From an uncultured Chloroflexia bacterium (GTDB taxonomy: Bacteria; Chloroflexota; Limnocylindria; Limnocylindrales; CSP1-4): a stretch of 64,000 nt of DNA. The notes beneath the pieces are model-generated. The model did no database searches, had not been told where the DNA came from, and was given only the letters and a program-made list of their open reading frames with translations. The translations under genes were made by a program, and so were the position numbers. This document shows positions 1 to 64,000 of the stretch, in pieces. How positions within the stretch are numbered: the first letter of the stretch is position 1; every line of letters starts with the position of its first letter. Location of the stretch: the NCBI GenBank assembly GCA_963798955.1, contig CAWCVO010000002.1, forward strand, positions 512,122 through 576,121, written 5' to 3'.

Positions 1-3000
1 GGTCCAGGAAGGTCTGGCCGGTGTGGCCCGGGGGATAGCCCGTGAACCACTGGTTGCCGAGGTTGATCCACGGTATGTAGCTGATGACGTAGACCACCAC
101 GGGCACGGCCACGATGATCAGCAGTCCAAGTAGCCACGGCAGGCCCAGCGCGCCCGATCCGGGTCGCAACCAGCCTGACGGCGGCGGCGGTGCCGCCGGC
201 TCGCCGACGGCCCGTGGGCTGCGCGCCATTGGTCCGCGACCGGTCCGCCCGGCGAGCCACGCGCCGCCCAGGCAAAGCAGTCCGAAGGCGAGCATGCCGG
301 CGCCGACATAGATGAGGCGGGTGCCGGTGGGCGCTGTTGCCGCGCCAGCCGTGGCGAGCTGATAGGTACCAAAGGCAAGGATCGGCAGGCCGAGCACGAT
401 CGGTGCCCCGACGAGCAGGCGCAGCTCCTCGATCGTGAAGCGCACCGGCCGCAGGACCATGGCCGCAGCGAGCAGCGCGGTAAGGACGACCATGATGGCC
501 AGGAATGGGTAATTGATCTGTGGGTTGACCACGGTCGGATTGGGCGTGATCGCTATGTACCCGAGCAGGCCGGTCATCAGGATCATCAGCACGAGCGCCA
601 CGAAGCGGCCGAGCGCGGACCGGAGCAGGATCAGCAGCGCCACCGCGCCAAGGGCGTACAGGCCGACCCACTTGGAGGCGAGTGCCAGACCGAGCAGCAC
701 GCCCACCGCCAGCAATCCTGCGGCGATCTGCCATCTTCGGCGCCAACGGCCGAGCCATAACGGCACGAAGACGGCAAACGCGGCGACGATGAAGAAGGCC
801 ACGTAGACGTCGTTCATCGCTATGCGCGAATTGGCGAAGAACATGCCGTCGACAAGGACGAGCAGCGAAACGATCACGGCAACGCTGCGGCGGCGGAAGA
901 GGAAGCGCGCCAGGAGGTACAGAAACAGCGACAGCAGCGCCCCGGTGAAGACGCCCGGGAAGCGATAGGCGAATTGGTTGCTGCCGACGTCCACCGTCAT
1001 CCACTGGCCATTTGCCGAGAAGGCCAGCAGGTCATCGCGATCCTCCGCCGGCCGCAGAGGCTGAACATCGAGCGCGACAGCCACCGGCGTTGCGCTTAGG
1101 CGAGCGTCGGCGTAGACCGAGTTGCCGCGCGGTTCGACGATGTAAATGGTCGGCGAGCTGCCGTCCTGGCTGACTCCCAGCGCATGGATCTCGGTGGTCG
1201 CCGGGTTCCAGTAGACGTCGGTAACCATGTTGGGCATGGGTACGGTGCCGCTGGCCATCGGTGTGCCGTCGGTCGGCATGTCGATCGTCACGAGGTCCTT
1301 GCCGCTTGCGGCGTAGATTCTTGGCTGGTCGAGGCCCTGCGCCATCAGGTCCACTCCGGTCACCGCCGCGACGCTGGGGATCGACGCCAGTTCGCCGAGC
1401 GTTTGGACGTCGAGAATGACCACTCCCGAAACGGTGCCGACGGCGATGCCGCTGCCGTCCTCGATGGACGCCCCGGGCAAGGTGCCGGCATCGATGGCAC
1501 CCTGGATCTGGTCCGTACTCGCATCCACGTAGCCCGCCACGGCGACCGGGCCGGTGGCCGAAGCCAGCTCCGATTCGATGAGCGCGGAGGCGGCACTGAC
1601 GCTACCGAATAGCTTGTTGGCCAGATCGGTGCCCAGTAGTTGCGAGAGCGTCGTGGCAAACGCGGCCGGGTCGGCGACCTGGGTGGGGTCGGCGACGACC
1701 AGTGAGTGCGCGGGAACGGCGGTCATGCCCGTCGGCGCAGGGAGTGTGACGCGACCGGTCACCTCCGCCTGCCCGGGATTGACGCTCACCAGAGTTCCGC
1801 CCTCGGTCTCCGCGATCAGCTGGCCACCGGCCACTGCGAGGCGCTGGACATCGCCGGACAGCCCGCTCAGCTCGATGAGTGGGGAGGGCGCCAGCTGGGT
1901 CGGCGCCTGCGCGTCGGCGCGGATGAGGTCGAGCTCGCTCGTGGGCAGCTGCCAGACCTGGCCCGCGGCATCGGCAAGGTAGAGCACGTGCGCGTCCTGG
2001 TCGACCGCCAGCGCTGTGTAGCTGCCGGTGACCGTCGCGATCGGCTGGTGGGTGGCCAGGTCGTACACGCGCACGCTGTCGGGGGTCGCGACGTACAGCC
2101 GGTCACCATCTCGTTGGTTGGGCTGGTCGCCCGGGCTCCAGCGTGTCTCGGTGACGGCCGAGAGCACACTCGTGCCCAGGTCGACTGTGCTCGTGACCCG
2201 GTTGTCGCCCAGCGCCATGATGCCGACCGCCATCGCGTACTTGGCCAGGTGCGGGTGCGTGAACTCGTAGATCGAGTGGGGCATGCCGTACTGCCAGTCC
2301 TGCAGGAACTCCTTGGCTGTGCGGGCGTGGTACACCTCGTCAAAATGCGGCCCGAAGGGCACCTCGAGCCGGTAGGTGCGCAGCAGCAGCGCAGCGAGGA
2401 AGAAGAGCAGCATCAGCGCCACGTCGCGCCGGTCGAGCCGGCCGCCGGATTCGCCGACCAGCGTCGCGCTCCGGTCGCGGCGGACCGAGACCATCCCGGC
2501 GAAATGTGTCACGCGTTGCCACAGCCCGTGCGGGGCCACCTCGGTCGTGCCGTCGTCGGCGCCGAACGGCTCGTCGGCGAATGGCGCGCTGGCGGCGAAC
2601 GGATCGGGTTCGTCGAGCGCTTCGGGGCGCATCTGCCAGGCGATGAAGGCAAACCCGCCAAGGTTCAGCGCGACGGCGACGAGGACGCCGAGCGGCGAAC
2701 GGAACAGGTCGCCGAACGGCAGGCTGACCACGTTGGGCGAGCCATAGATGTCGATGGTCAGGATGCCGTGCAGGTTGATGAAGGCGCCGATCGAAAGCGC
2801 CACCGTGGCCCACAGCCAGCGCCGATCGACCACCGCCAGCAACGGCAGCAGCGCGAAGATCGGGAACATGTAGCGCTCGTGGACGCGCGTGGGCAGGATG
2901 AAGAACGCCAGTGCCAGGAAGGTGGTGACGATGACGATGCTGCGCCGGTCGTCGGACCAGAACGCGCGCACGACGCCGATTGCGAAGCCGACCAGGAGCA

Positions 3001-4030
3001 GCAGTGCGCCGATGACCACCGCGGGCAGTGGCCCGAACAGGGGCACGGTGTCCGACGACCAGCCACCGCCAAACGCAAGGGGTGCGTGCCCGTCGGCGCC
3101 GAGCAAGGCCCACGGGTTATAGGCGTTGACGCTCAGGTACGGGTAGCCGCCGGCGGTCTGGGTCATCTGGTTCCAGAAGCTGACGATGTCGAGCGAGAAG
3201 GGCGCCAGCAGCAGCAGCAGGACGATGAGCGAGACGACCGCCGAGGTCACGATGCGCAGCGGACCCTGTTCGCGGGCCAGCCAGCGCCGGACAGGGGCCA
3301 GGCGCCGCGGCAGCAGCACATCGTGACGCGGCGAGGAGCCGGGGCTCAACAGGTGGCGGCGCAACAGGACCACGCCCACGACTGGCAGCAGGACGATGCC
3401 GAACTGCGGCTTGATCAGTGCGGCGAGCACCGCGAGGAGGGAGGCGCCCTCCGCGTTGCCACGCACCAGGGCCGCCACCGTGAGCAGCGTGACCAGTGCC
3501 CCGACGGCGTCGGTCTGGCCCCAGATCGCCGAGTCGTACCAGGTCACCGGGTTGAACAGGTAGATGGCCGCGGCGATGAGCGCCAGGCGGCTGGCGTCGC
3601 GGCGTGGTTGGAGCCAGGTGCGCAGCACGCGATAGAGCAGGTAGCCGACCAGGACGTCGGCGATGATCGCGGGGAGCTTGATGAGCGCCGTCGTCGCGGC
3701 TACTCCGTCACCACCGGCGAATGGCGCGAGCAACTGGCCCAGGCCGCCGATCAGCCACAGGACGTAGAGATAACCGGGCGGGTAGTCGGCAAAGCCCGCC
3801 GTTGCATAGAACGTGCCTGAACCGTGGTTGGCGAGCTGGACTGCCCACGCAGTGAACGTGCCAATGTCAGTCTGGAAGCCGGAGCCCGGCAGCAGCACGT
3901 ATGCGATAGTTAGACGAAGGAGCAGCCCGACGAGCAGGACGATGGCAATGCCGGAGGCGGCCGCACCCGCTCTGAACGGGCTCCCGGAAACTTCGGCCCG
4001 GCCGGCCCCATCCGCCTGGGGCGTTGTCAC
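1..4030 (-). CDS. Very large multi-pass membrane glycosyltransferase (>1343 aa, 3' end outside window): N-terminal GT-C module + PMT/GT39-like module interrupted by a soluble beta-rich domain
   Basis: Manual minus-strand translation from GTG at 4030 (GGAGG upstream, TATACT at 4069-4074). The same frame gives FADYPPGYLYVLW near the start, PHFDEVYHARTA...YEFTHPHLAK at ~2350-2240, SRIAMNDVYV and LASKWVG at ~830-660, and reads sense up to base 2. It is absent from the ORF track because there is no stop in the window. Confidence 0.85.
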   Translation of the reverse strand, partial: MTTPQADGAGRAEVSGSPFRAGAAASGIAIVLLVGLLLRLTIAYVLLPGSGFQTDIGTFTAWAVQLANHGSGTFYATAGFADYPPGYLYVLWLIGGLGQLLAPFAGGDGVAATTALIKLPAIIADVLVGYLLYRVLRTWLQPRRDASRLALIAAAIYLFNPVTWYDSAIWGQTDAVGALVTLLTVAALVRGNAEGASLLAVLAALIKPQFGIVLLPVVGVVLLRRHLLSPGSSPRHDVLLPRRLAPVRRWLAREQGPLRIVTSAVVSLIVLLLLLAPFSLDIVSFWNQMTQTAGGYPYLSVNAYNPWALLGADGHAPLAFGGGWSSDTVPLFGPLPAVVIGALLLLVGFAIGVVRAFWSDDRRSIVIVTTFLALAFFILPTRVHERYMFPIFALLPLLAVVDRRWLWATVALSIGAFINLHGILTIDIYGSPNVVSLPFGDLFRSPLGVLVAVALNLGGFAFIAWQMRPEALDEPDPFAASAPFADEPFGADDGTTEVAPHGLWQRVTHFAGMVSVRRDRSATLVGESGGRLDRRDVALMLLFFLAALLLRTYRLEVPFGPHFDEVYHARTAKEFLQDWQYGMPHSIYEFTHPHLAKYAMAVGIMALGDNRVTSTVDLGTSVLSAVTETRWSPGDQPNQRDGDRLYVATPDSVRVYDLATHQPIATVTGSYTALAVDQDAHVLYLADAAGQVWQLPTSELDLIRADAQAPTQLAPSPLIELSGLSGDVQRLAVAGGQLIAETEGGTLVSVNPGQAEVTGRVTLPAPTGMTAVPAHSLVVADPTQVADPAAFATTLSQLLGTDLANKLFGSVSAASALIESELASATGPVAVAGYVDASTDQIQGAIDAGTLPGASIEDGSGIAVGTVSGVVILDVQTLGELASIPSVAAVTGVDLMAQGLDQPRIYAASGKDLVTIDMPTDGTPMASGTVPMPNMVTDVYWNPATTEIHALGVSQDGSSPTIYIVEPRGNSVYADARLSATPVAVALDVQPLRPAEDRDDLLAFSANGQWMTVDVGSNQFAYRFPGVFTGALLSLFLYLLARFLFRRRSVAVIVSLLVLVDGMFFANSRIAMNDVYVAFFIVAAFAVFVPLWLGRWRRRWQIAAGLLAVGVLLGLALASKWVGLYALGAVALLILLRSALGRFVALVLMILMTGLLGYIAITPNPTVVNPQINYPFLAIMVVLTALLAAAMVLRPVRFTIEELRLLVGAPIVLGLPILAFGTYQLATAGAATAPTGTRLIYVGAGMLAFGLLCLGGAWLAGRTGRGPMARSPRAVGEPAAPPPPSGWLRPGSGALGLPWLLGLLIIVAVPVVVYVISYIPWINLGNQWFTGYPPGHTGQTFLD

Positions 4031-4107
4031 TTTCGACCGAACCTCCAGAGGTTGACGAGGTGCAGCCGAGTATAGCGATCTCTCCCGAGCGAACCCCGGG
4101 TCGCGGG

Positions 4108-5547
4108 GTGGGTGGATTCGAGGCGCGGCTGGAGGCTCTCCTGGGCCGGTTCAGCCTGGCGCACATCGGCTTGTTCTTCGTGGCGCTGGCGCTGATCGTG
4201 TACCTCGTCTCCGACCCCACGCGCATCGGTTGGTACAACCACTTCGTCTGGCAAGCGGACGCCTACCTGCACGGCCGCTTCGTGATCTCGTACCCCGTCT
4301 CGAGCGGGCCGTACCAGAACGGCTACCTCAACGATGTGATGCCGCTGCCGGCGGTGCCCGGCCAGCCGAGCTACGGCCTGCTGCCGTTCCCGCCGCTGCC
4401 GGCGGTGCTGCTGCTGCCGTTCGTCGCGGTTTTCGGGCTGGCGACCGACGCGCAACTGTTCGGAGTCGTGCTCGGGGCGATCAACATCGGCCTCACCTGG
4501 CGCATGTTGTCGCGCGTTACGAGCAACCGCGCCGCGGTCTTCATGACCACCCTGTTCTTCGCGTTCGGCACCGCCCACTACTACTCGGCGATGCTCTCGA
4601 CAACGTGGTTCCTGGCCCATGTGGTCGCAACCACCTTCCTGCTCCTTGGTATCACGCTCGCCCTGGACGCGGAGCGACGCGAGCAGTTGCGCGCGGCGCT
4701 GGGGCGCCTCACCGGTGGGCCAGCAGGCATCAGCTCGCAGGTCACACGGCGCGGGACCCTGACTGCGACGTTCGAGGAACGCAGCCTGTTCCTCAACTGG
4801 TTCCGCGTGGCACGGGCGCAGATCGACCCGCTGCAGTTCATGGCCGGCTTCGTCTTTGGCCTCGCCGCGTTGTCGCGCCTCACCACGGTGTTCGGCGCAC
4901 CGTTCTTTGCCCTCGTCGGTGGTGGGGGTTCGTTCTGGAAGCGAGCCTTCTCGTCGGGGCTCGGCGCCATCCTGCCCGGGCTGCTCCTGCTCGCCTACAA
5001 CCTCGCCTCGACCGGACACATCTTCAACCCGGCGTACGACTGGTTGTTTCACACCGAGTACCACGGCTACATGCCGTCGTGGCTGCCGATCGATGAGACC
5101 AAGGGCATCGAGGACATCGCCAACGTGCCGCGCAATGCACTGATCATGTTCGGCTGGATGCCGACCATCAACCCGTCATGCGGCCTGTCGCTGTTCGACA
5201 CGACCTGTGCCCTGATCAGGCCGGACCCAATCGGCATGAGCATCCTGCTGACCAGCCCGGCGTACCTCCTGGGCGTGCCGCTGGCCATGCGCGAGTGGCG
5301 CAACCGGCTGGTCCTCGGTGCGGCCATTGCCACAGTGGCGATCGGGTTTGCCGTGCTGATGAACTTCGGGCCGGGTTGGGTCCAATTCGGCTTCCGGCGC
5401 AGCCTCGACTTCGCGCCCTTCGCACTTATCCTGGTGGCCCTGGCGATGGCCCGCTTCGGCGTGGGCAAAGTCGTGGTCGCACTCGTGGCGTTCTCGATCA
5501 TCGTCAATGCGTGGGGCGTCTATTGGGGCGTGGCGTTGAACTGGTGA
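4108..5547 (+). CDS. Polytopic membrane protein, putative GT-C fold glycosyltransferase
   Basis: ORF 4024..5547. GTG 4108 is preferred because 4024 overlaps the divergent gene start. About 10-12 hydrophobic segments, YNHFVWQADAYLHGR in the first loop and a GWVQFGFRRSLDF C-terminal motif. Confidence 0.6.
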   Translation: MGGFEARLEALLGRFSLAHIGLFFVALALIVYLVSDPTRIGWYNHFVWQADAYLHGRFVISYPVSSGPYQNGYLNDVMPLPAVPGQPSYGLLPFPPLPAVLLLPFVAVFGLATDAQLFGVVLGAINIGLTWRMLSRVTSNRAAVFMTTLFFAFGTAHYYSAMLSTTWFLAHVVATTFLLLGITLALDAERREQLRAALGRLTGGPAGISSQVTRRGTLTATFEERSLFLNWFRVARAQIDPLQFMAGFVFGLAALSRLTTVFGAPFFALVGGGGSFWKRAFSSGLGAILPGLLLLAYNLASTGHIFNPAYDWLFHTEYHGYMPSWLPIDETKGIEDIANVPRNALIMFGWMPTINPSCGLSLFDTTCALIRPDPIGMSILLTSPAYLLGVPLAMREWRNRLVLGAAIATVAIGFAVLMNFGPGWVQFGFRRSLDFAPFALILVALAMARFGVGKVVVALVAFSIIVNAWGVYWGVALNW

Positions 5548-5566
5548 CGCGCACGACGGCCGCCCG

Positions 5567-7087
5567 GTGACGCTCACCGTACGCTCGCGCATGCTCATCG
5601 CGGCGCTCATCGTGGCGCTGCCCGCACTGCTCCTGTATCGCCTCACGTTGCTGCCCGACGTCGGCTTCTGGGACACCGCCGAGTTCCAGGCCGTGGGACC
5701 CGTGCTGGGCATCGCGCATCCCACCGGGTACCCGACCTACACCCTGCTCGCGTGGCTGGCATCGGTCCTCCTGCAGCCGTTTGGCAACGAGGCCTTCCGG
5801 GCAAACCTGATGTCAGCACTCGCGGTCGCAGCCGCCTGCGGCCTGGTGGCCGTGACGGTGACCGTGCTCACCCGCCGGGCGGTGATTGGCGTGGCCGCGG
5901 GCTTCGCCCTTGGGCTCGCGACAGAGCCGTGGAGCATTGCCCTTGCGGCCGATCCCCACGCCCTGCACCTGGGCCTTGCAGCGCTGCTCCTGTTCACGCT
6001 CGTGATGTGGGGCGAACGCACGTCCCACGGGCGGGCGGCCGATCGCTGGCTGGTCGCCTCCGCCGCCGTCTACGCCGTCGCGTTGGGCAACCACGCGCTG
6101 ACCATCCTGCTCGCTCCGGGCATCGCCCTGTACCTGATCTTCGTCGAGCCCGGGGTCGTCCGGCGCTGGCGCCTGGTGGCAGTCTGTGCCGCAACCCTGG
6201 TCGGTTTGACGCTCGCCATCTATGCCTACCTGCCGCTGCGTTCGGCGATGAACCCGCCGCTTGACTACGGCAACCCACAGACACTCGCGGGCTTCATGTA
6301 TGTCGTCTTCGCCCAGCAGTTCCACGGCGATTTCGGCGCGCTTCCCGGTCTCACTGAAGCGCTTCACCAGGTGGCCGATGGAACCTACGCGCAGCTCGGC
6401 CCATTCGCCCTCCTCGCCTTGGCCGGCGCGATCCTGGGCGCATTTCGGCGGCCGGGGCTGGTGCTCCTGCTGATCAGCTGGTTTGCGTTGACGTGGTTCT
6501 TCGCACTGGGCTACAGCAACGCCGACATCAACCGTTACTACCTGGTGCCGATCATGGCCGCCGTCGTGCTCGGTGCGCTTGCCATCGGTGAAATCTGGCG
6601 ATTCCTGAACCGGTTGACGGCGCGGCGCCTCCCGCCGCGAGGTAAGGCGGTGGCGCATTTCGCATTTGGCGCCGCCACGTTGCTGCTGGTAGTGCCTGGT
6701 CTCGCATCGGTTCCAGTACGCCTGCCGGCGCTCGACCAGTCGAACGACCGGGCGGCACGGGCGTGGCTCGACACGGCCTTCACGGAACTGCCCCGCGGTG
6801 CGTTGGTGGTCAGCTGGTGGAGTTACTCGACAACGCTGTGGTACGGGCAGTTCGTCGAACACCGCCGGCCGGACATCACGGTGATCGACGATTCGACGAT
6901 CGCCCAACAGGGTCTCGGCAGTCCGCAGGCGGTGATCGACGCCAACCTGGGCCAGCGACCAGTTTTCCTGATCCGGATTCCCTCCGACCTCGACGCGTTC
7001 GAGCAGAAGTACGCGCTCGCGCCGCTGCCCCATCTATCGCCTGGCGAGATCTACCAGGTCGAGCCGCTCCCGGCCGCCCACCTATAA
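5567..7087 (+). CDS. DUF2723 / TMEM260-like GT-C protein (putative protein O-mannosyltransferase)
   Basis: N-terminal WDTAEFQAVGPVLGIAHPTGYPTY motif typical of DUF2723, many TM helices, YLPLRSAMNPPLDYGNP motif. Confidence 0.8.
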   Translation: MTLTVRSRMLIAALIVALPALLLYRLTLLPDVGFWDTAEFQAVGPVLGIAHPTGYPTYTLLAWLASVLLQPFGNEAFRANLMSALAVAAACGLVAVTVTVLTRRAVIGVAAGFALGLATEPWSIALAADPHALHLGLAALLLFTLVMWGERTSHGRAADRWLVASAAVYAVALGNHALTILLAPGIALYLIFVEPGVVRRWRLVAVCAATLVGLTLAIYAYLPLRSAMNPPLDYGNPQTLAGFMYVVFAQQFHGDFGALPGLTEALHQVADGTYAQLGPFALLALAGAILGAFRRPGLVLLLISWFALTWFFALGYSNADINRYYLVPIMAAVVLGALAIGEIWRFLNRLTARRLPPRGKAVAHFAFGAATLLLVVPGLASVPVRLPALDQSNDRAARAWLDTAFTELPRGALVVSWWSYSTTLWYGQFVEHRRPDITVIDDSTIAQQGLGSPQAVIDANLGQRPVFLIRIPSDLDAFEQKYALAPLPHLSPGEIYQVEPLPAAHL

Positions 7088-7094
7088 TCCCGCC

Positions 7095-7877
7095 GTGCCC
7101 CAGGTCGCATCACCTTCTGTCGACCGGGCGCGCGTGGCCGAGCTGTCCTTCTTCTTTCCCGCCCACAACGAGGCCGACAACATCGGTGCCTTCGTGGCCG
7201 AGGCCCTGTCCGTCCTGCCCACACTTGCCGACCGCTTCGAGATCATTGCGGTCGACGACGGGAGCCGCGACGCGACGCCCGAGATCGCCGATCAACTGGC
7301 CGCCGAACACCCGCAGGTGCGCGCTGTCCGTCACGACGTGAACCAAGGCTACGGTGCCGCCCTGCGAAGTGGTTTCCGGGCCGCCCGATTCGATTTGATC
7401 GCCTTTCTCGATGGCGATCGGCAGTTCCGCGTGAGCGACATCGGTCGCCTGCTCGAGCGCATGGCGGAGGCCGACCAGCCAGACGTCGTGATCGGCTTTC
7501 GCCTGCAGCGCGCTGACGCGTTCATACGGCTCGCCTACGCGCGCGGCTATCGGCTGGCCCTGCGCGTCTTCTTCGGCCTGCCGGCACGCGACCCTGATTG
7601 CGCGTGCAAGCTGTTCAGGCGCGATGCCCTGGCCGGGATTCGGCTCGAATTGGGCGGCGCCTTCATGTCGGCGGAACTGCTCATCAAGCTGCGCCAGAGC
7701 GGCCGCCGGATCGCCCAGATCGGCGTCCCGCACTACCCGCGCACCGCAGGCAGCGCGTCAGGCGCCAACCCGCGCGTCGTACTGCGCGCGGTGCGCGACT
7801 TCTGGAACCTGCGCCTGCGACTGTGGGTCAATCGCCAGCGAGCGCTGGCGCGCGGCGCCGCGGTGCTCAGCGACTAG
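7095..7877 (+). CDS. GT2 family glycosyltransferase (polyprenol-phosphate mannose/sugar synthase-like)
   Basis: FFPAHNEADNI, VDDGSRD, NQGYGAAL, FLDGDRQF (DxD) and DPDCACKLF motifs. Confidence 0.85.
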   Translation: MPQVASPSVDRARVAELSFFFPAHNEADNIGAFVAEALSVLPTLADRFEIIAVDDGSRDATPEIADQLAAEHPQVRAVRHDVNQGYGAALRSGFRAARFDLIAFLDGDRQFRVSDIGRLLERMAEADQPDVVIGFRLQRADAFIRLAYARGYRLALRVFFGLPARDPDCACKLFRRDALAGIRLELGGAFMSAELLIKLRQSGRRIAQIGVPHYPRTAGSASGANPRVVLRAVRDFWNLRLRLWVNRQRALARGAAVLSD

Positions 7878-8395
7878 TCGGGTTTGTCGCCCTCGTCGGG
7901 CAGATCGACGTTCAGCGAATTCACGAAGTCGCGGAAGACCGACAGCTTCTCGTCCTCGGCACCCTCGGGCATGACGCCTGCTCGATCGAGTACCGCATCA
8001 GTGGCGAAGATCGGCACGCCGGTACGGACGGCCAGGGCAATGGCATCGCTGGGACGCGCGTCGAGGTCGAGTTCGCGGCCGTCGAGTTGGAGCAGCAGGC
8101 GTGCCCGGAAGGTGTCCTCGGCGAGGTCGGAGACGATGATCTGCTTGACCGTCACGCCGAGCTCGGACAGCACCAGGCTGAACAGATCGTGCGTCATCGG
8201 CCGTTCCGGGGTGACGCCCTGCAGCCGCATGGCGATGGCGTTTGCTTCCCAGGGCCCGATCCAGATGGGCAGGTAGCGCTCGCGCTGCGTGTCGCGCAGG
8301 ATGACTACGTGCTGTGACGAGAGCATGTGCACACGGACGCTCTCGACGACCATCTCATTGAGGCCCGTGCCGTTCGTGTCGCCCCCACCGGACAT
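7874..8395 (-). CDS. Bifunctional nuclease family protein (DUF151)
   Basis: LPIWIGPWEANAIA, RPMTHDL and DARPSDAIALA motifs. ATG 8395 lies 6 nt after a TAGAAT -10. Confidence 0.9.
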   Translation of the reverse strand: MSGGGDTNGTGLNEMVVESVRVHMLSSQHVVILRDTQRERYLPIWIGPWEANAIAMRLQGVTPERPMTHDLFSLVLSELGVTVKQIIVSDLAEDTFRARLLLQLDGRELDLDARPSDAIALAVRTGVPIFATDAVLDRAGVMPEGAEDEKLSVFRDFVNSLNVDLPDEGDKPD

Positions 8396-8439
8396 GGTCA
8401 AATTCTAGCCGCGGGCCCTGGCTCGGACGCCGGCGCGCC

Positions 8440-10713
8440 TCAGCGCGGCCGCGGGGTGCGTCGCGGCCGGATGGTCGGCGATGCGCTCGGTGATGGGCTC
8501 GTGGATGCGCTCGCCGAAGGCGAAGGCGAGCCGGCCGAGCCGGTGGGCGACGAGCTCGCCGAGGGCGAGGGCGAGGGCGCTGGGTTGGGCCGCTGGAGCA
8601 CGCTCTTGTAGATGCCATTGTCCGTGGCCCAGTAGAGAACCGGCGCGTCGACACCGTTGTCGACGAGATACATGCCGACGATGCCGGCGAGCGGGGGCGT
8701 GCCCGGAGCCGCGACGAACTGCTCCACGTAGGTGGCGGTCGCCTTGTCGAAGACGACGATGCGCTGGTGCTTCGTATCCAGCACGAACAACTGGCCCACA
8801 CCCACGTCACCCGAGGCAACCATCAGGCGGTAGTCGTGGCCCGGTCGCAGATCGCCATTGTCGGGCGGTGTATCGGGCGCGAACGTGGTCTGGCGCCCGT
8901 CGAAGTACTGCAGCACGGTGTCACTCGTGACCGCGTACACGTCGCCGTCGACGAGCAACTGATGGAAGGCGCTGACATCCTCCCCTTCGCTCACGAAGTA
9001 GGGGTTGGGCGCCGAGAAACCGCTGCCATCGGCGGTCGGGTCGTAGCGCAGGATCTGGCTCTCCGGCGGATATGGAACGTAGAGCCGATATAGGCCCTGG
9101 TCGGAGTTGATGACGAACGTCTCGATATCGGGCACCTCGCTGCCCCAGGTCTGTGTGCCGCCCACGTTGATCTGCCCGAGCGTCCCGCCGCCGACGGCGT
9201 CGGACGGCCGCCAGCGCCACAGCGCGCCGTTGGCGTCGACGATCAGCAGGTCCGGGCCACCAACCGACAGCAGCGCCGCCGGAGCGATCCCCCCGCCGCC
9301 CTGTTCACCAGCCTGGACGATGGTCGCCACCGAGCCACTGTCGGGGTCGATGCGCATCACGGCCTGGCCGGCGATTGCATAAGCGGCGCCATCCGGCCCG
9401 CGCACGAGGTCGCTCAGGGCCACGCCCGACGGGGCCGAGTAGACCGGTGTCGCGGCGACCGAGAACGTCTGGTAGAGCTTGTCCAGGCCGGCTGCGATCT
9501 GCCCGCGCAGGGCATTGACCCGGCTGGCGTCGACGGTCGCCGCGGCGCGCCCCAGATCCGTCCAGGCTGACTGCAGGAGGGTGGTGGCCTGCTCCGGGTC
9601 ACTCTGCATGAGGTTGCCTGTCAGCGCCTGGCTTGCTTCGCCGTAAGCCTGATCGTAGGCCGCTTCGCCCTGTGTCAGTTGCGGGTTGGGGGTCTCATTG
9701 CGGAATGGGCCCGCGTACCACACGATGCCGCCCACGATCGCCACGACAACGATGAAGGCAAGCGCGGCAAATGCGGCCCGGCGGCGCGTCTCCTCGCGGT
9801 TGGTCACAGAATCGATGCGCCGGAAACGCGTCTGCCGGCGGGGCATCAATTCCAGGAGACGGCCCACCCCGCCGGCGAACACCTCGCGCAATGCGCCCCG
9901 CGCCGCGGCCGCGCGGTCCTGGACGGCGGTCGCGGCGTCGGCGAAATGGTCCGTGAGCGGCATCGGGGCGCCCAACGGCGCGCCGCCGGGCGGCTCGCTG
10001 GGAGAGACGGGCACCAGCCGGTGCTCGACGTGGGACAGCGCCACCTCGCTCGCCTCGATTACCAGCACGCCATCCGACCCATCGCCGCCGGCAGCGACGA
10101 ACAGGTGGTGGAGGTGCTCCACCGCCGACTGCGGGTGGAGTGTCACCACCGCGTTCTTCAATTCCTCCGTGCCCACTACCTCGACCACGTTGCGCGACGC
10201 GAGTACGAGCGAGTCGCCCACGCTGAAATCGCCTCGCCACACGTCGACGCGCGGCAGGTCAGCCTGCGGGAGGCCGTCGCCCGGCTCGTGCTCGGGCATC
10301 AGCAACCTCGCCGAGCGGATCAGATAGCTTTCGGCCGGGCCGCAACTCGCGACGTACAACTCGTTGCCGCGCACGACCGCCGCCGCCACGCCGACCGAGC
10401 CCGCCTGCAGGCCGTTTGCCTCCCGTGCTCCACGCAGCCGCCGGTTAGCGGCGCGGATCGCCTTCCCGAGGACGATGACGATGCCGGCCAATTCGTCGTA
10501 GTAGTACTCGCGCCGGATGATGTCGGCGACAAGTCGGCAGGCCTCACGCCCGCGACCGCCGGGGGTGCTCGAGCTGACGACCACGTACAGGGAGCCCTTG
10601 GTGCGCGTCTTCGAACCTGTCGTCGGTTCGCTGACGAGCAGGGCGTCGGAGGAATCGGGCAGTCTGTCCTCCTCGGACACGAGCCCGTACTTGAGCGCGA
10701 GGCGAGAAGCCAT
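8440..10713 (-). CDS. Hypothetical single-pass membrane protein: degenerate PP2C-like N-terminal domain, TM helix, extracellular beta-propeller-like domain, Pro/Ser tail
   Basis: 757-aa ORF with good codon usage. AIRAANRRL...VVRGNELYVASCG...GDSLVLAS follows PP2C fold order without the catalytic Asp motifs. TM at AAFAALAFIVVVAIVGGIVW. Confidence 0.7.
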   Translation of the reverse strand: MASRLALKYGLVSEEDRLPDSSDALLVSEPTTGSKTRTKGSLYVVVSSSTPGGRGREACRLVADIIRREYYYDELAGIVIVLGKAIRAANRRLRGAREANGLQAGSVGVAAAVVRGNELYVASCGPAESYLIRSARLLMPEHEPGDGLPQADLPRVDVWRGDFSVGDSLVLASRNVVEVVGTEELKNAVVTLHPQSAVEHLHHLFVAAGGDGSDGVLVIEASEVALSHVEHRLVPVSPSEPPGGAPLGAPMPLTDHFADAATAVQDRAAAARGALREVFAGGVGRLLELMPRRQTRFRRIDSVTNREETRRRAAFAALAFIVVVAIVGGIVWYAGPFRNETPNPQLTQGEAAYDQAYGEASQALTGNLMQSDPEQATTLLQSAWTDLGRAAATVDASRVNALRGQIAAGLDKLYQTFSVAATPVYSAPSGVALSDLVRGPDGAAYAIAGQAVMRIDPDSGSVATIVQAGEQGGGGIAPAALLSVGGPDLLIVDANGALWRWRPSDAVGGGTLGQINVGGTQTWGSEVPDIETFVINSDQGLYRLYVPYPPESQILRYDPTADGSGFSAPNPYFVSEGEDVSAFHQLLVDGDVYAVTSDTVLQYFDGRQTTFAPDTPPDNGDLRPGHDYRLMVASGDVGVGQLFVLDTKHQRIVVFDKATATYVEQFVAAPGTPPLAGIVGMYLVDNGVDAPVLYWATDNGIYKSVLQRPNPAPSPSPSASSSPTGSAGSPSPSASASTSPSPSASPTIRPRRTPRPR

Positions 10714-10725
10714 GGGCGGCCTAGT

Positions 10726-11097
10726 CTACCGTGGCTGCGATCGGCTAACGCCCGGCCCCGAGCCTTGACCCATGGGCCGGACGCTGATGCGCAGCTCGAG
10801 CAGGTGCTCGCCGTCCGGTGCGCCGGCGAAGGCCGCCAGCAGCTCGTTCTGGCGCAGGCGGAGTTCCTGCGCGACCAGTCCGTCAGTGGCACTCACGAGC
10901 AGTGTCGGCGCCTGCACCGAGAGCATCTTGGTGGCACCCGCGGCGGCAGGAACCAGTTCGGCCACGAGGCGCTCCCAGATCGCCATCTGGCGCGCAACGC
11001 GCAGCTCCCGGTCGAGCCCGAGCTCCGCGGCGACGCCTGGCAGCACGTCGCCCAGACGGCGCGGCTGGCGCCGATCGTGGCCGTTCGGGGGGCCCAT
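10726..11097 (-). CDS. dciA: DUF721 / DciA family replicative helicase loader
   Basis: RLGDVL...WERLV...LLVSATDGLVAQELRL pattern, directly downstream of recF. Confidence 0.75.
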   Translation of the reverse strand: MGPPNGHDRRQPRRLGDVLPGVAAELGLDRELRVARQMAIWERLVAELVPAAAGATKMLSVQAPTLLVSATDGLVAQELRLRQNELLAAFAGAPDGEHLLELRISVRPMGQGSGPGVSRSQPR

Positions 11098-11100
11098 CGC

Positions 11101-12225
11101 TTAACCGCGCCGTGTGAGCCGGCCGGGGCTCACTTGCCACGTGGCTGCGGCACGCACCAGGGCTGGATCGAGATCGTCGGTGGTCGTCGTCGTCACGAAC
11201 GCCTGCGGTAACTCTCCGATTCGACGCACGAGATGCGCGCGGCGTTCAGGGTCGAGCTCACTGAAGACATCGTCGAGCAACAGTAGCGGCGGCACACCGA
11301 GGACCTCGGTAAGCACGTCGAGTTGGGCCAGCTTGAAGGCCAGGATCGCGGTCCGTTGCTGGCCGCGCGAAGCGTAGCTCGCGAGTTCACGGGCCTCCGT
11401 GCGGAAAACGATGTCGTCACGGTGCGGTCCGACCAGGGTGACGCCGTTCCATAGCTCTTTCTGGGCCGTATCCACCAGCCGGCGCGTAAGCGCGTCGCGT
11501 GTCGACTCGCCGGTCAGGGGGGCGGCGTTGCTCTGGTATTGAGCCTCCAGGTCTGGTTCGTCGGGCGCTATCTCGCGATGCGCCGCCGCGAGGTTCGGGC
11601 CCAGGCGTTCGAGGAGTGCACGCCGCCAGTCCACGATGCGGCTGCCTTCGTCGATGACGACGCCATCCCAGTAGTGCAATTCGTCAGGCGCTGCGGTCCC
11701 GTCGCGGATGGAGCGCAGCAGGTTGTTTCGCTGCGTCACGGCGCGCGCATATGTCGCCATGGCCGAACCCGCCGCGGGAACGGTCTGATCGACCAGGGTG
11801 TCGATCGCCTGGCGGCGCAGGGCAGGTGACCCGACGACGAGGAGCATGTCCTCGGGCGCGAAGAGCACGACCGGGACGGCCATGCGCAGGGTTGTCGGCC
11901 GCCGCGCAACACCATTGACCAGCGCGCGCTTGCGGCCACCGCCAGCCGCCGTTCGGCTGATGACCATCTCGACGCTCGTCGGCCCGCCGAGAGGTGATGG
12001 GTCGAGCTCAGCCGCGATCCGCGCAAATTCGTGGCCCCAGCTGATCACCTCGCCGTCCTGCCCCGCCCGGTGAGAGCGCCCGCGCCCGAGCATGGCCAGG
12101 CCTTCGAGCAGATTGGTCTTGCCAGTGGCGTTCTGGCCAACCACCACCTGGGCGCCCGACGGGAAGTCCGCGGCCAGCTCGAGGTAGCTGCGAAAAGAAG
12201 TGAGAACGAGGTGTTCGATGCGCAT
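11101..12225 (-). CDS. recF: DNA replication/repair protein RecF
   Basis: MRIEHLVLTSFRSY start, Walker A GQNATGKTN, GPHRDD, ASRGQQRT, LLLDDVFSELD. Confidence 0.95.
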   Translation of the reverse strand: MRIEHLVLTSFRSYLELAADFPSGAQVVVGQNATGKTNLLEGLAMLGRGRSHRAGQDGEVISWGHEFARIAAELDPSPLGGPTSVEMVISRTAAGGGRKRALVNGVARRPTTLRMAVPVVLFAPEDMLLVVGSPALRRQAIDTLVDQTVPAAGSAMATYARAVTQRNNLLRSIRDGTAAPDELHYWDGVVIDEGSRIVDWRRALLERLGPNLAAAHREIAPDEPDLEAQYQSNAAPLTGESTRDALTRRLVDTAQKELWNGVTLVGPHRDDIVFRTEARELASYASRGQQRTAILAFKLAQLDVLTEVLGVPPLLLLDDVFSELDPERRAHLVRRIGELPQAFVTTTTTDDLDPALVRAAATWQVSPGRLTRRG

Positions 12226-12247
12226 GCCGGCCAACCGGCGCCCACGA

Positions 12248-13366
12248 TCAGGACGGCGTCCGCACCGGCATGACCACGTGGACGTATTCCTCGTCGTTCG
12301 TGGGACGCAGTACCCCCGGTGACAGCGGCCCTGAGAACTCGAGCGCCAACTGCTCGTGATCGAGGTTCTGGAGCGCTTCCTGCAGGTAGCGCGCGTTGAA
12401 GGAGATCTGGACGGCCTCCCCCTCGATGCCGGCTTCGACCTCGCCCTGTTCCTCGCCGACATCGGCCGCGGCGGCAATCGTGATCGTACCGGACCCCTGG
12501 TCGTCGAGCCGCAGGCGAATGACGTTCGCCGCCGAGCTGGCAATCAGCGCTGCCAGGCGGACCGCCTTGAGCAGGTCGTCGCGGTCGACCACGGCGCGCG
12601 TGGTGTGCGAGGAGGGCAATACCTGCTGGTAGTTGGGGAATTGACCATCGATCAGCCGGCTGACGATGTCGACGTCCTGGACGTGGAACAGAACCTGGCT
12701 CTTCGAGCCGGCGAGCATCATGTCGACCGGTTCGTCCGTGTCACCCAGCACGCGTAACAGCTCGGCGTATGAGCGGGCCGGTACGACCAGGCTCGTGTCC
12801 TCGACAGGGTCGAGCAGCGGCAGGCTACGCACGGCGATGCGGTAGTTATCCGCCGCGGCCAATGTCAGTTCGTTGCCCGACAAGCGCGTGAGAACGCCGG
12901 TCAGGATCGGCCGCGCCTCATCGCTGGCCGCGGCGAACACGACCTGGGACAGGGCCCTGCGCAGCTCCTTCTGGCTTACCCGGGTGGTCGGCCGTTCGCC
13001 CGGCGAGGGTATGACCGGAAACTCCTCGGCATCGATCCCGCGCAGCTGCGTATGGAACCGGCCGGCGCGGACCTTCAGGGTCGTGTCACCGTCGCTCTCC
13101 AGTTCGACGCGTTCGCCTGCCGGCAAACCGGCGACGAGGTCGTTGAACAGCCGCGCGGGCACCGTCAGGCTTCCTTCCTGCTCGATCTTGCCGGGCACCC
13201 AGGCGGTCACGCCGATCTCGAGATTCGTGGCCGTCAGCTTGAGCCCGGCGTCTTCGGTCCGGAGCAGAACATTGGCCAGTACCGGCAGCGTGCTGCGATT
13301 GCTGACCGCCCGGCTGGCGACCTGCAGACCACGCGCCAGGTTTTCCTGCATCACCGATAGCTTCAC
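12248..13366 (-). CDS. dnaN: DNA polymerase III beta sliding clamp
   Basis: GTG start after GGAG. LKLTATNLEIG, EARPILTGV, SRLIDGQFPNYQQV, C-terminal VVMPVR. Confidence 0.97.
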   Translation of the reverse strand: MKLSVMQENLARGLQVASRAVSNRSTLPVLANVLLRTEDAGLKLTATNLEIGVTAWVPGKIEQEGSLTVPARLFNDLVAGLPAGERVELESDGDTTLKVRAGRFHTQLRGIDAEEFPVIPSPGERPTTRVSQKELRRALSQVVFAAASDEARPILTGVLTRLSGNELTLAAADNYRIAVRSLPLLDPVEDTSLVVPARSYAELLRVLGDTDEPVDMMLAGSKSQVLFHVQDVDIVSRLIDGQFPNYQQVLPSSHTTRAVVDRDDLLKAVRLAALIASSAANVIRLRLDDQGSGTITIAAAADVGEEQGEVEAGIEGEAVQISFNARYLQEALQNLDHEQLALEFSGPLSPGVLRPTNDEEYVHVVMPVRTPS

Positions 13367-13734
13367 GTCGCTGGGACTCCCTTCACCGTGCTGGCGGCGG
13401 GTGACGAATCGGCGTGGCGGCGCCAAATCGCTGGTGGATTACTGTCTCTTTCTATCTTCTCATTACATAATCATCATCATGGCGTGGAAAGCGGGGAAAG
13501 CGGCTTTCCACGAGGCCCGGCGACCTCAGGCCGGGCACCTGCTGGTGGAGCGAGTGTGCGTCCGCCGGGGATGCTTTCCTTGGTGGCCGCCGAGTGTCCG
13601 CAGCCGACCCACCGTTCGTTTCCACAACTGGGCCCGAATCTCCACAGAATCTGGCACCTTATCCACGGCGGACCGGTCGCAGGACGACCCTGAATGAGTC
13701 TGTAACGCCACGCTGGGCCGTTGTCACGCGCCCT
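13367..13734. other. Chromosomal replication origin oriC (dnaA-dnaN intergenic)
   Basis: DnaA-box variants at 13483-13491, 13492-13500, 13504-13512, 13618-13626, 13638-13646 and 13659-13667 (TTATCCACG). An AT-rich stretch at 13438-13480 contains trinucleotide repeats. Confidence 0.85.
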
Positions 13735-15111
13735 TCAGTCCGAGTAGATCAACTCGCGCACCGCCGCCAGGTCGCGTCGCAACTCCTCGTTCTCCTGTGT
13801 TTCCCGGTCGATCTTGTCGCACGCGTGGAGCACCGTGGAGTGGTCGCGGCCGCCAAGCTCCTGGCCGATGCGCAGCAACGAAACGTCGGTCTCGGCACGC
13901 ATCAGGTACATCGCTATCTGGCGTGGCGTCACGATTGCACGATCGCGCTTTTGCCCCCTGAGGGCCTCGAGCTCAACGCTGTAGTACTCCGACACAGCCT
14001 GCACGATGCGCTCGGGCGTGACCATCCGGCGCTTTGGGTTGTACAGCACGTTCGAAAGGACGGCCTGGGCAAGCTCGATGCTGATCGGCATGCCACCCAT
14101 GTTGGCGTAGGCGACGATGCGGTTGAGGGCGCCCTCGAGCTCGCGAATGTTGCTGATCACCTTGCGGGCGATGAACTCGAGCACGTCAGCGGTGATGCGC
14201 ACCTGCTGCTCCTCGGCCTTGGCGCGCAGGATCGCGATGCGCGTCTCGAGGTCGGGCGCGGTCAAATCGGCAATCAACCCCCACTCGAAGCGACTGCGCA
14301 GCCGTTCCTCGAGGGTGACGATCAGCTTGGGCGGTCGATCTGACGAAAGCACGATCTGCTTGCCGTCTTCGTGGATGGCATTGAAGGTGTGAAAGAACTC
14401 TTCCTGGGTGCGCTCCTTGTCGGCGATGAACTGGATGTCGTCGATCAAGAGCAGGTCGATGCGTCGGTAGCGGGCGCGAAAGTCGTCGATCTTGCCCTGC
14501 TGGATGCTGGTGATGAATTCGTTGGTGAACTTCTCGCTGGTGGCATAGACGACGCGCTTGCGCGGGAAGCGCGCGAGCACCTGGTTGCCGATGGCGTGCA
14601 TCAGGTGGGTCTTGCCCAAGCCCACGCCGCCATACAGGAACAGCGGGTTGTAGGCATGGCCGGGACGTTCGGCCACGGACAGGCTGGCGGCATGGGCCAG
14701 GCGGTTGGCGGAACCGACGATGAAGTTACGGAAGGTGTAGCGCGGGTTCAGGTTGGCGCTGCTTCCTTCCGACCCGCCCACACGCCCGGGCTCAAGCCGC
14801 ACCGGCGCCGAGACGCTCGCTTCGAGTTGGGCTGGGGCGGCGGTGTTGCCCGAGCCGGCCGACATTCCCTCGCGCACCTCGAAGTCGACCTGGACGCTGT
14901 AGCCCACCACGCGCGCCAGTGTCTGGCTGATCAGTGACCGATAACGCGTCTCCAGCCAGTCCTTGGCGAAGCCGTTCGGCACCGCGACGCGAAAGCGGTT
15001 GTCGTCGACAGCGACGAGAGCCGTTTCCTTGAGCCAGGTCTCGAAGTTGGCAGGTGAAAGCGAGACCTGCAACTCGCCCAGCGCCGCACGCCAGACCTGC
15101 TTCGCGTCCAT
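13735..15111 (-). CDS. dnaA: Chromosomal replication initiator DnaA
   Basis: NPRYTFRNFIVG, YNPLFLYGGVGLGKTHL, DDIQF, RSRFEWGL, GGRDHSTVLHA. Start taken at MDAKQVW. Confidence 0.98.
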   Translation of the reverse strand: MDAKQVWRAALGELQVSLSPANFETWLKETALVAVDDNRFRVAVPNGFAKDWLETRYRSLISQTLARVVGYSVQVDFEVREGMSAGSGNTAAPAQLEASVSAPVRLEPGRVGGSEGSSANLNPRYTFRNFIVGSANRLAHAASLSVAERPGHAYNPLFLYGGVGLGKTHLMHAIGNQVLARFPRKRVVYATSEKFTNEFITSIQQGKIDDFRARYRRIDLLLIDDIQFIADKERTQEEFFHTFNAIHEDGKQIVLSSDRPPKLIVTLEERLRSRFEWGLIADLTAPDLETRIAILRAKAEEQQVRITADVLEFIARKVISNIRELEGALNRIVAYANMGGMPISIELAQAVLSNVLYNPKRRMVTPERIVQAVSEYYSVELEALRGQKRDRAIVTPRQIAMYLMRAETDVSLLRIGQELGGRDHSTVLHACDKIDRETQENEELRRDLAAVRELIYSD

Positions 15112-15330
15112 CAATACCCGGCCCCGACTACTGCTGTTTGTGGGCTCCGAGGGCGGCGTTGTCCGCGTTACGGCGTGGCGCGCGGCTCTCCTCGGAGGCG
15201 CCGCTGCGACCTGCGCAGGCTTCCCGGACCAGCCGGTCGACAGCGGTCTGACGTTCCTCTCTCCCACGGTCCCCAGGACCCGGGGCTGGCAACACTAGCA
15301 CCGCCCTCGGCCGCCCCGCAACCGCAAATC

Positions 15331-15353
15331 CACATACTCCATGGGAGTATGTG
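15331..15353. promoter_or_regulatory. 10-bp inverted repeat upstream of dnaA (possible operator), overlapping a weak DnaA box
   Basis: CACATACTCC-atg-GGAGTATGTG. AAATCCACA at 15326-15334. Confidence 0.4.
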
Positions 15354-15400
15354 CGCCTGAACCCCGGATCGGTGTCCTGTGGTCGGCTCAGGTGGTGGTT

Positions 15401-15784
15401 CTAGCCGACCCTGTCGCCCGGTGAGGCGCCCTCGTCGACGCTCAGCAAGGGAATCTGGCCGCCGCGCGACAGTGCACCGAGGACGAGCACCTCGCTTACG
15501 AAGCCAGCCACGTTACGCGTGGGGAAGTTGACCACCGCCACGACCAGCCGGCCGACCAGGACCGTCGGGTCGGGGTACGTCCCGGGCAGCTGGGCGGAAG
15601 AGCGCCGGATTCCCGACGGCCCGAAGTCGATTGTCAGGCGGTAGGCCGGTTTGCGCGCCGCGGGGAAAGGCTCTGCCGCGAGCACGCGTCCGACGCGCAT
15701 ATCGAGGCGTTCGAAGTCCGCCATCGTCGCGCTGCCCGGTGGCGCCAAACCGGCGCCCGCCACGTCCTTTTGCACGGCTGTCAC
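15401..15784 (-). CDS. csaA: CsaA / tRNA-binding OB-fold chaperone
   Basis: [28 protein letters not shown]...SSAQL...[25 protein letters not shown] precedes GTG 15784. Confidence 0.85.
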
Positions 15785-15967
15785 AATCACCTCCCGGACC
15801 AACTCTCCGTTGCGGTCCGTGTTGTCGCTATAATCGCGCCCGATCGATGCGCTAGGCGCTTGCGTGTCGAATTCGTCGCCGCGCCGGCCCACCTGGGCGC
15901 GTTCAAGACCACCGGACCGGTCGGTGATGGCCGACCGATATCGTCAGCGCCCGGAGCCCAGGGAGCC

Positions 15968-16105
15968 ATGACCAAGCAGACGTTCCAGCCCAAGAAACGC
16001 CATCGTGCCAAGGAGCACGGCTTCCGGGCCCGGATGAAGACCAAGGGGGGTCGCCGGGTTCTCGCCGCGCGCCGCGCCAAGGGACGCCACAAGCTGAGCG
16101 CCTGA
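15968..16105 (+). CDS. rpmH: 50S ribosomal protein L34
   Basis: [45 protein letters not shown] after GGAG. TATAAT at 15829-15834. Confidence 0.97.
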
Positions 16106-16123
16106 GCCGACCAGAGGCGGGTA

Positions 16124-16462
16124 TTGGCTCCGCTCGAGATGATCCGCTCGGCAACCGACTTCGCCAGATTGCAGCAGGAGGGCAGGAGTCGGTCCCATCC
16201 GCTGCTCCTACTTCGCTACCGCAGGAACGATCTTGACCGCACCCGTTACGGCATCTCCACCGCGCGACGCATCGGTACGGCAGTGCTCCGTAACCGACTT
16301 CGGCGACGGCTGCGCTCGGTGCTGCGCGAACTCGGCCCGACGGTCAGTCCGGGCTGGGACGTGTTGATCGTCGTGCGTGCTGCTGCCGCCGGTGCGCGCC
16401 AGGCAGATCTCGAAAACGCCCTCGGGCGGCTTATCACGAGCAGCGGTCTGCGCGCCCCATGA
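16124..16462 (+). CDS. rnpA: Ribonuclease P protein component
   Basis: [24 protein letters not shown] (RNR motif), follows rpmH. Confidence 0.93.
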
Positions 16463-16665
16463 AACGTGTCGGCATCGGGCTCATTCACCTGTATCGCATC
16501 ATGTTCGCGTGGCTGCCGTCGAGCTGCCGTTTCGAGCCCACCTGCTCGCGCTATACGGAGCAGGCGATCGCCAAGTACGGTCTGCTCAAGGGCAGCTGGA
16601 TGGGGGCCAAACGCATCGCCCGTTGCCATCCGTGGAATCCGGGAGGTTATGACCCCGTCCGCTGA
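16459..16665 (+). CDS. yidD: Membrane protein insertion efficiency factor YidD
   Basis: [10 protein letters not shown]...[13 protein letters not shown]. Confidence 0.95.
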
Positions 16666-17935
16666 CGCCCGCCGCCCGAACCTGGGTGGCTGGCTGATCC
16701 TGTCCGCAGTCGTGGCGCTGAGCGCGCTGATGCTGCTGGCGTTGCAGCCGGGCATGGCGCTGGCCGCATCGCCTGATGCCAGTCCAGTCGTCTCGGCCGT
16801 GCCGACCGTCCAGCCGACGGTCGAGCCGACGCCGGTGGTGAGTGCGTCGCCCGGCGCAGCAGCGGCACCGTGCCCTGTACCAACGCCCGATCCATCGGCG
16901 ACACCACTTGCTCCGGGGACCACGCCCGCGCCGCACAACCTCTGCCCGGCGACGTTGAGCGGCAGCCCCACCGACCTTCTTGCGTGGCTGTTCAACCCGA
17001 TCTTTCAGACCCTCTTCCTGGGCCTGGTGATCTTCTACAAGTTCACCGGCGACATCGGCATCGCGATCGTCTTGCTGACCCTGGTCATCAAGACCATCCT
17101 GGTGCCGCTCTTCCGAGCCCAGATCGTGTCCCAGCGGCGCATGCAGATGCTGCAGCCCGAGATCAAGGCGCTGCAGCTCAAGTTCAAGGGCAACCGGACC
17201 AAGATCAATGAAGAGACCATGCGGCTCTATCGCGAACGCGGCGTCAACCCGGCGTCGGGCTGCCTGCCGTCGGTCCTGCAGCTCTTCCTGTTGTTGCCCA
17301 TCTACCAGGTCTTCTACACCGGCCTGGCAGCGCCCAATATCGACTCGGCGCTGCAGTTCCTGACCATCCCCCTCAAGGGCCTCATCCAATGCCAGGCAAC
17401 CGGCCCGTGCCTCGATCCGACGATCCATTGGCTCGGCAACCTGCCCGCTCAGCATCCCGAGATTCTGTTCACCATCCCGGGCATCGGCTTCGGCGTCAGT
17501 GCGCTGGCCATCTTCTCGGCATTGCTGCAACTCATACAGACGCGCATGGCGACACCCCGCACGAGCGACCCGACAGCGGCCACCTCGCAGAGAGCATTGC
17601 TTCTCCTGCCTTTGATCTCGATCGTTTACGGTTCATTCCTACCCGCAGGGTTGTTCATCTACTGGGTTGTGTTCACCACCTATTCGATAGTCCAGCAGTA
17701 TCTGATCGCCGGCTGGGGATCACTGTTTCCGATCCTCGGCTGGACACCCGGCTTCGCGCGCGATCACCAACCGCGGTTCCCGGTTCCCCCACCGAGGCCA
17801 CTCACACCTAGCGCAGACAGCGGCGGGGATCGCCGCGGCGAACCAGACAACCGCAGCGCGAGTGACCGCGCGGCGGGCACCATCAGACCGGCACGCCAGC
17901 GTGGGCGAACGAGCCGGCGAGGGAGGCGGCGATGA
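16649..17935 (+). CDS. yidC: Membrane protein insertase YidC/Oxa1
   Basis: GGAGG-ATG at 16649. [45 protein letters not shown]. Confidence 0.93.
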
Positions 17936-18936
17936 GCGAATACCAGGAATTCACAGGCAAGACCGTCGAGGAGGCATTGCGACTGGCGCGTGAGGCGTTC
18001 GGCATCACTGGCCTCGACGAGCTCGACTTCGAGATACTGACCCCGGGCAGCAGGGGCGTGCTGGGCATGGGCGCGGAGCCCGCCAGGATCATCGCTGCGC
18101 CGCGCTCGGCGCTCGGTGGGGCCGCACCCCGTCGCGAGGCGGCCGCCGCAACCCCGTTGCCCCCGCCACCGCCGCGCGAGCCGCGCGAACCACGCGAACC
18201 ACGCGAACGGCCGGAGCGTGGCACTCGGGGACGCGGCCCGGAGCGCGGAGGCGGCGAGCGCGGGCGCGGCGAGGGCGCGCCGCCGCGCCGCGAGATGCGC
18301 GAGCGAGGGCCGGCGCCGGCAGGGGAAAGCGGTCGTCCCGCTCATGGACGCGCCGGCGGCGAGCAGCTGTCGCCGAGCGAGCAGGAGGAGGTCCGCGCGA
18401 ATCGGGCGAGCCTGTCGCTCGAACGCGAGGAGATCCAGGCGGCCGAGGCGAGCCCGGAGGCCCTTGCCGCGGGCAAGGAGATCCTCGAGCAACTGCTCGA
18501 GCACATGGGTCTGCACGTCGAGGTCAGCGTGGAGAGCGGCGACACGTCGAAGCTCGATGTGCGCGGTGACGGTACTGAGAAGGAGGCGCTCGGTGCATTG
18601 ATCGGCCGCAAGGGCGAACGACTGTCGGCGCTCCAGCACCTGGTCAACCTGATGCTGTCGCGCAAGCTCGGCAGCTGGACGCGCGTGCTGGTCGACGTCG
18701 AGGACTATCGCGGCCGTCGCGAACGGCAACTTCGCGAAATTGCGCAGCGCGCGGCAGAACGCGTGCGCGAGAGTGGGAAGATGCTCCAGCTCGAGCCAAT
18801 GCCCGCGCTCGAGCGGCGCTGGATCCACCTTGCCCTGCGCGACAACCCGGATGTTGCCACCCAGTCGATCGGCGAGGAGCCGCATCGGCGGGTCGTAATC
18901 CTCCGCCGGCAGCAAGGAGCGGTCTCGGAGAGCTGA
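17932..18936 (+). CDS. jag: RNA-binding protein Jag/KhpB/EloR (Jag_N, KH, R3H)
   Basis: FTGKTVEEA, LIGRKGERLSALQ, LEPMPALERRWIHLAL, SIGEEPHRRVVI. Confidence 0.93.
   Translation: MSEYQEFTGKTVEEALRLAREAFGITGLDELDFEILTPGSRGVLGMGAEPARIIAAPRSALGGAAPRREAAAATPLPPPPPREPREPREPRERPERGTRGRGPERGGGERGRGEGAPPRREMRERGPAPAGESGRPAHGRAGGEQLSPSEQEEVRANRASLSLEREEIQAAEASPEALAAGKEILEQLLEHMGLHVEVSVESGDTSKLDVRGDGTEKEALGALIGRKGERLSALQHLVNLMLSRKLGSWTRVLVDVEDYRGRRERQLREIAQRAAERVRESGKMLQLEPMPALERRWIHLALRDNPDVATQSIGEEPHRRVVILRRQQGAVSES
18172..18207 (+). repeat. 4 x 9-bp in-frame tandem repeat (PRE)4 in the Jag linker
   Basis: ccgcgcgag ccgcgcgaa ccacgcgaa ccacgcgaa. Confidence 0.8.
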
Positions 18937-19024
18937 ATCAAGCTCTCCCGCGGACGTTGAGCCGGCGCTGCCCTGACGATCGGCTTATCTGTTCCAAAGT
19001 GTCGCGCTGGTAGGATTCGCGCCC

Positions 19025-20923
19025 ATGGCTTCCCTGAGTGAAGAACTCCCCATCGCTTACGCGCGCTCGAACAACGGCTTTCCGTGGCGCCGGCTGGCGT
19101 TCACCTTCCTGGTCACCCTGACCGCGATCGCGCTATTCGGCGCGTCTTTCGCAGTCGGGTATGCGCGCATGAACGAGGGCCGGGTCATCCCCGGCGTGGA
19201 TGTGGCCGGTATCTCACTCGCCGGCCTCGACCGTGCCGCAGCTCAGACAAAGCTGCGCGGCAGCCTGCCCGACCTGGGTGCCGGCAGCCTGACGGTGAGC
19301 CTCGGCGGGGTCAACGACACCATCAGCTATCGCTCCTTCGGTCGCGACTACAACCTGACCTACATGCTCGACCAGGCCTTCGACGAGGGCCGCAGCCCGT
19401 CATTCCTCGACCAGCTGCAGGAACAGCTTCGGGTGCTGCTGAATGGTGTGTCCGTACCGGCCGTGGTTTCGTGGCACAGCGCAGCGCTGGCGAACCGCAT
19501 CGCCCAGGATGCGGCAGCCGCCGTGCACCCGGCTGTCGATGCCACCATCACCCGCGTGGGCGGCGACTACGTTGTCACGCCTTCGGCGAGTGGCCAGACC
19601 CTCGACCCACAGCAGGCTGTGGCGCTGGCCATGAACGCCATCAACAACCTGTCGCCTGACAATGCTTCGATTTCGCTCGACGTCACGACCGTCGAGCCGG
19701 CGGTGACCACCGCCCAGGCGCAGGCCGCGACGGACCAGTTCAACCACGTGGTGGCAGACCCGATCACGGTCTCTTCGGGCGCGGACACGGCGACCATCTC
19801 GGCAGACGAGCTGCGTGGCTGGGTGCACCTCGACGCGACGGATCAGCCGGGGGTCTGGCAGGTCGTCGTCGAAACGGGTCCCATCGACCAGTTCGCCGCC
19901 GAATTGAGCGGGCAGTTCGATACACCGGCGACCAACGCCACGTTCGCCTTCTCGGGCGGGCAGGTGACGGTCAAGCCGAGCGCCGACGGGCAGGCGGTCG
20001 ATACGCAGACGACCGCCAGCAACATCGTGGCCGCGCTGGCGGACCGTGTGAGCGGCGGTGCGACGGCCACGGCGGCAATGGCCATGGTGTCCGTGCCGCC
20101 TGATTTCACGACCGACGAGGCGACTGCACTCGCGCCGCACGTGAAGATGCTGTCCTCCTGGACGACCCACTTCATCGAGGGATCGCTCAACGGCAACGGC
20201 GTGAACATCCAGATCCCGACCAACATCGTCAATGGCAGCGTGATCCAGCCGGGTGAGCGCTTCGACTTCCTTGATGCCATCGGTCCGATCACCAGCCCGC
20301 CGTACGAGAGTGGCGGCGCGCTCATCCACGGCCAGATCAGTGAGGACGGCGCGATCGGCGGCGGCATGTGCTCCTGCTCGACCACCCTGTTCAACGCAGT
20401 TGCGCGCTACGGGCTCGAGATCGACTCGCGGCACAACCACGCGCTCTACATCAGCCGCTATCCGCTCGGCCTGGACGCTACCGTGTGGATCGCCAATGCC
20501 AGCAGCCGCCAGACACTTGCCTTCACCAATGACACGCAGTACCCGATCCTGATCAAGGGCATCAATGCACACAACAAGGTCACCTTCGAGGTGTGGGGTG
20601 TCGACGACGGGCGAACGACCACCTTCAGTGACCCGCTGATCGAGAACGTCAACCCGGGCATCAAGCTGTACGAGTACACCGACGCTCTTGCGCCGGGCAA
20701 GAAGAAGTGGGTCAACGACCCCTACGACGCGATGGATGTGGCTGTCGTGCGGACGGTGCGCGACGCGAACGGCAACATGATCCACCAGGACACGTTCAAG
20801 TCGCACTACCGCAGGCTCGATGGGATCACGCTCATCGGCCGCTATCCGGGCGATCCCAAGGCCGGCACGACGATCCCCGTCAGCCAGTACGTGCCGCCGA
20901 CGCCGCCACCCCCGGCGCCCTGA
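19025..20923 (+). CDS. VanW family protein with N-terminal TM anchor and putative PG-binding repeats
   Basis: RVIPGVDVAGISLAGL, NGSVIQPGERFDF, GGGMCSCSTTLFNA, RHNHALY...GLDATV. Confidence 0.85.
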   Translation: MASLSEELPIAYARSNNGFPWRRLAFTFLVTLTAIALFGASFAVGYARMNEGRVIPGVDVAGISLAGLDRAAAQTKLRGSLPDLGAGSLTVSLGGVNDTISYRSFGRDYNLTYMLDQAFDEGRSPSFLDQLQEQLRVLLNGVSVPAVVSWHSAALANRIAQDAAAAVHPAVDATITRVGGDYVVTPSASGQTLDPQQAVALAMNAINNLSPDNASISLDVTTVEPAVTTAQAQAATDQFNHVVADPITVSSGADTATISADELRGWVHLDATDQPGVWQVVVETGPIDQFAAELSGQFDTPATNATFAFSGGQVTVKPSADGQAVDTQTTASNIVAALADRVSGGATATAAMAMVSVPPDFTTDEATALAPHVKMLSSWTTHFIEGSLNGNGVNIQIPTNIVNGSVIQPGERFDFLDAIGPITSPPYESGGALIHGQISEDGAIGGGMCSCSTTLFNAVARYGLEIDSRHNHALYISRYPLGLDATVWIANASSRQTLAFTNDTQYPILIKGINAHNKVTFEVWGVDDGRTTTFSDPLIENVNPGIKLYEYTDALAPGKKKWVNDPYDAMDVAVVRTVRDANGNMIHQDTFKSHYRRLDGITLIGRYPGDPKAGTTIPVSQYVPPTPPPPAP

Positions 20924-20927
20924 TCGG

Positions 20928-21335
20928 CTAGATCGCGCGCATCCTGTTGTTGCGCGCCTCGTGGGTGACCTCGGCCAGGCCGAGCGCCTCAAGCAGCGGC
21001 GGCATGTAGACACCGAAACGGCCGCGCAGGCCCTTCTTCAGTCCGTACCAACCACCGACCGGATTGGCTGGCGAGCGGCCCCACGCCTCGACGCTTCCAT
21101 CGGGCGCTGGCTTCTGCTCGTCGGCACCGCCGAGTGCCATCCAATCGCCATCCGCCTTGAGCATTGCGTGCAGGTCATCGATCGCCCGCTTGTGGTAGCG
21201 CAGCTGCGTGCCACCCACCTGGCAGACGATGGCAGGCGGATCGGACTCGTCGTCGATCCACATCTGGTACTCGGAGGTGCCCGGCGGCGTCTTCAGCAGC
21301 CAGGGATCTCCTTTGGTTCCGCTTCCTTCGACCAC
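20928..21335 (-). CDS. Conserved hypothetical protein (DUF6855-like)
   Basis: GTKGDPWLLKTPPGTSEY...NPVGGWYGLKKGLRGRFG...NNRMRAI. Family name recalled, not searched. Confidence 0.7.
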   Translation of the reverse strand: MVEGSGTKGDPWLLKTPPGTSEYQMWIDDESDPPAIVCQVGGTQLRYHKRAIDDLHAMLKADGDWMALGGADEQKPAPDGSVEAWGRSPANPVGGWYGLKKGLRGRFGVYMPPLLEALGLAEVTHEARNNRMRAI

Positions 21336-21420
21336 CTTGCGTCCCTCGGTATCGCTGACTCAGGTTGAGTTGCAGACGATAGCGTGCCCGTGGTCAAGGA
21401 GAAGTGGCGCAGCGCCAGAC

Positions 21421-21790
21421 TGGTGGAGATGGGGGAGAGTCGAACTCCCCGTCCAGAGCGTTCAGCCGAGAACCACTACGAGCGTGTTCGATGCTTTATC
21501 GTCAATCTGGCGGGCCGCCATCGACAGCGTCCTGCCCGATCCATCCACGTCCCTTGCGGGCTTTGCGACCGATTACGTGGCCTGGCCGATCGCGCATCCC
21601 CGCTGAATGACGCTTCCACAGCCCGCGGGGATGGGGCTGCTTCCACGCTCACTTGGCCGCCTTAGGCGGCGTAGGCGAGAGCAGGCTGGCGGTTGCCAGT
21701 TACTTCGTTTTGCCGTCTGTTTAACGAGGCCTGACGGCACCTCGGCTCGCGTTTCCCGGGGATCCGGCCCTGTCGAAACCACTCATCCCC
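21421..21790 (-). ncRNA. ssrA: tmRNA; tag peptide (A)GNRQPALAYAA at 21697-21662
   Basis: 5' GGGGATGAGTGGTTTCGAC, 3' GGAGTTCGACTCTCCCCCATCTCCACCA, internal GTAACT-GGC AAC CGC CAG CCT GCT CTC GCC TAC GCC GCC TAA. Adjacent to smpB. Confidence 0.96.
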
Positions 21791-21798
21791 AGACCGGC

Positions 21799-21823
21799 AT
21801 TTTACCAGTAGAACACATGTTCG
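21799..21823 (-). promoter_or_regulatory. tmRNA promoter -10 (TAAAAT) with adjacent LexA-type box GAAC-N4-GTTC
   Basis: ATTTTA at 21799-21804 and aGAACacatGTTCg at 21810-21823. Confidence 0.6.
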
Positions 21824-21842
21824 ACAACTGGTCGCTCGTGAT

Positions 21843-22307
21843 CTAACGGCGACCGCGAATAACGTCGGCCAGCTCGCGTTCCACGTCTCGTCGGCTCTGC
21901 CGCTCGGCGATGTCGCGGCGCCGGTCGTGGAGCTGCTTGCCACGCGCCAGGCCGAGCTCAACCTTTGCCCGACCACGGTCGCTGAGGTAGAGCCGCAGGG
22001 GAACCACGGTCAGGCCTTTCGCTGCCGCGCGGCCCATGAGCTGGTCGATCTGCGCCCGATGAAGTAGCAGCTTGCGGTCGCGGCGTGGCTCATGGTTGTA
22101 GCGGTTGCCCTGCTCGAAGGGCGCGATGTGGGCGTTCATCAGCCACGCCTCGCCCCTTTCGACGCGCGCGTAGGCGTCGGCCAGGTTCACCTTTCCGGCG
22201 CGGATGCTCTTGATCTCCGTGCCTGTCAGCACCAGACCGGCCTCGAACGTATCCGTGATGAGGTAGTTGTGGCGCGCCTTGCGGTTGAGCGCCACGGTTT
22301 CGCCCAC
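21843..22307 (-). CDS. smpB: SsrA-binding protein SmpB
   Basis: ALNRKARHNY, EAGLVLTGTEIKSIR, RKLLLHR, GKQLHDRR. AAGGAG lies 8 nt before GTG 22307. Confidence 0.97.
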   Translation of the reverse strand: MGETVALNRKARHNYLITDTFEAGLVLTGTEIKSIRAGKVNLADAYARVERGEAWLMNAHIAPFEQGNRYNHEPRRDRKLLLHRAQIDQLMGRAAAKGLTVVPLRLYLSDRGRAKVELGLARGKQLHDRRRDIAERQSRRDVERELADVIRGRR

Positions 22308-22332
22308 GACATTGACTCCTTCAGACACACGA

Positions 22333-22357
22333 ACGCCGGCCCGAGGTGGGCCGGCGT
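22333..22357 (-). terminator. 10-bp GC-rich hairpin just upstream of smpB (terminator/attenuator candidate)
   Basis: ACGCCGGCCC-ACCTC-GGGCCGGCGT, followed on the minus strand by TCGTGTGTCT (weak U-tract). Confidence 0.55.
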
Positions 22358-22392
22358 CTTCGTGGCTGCTTTCACCACCCTCGGGTGTCAGC

Positions 22393-22440
22393 TCAGGCGA
22401 GCATCCCCCGAGAGGTGGCGCAGCGAGACTGATCTAACAC
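22393..22440 (-). CDS. Putative 15-aa leader peptide MLDQSRCATSRGMLA
   Basis: AAAGGAGGTGAT (12-nt complement of the canonical 16S 3' end) closely precedes the GTG. TGA at 22395-22393. Confidence 0.5.
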   Translation of the reverse strand: MLDQSRCATSRGMLA

Positions 22441-22519
22441 TGCACATCACCTCCTTTCGTTCCCGATCACATTACCCGAGGTGCGCCGCGGCCGCAAGGC
22501 CGATCTCAGGCACTGGAAA

Positions 22520-23884
22520 CTACGCGGCGGCGGGCGCCCGCCAGCCGGACAATGCCGGCGATGTGCCGGGAGACGCTGCTGGCGGCGGGCCGAGGACTTC
22601 CTGGATGGCGCGATCGAGTTGCGGATCACCGGACTGGCCGCTGGCCGCCGGCGCCACGACGATGTCGGGGGTCAGCCCGACGCCGTGGATCCAGGTCTGG
22701 TCGGGGGTCAGCCACTTCTTGACCGACAGGCGGTAGCCACCGGCGTCGGGCAGTTGCTTGAACTCCTGGATTGTTCCCTTGCCATAGGTCTGCTCGCCGA
22801 TGAGCAAGGCGCGATGGTTGCCATGCAGCGAGGCCGAGACAATTTCGCTGGCGCTGGCCGTGCCGCCATTCACCAGGACTGCCACGGGCAAAGCTGGGTT
22901 GGTGGCGACCCCACCGAGGATGGGCGCGATGGCCACTGGCGGTTGATTGGCCGCCTGCTCCCAGTACAGCGGGCTGGTATCGACGAACTCGCTGGCGATC
23001 TGCTTGGCAGCATCGACGTACCCACCGGGGTCGTCGCGCAGGTCGAGCACGATGGCGCTGACGTGATCGGCGTCGACGAGCTGCTGCAGCTGATCGTGAA
23101 AGTCGCTGGCGGCCGCCGCGCTGAAGTCGGCGATCTTGATGTAGCCAACCGTGCCGTTGGCCAGCACCTCGCTGGTCACGTCCACACGTTGAACCACGTC
23201 GCGGGTGACGGGCACATCACGCGTCGTGCCGCCGCGCTCGATGGTCAGCGTCACGACCGTGTGTTGGGGGCCACGGATGAGCGGTACGACGTCGTCGATC
23301 TTCATGCCGCTCACTGACGTTCCGTCCACCGCCAGGATGACGTCGCCGGCGGCAAGTCCGGCGGTAACCGCCGGCGCACCGCGGATGACATTGGTGATGA
23401 CCAGCTGGCAGGTGCTCGAGATGGTGTCGCAGGTCTCGCCCTGGCCGCCCTTGACCGTCAGCTCGACGCCGACACCCACGAACTCACCCGATAGCCCACT
23501 CAGGCTGGCCTGGTACTGTTCCTGGGTCATGTAGAAGGAGAACGGGTCACCGAGCGCCTCGAAGATGCCGTTGATGGCACCTTCGACGAGCGTATGTTGG
23601 TCGACCGTGCCCACGTAGTTCGAGGTCACGTCGTTGTAGGCGTCCCAGAACGGCCTGAACAGTTCTTCCTGGCTTGCCGTGGTGCCGGGCGTCGAACCGG
23701 CCAGCCGTCCGAGCGCGAAGCCGGACACGAAGAGGCCACCCCCGAAGAGGATGGCCACGAGCAGGAGGGCGACCACCGTGAACGGACGGGGGCGCCGGCG
23801 GCGCTCCACCTGCAGCACTGCGACCGGCTCGTCCGGCGGGTCGCCGGGAGCTTTCAGTGCGTCGCCGGAGAAGGCATCGTTCAT
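22520..23884 (-). CDS. ctpA: S41 family C-terminal processing protease (PDZ + tail-specific protease)
   Basis: LGDPFSFY, PDZ (GAPAVTAGLAAGDVILAVDG), LDLRDDPGG, TASASEI, GEQTYGKG. Confidence 0.9.
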   Translation of the reverse strand: MNDAFSGDALKAPGDPPDEPVAVLQVERRRRPRPFTVVALLLVAILFGGGLFVSGFALGRLAGSTPGTTASQEELFRPFWDAYNDVTSNYVGTVDQHTLVEGAINGIFEALGDPFSFYMTQEQYQASLSGLSGEFVGVGVELTVKGGQGETCDTISSTCQLVITNVIRGAPAVTAGLAAGDVILAVDGTSVSGMKIDDVVPLIRGPQHTVVTLTIERGGTTRDVPVTRDVVQRVDVTSEVLANGTVGYIKIADFSAAAASDFHDQLQQLVDADHVSAIVLDLRDDPGGYVDAAKQIASEFVDTSPLYWEQAANQPPVAIAPILGGVATNPALPVAVLVNGGTASASEIVSASLHGNHRALLIGEQTYGKGTIQEFKQLPDAGGYRLSVKKWLTPDQTWIHGVGLTPDIVVAPAASGQSGDPQLDRAIQEVLGPPPAASPGTSPALSGWRAPAAA

Positions 23885-23942
23885 GTGCTGGTAGACCTCG
23901 TGGTGCGGCTGCTGCCGAGTCTAGATCGGGTGTTCGATTTGC

Positions 23943-24818
23943 TCAGGGGAGCGCGAACGACGACGGCAGGTAGCGGCGGTGATCAATGGTCTGCCTCGTC
24001 GCGCAATAGATCGCTGGCGGCCCGTCGAGGCGCAGACCTGCACGAAGCAGGCTCACGAACGTCGCGCCGGCAGGTCCCGGGACGTTCATGGTCCAGGCCG
24101 GCACTTGCGGCAGCTGCGTCATCAGCCGGCCCACGAATGGCGCCAGGTCGGCCGCGTCGCTGACCACGACCGGGCCCAGGCGGCCGGAAGGCTGTACGTA
24201 GCCATAGCCAACCAGCGTCGGGCCCTGGTAGAGCCCGTAGGGCTGACGCGCCGCCGCTTGCCACCAGTCGTGGTCGAACGGCCGGCGCACGCGGGTCACC
24301 GCCCGGTCCAGAAGCTCCACGCCGTCGCGATACGGAAGTGGGCGGACGTCCAGTCCGCCGCGCAGCGCCGGCAGGTCGGCTGCCGCTCGTCCGGTGAAGG
24401 TGTAGATGGGTACTCGGGGGACCATCCCGTACTGTGCGTAGAGGGCGGCCGAAATGGGCTGGATGGCGAGGATGCACACTGCTCGGTGCTCGGCGCCGGC
24501 CATCGCCCGTTCGAGCAGCGCGCGCCCGATGCCCTTGGCCTGCTGACCGGGAAGGACGAACAGGAAGGACAGGAAAGCGGATCGCCGGTAGCCGATCGCC
24601 TGGCCGAAGCCCACTACGCGATGGCCGATGTGAGCCAGCCAGCCACGATCGGGGCTGACGTCCTGGATGTGGCCGAAGAGGCTCACCAGCGCGTCGCGAT
24701 TGTGGGGCATGAGTGGCATCCCGCGGCTGAGCGTCAGGTCGTCGTCGGCCGCGTAGAGCACGTCAGCGCACTCATCGAGGTCGGCCGCCGTCATCGGACG
24801 GTACTGGGGATCGGTCAC
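23943..24818 (-). CDS. GNAT family N-acetyltransferase
   Basis: LFVLPGQQAKGIGRALL acetyl-CoA motif, ALYAQYGM. Confidence 0.8.
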   Translation of the reverse strand: MTDPQYRPMTAADLDECADVLYAADDDLTLSRGMPLMPHNRDALVSLFGHIQDVSPDRGWLAHIGHRVVGFGQAIGYRRSAFLSFLFVLPGQQAKGIGRALLERAMAGAEHRAVCILAIQPISAALYAQYGMVPRVPIYTFTGRAAADLPALRGGLDVRPLPYRDGVELLDRAVTRVRRPFDHDWWQAAARQPYGLYQGPTLVGYGYVQPSGRLGPVVVSDAADLAPFVGRLMTQLPQVPAWTMNVPGPAGATFVSLLRAGLRLDGPPAIYCATRQTIDHRRYLPSSFALP

Positions 24819-24828
24819 GAGAACCGGG

Positions 24829-25945
24829 TCAGGCGCCGGGAGTCGACGTGTCGGTCGTGGCCACGCGTTCGAGTTCGGCGGTCATGAAGTCGTCGAGGTC
24901 GCCGTCCAGCACGTCCGAGGTCGCGCTCGTTTCGTGCTCGGTGCGGTGGTCCTTGACCATCTGATAGGGATGCAGGACGTAGGAACGGATCTGGTTCCCC
25001 CAGCCCGCTTCGACATGCTCGCCACGCAGGGCAGCAAGCTCGCGCTCGCGCTCCTCGAGGCGCCGCTCGAGCAGACGCGCCCGCAGCACCTTCATGGCGA
25101 ACTCGCGGTTCTGGTGCTGTGATCGTTCGTTCTGGCTCTGGGCGACGATGCCTGTTGGGAGGTGCGTGATGCGGACCGCCGAGTCCGTCTTGTTGACATG
25201 CTGACCGCCGGCGCCCTGTGAGCGGAAAGTGTCGATCTTCAACTCGTCCTCGGGGATTTCCCCGAGCTCGGTGTCATCCGCGACCTCGGGCAGCACCTCG
25301 ACGAGCGCGAACGTGGTGTGACGTCGTTTCTGCGAGTCGTACGGGCTGATGCGCACCAACCGATGCACGCCACGCTCCGCGCGCAGGTAGCCATAGGCCC
25401 GGCGGCCAGCGACGCTGACGGTAACGCTCTTGAGGCCTGCCTCCTCGCCTTCCAGTTGATCCAGGATCTCAGTGGCGAAGTGGTGCCGCTGCGCCCAGCG
25501 CAGGTACATGCGCAACAGCATCTCGGCCCAATCGGTGGCTTCGGTCCCGCCGGCGCCCGCGGTGACGGTCAGGATGGCGTCGTTGTTGTCGTATTCGCCT
25601 GAAAAGAGCAACGCCGAGCGTAAGCCGGCGAACTCGCGCCGGAGCGCCTCGAACTCCTGGTCGATGCCCGTGTCGAGCGAGCCGTCACCTGATTCGACAG
25701 CCAGTTGCGCCAACTCCTCCAGGTCGTGCGCACGCCGGGCGATCGTTCGCCAGGTCGTCACCTCGTCGCGCAATCCCTCGGCACGGCGGAGCACCTGTTG
25801 TGCCGCACGTTGATCGGCCCAGAAGTCGGGTTCGGCGGTTTGAGCGTCGAGCCCGTCCAGCTCGGTTTGCTTGGCGTCTAGGTCAAAGACGCCCCGAGGT
25901 CGCGTCGATCTGCTGAACCAGCTCGCGAACCTGAGCGCTGTCCAT
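24829..25945 (-). CDS. prfB: Peptide chain release factor 2, +1 programmed frameshift at CTT-TGA-C (25888-25882)
   Basis: Frame 1 MDSAQVRELVQQIDATSGRL-TGA, GGGG SD-like upstream, then +1 frame DLDAKQTEL...GAGGTEATDWAEML...GAGGQHVNKT...WGNQIRSY. Confidence 0.95.
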
Positions 25946-26202
25946 CAGTTGGCTACCTCGGCACGCAACGCGATGCCCGAGGCGGCCTTGAGCAGGATTG
26001 GACGCAGCTCGATGATTCGCAGCGCGGTCTTGCTTCGGGCGACGACGGGGTTGACACACGGACAGTATCCGTTGTGCGGACAAACACCGCAGTTGCCGTC
26101 GCAGTCGAGCGTCATTGCATAGCTGCACGTTCGACATTCGCGTTCGCAGGCGATGAGGTCCACGAACGGCTCCTCGAGCACGTCAGCGGCTTTTGCATCC
26201 AC
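25945..26202 (-). CDS. Cys-rich hypothetical microprotein (85 aa, 8 Cys)
   Basis: GAGGGAG upstream of the GTG. CERECRTC-x7-CDGNCGVC-x5-CPC. The stop overlaps the prfB ATG (TGATG). Confidence 0.7.
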   Translation of the reverse strand: MDAKAADVLEEPFVDLIACERECRTCSYAMTLDCDGNCGVCPHNGYCPCVNPVVARSKTALRIIELRPILLKAASGIALRAEVAN

Positions 26203-26384
26203 GACTGGCCAAACTCCCTCTTGGCCAGGGCCACCCTCGACCCCGGGAACGTTTTCACATTCTCCGGAGGAGGCACGGCCTCCGGTGCGGGTATCCCGAG
26301 TATTACAGCCCGCGCAAGTCTGCTCAAGGGGTGAAATGAGCTAAATGGCCGCAAACGCCCATAAATCAGGCGTTTGAGGTCAGA

Positions 26385-27599
26385 TCAGGGCTGTACCGCC
26401 TGCTCTGCGCGGACGGCCGCCGGCGTGAGTTGCTCGGTCAGCAGGCGGAAGAAAAGCTCACGCTGGGCGGCCAGGTCGCCGGCCGACGAGCACCATGCCT
26501 CGAGCAGTGCCTCGCCCCCTGCGTAGCAGAAGACGTACGCACGCCAGAGCGGATGGCTGATGAACTCGAGGTCCTTGGCCGACTGCTCCTCCGTTCGCAG
26601 TGCCTCGCTCTCCAGCCAGCGCCGGACCTCATCCGCGGGCCTGTGCTCGACGTGGAGCAACAGCGCGGCATCACCGCCGCTGGCGCGCAAACCATGGAGC
26701 GCGCGATCGATCTGCCACTCGTCGCGCGCGCGTTGAGGCGACATGTCGATGCCCGCCCGTAGCGCAAGCGCAAGGAGCAGCTCCTGCCACTCCCCCTCGT
26801 CGAGCACGTACTGTTTGCCGAGCTCGGCCAAACCCTCGCTGATGAAGGCCTCCGGCGTGTTGATCAGTTGAACCGACGCCTCGGCACGGCCCTGCTCGCG
26901 GACCAGTCGCTGTTCCTTCCAGGCGTGCTCCAGGTGGTGCCCGGGGTATGCCTCGTGGGTGAGCAGTCCGGCGAGACTGGTCACGCGTACGGGCAGGTCG
27001 GTATTGATCTCGATGCGCGAGTGGAGATCACCGTCGTACCAGTTGTAGGCCGCCCACGGCTCGTCGCTGACGAGCGCGACGCTGAGCGACTCGCCGGTCG
27101 GTTGCGGAAAGAAACGGCGACATCGGGCGCCGATGTCGGCCAATGCGAATTCGACTACTTCCGCAAGGCGCTCGCGCGGGATGGCCAGGCTTTCGTCGCG
27201 TTGCGCGAGGCGCGAGCGCAGATCGCGGCCCGCCGGCAGCAGCGCAGCGAGCTCGGCTCGCACGCGCGCATAATCGGCCGCCGGGGTCAGCGCCGGCGCG
27301 GTCTGGAAACACAGCTCGACCTCGTCGAGATAGTCGATCTCCTCGCCGGCCAGGCGGCGCAGGATCGTCTCGAGCGCAACCAGCTGCGCCGTCAGCCAGG
27401 CGGCGCGCTGGCCAGTCGCCTCGATGGCCACGCGCTCGCGCAGTTCCCGCGCGCGCCGCGCGAGCTCGGCGGCGCCGATCTCTCGGCGCGCGGCGACCTC
27501 CGTGAGCTCCGCCGGCCCGTAGTACGCATCGACGACACCTTCCTGCAGACGACCTGCCGCGAGCGCGGTCAGCAGGTATTCACGAGCGAGGTCGTCCAT
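26385..27599 (-). CDS. DUF885-like putative zinc metallopeptidase
   Basis: THEAYPGHHLE zincin-like motif, ISEGLAE, YVFCYAGG. Confidence 0.7.
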   Translation of the reverse strand: MDDLAREYLLTALAAGRLQEGVVDAYYGPAELTEVAARREIGAAELARRARELRERVAIEATGQRAAWLTAQLVALETILRRLAGEEIDYLDEVELCFQTAPALTPAADYARVRAELAALLPAGRDLRSRLAQRDESLAIPRERLAEVVEFALADIGARCRRFFPQPTGESLSVALVSDEPWAAYNWYDGDLHSRIEINTDLPVRVTSLAGLLTHEAYPGHHLEHAWKEQRLVREQGRAEASVQLINTPEAFISEGLAELGKQYVLDEGEWQELLLALALRAGIDMSPQRARDEWQIDRALHGLRASGGDAALLLHVEHRPADEVRRWLESEALRTEEQSAKDLEFISHPLWRAYVFCYAGGEALLEAWCSSAGDLAAQRELFFRLLTEQLTPAAVRAEQAVQP

Positions 27600-27602
27600 G
27601 GA

Positions 27603-28400
27603 TCAGGCAGCGTCCAGCAGTCGCGCGCGCAGATCGAGCAGCTGCTCGCTCGACACGCCGGCGTCGAGCAGGTAGCGCTCGGCCGAGCCATACCTGGCGC
27701 GCATGTATTCCAGGGTGTCGAGCATCGCCTCGGGGCGCGGCCGGGCCAGCGCGCGCAGCCGCTCGCGCTCCACCTCCTGGTTGCTCATGGCGTCGAGCCA
27801 GTCGCTGATCAGGGGCTCGAAGTTGCGCGCCGTCAGCGCGTAGTCCTCGGCAATCTCGCGGTCGGCGACGCCGATTAGCGCCAGGCAAATGGCCACGATC
27901 ATGCCGGTGCGGTCCTTGCCGGCGTGGCAATGGATCAGAACGCCACCCGCTCGGGCGTCGGCCACCGCCGCCACGATTGCGCCGATGCCGCGCGTGTTGG
28001 CGTCGAGATCGATCCGGTTCAACTCCTCGCGGCTCTGGGCGGCCCGGTAGGCAGCGCTGACTTCCGCCCACGCCCGCTCGTCATGACCCAGCGTGAACGG
28101 CAGGTTCCGGTAGTCGACCACCGGCGGAGCAGCACCGGCGATGCCGTCGCTGCGGAAGGGATAGAGCTGCCAATCACGGGCCACCTCATCGGCACTGCGC
28201 ACGTCGACGATCGTGCCAACACCGTGATCGATCATTGCGCGCCGGCCGGCCGGGGTCAGCCGGATGAGTACATCAGAGCGAATGAGCGCGCCGCGTCTGA
28301 CATGACCGGCGGGCGTGGCGAGGCCGCCCAGGTCGCGGGCGTTGTAGCAAGCCTCCCAGGCAAGGATGCGGTCGGCGGGAGCGAGACTCGCAGCGGCCAC
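27603..28400 (-). CDS. Tyrosine/dual-specificity phosphatase (Y_phosphatase3)
   Basis: YNARDLGG, IVDVRS, HCHAGKDRTG P-loop, IAEDYALT. Confidence 0.9.
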   Translation of the reverse strand: MAAASLAPADRILAWEACYNARDLGGLATPAGHVRRGALIRSDVLIRLTPAGRRAMIDHGVGTIVDVRSADEVARDWQLYPFRSDGIAGAAPPVVDYRNLPFTLGHDERAWAEVSAAYRAAQSREELNRIDLDANTRGIGAIVAAVADARAGGVLIHCHAGKDRTGMIVAICLALIGVADREIAEDYALTARNFEPLISDWLDAMSNQEVERERLRALARPRPEAMLDTLEYMRARYGSAERYLLDAGVSSEQLLDLRARLLDAA

Positions 28401-28408
28401 CGCGCTGC

Positions 28409-31378
<2,970 letters not shown>

Positions 31379-31417
31379 GGGAAATTCCAGTATAGGCCGG
31401 GTGGTCCCCGTTCCCGA

Positions 31418-31654
31418 TCAGGCGGCCAGGTGCCAGAGCCCCACGCCGTAGCCGACGAAGATGATTGCGAAGGTCAGCGCAGCGAGTGCCAGCCAGAAGA
31501 GGACGGCGAGGCGCGAGCTGGTCGGCTGCATCTCGGGATTGGCCAGTCGGGCCGGCTTCCAACGCCGCGAGCGCAGCCGGCTACGCCAGGTGAGCTGCTC
31601 GACGGGGGTGGGCTCGAGGCCATCGGGGGTTGGTCGATAGAGCTTCAGCGACAT
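31418..31654 (-). CDS. Small hypothetical membrane protein (78 aa, C-terminal TM)
   Basis: ATG 2 nt after the prs stop. MSLKLYRPTPDGLEP...AVLFWLALAALTFAIIFVGYGVGLW. Confidence 0.65.
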   Translation of the reverse strand: MSLKLYRPTPDGLEPTPVEQLTWRSRLRSRRWKPARLANPEMQPTSSRLAVLFWLALAALTFAIIFVGYGVGLWHLAA

Positions 31655-31656
31655 GT

Positions 31657-32748
31657 TCAGTGGATCGAGGGTAGCGCGGCCGGCGCCGGTGCGCCATCGG
31701 GTCCGGCTTCCACGAACGGAGCGGTGTCGGAGTCCGCCTCGTCCCACAGCAGCATCTCCTGCACCAGCTCGAGATCGCTCGAGAACAGCGCCCCGACCAA
31801 TTCGCCGCGGTGGATGCGTCGGATCGCCTCGCCGATCAGCGGCGCGACCGACAGCACCTTGATGATCGGCAGCCGTCGCGCGGGCGTGAGCGGCACCGTG
31901 TCGGTGATGACCACCTCGGTGATTTCCGAGTTGCGCAGCCGGTCGGTGGCGGGATCGGACAGGATGCCGTGGGTGGCGCACGCGTAGATCTCGGTAACCC
32001 CCTCGCGGATCAGTGCGCGCTCGATCTCCATCAGCGTGCTCGCCGTGTCGATCTCGTCGTCGACGATGATTGCCCGCTTGCCCTTCACCTCGCCGATGAC
32101 GTTCAGCAGCTCGGCCGTGCCCAGGTTTCCCGGGCGACGTTTCTCGATCACCGCCAGGGGTGCCTCGAGGATCTCCGCGAACGTGCGCGCCCGCTTGGCG
32201 AAGCCAAGATCGGTGACCACGACGAGGTCATCGAGATCGAGGCGCTTGAAGTAGTTCGAGAGCATGTGGACCGCCGTCAGCTCGTCGACGGGGATCGAGA
32301 AGAAGCCCTGGATCTGGCCCTGGTGAAGGTCCATGGTCAGCAGGCGATCGGCCCCGGCAACGCTGATCATGTCGGCGATCAGGCGCGCCGTGATCGGCAC
32401 GCGCGGCTGGTCCTTCTTGTCGGAACGGCCATATGCGTAGTAGGGAATGACGGCCGTGATCCGGCCCGCACTGGCCCGCTTGAAAGCGTCGATCATGATC
32501 AGCAGCTCCATGATCGATTTCTGGACCGGCCGGCTGGTCGGCTGGATCAGGAAGACGTCGCGATCGCGGGCGTTGTCCTCGATGCGAACGAAGATGTTCT
32601 CGTTGGCGAACTCGAACACCTCTGCGTGGCCCAGCCCGCAATTCAGGTAGCGCGCGATCTTGCGCGCCAACTCCGGGTTGGAGTTGCCGGCGTACAGGTC
32701 GAATTGATCGTCATAGCCACTGGCGGCACGGCTGCCGAAGGCGGTCAC
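31657..32748 (-). CDS. prs: Ribose-phosphate pyrophosphokinase
   Basis: FANENIFV, IPYYAYGRSDKKD, MDLHQGQIQGFF, IVDDEIDTA, CATHGILS. Confidence 0.95.
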   Translation of the reverse strand: MTAFGSRAASGYDDQFDLYAGNSNPELARKIARYLNCGLGHAEVFEFANENIFVRIEDNARDRDVFLIQPTSRPVQKSIMELLIMIDAFKRASAGRITAVIPYYAYGRSDKKDQPRVPITARLIADMISVAGADRLLTMDLHQGQIQGFFSIPVDELTAVHMLSNYFKRLDLDDLVVVTDLGFAKRARTFAEILEAPLAVIEKRRPGNLGTAELLNVIGEVKGKRAIIVDDEIDTASTLMEIERALIREGVTEIYACATHGILSDPATDRLRNSEITEVVITDTVPLTPARRLPIIKVLSVAPLIGEAIRRIHRGELVGALFSSDLELVQEMLLWDEADSDTAPFVEAGPDGAPAPAALPSIH

Positions 32749-32783
32749 GGGCACCCTCCGAGCGGGATGCCATTGTCCGGCAT

Positions 32784-35324
32784 CTAGGCCGGCTCTGCCA
32801 GTCCCTCGCCGTCTTCGGGCGGCGCGCCATCGCGCTCCTCGACCCGGAAGACGGCGATGCCGGCCACCACGTCGCCCTCGTTGAGACGCATGACGATCAC
32901 GCCGCGCGCCTGGGCGCCGTAGCGATTGACGCTTTGCACGTCGGTCCTCACCACCTGGCCCTCGCGGCTGATGAGCAGCAGCTCTTCGTCCTGCTCGTCG
33001 ACGAGCTCGACGGCTGCCACGCGGCCGGTCTTGGCTCCCTCGATGGGGATCAGGGTGACGCCCTGGCCGCCGCGGTGCTTGACGCGGAATTCAGATAGCG
33101 CAACGCGCTTGCCGTACCCGGTTTCGGTCAGCACCAGGATGTCGTGATCCGGCCGGGGCACGCCCATGCCCACGACCGTGTCACCCTGGCGCGCGAGCCG
33201 GATGCCGATGACGCCCGCGGCGTCGCGGCCCATGGCCCGTACTTCCTTCTCGTTGAAGCGGGCGATCCGGCCCTGTGCGGTGGTGAGCACGATGTCGTCA
33301 TTGCCCGACGAGACGCCAACCCAGGCGAGTTCGTCGTCCTCGGCGACAGTGATCGCGCGAATGCCGGTCGAGCGCACCCGTTCGAACTGTTCTACGGGAG
33401 TCTTCTTGATGATCCCGCGCCGGGTGGCCATGACCATGTTGTGGCCACGCTCGAAGTTGGGCGTCGTCACTATCGCCAGCACGAGCTCGCCCGGATCGAG
33501 CTGCACGCCCTCGAGGTTGATGACCGGCATGCCCTTCGACGTACGCTCGGAGGGCGCCGGGATGGCATGCACCTTGGAGCTGAAGACGCGGCCACGATTC
33601 GTGAAGAACAGCACCCAGTCGTGCGTGCCTGCGACGAGCAGGTGCTCGACGGCATCCTCCTCGACCGTGCGCGCGCCGATGATGCCCTTGCCGCCGCGGA
33701 TCTGGCGACGGTAGTTGGCGAGCGGTTGGCGCTTGATGTAGCCGCGCGTCGAAACCGTCACGACGACGTCCTCGTCGGCGATCAGGTCCTCGTCGGTCAG
33801 TTCGCGGTCGGCGTCCTCCTGGACGCGCGTCAGGCGATGGCCGGAGAACTTGTCGGCCAGCTCGCGCAATTCCTCCTTGATGATCGCCAGCACGCGCGCC
33901 GGGTTGGCGAGGATGTCCTCGAGCTCGGCGATGAACTTGATCGTCGCGAGGTACTCGTCCTCGATCTTCTTGCGCTCGAGGGCCGCCAACCGGCGCAGCT
34001 GCATCTCGAGGATGGCATTGGCCTGGATCTCGGACAGCTCGAAGCGGCTCATCAGGTTGCCCCGCGCGGTCTCGACATCGGCCGACTCGCGGATCGTCTT
34101 GATCACCGCGTCGAGGTTGTCCAACGCGACCTTGAGGCCCTCGAGGATGTGCGCCCGATCGCGCGCCTTGCCCAGGTCGAACTCGGTGCGCCGGCGAACG
34201 ACCTCGCGGCGCCAGTCGATGTGGTGCTGGAGGACCTGCTTGAGTGGCAGCGTCTGTGGCTGGCCGTCGACGAGGGCCAGCATGTTCATGTTGAAGGCCA
34301 GTTTGAGCGCCGTGTGCTTGAAGAGGTTGTTGAGCACCTTGCGCGGCGGCGCGTCGCGCTTGCACTCGATCACGAGGCGCATGCCGTCGCGATCGGATTC
34401 GTCGCGAATGTCGGCGATGCCGTCGATCTTCTTCTGCTGCACCAGGTCGGCGATCTTCTCGGCGAGGCTCGCCTTGTTGACCTGGAACGGCAGCTCGGTG
34501 ACCACGATCGCGGTGCGTTGTGCGCGCGTTTCCTCGAAAGCGACGGCCGCCTGCATGATGATCCGGCCGCGGCCGTGCGCGTACATGTCCCTGATGGCGT
34601 CCACCTGCTCCCACTGGCCGGTGACGCTGTTGCGTCGCCGGTCGAAGCGGAAGACCGTCGCGCCGGTCGGGAAGTCCGGGCCGTTGACGAAGCCGCACAG
34701 CTCGTCGTTCGTCAATTGCGGATTGTCGATCAGGGCGATCGTGGCATCGGCGATCTCGCCCAGGTTGTGGGGCGGGATGTTGGTGGCCATGCCCACCGCG
34801 ATACCTGACGAACCATTGACCAACAGGTTGGGCAGCTTGGCCGGCAGAACTTCCGGCTGCATGCGCGTCCCGTCGTAGTTCTCGACGAAGTCAACGGTCT
34901 GCTTGTCGATGTCGGCAAGCACCTCGCTGGCGATTGCCGTCATGCGTGCTTCGGTGTATCTCATGGCCGCCGGTGGATCACCGTCGACCGATCCGAAGTT
35001 GCCCTGCCCGTCGATCAGCGGGTAGCGCAGCGAGAAAGTCTGTGCCAGGCGGACCAGGGCGTCGTACAAAGCCGCATCGCCATGTGGGTGGTACTTGCCC
35101 ATCACCTCGCCGACGATGGCGGCGCACTTGCGGTAGCTCGCCGTCGAGGTCAGGCCCATCTCGTGCATCGTGTACAGGATCCGGCGGTGAACTGGCTTCA
35201 GGCCGTCGCGCACGTCGGGCAGCGCACGGCTGACGATCACGCTCATGGCGTAGTCGAGATAGCTGATCCGCAGCTCGTCCTCGATGCGGATGGGCACGAT
35301 GCGCCCGGTGGTGGGGTCGGTCAT
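32784..35324 (-). CDS. gyrA: DNA gyrase subunit A
   Basis: [29 protein letters not shown], GyrA-box QIRGGKG, CTD blades. Confidence 0.97.
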
Positions 35325-36334
35325 CTACGGATACCCGCGTTCAGCTGACGTTCGCCCTGCTCGGCGACTGCCTGGTCGGCGAGCCGGCCCATGTCCGTGA
35401 AATCGCGGGCGACCTGGCCGGCCTCGCTGGTGGACGGCTGATCTGCTCGCCGCCGCACGCTCGCGAGCAGCCGTCGAATCTCAGCCGCAAACGGAACGGG
35501 CATGGAAGGTGCGCTGAGGGCATCACGCAGGACCCAGGCTCGATGCCCGTCGTCGGTCGCGACGGCCCGCTCGGCCTCCTCGCGAATGAACGTCTCGACG
35601 GGTGCCGGGTCGACCGGGTGCCACGACCGCAGCGCCCAGGCGAGCGCCTTCTGGACCTCAGGTCGGTTGTCGCCGATCAGTGATTTGATCATCATCAAAA
35701 CGCGCTGCCCATTCACGACCAGTTCCGCACGGTTCGCGTTCGGCCATTCATGAGGCAGTGTGGCAATCGTCGAAGCGACCAGCCGCCGTTCCCAGACATG
35801 ATCCGAATAGACGAGCTGCTCGACCTCGGCCCACCGGAAGGGTTCAAGAACGATCCCCTGCGCGACCAGTCCGGCGAGCGAATCGACGGCAATCCAGTCA
35901 GCTGCGACGTGTGCCATCCGCCTGATCAGCTGCCACGCCCGTTCAGGATCGTCCGCCAGCGCCCTGCTCAGGGCGCGCTGACCCAGAACAGTCAGTTCTC
36001 GTTCGTCCTCGTCCGCCAGGCGTTGCGCCAACCAGAGTGCGCTGGCGGCTGACGACTCCGCGAGCGGTTCACGCAGTTGGCGCGCCACCGTGCCGAGCAG
36101 GGGGTTGCGCACTCCGAACGCCGACGTTGAGCCGGGCACCACGCGCGCCAGCTCGGCCTGGTACGCGCTGTCGGCAAGAGCCGTCAATCCGCGGCGGGCG
36201 ACAGCCACGAAGCGCTCGGGGTCATCGATCAATTCGGCGAGTTCGCTGCCGAGATCGCGCGCCTGAGACTGGCGCTCCGCGACGAGCACATGCGCTCGCG
36301 CGTTGGTCGGCGAGCGGGTCGCGCTCGAGCTCAT
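35321..36334 (-). CDS. DNA alkylation repair (AlkD-like HEAT repeat) protein
   Basis: [33 protein letters not shown] helical repeats. Confidence 0.75.
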
Positions 36335-36879
36335 GGCTTCTCCGCGGTCACGCCGTCGCGGCCGACGGGAACCATGTGGAAGCGGTACGCCGCCCGCAGC
36401 TCGGCCTTTCTGTCTTCGGGCGCGGCGATGTAGCGCCCCTCGGCCGTGGCCATCAGCGCTCCGTCGTGGTCACGAATCCGCCCCCGCGTGCGGAACAGCC
36501 GGCGTGTCGCCTCGACGACCTCACCTTCGACCCGGATCGACTGGGGCACCGTAACCGGACGCAGGTAACGGACGGTGAGCTCGGCGGTCACGCCCCAGCA
36601 GTCATGCTCGAACAGGGCCCAGCCCATGAGCTCATCGAGCAATGTGGCCAGGATTCCGCCATGTGCGGTGTCCGCCCAGCCGACGAAGTCGGCGCCGAGG
36701 GTGACCTCCGTCCAGGCACGCCCGGCAGTGGCGTAGATCGGAGCGCGGAAACCGCGCTCATTCAGCTCACCGCACACGAAGCAATGGTGCGGGTCGACCG
36801 CGAAGCGATAGGTCTGCCCGTCATGTGGCACGGGCGAACCGACGGGTTCGGTCGTAGCCAGGACGTCGCGCTCGGACAT
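36331..36879 (-). CDS. PaaI family hotdog thioesterase
   Basis: CFVCGELNERG, AHGGILATLLDELMG, TAELTVRYLRPV. Confidence 0.85.
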   Translation of the reverse strand: MSERDVLATTEPVGSPVPHDGQTYRFAVDPHHCFVCGELNERGFRAPIYATAGRAWTEVTLGADFVGWADTAHGGILATLLDELMGWALFEHDCWGVTAELTVRYLRPVTVPQSIRVEGEVVEATRRLFRTRGRIRDHDGALMATAEGRYIAAPEDRKAELRAAYRFHMVPVGRDGVTAEKP

Positions 36880-36886
36880 GGGCGCT

Positions 36887-39728
<2,842 letters not shown>

Positions 39729-39732
<4 letters not shown>

Positions 39733-40529
39733 GCGCCCACGCTCATGACTTGTGCCGATGGCTGACGCGCCGAGCCATTCCGAGCGAGGACCTCGTCGGT
39801 CAACGCGTGGTAGGCATGTGCCCCGCGGGACTCGGGGCTGTAGCGGGCGATCGGCCGGCCGTAGCTAGGTGCTTCGGCAAGGCGGACGCTACGCGGGATG
39901 ATCGAGCCGAACACGTTCGCGCCCAGATGGCGGCGCACCTCCTTGGCCACGTCGGCCGAGAGCGTCGTCCGAGCGTCGTACATGGTCAGCAGGACGCCAG
40001 CCAGCCGGAGGCGCGGGTTCAGGTTGTCGCGTACGAGATCGATGGTAGCCAGCAATTGGCTGAGTCCTTCCAGGGCGTAGTACTCACATTGGATCGGCAC
40101 GAGGACGCTGTCCGCGGCAGTCAACGCGTTGATCGTGATGAGTCCGACTGCTGGCGGGCAGTCGAGCAGGATGTAGTCGAACTCGGAACGAATGGACTGC
40201 AACGCTCGGTCGAGCCGACGTTCCCGTTGTGGCAATGCCACCAGCTCGACCTCCGCTCCGGCCAAGTCCTGGCCGGAGGGGATGATCGACAGTCCGCTGA
40301 TCTGAGTGGGCTGGACCAATTCGGCTCCGGATTGACGATCGAGCAACGCGGGGTAGATCGAAGAGTGCGTCTTACTGACCCCCATGCCGCTCGTCGCGTT
40401 GCCCTGCGGATCGAGATCGATGAGCAGGACGCGCCGCTCAGCGAGCGCGAGATACGTCGAGAGATTGATGACGGTGGTGGTCTTGCCGACGCCGCCCTTC
40501 TGGTTCGCGCAGGCTATAACGACGCCCAC
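39729..40529 (-). CDS. parA: ParA/Soj ATPase
   Basis: ANQKGGVGKTTT, DLDPQGNAT, DCPP, QCEYYALEGL, LAEAPSYG. Confidence 0.96.
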
Positions 40530-40785
40530 TCAACAGCCGAGGCGGTTCAGGTCCACGACTATGGATTCTATCTGAAACACCCTCCAGCGTGGCCCGACCG
40601 GCACTCTCGACATTGTCCGCGCGGGTCCTTATCGGGTGCTTACCTGCCGCTTAGCCGCGATGTACCGGTATTCCATGACGCAATCCCACGACCCCGCCTG
40701 CCGCCGCCTGCAGCCGCCGCCCAGTGTGGCTGGTGAGCCTGCCCCCAGGGCGGACTCGCGGGATACTCCGTTTGATGAAGCTCAG

Positions 40786-40915
40786 CGTTTCACGTGGAAC
40801 TTGCCTCTGCCCAGTGATGGGTACGTTTCACGTGGAACTTGCTTCTGCCCAGTGATGGGTCCGTTTCACGTGGAACTTGCCTCTGCTCAGTGATGGGGAC
40901 GTTTCACGTGGAACA
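40786..40915 (+). repeat. 38-bp tandem repeat (3.4 copies) carrying four parS sites
   Basis: CGTTTCACGTGGAAC starts at 40786, 40824, 40862 and 40900, with near-identical 23-nt spacers. It matches the parS consensus TGTTNCACGTGAAACA and lies upstream of parAB. Confidence 0.9.
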
Positions 40916-41069
40916 CGGAGCGAGGACGGCCGGCGAGCCACGCACCGAGGTTGGGGCACCGTGGTGATTGTTCCAGGCGCCGCAGCGGAGCCGGTTCTTC
41001 GGCCGTCCTATACTCGGCCGGCGGCGGGCACGACCTCCCCTCCGCTCTCCAATTCCTGGGGCTTCTATC

Positions 41070-41570
41070 TTGACCATTCCTTTTGCTGCGCTGGCCGCGC
41101 TGCTCGCGGCGCTGCTTGAAACCTCCGTACTGCCTGAGATCCCGATCGCCGGTGCGACCGTGGACCTGGTTCTCGTGTGCGCGGTCGCTGCGGTCTTGGC
41201 GCTGGGGGTGGTCGACGGCCTGGTGGCGGCTTTCGTGGGTGGCCTGCTGATTGACCTACTGGTTCCAGCGCGCCCGCTCGGGGCGGCGACGTTCTCTCTG
41301 CTGGTGGTCACGGGAGTCGCGGCACTGGCCGGTTCTGCTCTGAGCAGCAGCCGGCGTCTCGCAGCGTTTGGCCTTGGCTTCCTGCTGACGATCGCTTATG
41401 AGGTCGTCCTGTCATTGGTACTCGTCCTGACCGAGAACGCGCCGCTGTCCTTGTCGCCGGGAGGCATCCTTGCGGCCGCCGTCGCGAGCGCGATCCTCGT
41501 CGTGCCTCTCGTCGCCATCTTCTCGCTGTTGGAGCGACGGTTCGGCCCAGTCGAGCGGTCGCCGTGGTGA
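41070..41570 (+). CDS. mreD: Rod shape-determining protein MreD
   Basis: Highly hydrophobic. PEIPIAGATVDLVLV...AFVGGLLIDLL...RPLGA. Precedes mrdA-rodA, with TATACT at 41009-41014. Confidence 0.75.
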   Translation: MTIPFAALAALLAALLETSVLPEIPIAGATVDLVLVCAVAAVLALGVVDGLVAAFVGGLLIDLLVPARPLGAATFSLLVVTGVAALAGSALSSSRRLAAFGLGFLLTIAYEVVLSLVLVLTENAPLSLSPGGILAAAVASAILVVPLVAIFSLLERRFGPVERSPW

Positions 41571-41592
41571 AACTTGCCCGGCGGGCCGCGCG

Positions 41593-43503
41593 GTGACGGA
41601 TTTCGTCCTCGGCCAGCCGGACCCGCCGCGGTCCCGACTCGGCGCCCGGTTCGCGGCCGTCGGCCTCGTCGTCGTGCTCGTGGTGTGTCTGCTAACCACT
41701 CGGCTCTTCTACCTGCAGGTCATGCAGGGTGGGTATTTCGCCGGCCTCAGTGAGGACAGCCAGAGCGCATCGGTCCCTCTCGCCGCTGCGCGCGGCCTGA
41801 TCTATGACCGAAACGGTCGGCCGCTGGCCATCAACGTGCCTTCCTACGTGGTTCGCATCCGTCCGGCCGACCTCCCCTTCCCGGACCGCGACGCGGTGGT
41901 CGGCGAACTATCGACGCTGCTGGACATACCCTCGTCGCAGATCATCCAGCTCCTTGACAGTTACGCCAATCGCCAGTTCGATCAGGTGCAGATCGCCTCG
42001 GACGTGCCCAGCGATGTCGCGCGAATCCTCATTGAGGACAGCCGTAACCTGCCCGGCGTGGCCGTTACCGTGGACGAACGGCGCGAGTACGAGTACGGCT
42101 CACTCATGTCCGACATCATCGGCTACAACGGCCAGGTGTCGGCCGATGAGCTGTCGCAACTTTCCGGGCTGGGCTACCTGGGCGGCGATCAGATCGGCCG
42201 GGCCGGCGTCGAGCAGAGCTACGAGTCTGAGCTGCGCGGAGTGAACGGCGAGCAGCAGGTCGAGCGTGACGCTTCGGGCAAGATCGTCCGCACGATCCAG
42301 GTGACGCAGGAGCCGCAGGCCGGCGATTCGCTCGAGCTGACGCTCGATGTCCAGACGCAGCAGGAAGCGCTCGACTCGATCGACTGGGCGCTTCAGTACG
42401 TGCACCTTCAGCGCGCCGTGGTGATCGTCATGAATCCGCAGAACGGCCAGATCCTGGCGATGGTCTCGCTGCCCAACTACGACGACAACCAGTTTGCCCT
42501 GGGCATCTCGTCTGCCGACTACCAATCTCTGCTCGATGATCCCAACCATCCGCTGATCAACTGGGCCATCGGCGACCAGTTCCCGCCCGGGTCGACCTAC
42601 AAGCTGGTGACCGGCTCGGGAGCCTTGATGGACGGCTACATCACCGACACCACTCAGCTGCAAACAGCCGGCTACCTGGAGATCGGCTCGTACAAGTACT
42701 ACGACTGGAACCGAAAGGGCTTTGGCCCGCAGGACATCTACGAGGCATTCGCCCACTCGAGTGACACGTTCTTCTACCAGCTGGCCGGCGATCTGGGCAT
42801 CGATCGGCTGGCCTACTGGGCGCAGGACTGGGGCTTCGGCGCGCCAACTGGGATTGACCTGCCCGGTGAGGCAAACGGGATCGTGCCCACCAATGCGTGG
42901 AAGGAAAGCGTCTTCAACCAGCCGATCTATCCCGGCGAGGTCTATCAGGCGGGCATCGGCCAGGGCTACGACGCGGCCACGCCGCTGCAGCTGCTGAATG
43001 CCTACGCCGCACTGGCCAATGGTGGCACGCTCTACCAGCCGCAAGTCGTCAACCGCGTGCTCGCACCCGATGGCTCGGTGGTCCAGGATTTCCAGCCCCA
43101 GGTTCTCTCACAGGTCGACGTCTCGCCCGACGTTCTTGAGATCATGCGCCAGGCCGCGCGCGACGTGGTCACCAGCCGGACGACGACACTCAACCTGACC
43201 GACGAGCCCATCGCCATCGCGGGCAAGACGGGCACGGCGGAATTCGGCACCCGGGACGCCAACGGCCACTTGCCTTATCACACCTGGTTCGTGGGTTGGG
43301 TGCCGAACCCACCCAACGCACCGTTTGACGCCAATAGAACCGATTCACAGCTCGCCATCCTCGCTTTCGCCTACGCTGCCAACACGCGCGGCAACGCAGC
43401 GGTCGAGATCGTCAAGTACTTCCTGCAGGAGCACTACCACCTGGGTGTCGACCTGACGCGCCCGGACCTGCTCAAGTCGGGCTTCGAATACGCGGGCCAC
43501 TGA
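41593..43503 (+). CDS. mrdA: Penicillin-binding protein 2
   Basis: RLFYLQV, RGLIYDRNG, PPGSTYK (SxxK), SSD, KTGTAE. Confidence 0.93.
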   Translation: MTDFVLGQPDPPRSRLGARFAAVGLVVVLVVCLLTTRLFYLQVMQGGYFAGLSEDSQSASVPLAAARGLIYDRNGRPLAINVPSYVVRIRPADLPFPDRDAVVGELSTLLDIPSSQIIQLLDSYANRQFDQVQIASDVPSDVARILIEDSRNLPGVAVTVDERREYEYGSLMSDIIGYNGQVSADELSQLSGLGYLGGDQIGRAGVEQSYESELRGVNGEQQVERDASGKIVRTIQVTQEPQAGDSLELTLDVQTQQEALDSIDWALQYVHLQRAVVIVMNPQNGQILAMVSLPNYDDNQFALGISSADYQSLLDDPNHPLINWAIGDQFPPGSTYKLVTGSGALMDGYITDTTQLQTAGYLEIGSYKYYDWNRKGFGPQDIYEAFAHSSDTFFYQLAGDLGIDRLAYWAQDWGFGAPTGIDLPGEANGIVPTNAWKESVFNQPIYPGEVYQAGIGQGYDAATPLQLLNAYAALANGGTLYQPQVVNRVLAPDGSVVQDFQPQVLSQVDVSPDVLEIMRQAARDVVTSRTTTLNLTDEPIAIAGKTGTAEFGTRDANGHLPYHTWFVGWVPNPPNAPFDANRTDSQLAILAFAYAANTRGNAAVEIVKYFLQEHYHLGVDLTRPDLLKSGFEYAGH

Positions 43504-43506
43504 CCG

Positions 43507-44655
43507 ATGAGCGTGATGCGTGTCGAGCGCTCGCAGCCAACCGCTCTGGTCACCCGACCCGAGTCCAGCGCGTGGCACCAATTCGACATCCAGTTGGCGT
43601 TCTATGCCCTGGCGCTCGGAATCATTGGCCTGGTGATGGCCTGGACGAACAGCCCCAGCGGCGCGCTCGACCCTGGCTCGACCTTCACTCGCGGCTTGAT
43701 GTGGTTCGCGGTGGCGATCGTCGCCTTCAGCCTCGCCGCCGCCTTCGACTACCGCTGGCTTCGCACGTTCTCGTGGCTGCTCTATCTCGTCAATCTCGGT
43801 TTGCTTCTGCTCACCCTGGCGATCGGGACCGGTATCGGTGGCGTCCAGCGCTGGGTGTCCGTCTTCGGCCTCCAGTTCCAGTTTTCCGAGATATCCAAGG
43901 TCCTCATGATCGCGGTGCTGGCCGCGTTCCTCGCGGCACGCCAGAATCGCCTGGGCAATCTCTCGACCCTGATCGGCGCCGCCCTGCTGACTGCTCCGCC
44001 GTTCGCCCTCGTCATGATCCAGCCCGATCTCGGCACGTCGCTCGTGTTTGGCGCCATCCTCGTGGGCATGCTCTTTCTGAGCGGTGCCGGTATGCGCTGG
44101 CTGGCTGTCGCCGCCGCGGCCTCCGTTTCCGCGCTACCCGTCGTTTGGGCGGTCCTACAGGACTACCAACGGCAGCGGATCATTTCCTTTCTTGATCCGG
44201 CATCTGATCCGCAGGGCGCGGGATACCAGGTCATTCAGTCGCAGATCGCAGTCGGCTCCGGCGGCCTCTTCGGCAAGGGACTGACGAACGGCACGCAGTC
44301 CGCGGCATCCCTGCTTCCCGTGCAGTCGACCGACTTCGCATTCGCCGGCCTGCTGGAGCAACTTGGCTTCGTCGGCGGCCTCGTGGTCTTCCTGCTGTTC
44401 ATCGGCCTGATCTGGCGCGTGCTCCTGGTCGGCTGGCGGTCGAACAGCGTCTTTGGCGTGGCCTTTTCCGGGGGCGTGACAGCCATGCTCGTGTTCCAGC
44501 TACTGGTGAATGCCGGCATGGTGTCCGGGATCATGCCGGTGACCGGCATCCCGCTGCCGTTCATCACCCATGGCGGTGCATCCCTGACGAGCACGGCTAT
44601 CGCCCTGGGCATCCTCCAGAGCATCCACATCCATTTATCCCCTGGCCCCTGGTAG
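43507..44655 (+). CDS. rodA: SEDS peptidoglycan polymerase RodA
   Basis: GVQRWV, QFSEISK, QPDLGTS, GYQVIQSQIAVGSGG, TDFAF, PVTGIPLPFITHGG. Confidence 0.93.
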   Translation: MSVMRVERSQPTALVTRPESSAWHQFDIQLAFYALALGIIGLVMAWTNSPSGALDPGSTFTRGLMWFAVAIVAFSLAAAFDYRWLRTFSWLLYLVNLGLLLLTLAIGTGIGGVQRWVSVFGLQFQFSEISKVLMIAVLAAFLAARQNRLGNLSTLIGAALLTAPPFALVMIQPDLGTSLVFGAILVGMLFLSGAGMRWLAVAAAASVSALPVVWAVLQDYQRQRIISFLDPASDPQGAGYQVIQSQIAVGSGGLFGKGLTNGTQSAASLLPVQSTDFAFAGLLEQLGFVGGLVVFLLFIGLIWRVLLVGWRSNSVFGVAFSGGVTAMLVFQLLVNAGMVSGIMPVTGIPLPFITHGGASLTSTAIALGILQSIHIHLSPGPW

Positions 44656-44677
44656 GCGCGGCGCGACCGGCGCCCCA

Positions 44678-44693
44678 TAGAACGTACGTTCTA
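44678..44693. promoter_or_regulatory. Perfect 16-bp palindrome containing LexA-type box AGAAC-N4-GTTCT upstream of rplU
   Basis: TAGAACGTACGTTCTA. Extended -10 TGCTATCCT at 44723-44731. Confidence 0.6.
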
Positions 44694-44825
44694 ATGCCGC
44701 AGGGCGCAACTGGCGCGGATCGTGCTATCCTTCGCAGTCGCGCCGAGCGCCGCGGCCGATGCCGCGCCGGGTGACAATCACCGTCACGAAACAGCAGGCG
44801 TGTTGGTGCGCCGCTTGGAGAATCC

Positions 44826-45599
44826 ATGTACGCAGTAATCGAAACCGGGGGCAAGCAGTACCGAGTCGAGCTCGGAACTGAGCTGGCCGTGGAGCGACTT
44901 GCCGTCAACCCCGGCGACTCAGTCGAGTTCGACCGAGTGCTCCTCGTGGCAGATGGCGAATCGGCCCACGTCGGTACGCCAACCGTCGCCCAGGCGGCCG
45001 TCACGGCGCAGGTTGTCCGCCAGGATCGCGGCGACAAGGTGATCGTCTTCAAATACCGGCCCAAGGCTCGCCATCGGGCCAAGAAGGGCCACCGCCAGGA
45101 GTTGACGGTGTTGCGCGTGGCGGATATTCGCCTGGACGGTCGCAGTGCCGCCCAGGAAGCCGGTGCGCTGGTACAGGAACAGGAGAAGGTGCACCGCGCC
45201 GCTCAGGCTGAGGCCGAGCGCAAGGCCGCCGCCGACCAGGCACTCGCACAGAAGCTGGCCAAGGCGACCGTGGCGGACGAAACATCCGACGAGCAGGCGT
45301 CCAAGGCAGGCCGGCGGACGGCGAAGTCCACCGCGGCGCAGGCAACGACTGCGAAATCCACGGGAACAAAGTCCAGGGCGACCAAGTCCGCGGCCGCTGA
45401 GTCGGATACGGACAAGTCGTCGGCCAAGGCCACGAAAGCTTCGGCCGGCACCGCCAAGCCGACTCGGCCGAGCGCCCGACCGAAGACTTCCCCGAGTGGT
45501 CGGACCGCGACCACGGCCGCCGGCGCGGATGAGCCGGCCGACAAGGCCAAGGCAGCGCGCGCCCCGCGGGGCGCCAAGAACACGAAGAGGGATTCCTGA
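44826..45599 (+). CDS. rplU: 50S ribosomal protein L21 with long Ala/Lys/Thr/Ser-rich C-terminal extension
   Basis: [14 protein letters not shown]...[10 protein letters not shown]...KGHRQELT, followed by ~150 extra residues. Confidence 0.95.
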
Positions 45600-45883
45600 T
45601 GGCACACAAGAAGGCTGGCTCCAGCTCCAAGAACGGACGCGACAGCGTCGGCCAGCGGCTGGGCGTCAAGGCCGGCGACGGACAGCTCGTGTCGGCCGGC
45701 TCGATCATCGTGCGCCAGCGCGGCATGACCTTTCTCGCCGGGCCGGGCACCGATCTGGGCCGGGACTACACCGTCTTTGCGACGATCGACGGCCGCGTCA
45801 AGTTCGAGCACGAACGGCACGACAAGAAGCGCATCCGAGTCGTTGCCGACCTGGCTGCCCTGAGCGCAGGGGAGGTCGCATGA
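45599..45883 (+). CDS. rpmA: 50S ribosomal protein L27
   Basis: [16 protein letters not shown]...GSIIVRQRG. Confidence 0.97.
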
Positions 45884-46092
45884 AGCCCGATATCCATCCC
45901 CGCTACCAGCGCGCCACGGTGGTCTGCGGCTCTTGCCACACAACGTTTGAGGTTGGCTCGACACAGCCCAACCTGCGCGTCGATATCTGTTCCAGCTGCC
46001 ACCCGTTCTTCACGGGCAAGCAGACAATCGTCGACACGGCCGGTCAGGTCGAACGCTTCCAGAAGCGCCTCGAGCGGTCGGCTCGGCTCTAG
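45880..46092 (+). CDS. rpmE: 50S ribosomal protein L31 (Zn-binding type)
   Basis: [17 protein letters not shown]...CGSC...[14 protein letters not shown]...TAGQVERF. Confidence 0.95.
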
Positions 46093-46159
46093 TCACCACG
46101 CGGGGCGCCGCGGTCATGGCGGACTGGGCCGGCGGCCCGTCGACCCCTAGACTCGGCTG

Positions 46160-47164
46160 ATGGCACGAGTCGACTTCGGCGGTCAGGCGCTACTCGAAGG
46201 CGTCCTCATGCGCGGTCGGTTTGCGCTCGGCGTGGCCATGCGCCACCCGGACGGCTCGATCGTCGCCGCGCACGAGCAGCTCAATTCCGTGCTGCACCGG
46301 AGTCGATTTGCGCGCGCGCCGTTCTTCCGCGGCCTGGTCGTCCTGTACGAAACCATCGTCGTTGGCACGCGCTGGCTGATGCGCTCGGGCTCGGTCCAGG
46401 CCGCCGCCGAAGGCGCTGAGCTCGGCCGCGGGGCAATCGCCCTGACGCTGCTCGTCACGCTCGTGCTGGCCGTCGGTTTGTTCGTGCTCCTGCCGCTCTT
46501 TCTGGCCGGTGCCACCACCGCTGCCCTGGCCGGTGACCAGGCGCTCCTGCAGCACCTCTTGGAAGGGCTCATTCGTGTGGTCATCTTCGTCGGCTACCTG
46601 CTCGTCGTGAGCCGCTCGGCCGAGATCAGGCGTACCTTCCAGTACCACGGGGCCGAGCACATGACCATCCACGCCCTCGAGCACGAGGATCCGCTCGACA
46701 TCGAGCACGTACGCCGCTACCCCACGGCGCACCAGCGCTGCGGCACGGAATTCCTGGTCATCTTCATCATCCTCAGCATCCTGATGTTCAGTCTCCTCGC
46801 CGGGCAGAGCCTGCTCATCGCGGTGGTCGGCCGCATCCTGCTGATACCGGTCATCGCCTCGCTCGCGTACGAGCTGCTGCGCATCGGCGCGCGCTATCGC
46901 GAACGTGCCTGGATCCGCTGGCTGTTCCTGCCCGGCATCTGGTTGCAGGGCATCACTACGCGCGAACCCGACGACTCGATGATCGAAGTGGCCATCGCAT
47001 CGATGCAGGAGGCGCTGGCCGCCAACGGGGAGGCTGCACCGGCGGGCAGCTACGACCCGCCGCGCCGCGAACTGGCGGCTCCCGCGCCACCGCCGCGTCT
47101 CGAGCCGGAGCCGGTGTCGACAGTTACGGAGGCCGATCCGGCGCCCGACCGCCTGTCGCGATGA
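46160..47164 (+). CDS. DUF1385 membrane protein
   Basis: [37 protein letters not shown]. Usual neighbour of rpmE and prfA. Confidence 0.88.
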
Positions 47165-48243
47165 ACGACGAGCACGCGGGTCTCGAACCGCGCCTCGATG
47201 CCCTCGAGCGGCGGCTGAACGAGATCGAAGCCACCTGGGCGCAACCGGACGTCGCTGCCGACCCGACTCGCGCCCGTGACCTCGGGCGCGAGCAGGCTCA
47301 ACTGACGCCGGTGGTTACCGCCTACCGGAGCCTGCGCGAGGCACGTGCCCGCGCGGCATCGGCGCGAGCCGCCGAATCGGACCCGGAACTGCGAGATCTG
47401 GCGCGCGACGAGATCGAGACCGCTGAACGTGACCAGGCGAAGCTGCTCGAGGAGCTGCGCGTGTTGTTGCTGCCGCGCGATCCGAACGACGACAAGAACG
47501 TCATCGTCGAGATCCGCGCGGGGACCGGCGGCGAGGAGGCGGCACTCTTCGCGGCCGAGTTGTTCCGCATGTACAAGCGCTACGCGGAGCGCCGTCGCTG
47601 GCAGACCGAGCTGATCACCGCCAACGAGACTGGCATCGGCGGCCTGCGCGAGGTCATCTTCGAGGTCCGCGGCCAGGGCGCCTACAGCCGGCTGAAGTAC
47701 GAGGGCGGAGTGCACCGCGTCCAGCGGGTGCCGGAAACGGAGTCGAGCGGCCGCATCCACACCTCGACAGCCACGGTAGCGGTACTACCGGAAGCGGACG
47801 AAGTCGAGGTCCAGATCGACGAGAAGGACCTGCGCATCGACGTCTATCGCTCTCAGGGCCCGGGTGGCCAGAGCGTCAACACGACGGACTCGGCCGTCCG
47901 CATCACGCACCTGCCGACGGGGCTCGTGGTGGCCATCCAGGACGAGAAGAGCCAGCACAAGAACAGGGCCAAGGCGATGTCCGTGCTGCGCGCTCGGCTG
48001 CTCGAGATGGAGCAGAGCAGAGCGCACGAGGCAGAGGCCGAGGCACGCCGGCTCATGGTCGGCTCGGGTGAGCGGTCGGAGAAGATCCGCACCTACAACT
48101 ACCCGCAGGATCGCGTCACTGACCATCGCATCAACGTCGACGTCCACAACCTGCCCGGTGTGCTCGACGGCGAACTGGACCGGTTGCTCGACGAGTTGAG
48201 CGCGGTCGATCAGGCGGAGCGACTGGGCCACGCGGGTGGCTGA
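47161..48243 (+). CDS. prfA: Peptide chain release factor 1
   Basis: [17 protein letters not shown] (PxT), [19 protein letters not shown]. Confidence 0.97.
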
Positions 48244-49141
48244 AGCCCGATTACCGACGACGGTCGGGTCGGCCCTCGCGGCTGCCACCGCGCGTCTGCA
48301 GGAGAGTGGCTCGGAAACGCCGCGCCTCGACGCGGAGCTGTTGCTCGGGCACGCGCTGGGGGTCGACCGCGCGACCCTTCTGGCGGCGCCGCTGGCCATG
48401 CTTGGTGACGGCCAGCGGGCAAGCCTGGCAACCATGCTCGATCGTCGCGCTGCGGGCGAGCCGGTCGCCTACATTCGCGGCCTCAAGGAGTTCTACGGCC
48501 TGGCACTGGCGGTCGACGCCCGGGCGCTGATCCCGCGCCCCGAAACCGAGGCGCTGGTCGAGTTGGCGCTGGCGCGCCTGCGCGATGCGCTCGTGTCCCG
48601 CCCGCGCGACGGCGGACCGCTGACTGTCTGGGACGTGGGTACCGGCAGTGGCGCCATCGTCGTCGCGCTGGCGGTCGAAGCGCGCCGCCGGCGCTACGCC
48701 GTCGACCTTGCTTTCCGTGCGACCGATATTTCGCCCGACGCACTCGGCCTGGCCGTTGAGAACGCCGTTGCGCACGGCGTCGCCGACATCATCGAGTTCG
48801 CCCGACTCGACCTTGCTGGCGAGGGGAGCTGCGACCTTCTGCTGGCCAATCTCCCCTACGTGCCGTCGGCGGTAGTGCCCAAGTTGCCCGTGGCCGCCCA
48901 CTACGAGCCCGCGGTCGCCCTCGACGGTGGCGCGAACGGACTCGAAGTGGTTTGCCGGCTGCTGGCCCAGTTGCCGGTGGCGCTCAAGGCCGACGGCAGC
49001 GCACTGCTCGAGATCGGCTCGGATCAGGTCGATGCCGTCACTGCGGCAGCGGCGGCGACCCTGCCCGATTGGTTGCTGCTTGTCCATCCCGACCTGGGTG
49101 GCGCGCCGCGCGTGGCCGAGCTGGCCAGGACACGTCCGTGA
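48236..49141 (+). CDS. prmC: Release factor glutamine methyltransferase
   Basis: [30 protein letters not shown]. Confidence 0.93.
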
Positions 49142-49770
49142 CGGCGCGCCTGCTCGCCGCCGGCGACCCAGCGACGCTCGGTGCCGCGGCCGCGGCGCTG
49201 CGTGCCGACATGGTCATCGCGCTGCCCACCGAGACGGTCTACGGCGTCGCCGCGCTGCCAACCGAGGCGGCCGTGGAGCGACTGATCGAGGTCAAGCGGC
49301 GCTCCGCCGAGAAGGGCATCCAGCTGCTCATCGATTCGATCGACCAGGCGCGCTCGATCGCCATTCTGTCGCCGCTCGCCGAGCGGCTGGCCGCCGCGTT
49401 CTGGCCCGGTGGCCTGACGCTCATCCTGCCGCGCAACGAGGCGGCGGACCTGCCTGTGCTGCTCGGCGGCGGCCGGCCCACGCTCGGCCTGCGCCTGCCC
49501 GACCACGCTGTGCCGCGCGCCCTGGCGCGGCAACTCGGACCACTCGCGGCGAGCTCGGCCAACCTGTCCGGCCTGCCGCCGGCGCTCACCGCGTCGGCCG
49601 TTCTCGGGACGCTGTCCGACGAGTTGGCGCTCGTCATCGACGACGGGCCGGTGCGCGGCGGCGTTGCCTCGACCGTGGTGGACTGCGGTTCCGACCCGCA
49701 TGCCGCGCACGTGCTGCGCGAAGGCGCCATTGCGGCGTCGGACATCGCCCGGGCCTCAGGCGAGGACTAG
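49138..49770 (+). CDS. tsaC: L-threonylcarbamoyladenylate synthase (TsaC/Sua5)
   Basis: [27 protein letters not shown]. The GTG overlaps the prmC stop. Confidence 0.9.
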
Positions 49771-49781
49771 ACTTCGCCCCT

Positions 49782-51061
<1,280 letters not shown>

Positions 51062-51065
<4 letters not shown>

Positions 51066-52186
51066 GCAAGGACGCCCTCGACGCCTTACCGCTGATACTG
51101 CTGGCGCTGGTTGCCTCGGCCGTGGTCAGCTTCGTACTGACACCGTTCGTGATCCGGCTGGCGCCGCGGCTGTCGGCCATCGATGTGCCCGACGACGAGC
51201 GCCGCGTGCACGAACGACCCATTCCGCGTACCGGCGGAATCGCCGTCGCCCTTGCCTTCGTCGGCGTGGGACTCGCCGGTGTGCTGGCCAATGCAATCTT
51301 CGAGTTCGTGCCCTTGCGTGCCGTGCGCGTACCGGAGCTGGGTGGGCTGTTCGTGGGCGTGTCGGTCGGTGCGCTCATCGGTTACCTGGACGACCGCCTG
51401 CAGTTGCGCGCCCGATGGCAGTTCGTGGGGCAGTTCGCGCTGGCCGCCATCGCCCTTGCCGCCGGCATCACCATCGATCGCCTGCCCAACCCACTGGGCG
51501 ACCAGGCGATCGCCCTCAACTCGCTCGGCGACATCGCGATCATGGCGGCGACGACGCTGTGGTTCGTGGGCATGCTCAACAGCGTCAACTTCATCGACGG
51601 CCTCGACGGGTTGCTCACCGGCGTGGCGACCATCGCCGTGGTCGCGCTCGGCATCAACTCGCTGCTGGCCCCCGTGCAGCCGCTGGTGGCGGCCCTGTGT
51701 GCCCTGCTCGCCGGCTCCTTGCTCGGGTTCCTGCCGTACAACTTCCATCCGGCGCGCGTCTTCATCGGCACCGCCGGGGTGTTCGCGGTGGGCTACGCGC
51801 TGGCCGCACTGTCAGTGCTCGGCACGGCCAAGGTTGCGCTGGCACTGCTCGTGCTGGGCGTACCGATCATCGATGCCTTCTGGATCATCATCCGGCGCGT
51901 CTCGTCGGGCCGCTCGCCGTTCTCGGCGGACCGCGGCCACTTCCACCATCGGCTGCTCGACCTGGGTCTCAGCCACCGCCAGGCGGTGCTGCTCATCTAC
52001 CTGATCGGCATCCTCCTGGCCGTCGGCGGCTTCGTCCTGTCGGGCCGCGGGCAGATCTCATTCTTCCTGACCGTGGTCATCGGTGGCGGCGTGGCCCTGT
52101 TCCTGCTCACGCGGCGCGCTTCCGGCGGCCTGGAGCGCTCCAGCTATCCCGCCGATGGCGATGAGGAGCGCCGGGAACGCGCCTGA
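51062..52186 (+). CDS. WecA/TagO-like undecaprenyl-phosphate GlcNAc-1-phosphate transferase
   Basis: [40 protein letters not shown]. Confidence 0.88.
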
Positions 52187-52223
52187 GCCGCTGCTATACT
52201 CCGCGCGCGTTATTGGGCCGGCA

Positions 52224-52445
52224 ATGAACGATCTACCGCGACTGGGTGCCTACTTCGCCTTGTTCTCGGGGATCGGCCTGACCCTGATCATGACAATCCT
52301 GCCGGGCATCCTGCTCGGCTGGCTGGTCGACCAGCAGCTCCATACCCTCCCCATCTTCGTGCTCGTCGGTGCGCTGCTGGGGATGGCCGTCGGCGCTCTG
52401 GTCGTCGCGCGTCAGATCAGCAGGTTCCTCGACCGGTTCGAGTAA
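52224..52445 (+). CDS. AtpZ/AtpI family protein
   Basis: Two TMs with LGWLVDQQLHTLP. First gene of the atp operon, TATACT at 52195-52200. Confidence 0.75.
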   Translation: MNDLPRLGAYFALFSGIGLTLIMTILPGILLGWLVDQQLHTLPIFVLVGALLGMAVGALVVARQISRFLDRFE

Positions 52446-52458
52446 CTGGGGAGTGAGA

Positions 52459-53472
52459 GTGTCGACCGAATCGGAGCCAGCGGCCGCGCAAGCGGAGGAG
52501 TCCCCGGCGCGCCCGTCAAACGGCCGCCGCTGGCTGATCGCGTTCGCGGTGATCGTGGTCGTTCTGGACATCGCCGCCGCCATCCTGGCGCCGCCGTCCG
52601 GTTTTCCTGATCCCAAGTCGACGATCGCACAGAACATCGAGCCACCGCCACCGACCGTCGTCCTCGATCTGGCGCCGGGTGCGACTGAGACACCCGCGGC
52701 CCTGGAAATCACGTTTCACCCGAGCATCACATCGACCATCCTGACCTCGTGGATCGTGATGCTGGTCATCCTGGTCCTGGCGATTTTCGCCTCGCGCGGC
52801 ACGCGCCTGATCCCCGGCCGCCTGCAGAACGCCTGGGAATGGGTGTACGAGCAATTCGCCAACTTCGGCATGGCCCTCGGCGGCCCACCGGCGCGCCCGT
52901 ACATACCGCTCTTCGCCGCTCTCTTCCTGTTCATCATGATCGCCAACTGGACGGACCTGCTGCTGTTCGGCGACAAGGTCAACTACCTGCGTACGCCGAC
53001 CAGCGACATCAACATCACCGTTGGCCTGGCCCTCGTTTCCTTCGTCGTATTCCACGTTGAGGGCGTGCGCAGGCTGGGCGTTCGCGGATACCTGGGCAAG
53101 TTCTTCAACTTCACCGGCTTTCGGCGGGGCGTCACCGACGGTCTGATCGACCTGTTCGTGGGCCTGATCGAGTTCATGCTCGAGTTCTTCAAGCCGGTCA
53201 CGCTGGCCTTCCGACTCTTCGGCAACCTGTATGGCGGCGGCATCATGGTTGGCGTCTTCACCGCCCTGCTCTTCGCCGTGCTGCCGCTGCCGTTCATCGC
53301 CCTGGAGGGCTTCATCGGCTTTGTCCAGGCGCTCATCTTCGCGGTCCTCACGCTGATGTTCACCCTGATCGCCATCGAAGGGCATGGTGAGGAGGAACAT
53401 GCAGCGCCCGTTTACGCTACTGAACCGGAGGGCAACATCCCGCCGCCACTGAGCGCCACAGCGTCACATTAG
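52459..53472 (+). CDS. atpB: F0 ATP synthase subunit a
   Basis: PGRLQN, RTPTSD, TLAFRLFGN, VQALIF. Confidence 0.93.
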   Translation: MSTESEPAAAQAEESPARPSNGRRWLIAFAVIVVVLDIAAAILAPPSGFPDPKSTIAQNIEPPPPTVVLDLAPGATETPAALEITFHPSITSTILTSWIVMLVILVLAIFASRGTRLIPGRLQNAWEWVYEQFANFGMALGGPPARPYIPLFAALFLFIMIANWTDLLLFGDKVNYLRTPTSDINITVGLALVSFVVFHVEGVRRLGVRGYLGKFFNFTGFRRGVTDGLIDLFVGLIEFMLEFFKPVTLAFRLFGNLYGGGIMVGVFTALLFAVLPLPFIALEGFIGFVQALIFAVLTLMFTLIAIEGHGEEEHAAPVYATEPEGNIPPPLSATASH

Positions 53473-53543
53473 GCAACCGAAACACCAGCAATCGCCGCGA
53501 GTCGCTGCACCCGCAGCGGCCGGGCACGAAGGAGGAGAGACAC

Positions 53544-53762
53544 ATGGACCTCGCCCAGATCGGAGCCGGCCTGGCCGCGCTTGGGGTCATTGGCCCGGGC
53601 ATCGGCATCGGCATTCTGACCGGCATGTCGACCAGCGCGATGGGACGCAATCCCGACGCCGCGGGCATCATCCGCGCCACGTTCATCATCGGCGCCGCGT
53701 TCGCCGAGGGCCTTGGCGTGCTGGCGTTCGTGGTCGGGGTCCTGATCGTCTTCCTGAAGTAG
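53544..53762 (+). CDS. atpE: F0 ATP synthase subunit c
   Basis: GPGIGIG, RNPD, FAEGL (conserved Glu). Confidence 0.95.
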   Translation: MDLAQIGAGLAALGVIGPGIGIGILTGMSTSAMGRNPDAAGIIRATFIIGAAFAEGLGVLAFVVGVLIVFLK

Positions 53763-53777
53763 CGCCAGGTCGCGACC

Positions 53778-54359
53778 TTGAACTTCCTGCTTGCCGTACT
53801 CGGCCCCTTCGCGACCCAGCCGCTGGCTGCGCCGCCGCAAGAGGCTGCGACCGGCATCGTCTTCAACGGCTTCTGGATCCTGGTTGCCGCGCTCAACTTC
53901 CTGTTCTTCCTGGTCGTACTGCAGGTCTTCGCCTTCAAGCCGGTGAGCCGGATGCTCGAGGAGCGGCGCACGCGAATCGAGCAGGGGCTCAAGGATGCCG
54001 ACGCCGCACGAGTCGAGCGCGAGGAGGCGGCCAACGAACGCCTGTCGGTCCTCGCCCAGGCCCGCGCCGAGGCCGAGGAGATCCTGACCCGTGCGCAGAA
54101 GCTGGCCGATGACAACCGGGAACGCGACATGGCCGAGACGCGCGCCCAGCTCGAGCAGATGCGCGAGCGGGCGGCAGCGGACATCAACGCGGAAAGGGAA
54201 CGGGCCCTCGCCGACGTGCGTGGCCAGGTCGCCGAGCTGGCCCTCGCGGCCGCCGCCCGCGTGGTGGGCGAAACCAGGACCAGCGAGCGCGAACGCCGGC
54301 TGGTCGAGGAGTTCCTGACCGAGGTCAAGCCCGCCCAGCCGCCGGCGGAGCGCAGCTAG
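53778..54359 (+). CDS. atpF: F0 ATP synthase subunit b
   Basis: ALNFLFFLVVL...KPVSRMLEERRTRI, then coiled coil. Confidence 0.92.
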   Translation: MNFLLAVLGPFATQPLAAPPQEAATGIVFNGFWILVAALNFLFFLVVLQVFAFKPVSRMLEERRTRIEQGLKDADAARVEREEAANERLSVLAQARAEAEEILTRAQKLADDNRERDMAETRAQLEQMRERAAADINAERERALADVRGQVAELALAAAARVVGETRTSERERRLVEEFLTEVKPAQPPAERS

Positions 54360-54360
54360 C

Positions 54361-54911
54361 GTGCCGCACCTGCCCTCGACCACGGCCCGGCGCTACGCGG
54401 AGGCGGTTTTCCAGATCGCCCAGCGCGACGGTACCGTGGAGGAGTGGCTCGCGCAGCTCGATCGGGTTGCCGCCGCGGTGACCGACGAGGAAGTCGTTCG
54501 CCGGCTGGAGGACCCGGCCGTACCCTTCGCTGAGCGACACGAGGCATTCAAGGCCCTGTTCACGGGCAAGATGCTCGATCCGCTGTACAACCTCCTGGGC
54601 ATCGTGCTGCGGCGCCGCCGGCTCGAGCTGCTGCCGGGCATTGCCCGGGAGTACCGGGCGCTCTACAACCGCAGCGCGGCATCGTGGCGGCAACGGCGAC
54701 CAGCGCCGGCGACCTCGATCCGGCAGAGGTCAGCGCCCTCCGGGAACGACTGCAAAAGATGACAGGGGCGCACATCGAGCTGAACCTCGTCGTCGATCCG
54801 GCTTTGCTCGGCGGCATCCAGGTGCGCCTGGGCGATCAGCTCCTCGACGGCAGCGTGCGCGGCCGTCTGGAGCGCCTGCGCGAACAAATCAGCAGCGGCA
54901 GCGTGAGCTAG
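54361..54911 (+). CDS. atpH: F1 ATP synthase subunit delta, interrupted by a 1-nt frameshift at ~54670-54674
   Basis: N-half ARRYAEAVF...ALYNR in one frame and C-half QRGIVAATATSA...DPALLGG...DGSVRGRL in the -1 frame. Confidence 0.85.
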
Positions 54912-54923
54912 GAGTAATACCGG

Positions 54924-56456
<1,533 letters not shown>

Positions 56457-56477
56457 GGACGCGGAGAGAGCCCGCAG

Positions 56478-57332
56478 ATGCCCAGCCAGCGCGAGATCCG
56501 GCGGCGGATCGCATCGGTGCGCAACATCAAGCAGATCACGCGCGCCATGCAGTTCGTCGCCGCTTCGAAGCTCAAGCGGGCGCAGGACGCGACGCTCCAG
56601 GCGCGACCGTACGCCGAGAAGATCGACGAGGTCCTCGCGGACGTCGCCTCGGTGCTCGGTGGCGAGGAGCATCCGCTGTTGGCCAAGCGCGAGGGCGGCA
56701 CGCGCGCCATCGTGCTGCTGACCAGCGATCGCGGCCTGGCCGGCTCGCTGAATACCAACACGATCAGGTTCGCCTCGGAGCAGATCACCGCGACCGAGGC
56801 CGAGATTCGTGTCATCACGGTGGGCCGCAAGGGTCACGCCGCGATGCGCCGGGCGCGAGTACCCATTGCCGCGACTTTCGAGGGCTTTGGCGAGCGACCC
56901 GACTTTGCGTCGATCGTGCCGCTGGCGCGACTGTTGACCGACGACTACCTGGCCGAGACATACGACGCGGTCGACCTGGTCTACCCGCGCTTCATTTCGA
57001 CGCTCGTCCAGCGACCGATCATCGACCGCCTGCTCCCGATCGAGCCGAGCGATTCGGCCGCCGAGGGCATCCCCGGGCGCCAGTTCATCTTTGAACCCAA
57101 TCCCGATGCCGTGCTCCGGCAGCTGCTGCCCCGCTACGTGGCGACGCGCGTCTTCCAGGCCGCGCTCGAGCTCACGGCGAGCTTCTACTCGGCCCAGATG
57201 GTGGCGATGAAGAACGCGACCGAGAATGCCGAGGACCTGATCGACGACCTGACCCTCACCTACAACAAGGTTCGCCAGGCGAACATCACCCGCGAGATGA
57301 TCGAGATCGCGACAGGCGCCGAGGCGTTCTGA
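56478..57332 (+). CDS. atpG: F1 ATP synthase subunit gamma
   Basis: KQITRAMQ, TSDRGLAG, RQANITREMIEI. Confidence 0.96.
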   Translation: MPSQREIRRRIASVRNIKQITRAMQFVAASKLKRAQDATLQARPYAEKIDEVLADVASVLGGEEHPLLAKREGGTRAIVLLTSDRGLAGSLNTNTIRFASEQITATEAEIRVITVGRKGHAAMRRARVPIAATFEGFGERPDFASIVPLARLLTDDYLAETYDAVDLVYPRFISTLVQRPIIDRLLPIEPSDSAAEGIPGRQFIFEPNPDAVLRQLLPRYVATRVFQAALELTASFYSAQMVAMKNATENAEDLIDDLTLTYNKVRQANITREMIEIATGAEAF

Positions 57333-57349
57333 CGCAGAGGAGGTTCTGA

Positions 57350-58774
<1,425 letters not shown>

Positions 58775-58817
58775 GCCGTCGGCGACTCGATCTTTCCGAT
58801 AGTGGGAATGTCTGACG

Positions 58818-59246
58818 ATGCCATTGCTGCTTGAGATCGTGACGCCGGAACGCCTGGCCTACAGCGACCAGGTCGACGAGGTGGTATGCCCGGGGATCGA
58901 GGGGGAGCTGGGCGTGCTGCCGCACCACGCGCCGCTGCTGACCACGCTGGGGGTCGGTGAGCTGCGCATCAAGAAGGGCAACGAGGAGGAGTTCTTCGCC
59001 ATTGCCGGTGGCTTCCTGCAGGTTCGCCCGGACAAAGTGGTGGTCATGGCCGAGACAGCCGATATGGCCTCCGAGATCGATCTCGAGCGCGCTCGTGAGG
59101 CACGTCGCGAGGCAGAGCAGGCGCTCGCCGAGGGCTTCGAGGAACCGGCCGACATGGCGCGCGCCCGCGCCGCGCTGCAGCGCGCCCTGCTGCACATCCG
59201 CGTCGCCGAACGCCGTCACCGCGAGGGTCCGCGCACGCGCGGCTGA
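58818..59246 (+). CDS. atpC: F1 ATP synthase subunit epsilon
   Basis: LEIVTPER, GELGVLPHHAPL, EIDLERA. Confidence 0.95.
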   Translation: MPLLLEIVTPERLAYSDQVDEVVCPGIEGELGVLPHHAPLLTTLGVGELRIKKGNEEEFFAIAGGFLQVRPDKVVVMAETADMASEIDLERAREARREAEQALAEGFEEPADMARARAALQRALLHIRVAERRHREGPRTRG

Positions 59247-59252
59247 ATCGAG

Positions 59253-60599
59253 TTGGCCGGTGACCGTCGGTTCCACTGGGAATACCAGGAACTACCCGTC
59301 GAGCGTGAAGCCTTCCGGGTAACCGGGGGCCAGCCGCTGCGTGGCCACGTGCGCATCAGCGGCAGCAAGAACGCGGCGCTCAAGATGCTTGCTGCGGCCA
59401 CGCTCACCGGCGAGCGCTGCCGCTTCACGAACATGCCCGAGATCGAGGACGTGCGCGTGATGGTCGGCGTCCTGCGCGACCTCGGCGTGGTCGTCGAGCA
59501 TCCTGCACCGAACGTGTACGAAGTGGCCGCCGGCGACGTGGAATGGCTCTTCGTACCGCTCGAGGCGGCGGCCAAGATGCGCGCCAGCTTCATCCTGCTC
59601 GGCCCGCTGCTGGCCCGTTTCGGGCGCGTGATCATCAGCAACCCAGGTGGCGATCGGATAGGCCGCCGGCCGGTCAACCTGCACGTGGACGCCATGCGCG
59701 CCCTGGGCGCGGACATCGAGTACCGCAACGGCTACTACTTCGCGCGATCCTCGGGGCGCCTGCGTGCGACGGACATAACCTTTCCCGCGGTGACGGTGAT
59801 GGGCACCGAAAACGCGATCCTCGCCGCAGCACTGGCCGATGGTGTGACGACCATCAAACCTGCCGCGCGCGAGCCGGAGGTGGACGACCTGATCAGCCTG
59901 CTGCAGAAGATGGGCGGGACGGTCGAGCGCACGGATCCCGACACGATCGTCGTGGAGGGTCAGCGCCGCCTGCGTGGCGCCGAACACGATGTGATCTCCG
60001 ATCGCATCGAGGCGGGCACCTTCGTCGTGGCAGCCGCGGTGACCGGCGGTGACGTGACGCTCGACTCTGCGCCGTGCGACCACCTGGGCGCTTTTCTCGA
60101 CGTGGTCACCGACATCGGCGTGCCGGTGGCCTGCGGACGCGATTCGATCGATGTGCACTGCGGCGGTGAGGTCCATCCGCACTTCCGCCCGCGCGACGTC
60201 GCCACGGCACCGTATCCGGGGCTCGCGACGGACCTGCAGCCGCCCACGTCGGTCCTGCTCAGCCAGGCTGACGGCACCAGCCGCCTGCACGAAACCATCT
60301 TCGAGGATCGCCTCGAGTGGCTGTCCCAGCTGGGCCGACTTGGCGCCCGAGTTGACCTGATCGATGATCGTCACGCCGCGATCCACGGGCCCGCCCAGCT
60401 GACCGGGGCGGAGGTGGAAATGGGCGACCTGCGGGCGGGCGCTTCACTGATGCTCGGCGCGCTGGCGGCACAGGGCACGAGCCTGATCCACGGCGCGCAC
60501 CACGTTCGCCGAGGGTATGAGAACATCGAAGGGAAGTTCCTCGATCTCGGCGCGCGGATCGAGCGTGTTTCGGAAGGGGCGGGCGTTACCAAGTCATGA
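59253..60599 (+). CDS. murA: UDP-N-acetylglucosamine 1-carboxyvinyltransferase (Asp-type active site)
   Basis: [40 protein letters not shown]. Confidence 0.94.
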
Positions 60600-61585
60600 A
60601 GATCGGCATCGACCTCGGCACGGCCAACATCCTTGTCTACGTGAAGGGCCGGGGAATCGTCGCTCGCGAGCCGAGCGTGGTCGCAGTCAGCGACGACAAC
60701 CACATCGTCGCCGTCGGCGAGGAGGCGCGCGAGATGATCGGCCGCACGCCGGGCAACATTTCGGCTATCCGGCCCATGAAGGACGGCGTGATCGCGGACT
60801 ATGTGATCACCGAGGCGATGCTGCGCTACTTCATCAAGAAGGCGGGCCGGTCGTTCACCAAGCCGGACGTGATGATCAGCGTTCCTTCCGGGGTGACCAG
60901 CGTCGAGAAGCGGGCCGTACGCGACGCCGCGCTCAAGGCCGGAGCACGCGAGGCGTACCTGATCGAGGAGCCGCTCGCGGCAGCCATCGGCGCCAACGTG
61001 CCCATCAGCGGGCCGTCGGGCAACCTGATCATCGACATCGGCGGCGGGACGAGTGAGATCGCGGTGATCGCGCTGGGTGGCATCGTCGTGGCGCGCTCGG
61101 TGCGCGTCGGCGGCAATCGCTTCGACGAGGCGATCGGCAACTACGTGCGCAAGAAGTACAACGTGATGATCGGTGACCGCACGGCCGAGGACGTCAAGAT
61201 CCAGATCGGCGCGGCGCTACCGCTGGAACGTGAGCTGCACATGGAGGTGCGCGGGCGCGACCTTATCGCCGGCCTGCCGCGTACCGTCCCGCTGAGCAGC
61301 TCGGAGGTGACGGAGGCGCTCGAGGTGCCTCTCCAGCAGATCGTCGGCGCAGTGCGCGGCGTGCTCGAGGAGACGCCGCCCGAGCTGTCGAGCGACATCA
61401 TCGACAAGGGCATGGTCATGAGCGGCGGCGGCGCGCTGTTGCGCAACATTGACAAGCTGCTCACCCAGGTCACTGGCGTGCCCTGCCACGTAGCGGAAAA
61501 CGCCCTTAACTGCGTGGCCCTGGGCACAGGCCTGGCGCTTGAGAATTTCGACTTCTTCCGCAAGTCGCTCGTCCAACGCATCTGA
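60596..61585 (+). CDS. mreB: Actin-like rod shape-determining protein MreB/Mbl
   Basis: [31 protein letters not shown]. Confidence 0.95.
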
Positions 61586-61593
61586 GGACCGCC

Positions 61594-62310
61594 CTGAGCG
61601 AGCCATCCGCGGCTGTCGGCCGATCATTCCTGGATCTCCACTGCCACACGTCGGCGTCATTCGATTCGCTCAGCCCGCCCGCTGACGTGATGCGTGCCGC
61701 GCTGCAACGCGGCCTGACGCACCTGGCCATCACCGACCACGACCGCATCGACGGCGCCCTGGCAGCGCGCGACACCGCGCCTGAGGGGTTGAGCGTGATC
61801 ATCGGCCAGGAGATCCGCACCAACGCCGGCGATCTCATCGGGCTGTTCCTCGAGCGGCCGGTCAAGCCGGGGCTGCCGCCGCATGAAGCGGCAGCGGCAG
61901 TGCACGAACAGGGCGGCCTGGTTGGCCTGCCGCATCCCTTCGATCGTTTCCGATCCGGTGCGGGGCGGCCCGAGTGGGCGACCGAGCTCGAGCAACTGCT
62001 GCCGCACGTGGACTACATCGAGGCATGGAACGCGCGCCTGATGCTCGGCAACGGCAACGCGCGCGCGGCAGAACTTGCCGCAACCCACAAGCTGCCCGGC
62101 GTGGCCGTCTCGGACGCCCACACGGTGCTCGAGGTCGGCGTGGCCTACAGCGTCGTTCCTGGACCCGCTGACACGGCCTACGAGCTCCGTTTGGGCCTGC
62201 AGCAGGTCAGCATCGTCATCGGCCACAGCTCACGGCTCATGCGCCTGGGCGGCCCGCTGGCGAAGCTCATCCAACGCCTGCGCGGTAACCGCCGGGTCCA
62301 GCCGGTATGA
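61594..62310 (+). CDS. PHP-domain phosphoesterase, probable CTG start
   Basis: DLHCHT, ITDHD, GQEI, PHPF and SDAH motifs. The first motif lies upstream of any in-frame ATG/GTG/TTG. GAGGA lies 5 nt before CTG 61594. Confidence 0.8.
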   Translation: MSEPSAAVGRSFLDLHCHTSASFDSLSPPADVMRAALQRGLTHLAITDHDRIDGALAARDTAPEGLSVIIGQEIRTNAGDLIGLFLERPVKPGLPPHEAAAAVHEQGGLVGLPHPFDRFRSGAGRPEWATELEQLLPHVDYIEAWNARLMLGNGNARAAELAATHKLPGVAVSDAHTVLEVGVAYSVVPGPADTAYELRLGLQQVSIVIGHSSRLMRLGGPLAKLIQRLRGNRRVQPV

Positions 62311-63374
62311 ACGAGCAAGAGGTCGTGGACTATCCCGGCGTGCGCGAGGCACCCGAGCCGCCGCCGCCGCTATCGCGCAGACTGCGCGATCCACGCACGA
62401 TCATCTCGATTGTTCTGCCGCTCGTGCTGGTCGTACTCATCGCGGTCTACGCGGGCAACATTGATTTCGCGGCCATGGCGCAGTCGATCGCCAATGCCAA
62501 CCCGCTGCTGTTGCTGTTGGCCCTGCTCATCTACTACGTGGGCTTTCCGCTCCGCGGCCTGCGCTGGGAGCTGCTGCTGCGCGGCGCCGGAACCGATGTG
62601 CGCCTGCGCGACGCAACCGAGATCATCTTCATCAGCTGGTTGGTCAACTGCCTCGTCCCGGCCAAGCTCGGCGACGTCTATCGCGCGTGGCTGCTGCGCG
62701 CCAACTTCGTCGTCTCGTTGAGCCGCACCTTTGGCACCGTGTTCATCGAGCGCATCTTCGACCTGTTCGCGATTGTGCTGTTGGGCCTGGCGGCTGGCTT
62801 CTGGAGCTTTCGCACCGGCATGTCGCCCGAGGTGCAGCTGGTCTTCGGTGTCGGGCTGGCGATCATCGCGGCGCTGGCCGTGGGCCTGTTCCTGGTGCGC
62901 AACTTCGGTCGGCGGCTGATGCACCGCCTGCGCGTGCCGGAGCAATTCGTCGAGTTCTACGACCGCTTCGAGGAGGGCGTCTTCTCGATTGATGCCCGGC
63001 GCGTGCCGATCCTGGGGATCCTGACGGTGCTCATCTGGGCAACCGAGGCGATGCGCCTGTACCTGGTCATCCTGGCCCTCGGTTTCCCGCTCAGCCTGGG
63101 CATCAGCGGCGCCTTCTTCGTGGCGCTGATCGCGTCGCTGCTCACGGCCGTGCCGTTCACGCCTGCTGGCCTGGGCCTCGTCGAGCTGGGTGTGGGGAGC
63201 ATCCTCATCACGCTCTACAACGCGCCCGTCAACGACGCCACCGCGATCGTGCTCGTCGACCGGGCAATCAGCGTGCTCTCGATCATCTTCTTCGGCAGCA
63301 TCGCCTACGTGCTGTCAGCCAAGACGAAGACGCGTCCGCGGCAGGCCGTGGAAACGGAAGTCGCTCCCGGCTGA
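62307..63374 (+). CDS. Lysylphosphatidylglycerol-synthase TM / flippase-like (UPF0104) membrane protein
   Basis: RGLRW, NCLVPAKLGDVYR, ERIFD, TPAGLGLVE, DRAIS. Confidence 0.85.
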   Translation: MNEQEVVDYPGVREAPEPPPPLSRRLRDPRTIISIVLPLVLVVLIAVYAGNIDFAAMAQSIANANPLLLLLALLIYYVGFPLRGLRWELLLRGAGTDVRLRDATEIIFISWLVNCLVPAKLGDVYRAWLLRANFVVSLSRTFGTVFIERIFDLFAIVLLGLAAGFWSFRTGMSPEVQLVFGVGLAIIAALAVGLFLVRNFGRRLMHRLRVPEQFVEFYDRFEEGVFSIDARRVPILGILTVLIWATEAMRLYLVILALGFPLSLGISGAFFVALIASLLTAVPFTPAGLGLVELGVGSILITLYNAPVNDATAIVLVDRAISVLSIIFFGSIAYVLSAKTKTRPRQAVETEVAPG

Positions 63375-63428
63375 AGAACGGCGTTTTCGCCGGGTTGGAG
63401 GACGGCGCTGGGGCGCCGCCCGCGGGAG

Positions 63429-63851
63429 CTAGTTGCGGTTGGGCAGGCGAGGGGCGAGAACGCCACCGTCGCGGCCGGGCTGTGCCTGCCGCGCGGCCTG
63501 CAATCGGCGCATGCGCAGGGCCAGGTAATACTCCATGACCTGGCGTACCTGCGGTTCGCTGAGCAGGTCGTCCGAGCGCAACGCGTACTCGACGCGTGCT
63601 GTGGGATGGCTGGTGGTCGACGCGACCAAGCCGAAGTAGTGTGGCGTTTCGGTCTCGTCACGCAGCTCGCGCAGGCCGCGCGCCAGCTTGGTGGCGGTGC
63701 CCAGGGATGGAGTCCGGTCTCCGCGCACGAGGCGCGAGATCGTCGAATGGTCGACGCCGGACTGCTGCGCGAGCTGACGCTGCGACATCTTCTTGGCTTT
63801 GAGCTGGGTGCGGAGCCACTCGTTGAAGGCCCGCCCATTCTGGACGCTCAT
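63429..63851 (-). CDS. XRE-family helix-turn-helix regulator
   Basis: MSQRQLAQQSGVDHSTISRLVRGDRTPS. GGAGAG upstream. Confidence 0.85.
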   Translation of the reverse strand: MSVQNGRAFNEWLRTQLKAKKMSQRQLAQQSGVDHSTISRLVRGDRTPSLGTATKLARGLRELRDETETPHYFGLVASTTSHPTARVEYALRSDDLLSEPQVRQVMEYYLALRMRRLQAARQAQPGRDGGVLAPRLPNRN

Positions 63852-64000
63852 CGGATCGTTTTTCTCTCTCCCGTGCCGGGCATTCGGCGACTGCCGGCAT
63901 CATCCGGTGCACGTCCGTTGCTCGATATAGGCCCTTGGTACGCCCTCGGTACCGACGGTACTCGGGGACGAATGGCCTACCGGACGTTCAGGCCCGCGGT

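Follow-up and report, generated by a model that had tools for sequence, protein, structure and literature searches.

Introduction

SmpB is the protein partner of tmRNA in ribosome rescue, and to our knowledge little is known about how bacteria set its level. Several described systems offer points of comparison for the locus that is the subject of this work. In mRNAs of the hok/sok type, metastable hairpins at the 5′ end delay translation until the transcript is complete. Small RNAs of the DapZ type arise at the 3′ end of a gene, where they have a separate promoter but use the terminator of that gene. Leaders of the vmlR type are reportedly ribosome-mediated attenuators that sense translation stress. 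The leader attenuators of trp, his, thr and leu, and the translational attenuation of ermC and cat, are taken up in detail in the Discussion. The whiB7 attenuator is described as a uORF followed by a Rho-independent terminator, with an antiterminator that forms on ribosome stalling (bioRxiv 10.1101/2025.10.10.681568).

Here we describe an element upstream of smpB in Limnocylindria-like Chloroflexota which is real, conserved and undescribed. It combines a candidate promoter, an unusually long Shine-Dalgarno sequence (SD), a small open reading frame (ORF) and a stable terminal hairpin, and its RNA is predicted to alternate between two mutually exclusive folds.

Results

Organisation of the locus

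The stretch analysed (hereafter the window) comprises 64 kb of contig CAWCVO010000002.1. All features of the locus lie on the minus strand, where the gene order is release factor, GNAT acetyltransferase, ctpA-like protease, an element of ~135 nt, smpB and tmRNA:

25888-25882, minus strand: CTT TGA C site upstream of the release factor ORF
24829-25794, minus strand: peptide chain release factor (prfB) ORF, with PCRF and RF-1 domains
Between the release factor and the ctpA-like gene, minus strand: GNAT acetyltransferase
22520-23884, minus strand: ctpA-like S41 C-terminal processing protease (Pfam Peptidase_S41 and PDZ), the upstream neighbour of the element
22316-22322, minus strand: SD of smpB, GAAGGAG
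21843-22307, minus strand: smpB, GTG start at 22307 (Pfam SmpB, 202 bits)
21827-21799, minus strand: tmRNA promoter-like site, TTGTCG-17-TAAAAT, from a promoter scan
21421-21790, minus strand: tmRNA gene (Rfam tmRNA, 123 bits), with the tag GNRQPALAYAA according to ARAGORN

The element itself is made up as follows:

22492-22497, minus strand: -35-like hexamer TTGCGG, candidate element promoter
22469-22474, minus strand: -10-like hexamer TAATGT, with its T, A and final T invariant in 14/14 loci at fixed spacing
22446-22463, minus strand: predicted transcript 5′ end, invariant leader GGAACGAAAGGAGGTGAT, which includes the 12-nt SD at 22446-22457
22439-22453, minus strand: 5′ arm of predicted helix A (SD core, spacer and first start-codon bases), pairing with 22412-22424
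22393-22440, minus strand: small ORF MLDQSRCATSRGMLA, with a GTG start, 15 codons and a TGA stop
22412-22424, minus strand: 3′ arm of predicted helix A, ORF interior, anti-SD-like GCTGCGCCACCTC
22398-22418, minus strand: 5′ arm of predicted helix B, from the ORF interior to near the stop codon, pairing with 22375-22391
22375-22391, minus strand: 3′ arm of predicted helix B, which includes segment 2 (see below)
22330-22362, minus strand: terminal hairpin T, with upper stem 22333-22357 and lower stem CGAA/TTCG

A sequence-only reading of the window had listed an SD, a small ORF, two segments able to pair with one another and a hairpin at this locus, and all of them are found on the minus strand where it placed them. 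Segment 1 (CACCTCGGGT) lies at 22483-22474 and segment 2 (ACCCGAGGGTGG) at 22386-22375, 6 nt past the stop codon, and the hairpin loop and 3′ arm do repeat CACCTCGGG, as it had observed.

Conservation and distribution

A scan for SmpB, in which one genome was kept per species, yielded 80 loci. The 13 closest to the window (L001-L013) have best-segment identities of 67-90% and come mostly from MAGs labelled Limnocylindrales, Chloroflexia or Chloroflexota; counts out of 14 refer to the window together with these 13 loci, all of them Limnocylindria-like Chloroflexota. An element of ~135 nt sits between the ctpA-like gene and smpB in 14/14 loci, and it is built in the same way throughout, with a -35/-10-like pair, a near-invariant 5′ end carrying a long SD, a small ORF, a long helix and a GC-rich hairpin. 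The SD, small ORF, segment 2 and hairpin that had been put forward from the window are therefore parts of a real element, present on the same strand upstream of smpB in every one of the 14 loci. In the window and in all 13 relatives there is a single exact copy of the 10-mer AAAGGAGGTG per locus, on the same strand and always 5′ of smpB, and an exact match to it was absent from the remaining 67 of the 80 loci found via SmpB. A covariance model of the element, built from six of the 14 sequences, gave a single full-length hit per locus in all 14 (E <= 7e-9), with no comparable hit in the rest of the window or among 20 further loci.

The element is conserved as strongly as the coding core of smpB: across the 13 relatives its identity to the window copy is 64-88%, versus 69-84% for the smpB coding core, and its first 26 nt are 88-100% identical to those of the window. 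A ctpA homologue is found upstream on the same strand in 13/13 relatives, and because this ctpA-smpB synteny is itself conserved, linkage of the element to smpB proves little when taken alone.

At the gathering thresholds of Rfam 15 the element matches no family, either in a scan of the whole window or in the 13 related loci; the sole family at threshold is tmRNA, which is found in the window and in the loci of 10 of the 13 relatives. Relaxing the threshold to E <= 10 for positions 22200-22650 added to tmRNA only weak terminator-like sRNA matches, the best of the sub-threshold matches over the hairpin being STnc450 (23.3 bits versus a gathering score of 37), and no tRNA-like or tmRNA-like match was present within 22200-22650 even at this cut-off. 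Our literature search, which did not extend to subscription journals, likewise turned up no account of a leader, uORF or RNA motif ahead of smpB and none of any RNA element in Limnocylindria. The remark in the sequence-only reading that no leader is known for smpB is in keeping with both searches.

A candidate promoter and a long Shine-Dalgarno sequence

All loci except L002, which has CTGGCG, carry the pattern TTGNNN-17 nt-TANNNT at -40/-41 from the SD (13/14). The TTGC of the -35-like hexamer is invariant or nearly so across the 14 loci and the 17-nt spacer is variable. When 1,400 nt were scanned per locus, only three other matches to the pattern were found, all of them before tmRNA. By our own count each hexamer agrees with the E. 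coli consensus at 3/6 positions; a promoter scan built on the E. coli consensus left the element site below its threshold, unreported, and reported only the tmRNA promoter. From the conservation and fixed placement of these hexamers we infer that TTGCGG-17-TAATGT is the element's own promoter, which would also set the 5′ end of its transcript. Conservation resumes 6-8 nt past the -10-like hexamer, at GAACGAAAGGAGG, and continues in a near-invariant 5′ end of the form GAACGAAAGGAGGTG(A/G)TGTGCA(G/A)TG.

This conserved 5′ region contains the SD, AAAGGAGGTGAT, at 22457-22446 on the minus strand. It had been put forward as the strongest SD noticed in the window, and the 11-mer AAGGAGGTGAT has no second match within the 64 kb when up to one mismatch is allowed (1 match versus 0.35 expected). 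No base varies in the unpaired 5′ extension of the SD. Its complementarity presumably continues along the 16S rRNA tail beyond the CCUCC core (the window holds no 16S gene).

The small ORF is likely translated

The small ORF is open in 14/14 loci and 13-16 codons long (13 codons in one locus, 14 in one, 15 in nine and 16 in three). It starts with GTG in 12 loci and with ATG in two (L007 and L008), and it ends in TGA in four, TAG in five and TAA in five; in L001 the usual stop has been lost and a new one gained one codon earlier. The spacing from GGAGG to the start codon is fixed at 9 nt in all 14 loci. In L007 and L008 the ATG arises by a G-to-A change, which costs one pair of helix A but retains a start codon. 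Insertions and deletions within the ORF are all multiples of three nucleotides, and 1- and 2-nt indels are present downstream of it. The constant spacing, the exchange of GTG for ATG, the use of three different stops at one place and the restriction to in-frame indels together make it likely that the ORF is translated.

The peptide itself makes a different impression. Its conserved core, S-C-T-T-S, is specified by the very stretch of RNA that pairs with the SD, and peptide conservation is for this reason not independent evidence of coding; the third base of the Ser codon, moreover, covaries with its partner in helix B. The sequence of the peptide is probably unimportant. A reading of this Cys/Ser/Thr-rich peptide as RiPP-like was considered and rejected, since it is too short to hold both a leader and a core and its core is set by RNA pairing. 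No run of codons for a sensed amino acid, of the kind that would be regulatory, occurs in the ORF of any of the 14 loci. The sole codon repeat is ACC ACC (ACC GCC in three sequences and GCC ACC in the window), and its bases pair with the SD.

Two predicted alternative folds of the element

The RNA is, according to comparative folding, a conserved two-state structure that would either close (helix A) or open (helix B) the small ORF's ribosome-binding site. Since both helices make use of positions 22412-22418, they are mutually exclusive. Helix A is paired in 97.8% of cells in the alignment of 14 sequences, is the helix chosen by RNAalifold, and is matched by only 0-5 of 200 shuffles in each of the 14 sequences. 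None of its pairs has changed on both sides, which reflects the fact that both arms are nearly invariant, and the case for helix A is thus one of conservation and energy. Helix B is paired in 95.4% of cells; in every one of the 14 sequences only 0-7 of 200 shuffles equal its stability, and here 9 of 17 pairs have changed on both sides; examples are CGGG:CCCG versus CAGG:CCTG, and CACCAC:GTGGTG versus CACCGC:GCGGTG (L005). In the long hairpin formed by helix B the stop codon lies in or beside the apical loop.

Taken together, helix B and the terminal hairpin are paired in 97.5% of cells, and 15 of their 30 pairs have changed on both sides. Their covariation score is 0.284, versus 0.100 +/- 0.014 after shuffling (0/500 as high), in an alignment that was fitted to the model structure and therefore favours it. 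When the partners were slid against one another the score was at most 0.051, and these slid controls agree with the helix B and hairpin structure, as do the energies of cognate versus foreign duplexes. The energies of the two states are similar. Unconstrained minimum-energy folds are of the A type in eight sequences and of the B type in six, and forced A and forced B folds differ by no more than 4.2 kcal/mol in 12 of the 14 (5.7 in L003 and 9.1 in L009), in totals of -55 to -77 kcal/mol.

The sequence-only reading had also proposed mutually exclusive pairings, in which segment 2 would join either segment 1 or the hairpin loop and arm. Exclusive pairings do exist and do involve segment 2, but the pairing of segment 2 that is conserved is the one with the ORF interior; neither segment 1 nor the hairpin loop is its conserved partner. 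In the window, segments 1 and 2 do pair in a 221-nt fold extended to cover the upstream region (z = -2.85, with 1/200 shuffles as good). As a conserved pairing, however, this one fails, with 18/200 shuffles as good in the window and 13-191/200 in the 13 relatives; the pairing of segment 2 with the hairpin is likewise not above shuffles in the relatives, at 19-156/200, against 4/200 in the window. The repeat CACCTCGGG, a 9-mer, is not enriched either, with 30 occurrences in the window versus 32 expected when up to one mismatch is allowed. Compensatory change, to which that reading had looked for support, is seen in helix B (9/17 pairs) and in the hairpin (6/13 pairs), but the pairings that it had drawn are unconserved. 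Segment 1 (22474-22483) lies in the spacer between the -35- and -10-like hexamers and overlaps the first base of the latter; being inside an unconserved promoter spacer, it is probably absent from the element's own transcript.

Other structural motifs were considered and set aside. On inspection by eye, helix B was judged not to hold a kink-turn or any other named loop motif, the conserved GACAC after the stop codon being mostly paired. A riboswitch aptamer finds no support, since there is no Rfam match and the conserved bases outside the SD are accounted for by helix A, helix B and the hairpin; with helix B in place there is no pocket of conserved unpaired bases.

The terminal hairpin and the distance to smpB

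The upper stem of the terminal hairpin is a perfect 10 bp with a 5-nt loop (22357-22333), and the window contains six perfect hairpins of at least 9 bp, this one included. All cells of the hairpin are paired (100%) and 6 of its 13 pairs have changed on both sides; the sequence of the loop varies among loci. Counted by eye, T accounts for 3-5 of 10 nt in the tail that follows in 12 loci, and for 8 of 10 in L003 and L011; part of the tail is paired in the covarying lower stem. A consensus terminator scan did not report the hairpin, nor did it find any terminator-like site between the ctpA stop codon and the element, so that ctpA transcripts may end at this hairpin too. We regard the hairpin as a putative leaky terminator or intercistronic hairpin.

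Partition functions were calculated with a ribosome masked at each codon of the ORF in turn or with none, for 13 of the sequences (L009 was dropped, its hairpin having been missed by the search pattern). The pair probability of the hairpin was 0.99-1.00 in 13/13 sequences wherever the ribosome was placed. No antiterminator competing with the hairpin was found in these calculations, and no structural route from translation of the ORF to read-through of the hairpin. The layout that had been read into the window, with 1:2, 2:3 and 3:4 pairings as in a leader-peptide attenuator, is contradicted by this result: there is no 2:3 antiterminator. With neither an antiterminator nor a run of regulatory codons, the element is not an attenuator of the trp type.

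The distance from the hairpin stem to the smpB start is 26 nt in the window, ~32-68 nt in eight relatives and up to ~430 nt (in L010). This spacer is of variable length and is not conserved across clades, and the SD of smpB, which is not part of the conserved element, stays unpaired in the fold of the window. A search for TTGNNN-17-TANNNT between the hairpin and smpB gave a match in 0/14 loci; this carries little weight, because the same motif misses 11 of the 14 tmRNA promoters. In the window, the gap between hairpin and smpB leaves no room for a promoter. The long spacers of L003 and L011 are accompanied by U-rich tails typical of full terminators, and such tails fit an independent gene as well as they fit a leader. 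At least in the genomes with short spacers, smpB would appear to be read through from the promoter of the element.

Discussion

Our preferred interpretation, to which we would give a little less than an even chance, is that the element is a translation-gated small-ORF leader with a leaky terminal hairpin before smpB, on which it may have an effect. On this model, transcription would start at GAACGAAAGGAGG from the element's own promoter, such that the RNA opens with a very long SD and the GTG start codon follows 9 nt on. The ORF interior (CCACCTC and its flanks) could then pair either back with the SD and start codon, as in helix A, or forward with the strand past the stop codon, as in helix B. 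Helix A would be expected to form first during transcription and to close the ribosome-binding site. Once the downstream strand has been made, or if a 30S subunit invades from the unpaired 5′ toehold, helix B could replace it and open the site, and translation of the small ORF would in this way be gated by the RNA itself. A translating ribosome would melt helix B and, on reaching the stop codon in the apical loop, would allow the ORF strand to emerge behind it, where it might re-close the site. The very stable, always-forming hairpin would end the unit, with a weak U tail in most genomes, and smpB would be transcribed by read-through, which would make the element the 5′ leader of the smpB mRNA.

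The most serious competitor, in our view a less likely one, is a stand-alone small gene that has its own promoter just past ctpA, yields a short and abundant RNA with its end at the hairpin (a micropeptide mRNA or a dual-function sRNA) and has simply inherited its position next to smpB, whose promoters would have gone undetected by the motif. The unit does look complete, with promoter, ORF and stable 3′ hairpin; the hairpin formed under every condition modelled; and the spacer to smpB, at 26 to ~430 nt, is unconserved across clades, and L003 and L011 have U-rich tails and long spacers. It is the short spacers that argue against it, namely the 26 nt of the window and the ~32-68 nt of eight relatives, which either leave no room for a promoter or contain no motif for one: in these loci smpB has an SD and hence has a leader. 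In addition, the peptide is hydrophilic, has just 13-16 residues and owes its conserved core to RNA pairing, which makes it an unlikely functional protein. If translation is dispensed with instead, the element becomes a structured leader in which the SD-like strand is simply a helix arm and a protein or ligand is bound, for instance SmpB in an autoregulatory circuit. Autoregulation by way of a structured leader is common among translation-related proteins, structural selection acts on helix B and the hairpin, and RNA constraints suffice to explain the peptide core. Nevertheless this seems rather improbable given that the start is fixed 9 nt from GGAGG in 14/14 loci, with the GTG/ATG swap, the three stops and the 3n indels, and that the unpaired 5′ bases extending the SD are invariant. 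Nor is there a conserved unpaired pocket once helix B has been drawn, or a tRNA-like or tmRNA-like match at E <= 10, and complementarity between the leader and tmRNA did not rise above shuffles in five of six loci, in a crude comparison of whole-length duplexes against 15 shuffles where the value for L009 is unreliable, part of its hairpin having been included.

Two further explanations are largely or wholly displaced by the comparison with relatives. A classical leader-peptide attenuator controlling smpB, with segment 1 and the hairpin as rival partners of segment 2, draws on two pairings that do exist in the window, and that of segment 2 with the hairpin is equalled by only 4/200 shuffles there. 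Neither pairing, though, exceeds shuffles in the 13 relatives, segment 1 falls within a variable promoter spacer, the hairpin loop is unconserved, no regulatory codon run is present, and the hairpin keeps its probability of 0.99-1.00 at every ribosome position in 13/13 sequences; we consider this explanation very improbable. Yet less credible still is the notion that the hairpin is merely the ctpA terminator and everything else chance in GC-rich intergenic DNA. The lack of a terminator-like site between the ctpA stop and the element, and the unremarkable frequency of CACCTCGGG in the window, would both fit, but as a complete explanation it is refuted, since the whole 135 nt is as conserved as a coding gene in 14/14 loci and two of its helices covary.

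Within the translation-gated leader that we favour, a more specific role may be imagined, although it is a quite improbable one on present evidence. The 12-13-nt SD, through its unpaired 5′ toehold, might sense free ribosomes, with 30S subunits driving the change from helix A to helix B and thereby setting how much smpB message is made or survives; alternatively, the peptide of 13-16 residues might partner the trans-translation machinery. A ribosome sensor of this kind, if real, would amount to feedback from ribosome availability to the supply of SmpB, for which we know of no described precedent. More generally, the element offers a compact, class-wide candidate in which a putative promoter, a long SD, a tiny ORF and a predicted two-state fold are placed before smpB, near prfB and tmRNA. 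If translation of the small ORF is coupled to smpB output, regulation of the capacity for trans-translation becomes directly testable. Even if the element were only a self-gated small gene, it would represent a clean natural case of SD/anti-SD/anti-anti-SD exchange with covariation, and a new RNA family for an uncultured class of Chloroflexota.

How, then, does the element compare with known systems? It resembles the leader attenuators of trp, his, thr and leu in having a short ORF with its own SD in the leader (here in 14/14 loci, with translation judged likely), in forming exclusive helices from the ORF and a post-stop segment, and in the GC-rich hairpin just before the gene. It differs from them in that there is no antiterminator and no run of sensed codons, that the U tract is weak in most loci, and that the ORF strand, in its alternative pairing, joins the SD of the ORF itself. 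Like whiB7 (bioRxiv 10.1101/2025.10.10.681568), it has a uORF and a terminator-like hairpin before a translation-stress gene, but no antiterminator is detectable here, and this sets it apart from both whiB7 and the vmlR type. The likeness to hok/sok lies in the proposed order of events, in which a hairpin that closes the SD forms first and a later, downstream strand frees the short ORF; the differences are that the peptide is a hydrophilic one of 13-16 residues and not a membrane toxin, that no antisense RNA is evident, and that no fold-back of the 3′ end onto the 5′ end was seen. With the DapZ type it shares a putative promoter directly past the ctpA stop codon and a short RNA whose hairpin may also end ctpA transcripts, whereas it departs from that type in carrying a conserved ORF equipped with a complete ribosome-binding site and in being followed by a gene that has no recognisable promoter. 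Translational attenuation at ermC and cat combines a small uORF with strand exchange between SD, anti-SD and anti-anti-SD, and so, in its predicted folds, does the element. The SD that would be sequestered here is, however, that of the small ORF itself, and the SD of smpB lies outside the element at a variable distance; an ermC/cat-type leader was accordingly rejected, the smpB SD being 26 to ~430 nt beyond the hairpin and unpaired in the fold of the window. What the element does possess is the competing third strand that such an SD/anti-SD/anti-anti-SD switch needs, in the form of helix B, together with two folds of similar energy. Judged from its sequence and predicted folds, it would therefore appear to belong with the known small-ORF leaders that have an SD-sequestering switch, with regulation of ribosome rescue as a possible function.

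Gene context of the element

In the window, the minus strand carries a cluster of translation-termination and rescue genes, together with the conserved small-ORF element that lies between the ctpA-like gene and smpB. The tmRNA of this cluster encodes the tag GNRQPALAYAA.

21421-25944, minus strand: cluster of prfB-like release factor, GNAT acetyltransferase, ctpA-like S41 protease, small-ORF element, smpB and tmRNA
21799-21827, minus strand: promoter-like site of the tmRNA, TTGTCG-17-TAAAAT, from the consensus promoter scan
25944, minus strand: ATG start of the release-factor gene

The promoter-like site stops 8 nt short of the mature tmRNA 5′ end (GGGGATGA) and is the only site between 21300 and 24000 to pass the scan, for which the E. 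coli consensus was used. In 10 of the 13 related loci (L001-L013) the tmRNA follows smpB on the same strand, at distances ranging from ~60 nt to ~2 kb, and the Rfam model recovers three tmRNAs overlooked by ARAGORN (L001, L003 and the L012/L013 group).

Between the hairpin of the element and smpB, L003 (2822-2990) and L011 (2761-2990) have in common a conserved spacer of ~170-230 nt. An inverted repeat within it, GCGCACC...GGTGCGC, does not occur in the remaining loci; the hairpins of both loci carry U-rich tails. The longest spacer in the set, ~430 nt, is that of L010 (2550-2985), and no convincing gene was found within it. Elsewhere in the window, at 15331-15353, there is a hairpin with a perfect 10-bp stem and a loop of 3 nt (CACATACTCC CAT GGAGTATGTG) that is unusually AT-rich for such a GC-rich sequence; the 64 kb contain just six hairpins with perfect stems of 9 bp or more, this one included.

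One relative, L009 (contig CAYXZN010000030.1), is recorded as the MAG of an uncultured member of the Steroidobacteraceae (Gammaproteobacteria). It nevertheless has the same ctpA-element-smpB-tmRNA order, and its SmpB is 73% identical to that of the window. The contig may be mis-binned or mislabelled.

Upstream in the cluster, the release-factor reading frame runs from its ATG for 20 codons to CTT TGA C at 25888-25882, preceded by GGGG, and the PCRF and RF-1 domains are found in a long ORF (24829-25794, minus strand) in a different frame. Judged from its sequence, the region 25882-25944 resembles a prfB (RF2) programmed +1 frameshift, in which CTT TGA C would be the shift site.

What the first reader, a model, noticed from the sequence alone, without database searches (positions are those of the whole stretch)
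25945..26202. Twin CX3CX2C 8-cysteine microprotein translationally coupled to release factor 2
Seen: an 85-aa ORF with its own SD whose TGA overlaps the prfB ATG (TGATG). It contains CERECRTC and CDGNCGVC (two CX3CX2C motifs) plus CPC within ~31 residues. Established: CX3CX2C is the [4Fe-4S]-binding spacing of radical SAM enzymes, but this protein is far too short for that fold. prfB normally follows secA directly and is autoregulated by a UGA frameshift. Inference: an undescribed Fe-S/Zn microprotein that heads the prfB operon and could link metal, redox or cysteine status to RF2 level. Its own UGA stop is read by RF2 and could add a second feedback layer through translational coupling.
Basis: partly seen in the sequence, partly recalled or inferred. 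Interest (0 to 1): 0.72.

Follow-up and report, generated by a model that had tools for sequence, protein, structure and literature searches.

The report
Eight-cysteine microprotein gene fused to prfB
A small, very strongly conserved protein with eight cysteines is encoded immediately in front of the release factor 2 gene in nearly all members of one uncultured soil bacterial class; it belongs to no described family and its role in translation termination is still unproven.

Summary
Window 25945-26202 (- strand) is an 85-aa GTG-started ORF. Its TGA overlaps the prfB ATG (TGATG). It carries C-x3-C-x2-C twice plus C-P-C, eight Cys in 31 residues. It is a real gene: third codon positions vary in 41 of 60 codons against 12 and 5, and pN/pS is about 0.08.

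The family is confined to Chloroflexota class Limnocylindria. It was found in 272 of 301 class genomes and in 0 of 355 genomes of other Chloroflexota families. It is also missing from the small-genome family f2, where secA abuts prfB directly. All eight Cys are invariant. The Cys knot is more conserved than RF2 itself.

In 130 of 132 unique loci the gene sits directly before frameshift-regulated prfB. The prfB Shine-Dalgarno and start codon lie inside or against its 3' end, and conserved promoter-like boxes lie upstream.

No Pfam, NCBIfam, PDB, PHROGs or PADLOC match was found, and structure prediction failed.

Function is inferred only. I favour a metal-binding partner of RF2 or the ribosome (about 0.35). 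The rivals are a CruR-like sensing uORF and an unrelated metal protein locked in place by overlapping signals.

The parts
26299..26327 (-). Promoter-like boxes: -35 TTGAGC (26327-26322), a 17-nt spacer, and -10 AATACT (26304-26299)
   Evidence: Read. Both boxes fall in the only invariant upstream blocks of a 25-locus alignment of family f1 (CTTGAG/CTTGGC and [CT]ATACT). The tool's consensus scan found 0 sites at its 9-of-12 threshold; this site scores 8 of 12.
26264..26285 (-). 5' leader hairpin: CCGGAGG, 8-nt loop, CCTCCGG
   Evidence: Read. The sequence GAGGCCGTGCCTCCTCCGG is near-invariant in the genus and its nearest genera. No Rfam match. Function unknown.
26214..26222 (-). Shine-Dalgarno AAGAGGGAG of the microprotein gene, 11 nt before the GTG
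   Evidence: The GAGGGA block and the GTG are conserved in the upstream alignment.
25945..26202 (-). Microprotein gene, 85 aa (P0001), GTG start, TGA stop at 25947-25945
   Evidence: Purifying selection. Homologues.
26056..26148 (-). Cys8 knot, residues 19-49: C-x3-C-x2-C-x7-C-x3-C-x2-C-x5-C-x-C
   Evidence: C19, C23, C26, C34, C38, C41, C47 and C49 are invariant, together with E20, Y28, L32, D35, G36 and P48, in 18 sequences of three subfamilies.
25955..25959 (-). GAGGT, the likely prfB Shine-Dalgarno, inside the microprotein's last codons and 9 nt before the prfB ATG
   Evidence: Read. In other genera the terminal Arg-Asn codons (AGG AAC) take this place. Inference.
25883..25945 (-). prfB ORF0: ATG 25945-25943 through CTT 25888-25886, then in-frame TGA 25885-25883. 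The frameshift site is CTT TGA C.
   Evidence: ORF0 peptides of the type M[DE]xxxxR[DE]L...TSGRL are conserved in the loci.
24829..25884 (-). prfB ORF1 (RF2 body, 351 aa plus stop)
   Evidence: TIGR00020 prfB 451 bits; PCRF and RF-1 domains.

Best explanation
Shown. This is a genuine gene for a 65-85-aa protein of a new family restricted to Limnocylindria. Its core is a 31-residue knot of eight invariant cysteines followed by a conserved helix-prone segment. It is the first gene of a microprotein-prfB unit with its own promoter-like boxes. The prfB ribosome-binding site and start codon lie inside or against its 3' end.

Inferred, step 1. The protein has no signal peptide or membrane segment and carries eight invariant thiols, so it probably folds around metal. 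Two Zn(Cys)4 sites or Fe-S clusters are both possible. The 3+3+2 Cys layout fits two tetrahedral sites.

Inferred, step 2. Ribosomes finishing the microprotein gene reinitiate on prfB ORF0. The two products would then be started in a fixed ratio, upstream of the RF2 frameshift checkpoint.

Inferred, step 3, the commitment. The finished microprotein acts in trans with RF2 or the terminating ribosome, as an accessory or modulator of termination. It is not merely a leader peptide.

The confidence of 0.35 refers to step 3. The gene, the family and the linkage I hold at more than 0.9, metal binding at about 0.8, and coupled translation at about 0.7.
For: Real coding gene: codon-position variation of 12/5/41 in 60 codons and pN/pS of 0.036/0.446.

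Distribution: 272 of 301 class genomes. By family, f1 91/91, f3 83/92, f4 96/103, f5 1/2.

Linkage: 130 of 132 unique loci have the prfB frameshift motif just downstream. The junctions are TAGGTG in 36, TGATGG in 22, TAGTGG in 17 and TAAGGA in 12; for the TAAGGA class a 14-nt overlap was read in 8 of the 10 f4 loci. Meanwhile the genes between secA and the microprotein gene, and those downstream of prfB, come and go. In 72 loci longer than 6 kb the counts were microprotein 72, RF2 72, secA 71, GNAT 56, ctp 17, u404 16, smpB 14 and PTP 8.

Conservation: the knot was more conserved than RF2 in 99.7% of 1500 sampled locus pairs. The stretch from the knot to the stop was more conserved in 76%.

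Sequence, not only translation, is selected: all eight Cys and six other residues are invariant across subfamilies.

Upstream signals: conserved promoter-like boxes and SD.

Weak hint of expression: contigs from soil RNA libraries cover 25935-26223 at 99% identity or better.
Against: No direct evidence of binding to RF2 or ribosomes.

The RF2 sequences of microprotein-bearing lineages show no signature of their own. Of 120 columns at least 95% conserved in them, 10 changed in all five f2 RF2s. At each of those columns the conserved residue is also the commonest one in 16 other Chloroflexota RF2s that have no microprotein.

Family f2 lost the gene yet keeps frameshift-regulated prfB, so the microprotein is dispensable for RF2 function and autoregulation.

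Strict adjacency could be entrenchment, because the prfB start signals lie inside the gene.

The fold is unknown (pLDDT 47.7 and 48.7), and the metal is unknown.
Confidence: 0.35

Rival explanations
1. Cis-acting sensing upstream ORF. The microprotein, nascent or just finished, perceives a metal, redox state or cysteine supply through its thiols. This changes how many ribosomes or transcripts reach prfB, in the manner of CruR.
For: The position is exactly that of a uORF, with the prfB SD and start embedded in its 3' end. CruR of Bordetella is a precedent: a uORF-encoded protein with a conserved CXXC motif that senses copper and controls the downstream genes (PMC9426467; title, abstract and section list read). 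Loss in the streamlined f2 genomes fits the loss of a regulator.
Against: The last 6-14 residues are the least conserved part and vary in length. No RAPP-type arrest motif is visible in the alignments. No conserved RNA structure was found at the junction (alifold energy -2.4; the window's own fold has z of -1.5). About 60 residues are conserved, more than a sensing motif would need. No Pfam hit at all, so none to DUF2946. No rationale links RF2 dosage to a metal.
Confidence: 0.22
2. Unrelated small metal or redox protein, such as a zinc or Fe-S carrier, a thiol buffer or a metallothionein-like protein. It was inserted between secA and prfB in the class ancestor and is now held there only because the prfB start signals came to lie inside it.
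For: Eight cysteines in 31 residues with no other recognisable feature. The ancestral secA-prfB arrangement is seen in f2. Embedded prfB signals make separation costly. No RF2 signature specific to microprotein-bearing lineages.
Against: Residues other than Cys are conserved more than RF2, which is unlike the fast-evolving metallothioneins I recall. One copy per genome, with matches = 1 in nearly all genomes. Neighbouring genes turned over around it, yet it was never found elsewhere in 132 loci.
Confidence: 0.28
3. One reading: the microprotein's own UGA stop is decoded by RF2, so low RF2 stalls ribosomes on TGATG. This adds a second autoregulatory layer to the frameshift.
For: In this window and in 22 of 132 loci the junction is TGATGG. 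TGA is the stop in 38 of 132 and in 15 of 20 loci of the window's genus.
Against: The stop is TAG, read by RF1 only, in 78 of 132 loci and TAA in 16. This cannot be the conserved reason for the gene or for its position.
Confidence: 0.05
4. Not a gene: a chance ORF in GC-rich DNA, or a conserved RNA element read as protein.
For: GC-rich DNA carries many long chance ORFs (85 ORFs of at least 50 aa in 12 kb).
Against: Third-position variation and a low pN/pS. Synonymous TGC/TGT use at every Cys. No Rfam match. 520 homologous proteins.
Confidence: 0.01

Closest known systems
CruR (DUF2946), the copper-responsive upstream regulator of Bordetella (PMC9426467; title, abstract and section list read)
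   Same: A small protein encoded as the first gene of an operon, with conserved cysteines, placed so that its translation governs access to the downstream gene.
   Different: No sequence relation (no Pfam hit). No RAPP arrest motif. Eight Cys rather than one CXXC. The downstream gene is a translation factor rather than a metal transporter. No metal response has been shown.
ArfA, BrfA and ArfT, the small RF2-recruiting ribosome rescue factors (BrfA: PMC6881298, search listing and start of abstract seen; ArfA and ArfT details recalled)
   Same: Lineage-specific proteins of about 55-75 aa whose only known partners are RF2 and the ribosome. The own genome shows no ArfA, and no ArfB above the family cut-off.
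   Different: Those factors have no cysteine knot. As I recall, they are made from non-stop mRNAs so that tmRNA represses them. This gene has a normal stop and is coupled to prfB. ArfA Pfam model: no match. SmpB and tmRNA are present nearby.
Radical SAM CX3CX2C and clostridial-type 2x[4Fe-4S] ferredoxin motifs (recalled)
   Same: The C-x3-C-x2-C spacing occurs twice. A Cys-Pro pair follows the second motif, as in the CP of ferredoxins. Eight Cys could ligate two cubanes.
   Different: The protein is far too short for a radical SAM barrel. The ferredoxin spacing is C-x2-C-x2-C-x3-C-P. No Pfam Radical_SAM or Fer4 hit.
Trm112, the small zinc-binding activator of the eRF1/RF methyltransferase Mtq2 (recalled)
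   Same: A small Cys4 zinc protein functionally tied to release-factor biology.
   Different: No Pfam Trm112p hit. No methyltransferase gene in the conserved neighbourhood. This is an analogy only.

Membership tests
Radical SAM superfamily | CX3CX2C inside a partial TIM barrel of about 200 aa or more, recognised by the Pfam Radical_SAM model | tested here: not met
   The motif is present twice. The protein is 85 aa and has no Pfam hit at E up to 0.1, or up to 1 for 18 members.
2x[4Fe-4S] ferredoxin (Fer4) | Two CX2CX2CX3CP motifs and a Fer4 profile match | tested here: not met
   The spacing is CX3CX2C. No Fer4 hit.
CruR / DUF2946 sensing uORF | DUF2946 profile match | tested here: not met
   No Pfam hit.
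CruR / DUF2946 sensing uORF | Conserved CXXC plus a C-terminal RAPP arrest motif (abstract of PMC9426467) | tested here: not met
   CXXC pairs are present (C23/C26 and C38/C41). No RAPP appears in any aligned member, and the C-terminus is variable.
CruR / DUF2946 sensing uORF | Metal-dependent control of the downstream gene | not testable with these tools
   Needs reporter assays.
ArfA-type RF2-dependent rescue factor | ArfA profile match | tested here: not met
   PF03889 has no match in the own genome or in the protein.
ArfA-type RF2-dependent rescue factor | Made from a non-stop mRNA, so that the active protein appears only when tmRNA fails (recalled) | tested here: not met
   The ORF ends in a normal stop in 132 of 132 unique loci. 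No terminator-like site was found inside it.
ArfA-type RF2-dependent rescue factor | Recruits RF2 to ribosomes with an empty A site | not testable with these tools
   Needs in vitro release assays.
Translationally coupled gene pair (termination-reinitiation) | The stop of gene 1 overlaps or abuts the start of gene 2, and the SD of gene 2 lies within gene 1 | tested here: met
   TGATG in the window with GAGGT 9 nt upstream. Junction classes over 132 unique loci; gaps from -14 to +62 nt read in the loci.
Translationally coupled gene pair (termination-reinitiation) | Expression of gene 2 depends on translation of gene 1 | not testable with these tools
   Needs reporter fusions. No conserved sequestering RNA structure was seen.
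Metal-binding Cys-knot protein (generic zinc or Fe-S microprotein) | Invariant cysteines in sets of four in a protein with no export signal | tested here: met
   Eight invariant Cys. The N-terminus is acidic and variable, with no hydrophobic stretch. The metal itself is not testable here.

The most novel reading that the evidence does not exclude
The microprotein is a lineage-specific, metal- or redox-switched accessory factor of RF2. It would be made in step with RF2 and would dock on RF2 or the terminating ribosome. There it could license stop-codon-independent release, giving an ArfA/BrfA-like backup to tmRNA in a class with no recognisable ArfA or ArfB. Alternatively it could tune UGA termination and the prfB frameshift according to thiol or metal state. 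That would be a new class of termination factor built on a Cys8 knot.
Probability: 0.12. Interest if true: 0.8.

Novelty: new variant of a known kind. Interest (0 to 1): 0.52.

Why it matters
Release factor 2 and its frameshift autoregulation are textbook material, and no cysteine-knot partner or upstream gene for prfB turned up in the full-text searches run here (which cover open-access papers and preprints only).

A protein that is more conserved than RF2, glued to prfB across a whole class and absent everywhere else sampled points to one of three things. It could be an undiscovered accessory of termination or ribosome rescue. It could be a new metal- or redox-sensing uORF controlling a core translation factor. 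Or it could be a clear case of a gene entrenched by overlapping start signals. Each is testable by heterologous expression, although the host class appears here only as metagenome-assembled genomes.

The finding also defines a new protein family, which could be registered as a domain of unknown function.

Tried and rejected
Structure. AlphaFold2 on two alignments gave mean pLDDT of 47.7 and 48.7. That is too low for any fold search, so none was run.

Complex. The microprotein plus RF2 ORF1 plus two Zn gave a score of 0.00 and the verdict 'no answer'. This is neither support nor evidence against. Four earlier hand-ins met a full queue.

Protein atlas. Nothing usable for the whole protein or for residues 13-72.

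PDB sequence search. Only a chance profilin hit at E 1.9.

Rfam. No match in 24500-27000.

Consensus scan. 0 promoters and 0 terminators in 25800-26500. The conserved boxes score 8 of 12, below its threshold.

Junction RNA structure. Not conserved.

Apparent in-frame fusion of the microprotein to prfB ORF0 in L124. It comes from a single extra base relative to its nearest relatives. The record is a MAG, so I treat this as a probable assembly error and not as a Rosetta-stone fusion. Long hits (P0133, P0129, P0149, P0150, P0173) are read-throughs or spurious N-terminal extensions, not domain fusions.

Context of the low-GC outlier P0179. One metagenome scan found no locus.

Upstream of prfB in other Chloroflexota. 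Of 17 loci, RF2 could be located by my script in 11. None of these had a Cys-knot ORF.

RF2 signature. No signature specific to microprotein-bearing lineages.

Weak matches in f2. The single-protein hits at E 0.004-0.006 were not reproduced with profiles: 0/12 and 0/4.

RNA-library contigs. They show the sequence is present in RNA libraries, not that it is transcribed. Two of the four runs look like duplicates of the other two.

Full report
**1. The observation**

On the - strand, window 25945-26202 is an 85-aa ORF (P0001) that starts at GTG 26202-26200. AAGAGGGAG lies 11 nt upstream. Its stop, TGA 25947-25945, shares its A with the ATG (25945-25943) of a 20-codon ORF0. ORF0 ends in CTT TGA C (25888-25882), the classical +1 frameshift site of prfB. 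The frame entered after the shift (24829-25884) scores 451 bits on TIGR00020 prfB and carries the PCRF and RF-1 domains.

The peptide contains CERECRTC, CDGNCGVC and CPC. These are eight Cys between residues 19 and 49.

**2. Is it a gene?**

The DNA is GC-rich and full of chance ORFs: 85 ORFs of at least 50 aa in 12 kb. The ORF alone therefore proves nothing. Four results settle the question.
- In 20 loci from genomes of the same genus, the 60 core codons have variable columns at codon positions 1/2/3 of 12/5/41. Mean pairwise pN is 0.036 against pS of 0.446.
- Both Cys codons are used at each of the eight Cys positions across 132 unique loci.
- There is no Rfam match.
- Selection is thus on the protein, not on an RNA.

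**3. How widely it occurs**

- A word-indexed search of 5.8 billion proteins gave 520 hits. All named hits are 'hypothetical protein' and none has a Pfam domain.
- An exhaustive profile search of 1.84 billion cluster representatives gave only 64 clusters.
- Record titles of 80 genome loci place them in Chloroflexota, mostly labelled Candidatus Limnocylindria or Limnocylindrales. One is labelled Alphaproteobacteria, which I take to be a binning label.
- In the held genomes the family is in 272 of 301 genomes of the class: f1 91/91, f3 83/92, f4 96/103, f5 1/2. Among genomes at least 90% complete it is in 147 of 154.
- A phylum-wide draw found it in 42 of 401 genomes. Apart from the window's own genome, all 41 hits were in f1, f3 and f4, and there were none in the 355 genomes of other families.
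- Family f2, with genomes of about 1.1 Mb in the same order as f1, lacks it: 0/12 and 0/4.
- In 5 of 5 f2 genomes examined, secA is followed after a short spacer by prfB, which still has its CTTTGAC site.

The simplest history is one gain between secA and prfB in the class ancestor and one loss in the streamlined f2.

These tallies include unpublished genomes: G004, twelve handles and G360. No statement depends on them alone. The protein-level content of L020 (G004) is identical to that of the public record L072.

**4. Anatomy of the protein**

Three subfamilies align over the knot.
- The f1 type is FVDLIACERECRTCSYA..LDCDGNCGVCPHNGYCPCVNPVVARSKTALRIIELRPILLQ.
- The f4 type is YEDLI.CERDCMRCSYA.TLDCDGNCG.CPRQ.YCPCVNPAK.RSK.
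- The f3 type is MKEWIVCEDNCLKCSYGATLDCDGDCPRCPRNTYCPCVTFVSF.
- Invariant positions are C19, C23, C26, C34, C38, C41, C47 and C49, plus E20, Y28, L32, D35, G36 and P48.
- The N-terminus is short, acidic and variable, and the last 6-14 residues vary in sequence and length.
- There is no hydrophobic leader.

Eight invariant thiols in a protein without an export signal argue for metal binding. The 3+3+2 pattern fits two four-Cys sites. Whether these hold zinc or iron-sulfur clusters cannot be decided here.

The i, i+4, i+7 spacing would put each triad on one face of a helix. That is only a reading of the spacing, because both AlphaFold2 runs failed (pLDDT 47.7 and 48.7).

No match was found in Pfam, NCBIfam, PHROGs, PADLOC, PDB sequences or the protein atlas.

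**5. Linkage to prfB**

- Of 132 unique loci, 130 carry CTTTGA[CT] within 400 nt downstream. One exception sits at a contig end, and the other has a disrupted frame.
- The commonest junctions are TAGGTG (36 loci), TGATGG (22), TAGTGG (17) and TAAGGA (12). For the TAAGGA class, a TTG start of prfB 14 nt inside the microprotein gene was read in 8 of the 10 f4 loci.
- Gaps in the loci run from -14 to +62 nt.
- In the window, GAGGT lies 9 nt before the prfB ATG, within the codons for the microprotein's tail. In most other genera the terminal Arg-Asn codons (AGG AAC) occupy that place. I read this as the reason the tail varies.
- Upstream, an alignment of 25 f1 loci shows only a few conserved blocks: CTTGAG or CTTGGC, then 17-18 nt later [CT]ATACT, and then the GAGGGA and GTG of the start region.
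- In the window these blocks are TTGAGC (26327-26322) and AATACT (26304-26299). The tool's stricter consensus scan reports nothing.
- There is no room for a separate prfB promoter in most loci.
- The wider neighbourhood is fluid. In 72 loci longer than 6 kb, secA is present in 71. The tyrosine phosphatase and the 404-aa protein that separate secA from the microprotein gene in the window occur in only 8 and 16. A different ORF fills that space in other genera, for example L079.

The microprotein gene and prfB therefore behave as one unit, while everything around them turns over.

**6. Degree of conservation**

Among 105 loci with distinct RF2 sequences, 1500 sampled pairs were compared.
- The 43-residue knot was more conserved than RF2 in 99.7% of pairs.
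- The stretch from the knot to the stop was more conserved in 76% of pairs.
- Where RF2 identity is 60-70%, the knot averages 87%.
- Between families the C-terminal half diverges: 49% against 56% for RF2.

**7. What it most likely does**

The shown facts are a folded-looking, probably metal-binding protein, made from the same message as RF2, with signals arranged for termination-reinitiation. Function has to be inferred.

I favour, at about 0.35, a trans-acting role with RF2 or the terminating ribosome. The reasons are that overlapping, coupled genes often encode partners, that nearly every residue is constrained more tightly than in RF2, and that the pair is never separated.

Several results count against this.
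- There is no binding evidence.
- f2 does without the gene.
- RF2 carries no signature specific to microprotein-bearing lineages. Ten of 120 conserved columns changed in f2. In each case the conserved residue is shared with Chloroflexota that never had the gene.

Rival one, at about 0.22, is a sensing uORF in the manner of CruR (PMC9426467, abstract read). It is weakened by the variable C-terminus, the lack of an arrest motif and the lack of conserved junction structure.

Rival two, at about 0.28, is an unrelated metal or redox protein entrenched by the prfB signals inside it.

It might still operate in the window's own genus, where 15 of 20 loci use TGA.

**8. Context relevant to the boldest reading**

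smpB (21843-22328) and tmRNA (21421-21790, tag GNRQPALAYAA) lie downstream on the same strand. The 90.5%-complete genome shows no ArfA. The ArfB model hits only RF2 and a second release-factor-like frame, both below its cut-off.

Small RF2-recruiting rescue factors are known to be lineage-specific (BrfA paper PMC6881298, listing and start of abstract seen). A rescue or modulator role is therefore not excluded. Nothing here tests it, however, and the gene lacks the non-stop-mRNA design that I recall for those factors.

**9. Expression**

Two short contigs from soil RNA libraries match at 99-100% identity. One is 262 nt and covers 25935-26196. The other is 198 nt and covers 26026-26223, reaching 21 nt upstream of the GTG. 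The four runs look like two data sets filed twice, and DNA carry-over cannot be excluded. This is a weak hint only.

**10. Verdict**

This is a new, class-restricted protein family with a striking and conserved coupling to prfB, and its biochemical role is open.

No full-text search retrieved a description of it: prfB, cysteine-rich, small protein, upstream; Limnocylindria; prfB, secA, operon, uORF, coupling. These searches cover open-access papers and preprints only.

Noticed in passing
window 26264-26285 (-): A 7-bp hairpin (CCGGAGG, loop, CCTCCGG) sits near the predicted 5' end of the microprotein-prfB message. It is near-invariant in the genus and its nearest genera. It pairs an SD-like GGAGG with an anti-SD-like CCUCC. 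It may be an mRNA-stabilising or translation-tuning element. No Rfam match.
   Followed up: partly
window 21421-22328 (-): smpB (21843-22328) and tmRNA (21421-21790, tag peptide GNRQPALAYAA) lie on the same strand downstream of prfB, a GNAT gene and an S41 C-terminal processing peptidase. Termination and ribosome-rescue genes are thus clustered.
   Followed up: partly
L151-L155 (family f2 genomes G025-G029): The ~1.1-Mb genomes of the sister family lack the microprotein gene. They have secA followed directly by frameshift-regulated prfB. Their RF2 has changed at 10 of the 120 columns that are conserved in the rest of the class.
   Followed up: yes
L124, about 4190-4272: One extra base puts the microprotein ORF in frame with prfB ORF0. 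After the frameshift this would give a microprotein-RF2 fusion. It is probably an assembly error in a MAG, but worth checking in raw reads.
   Followed up: partly
window 26385-27599 (-) and 27603-28400 (-): A 404-aa protein with no family match (only DUF885 at E 0.059) and a Y_phosphatase3 tyrosine phosphatase are inserted between secA and the microprotein gene. They were found in only 16 and 8 of 72 loci respectively.
   Followed up: no
window 23943-24818 (-): A 291-aa GNAT acetyltransferase follows prfB in 56 of 72 loci. It has faint similarity to RimI (E 0.0026, far below the cut-off). It could be a further member of the unit.
   Followed up: no
P0179 (66 aa): A low-GC-looking outlier keeps all eight Cys but has a lysine-rich tail. 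Its genomic context could not be retrieved, so it is unknown whether the family reaches beyond the sampled Limnocylindria or keeps the prfB linkage there.
   Followed up: partly
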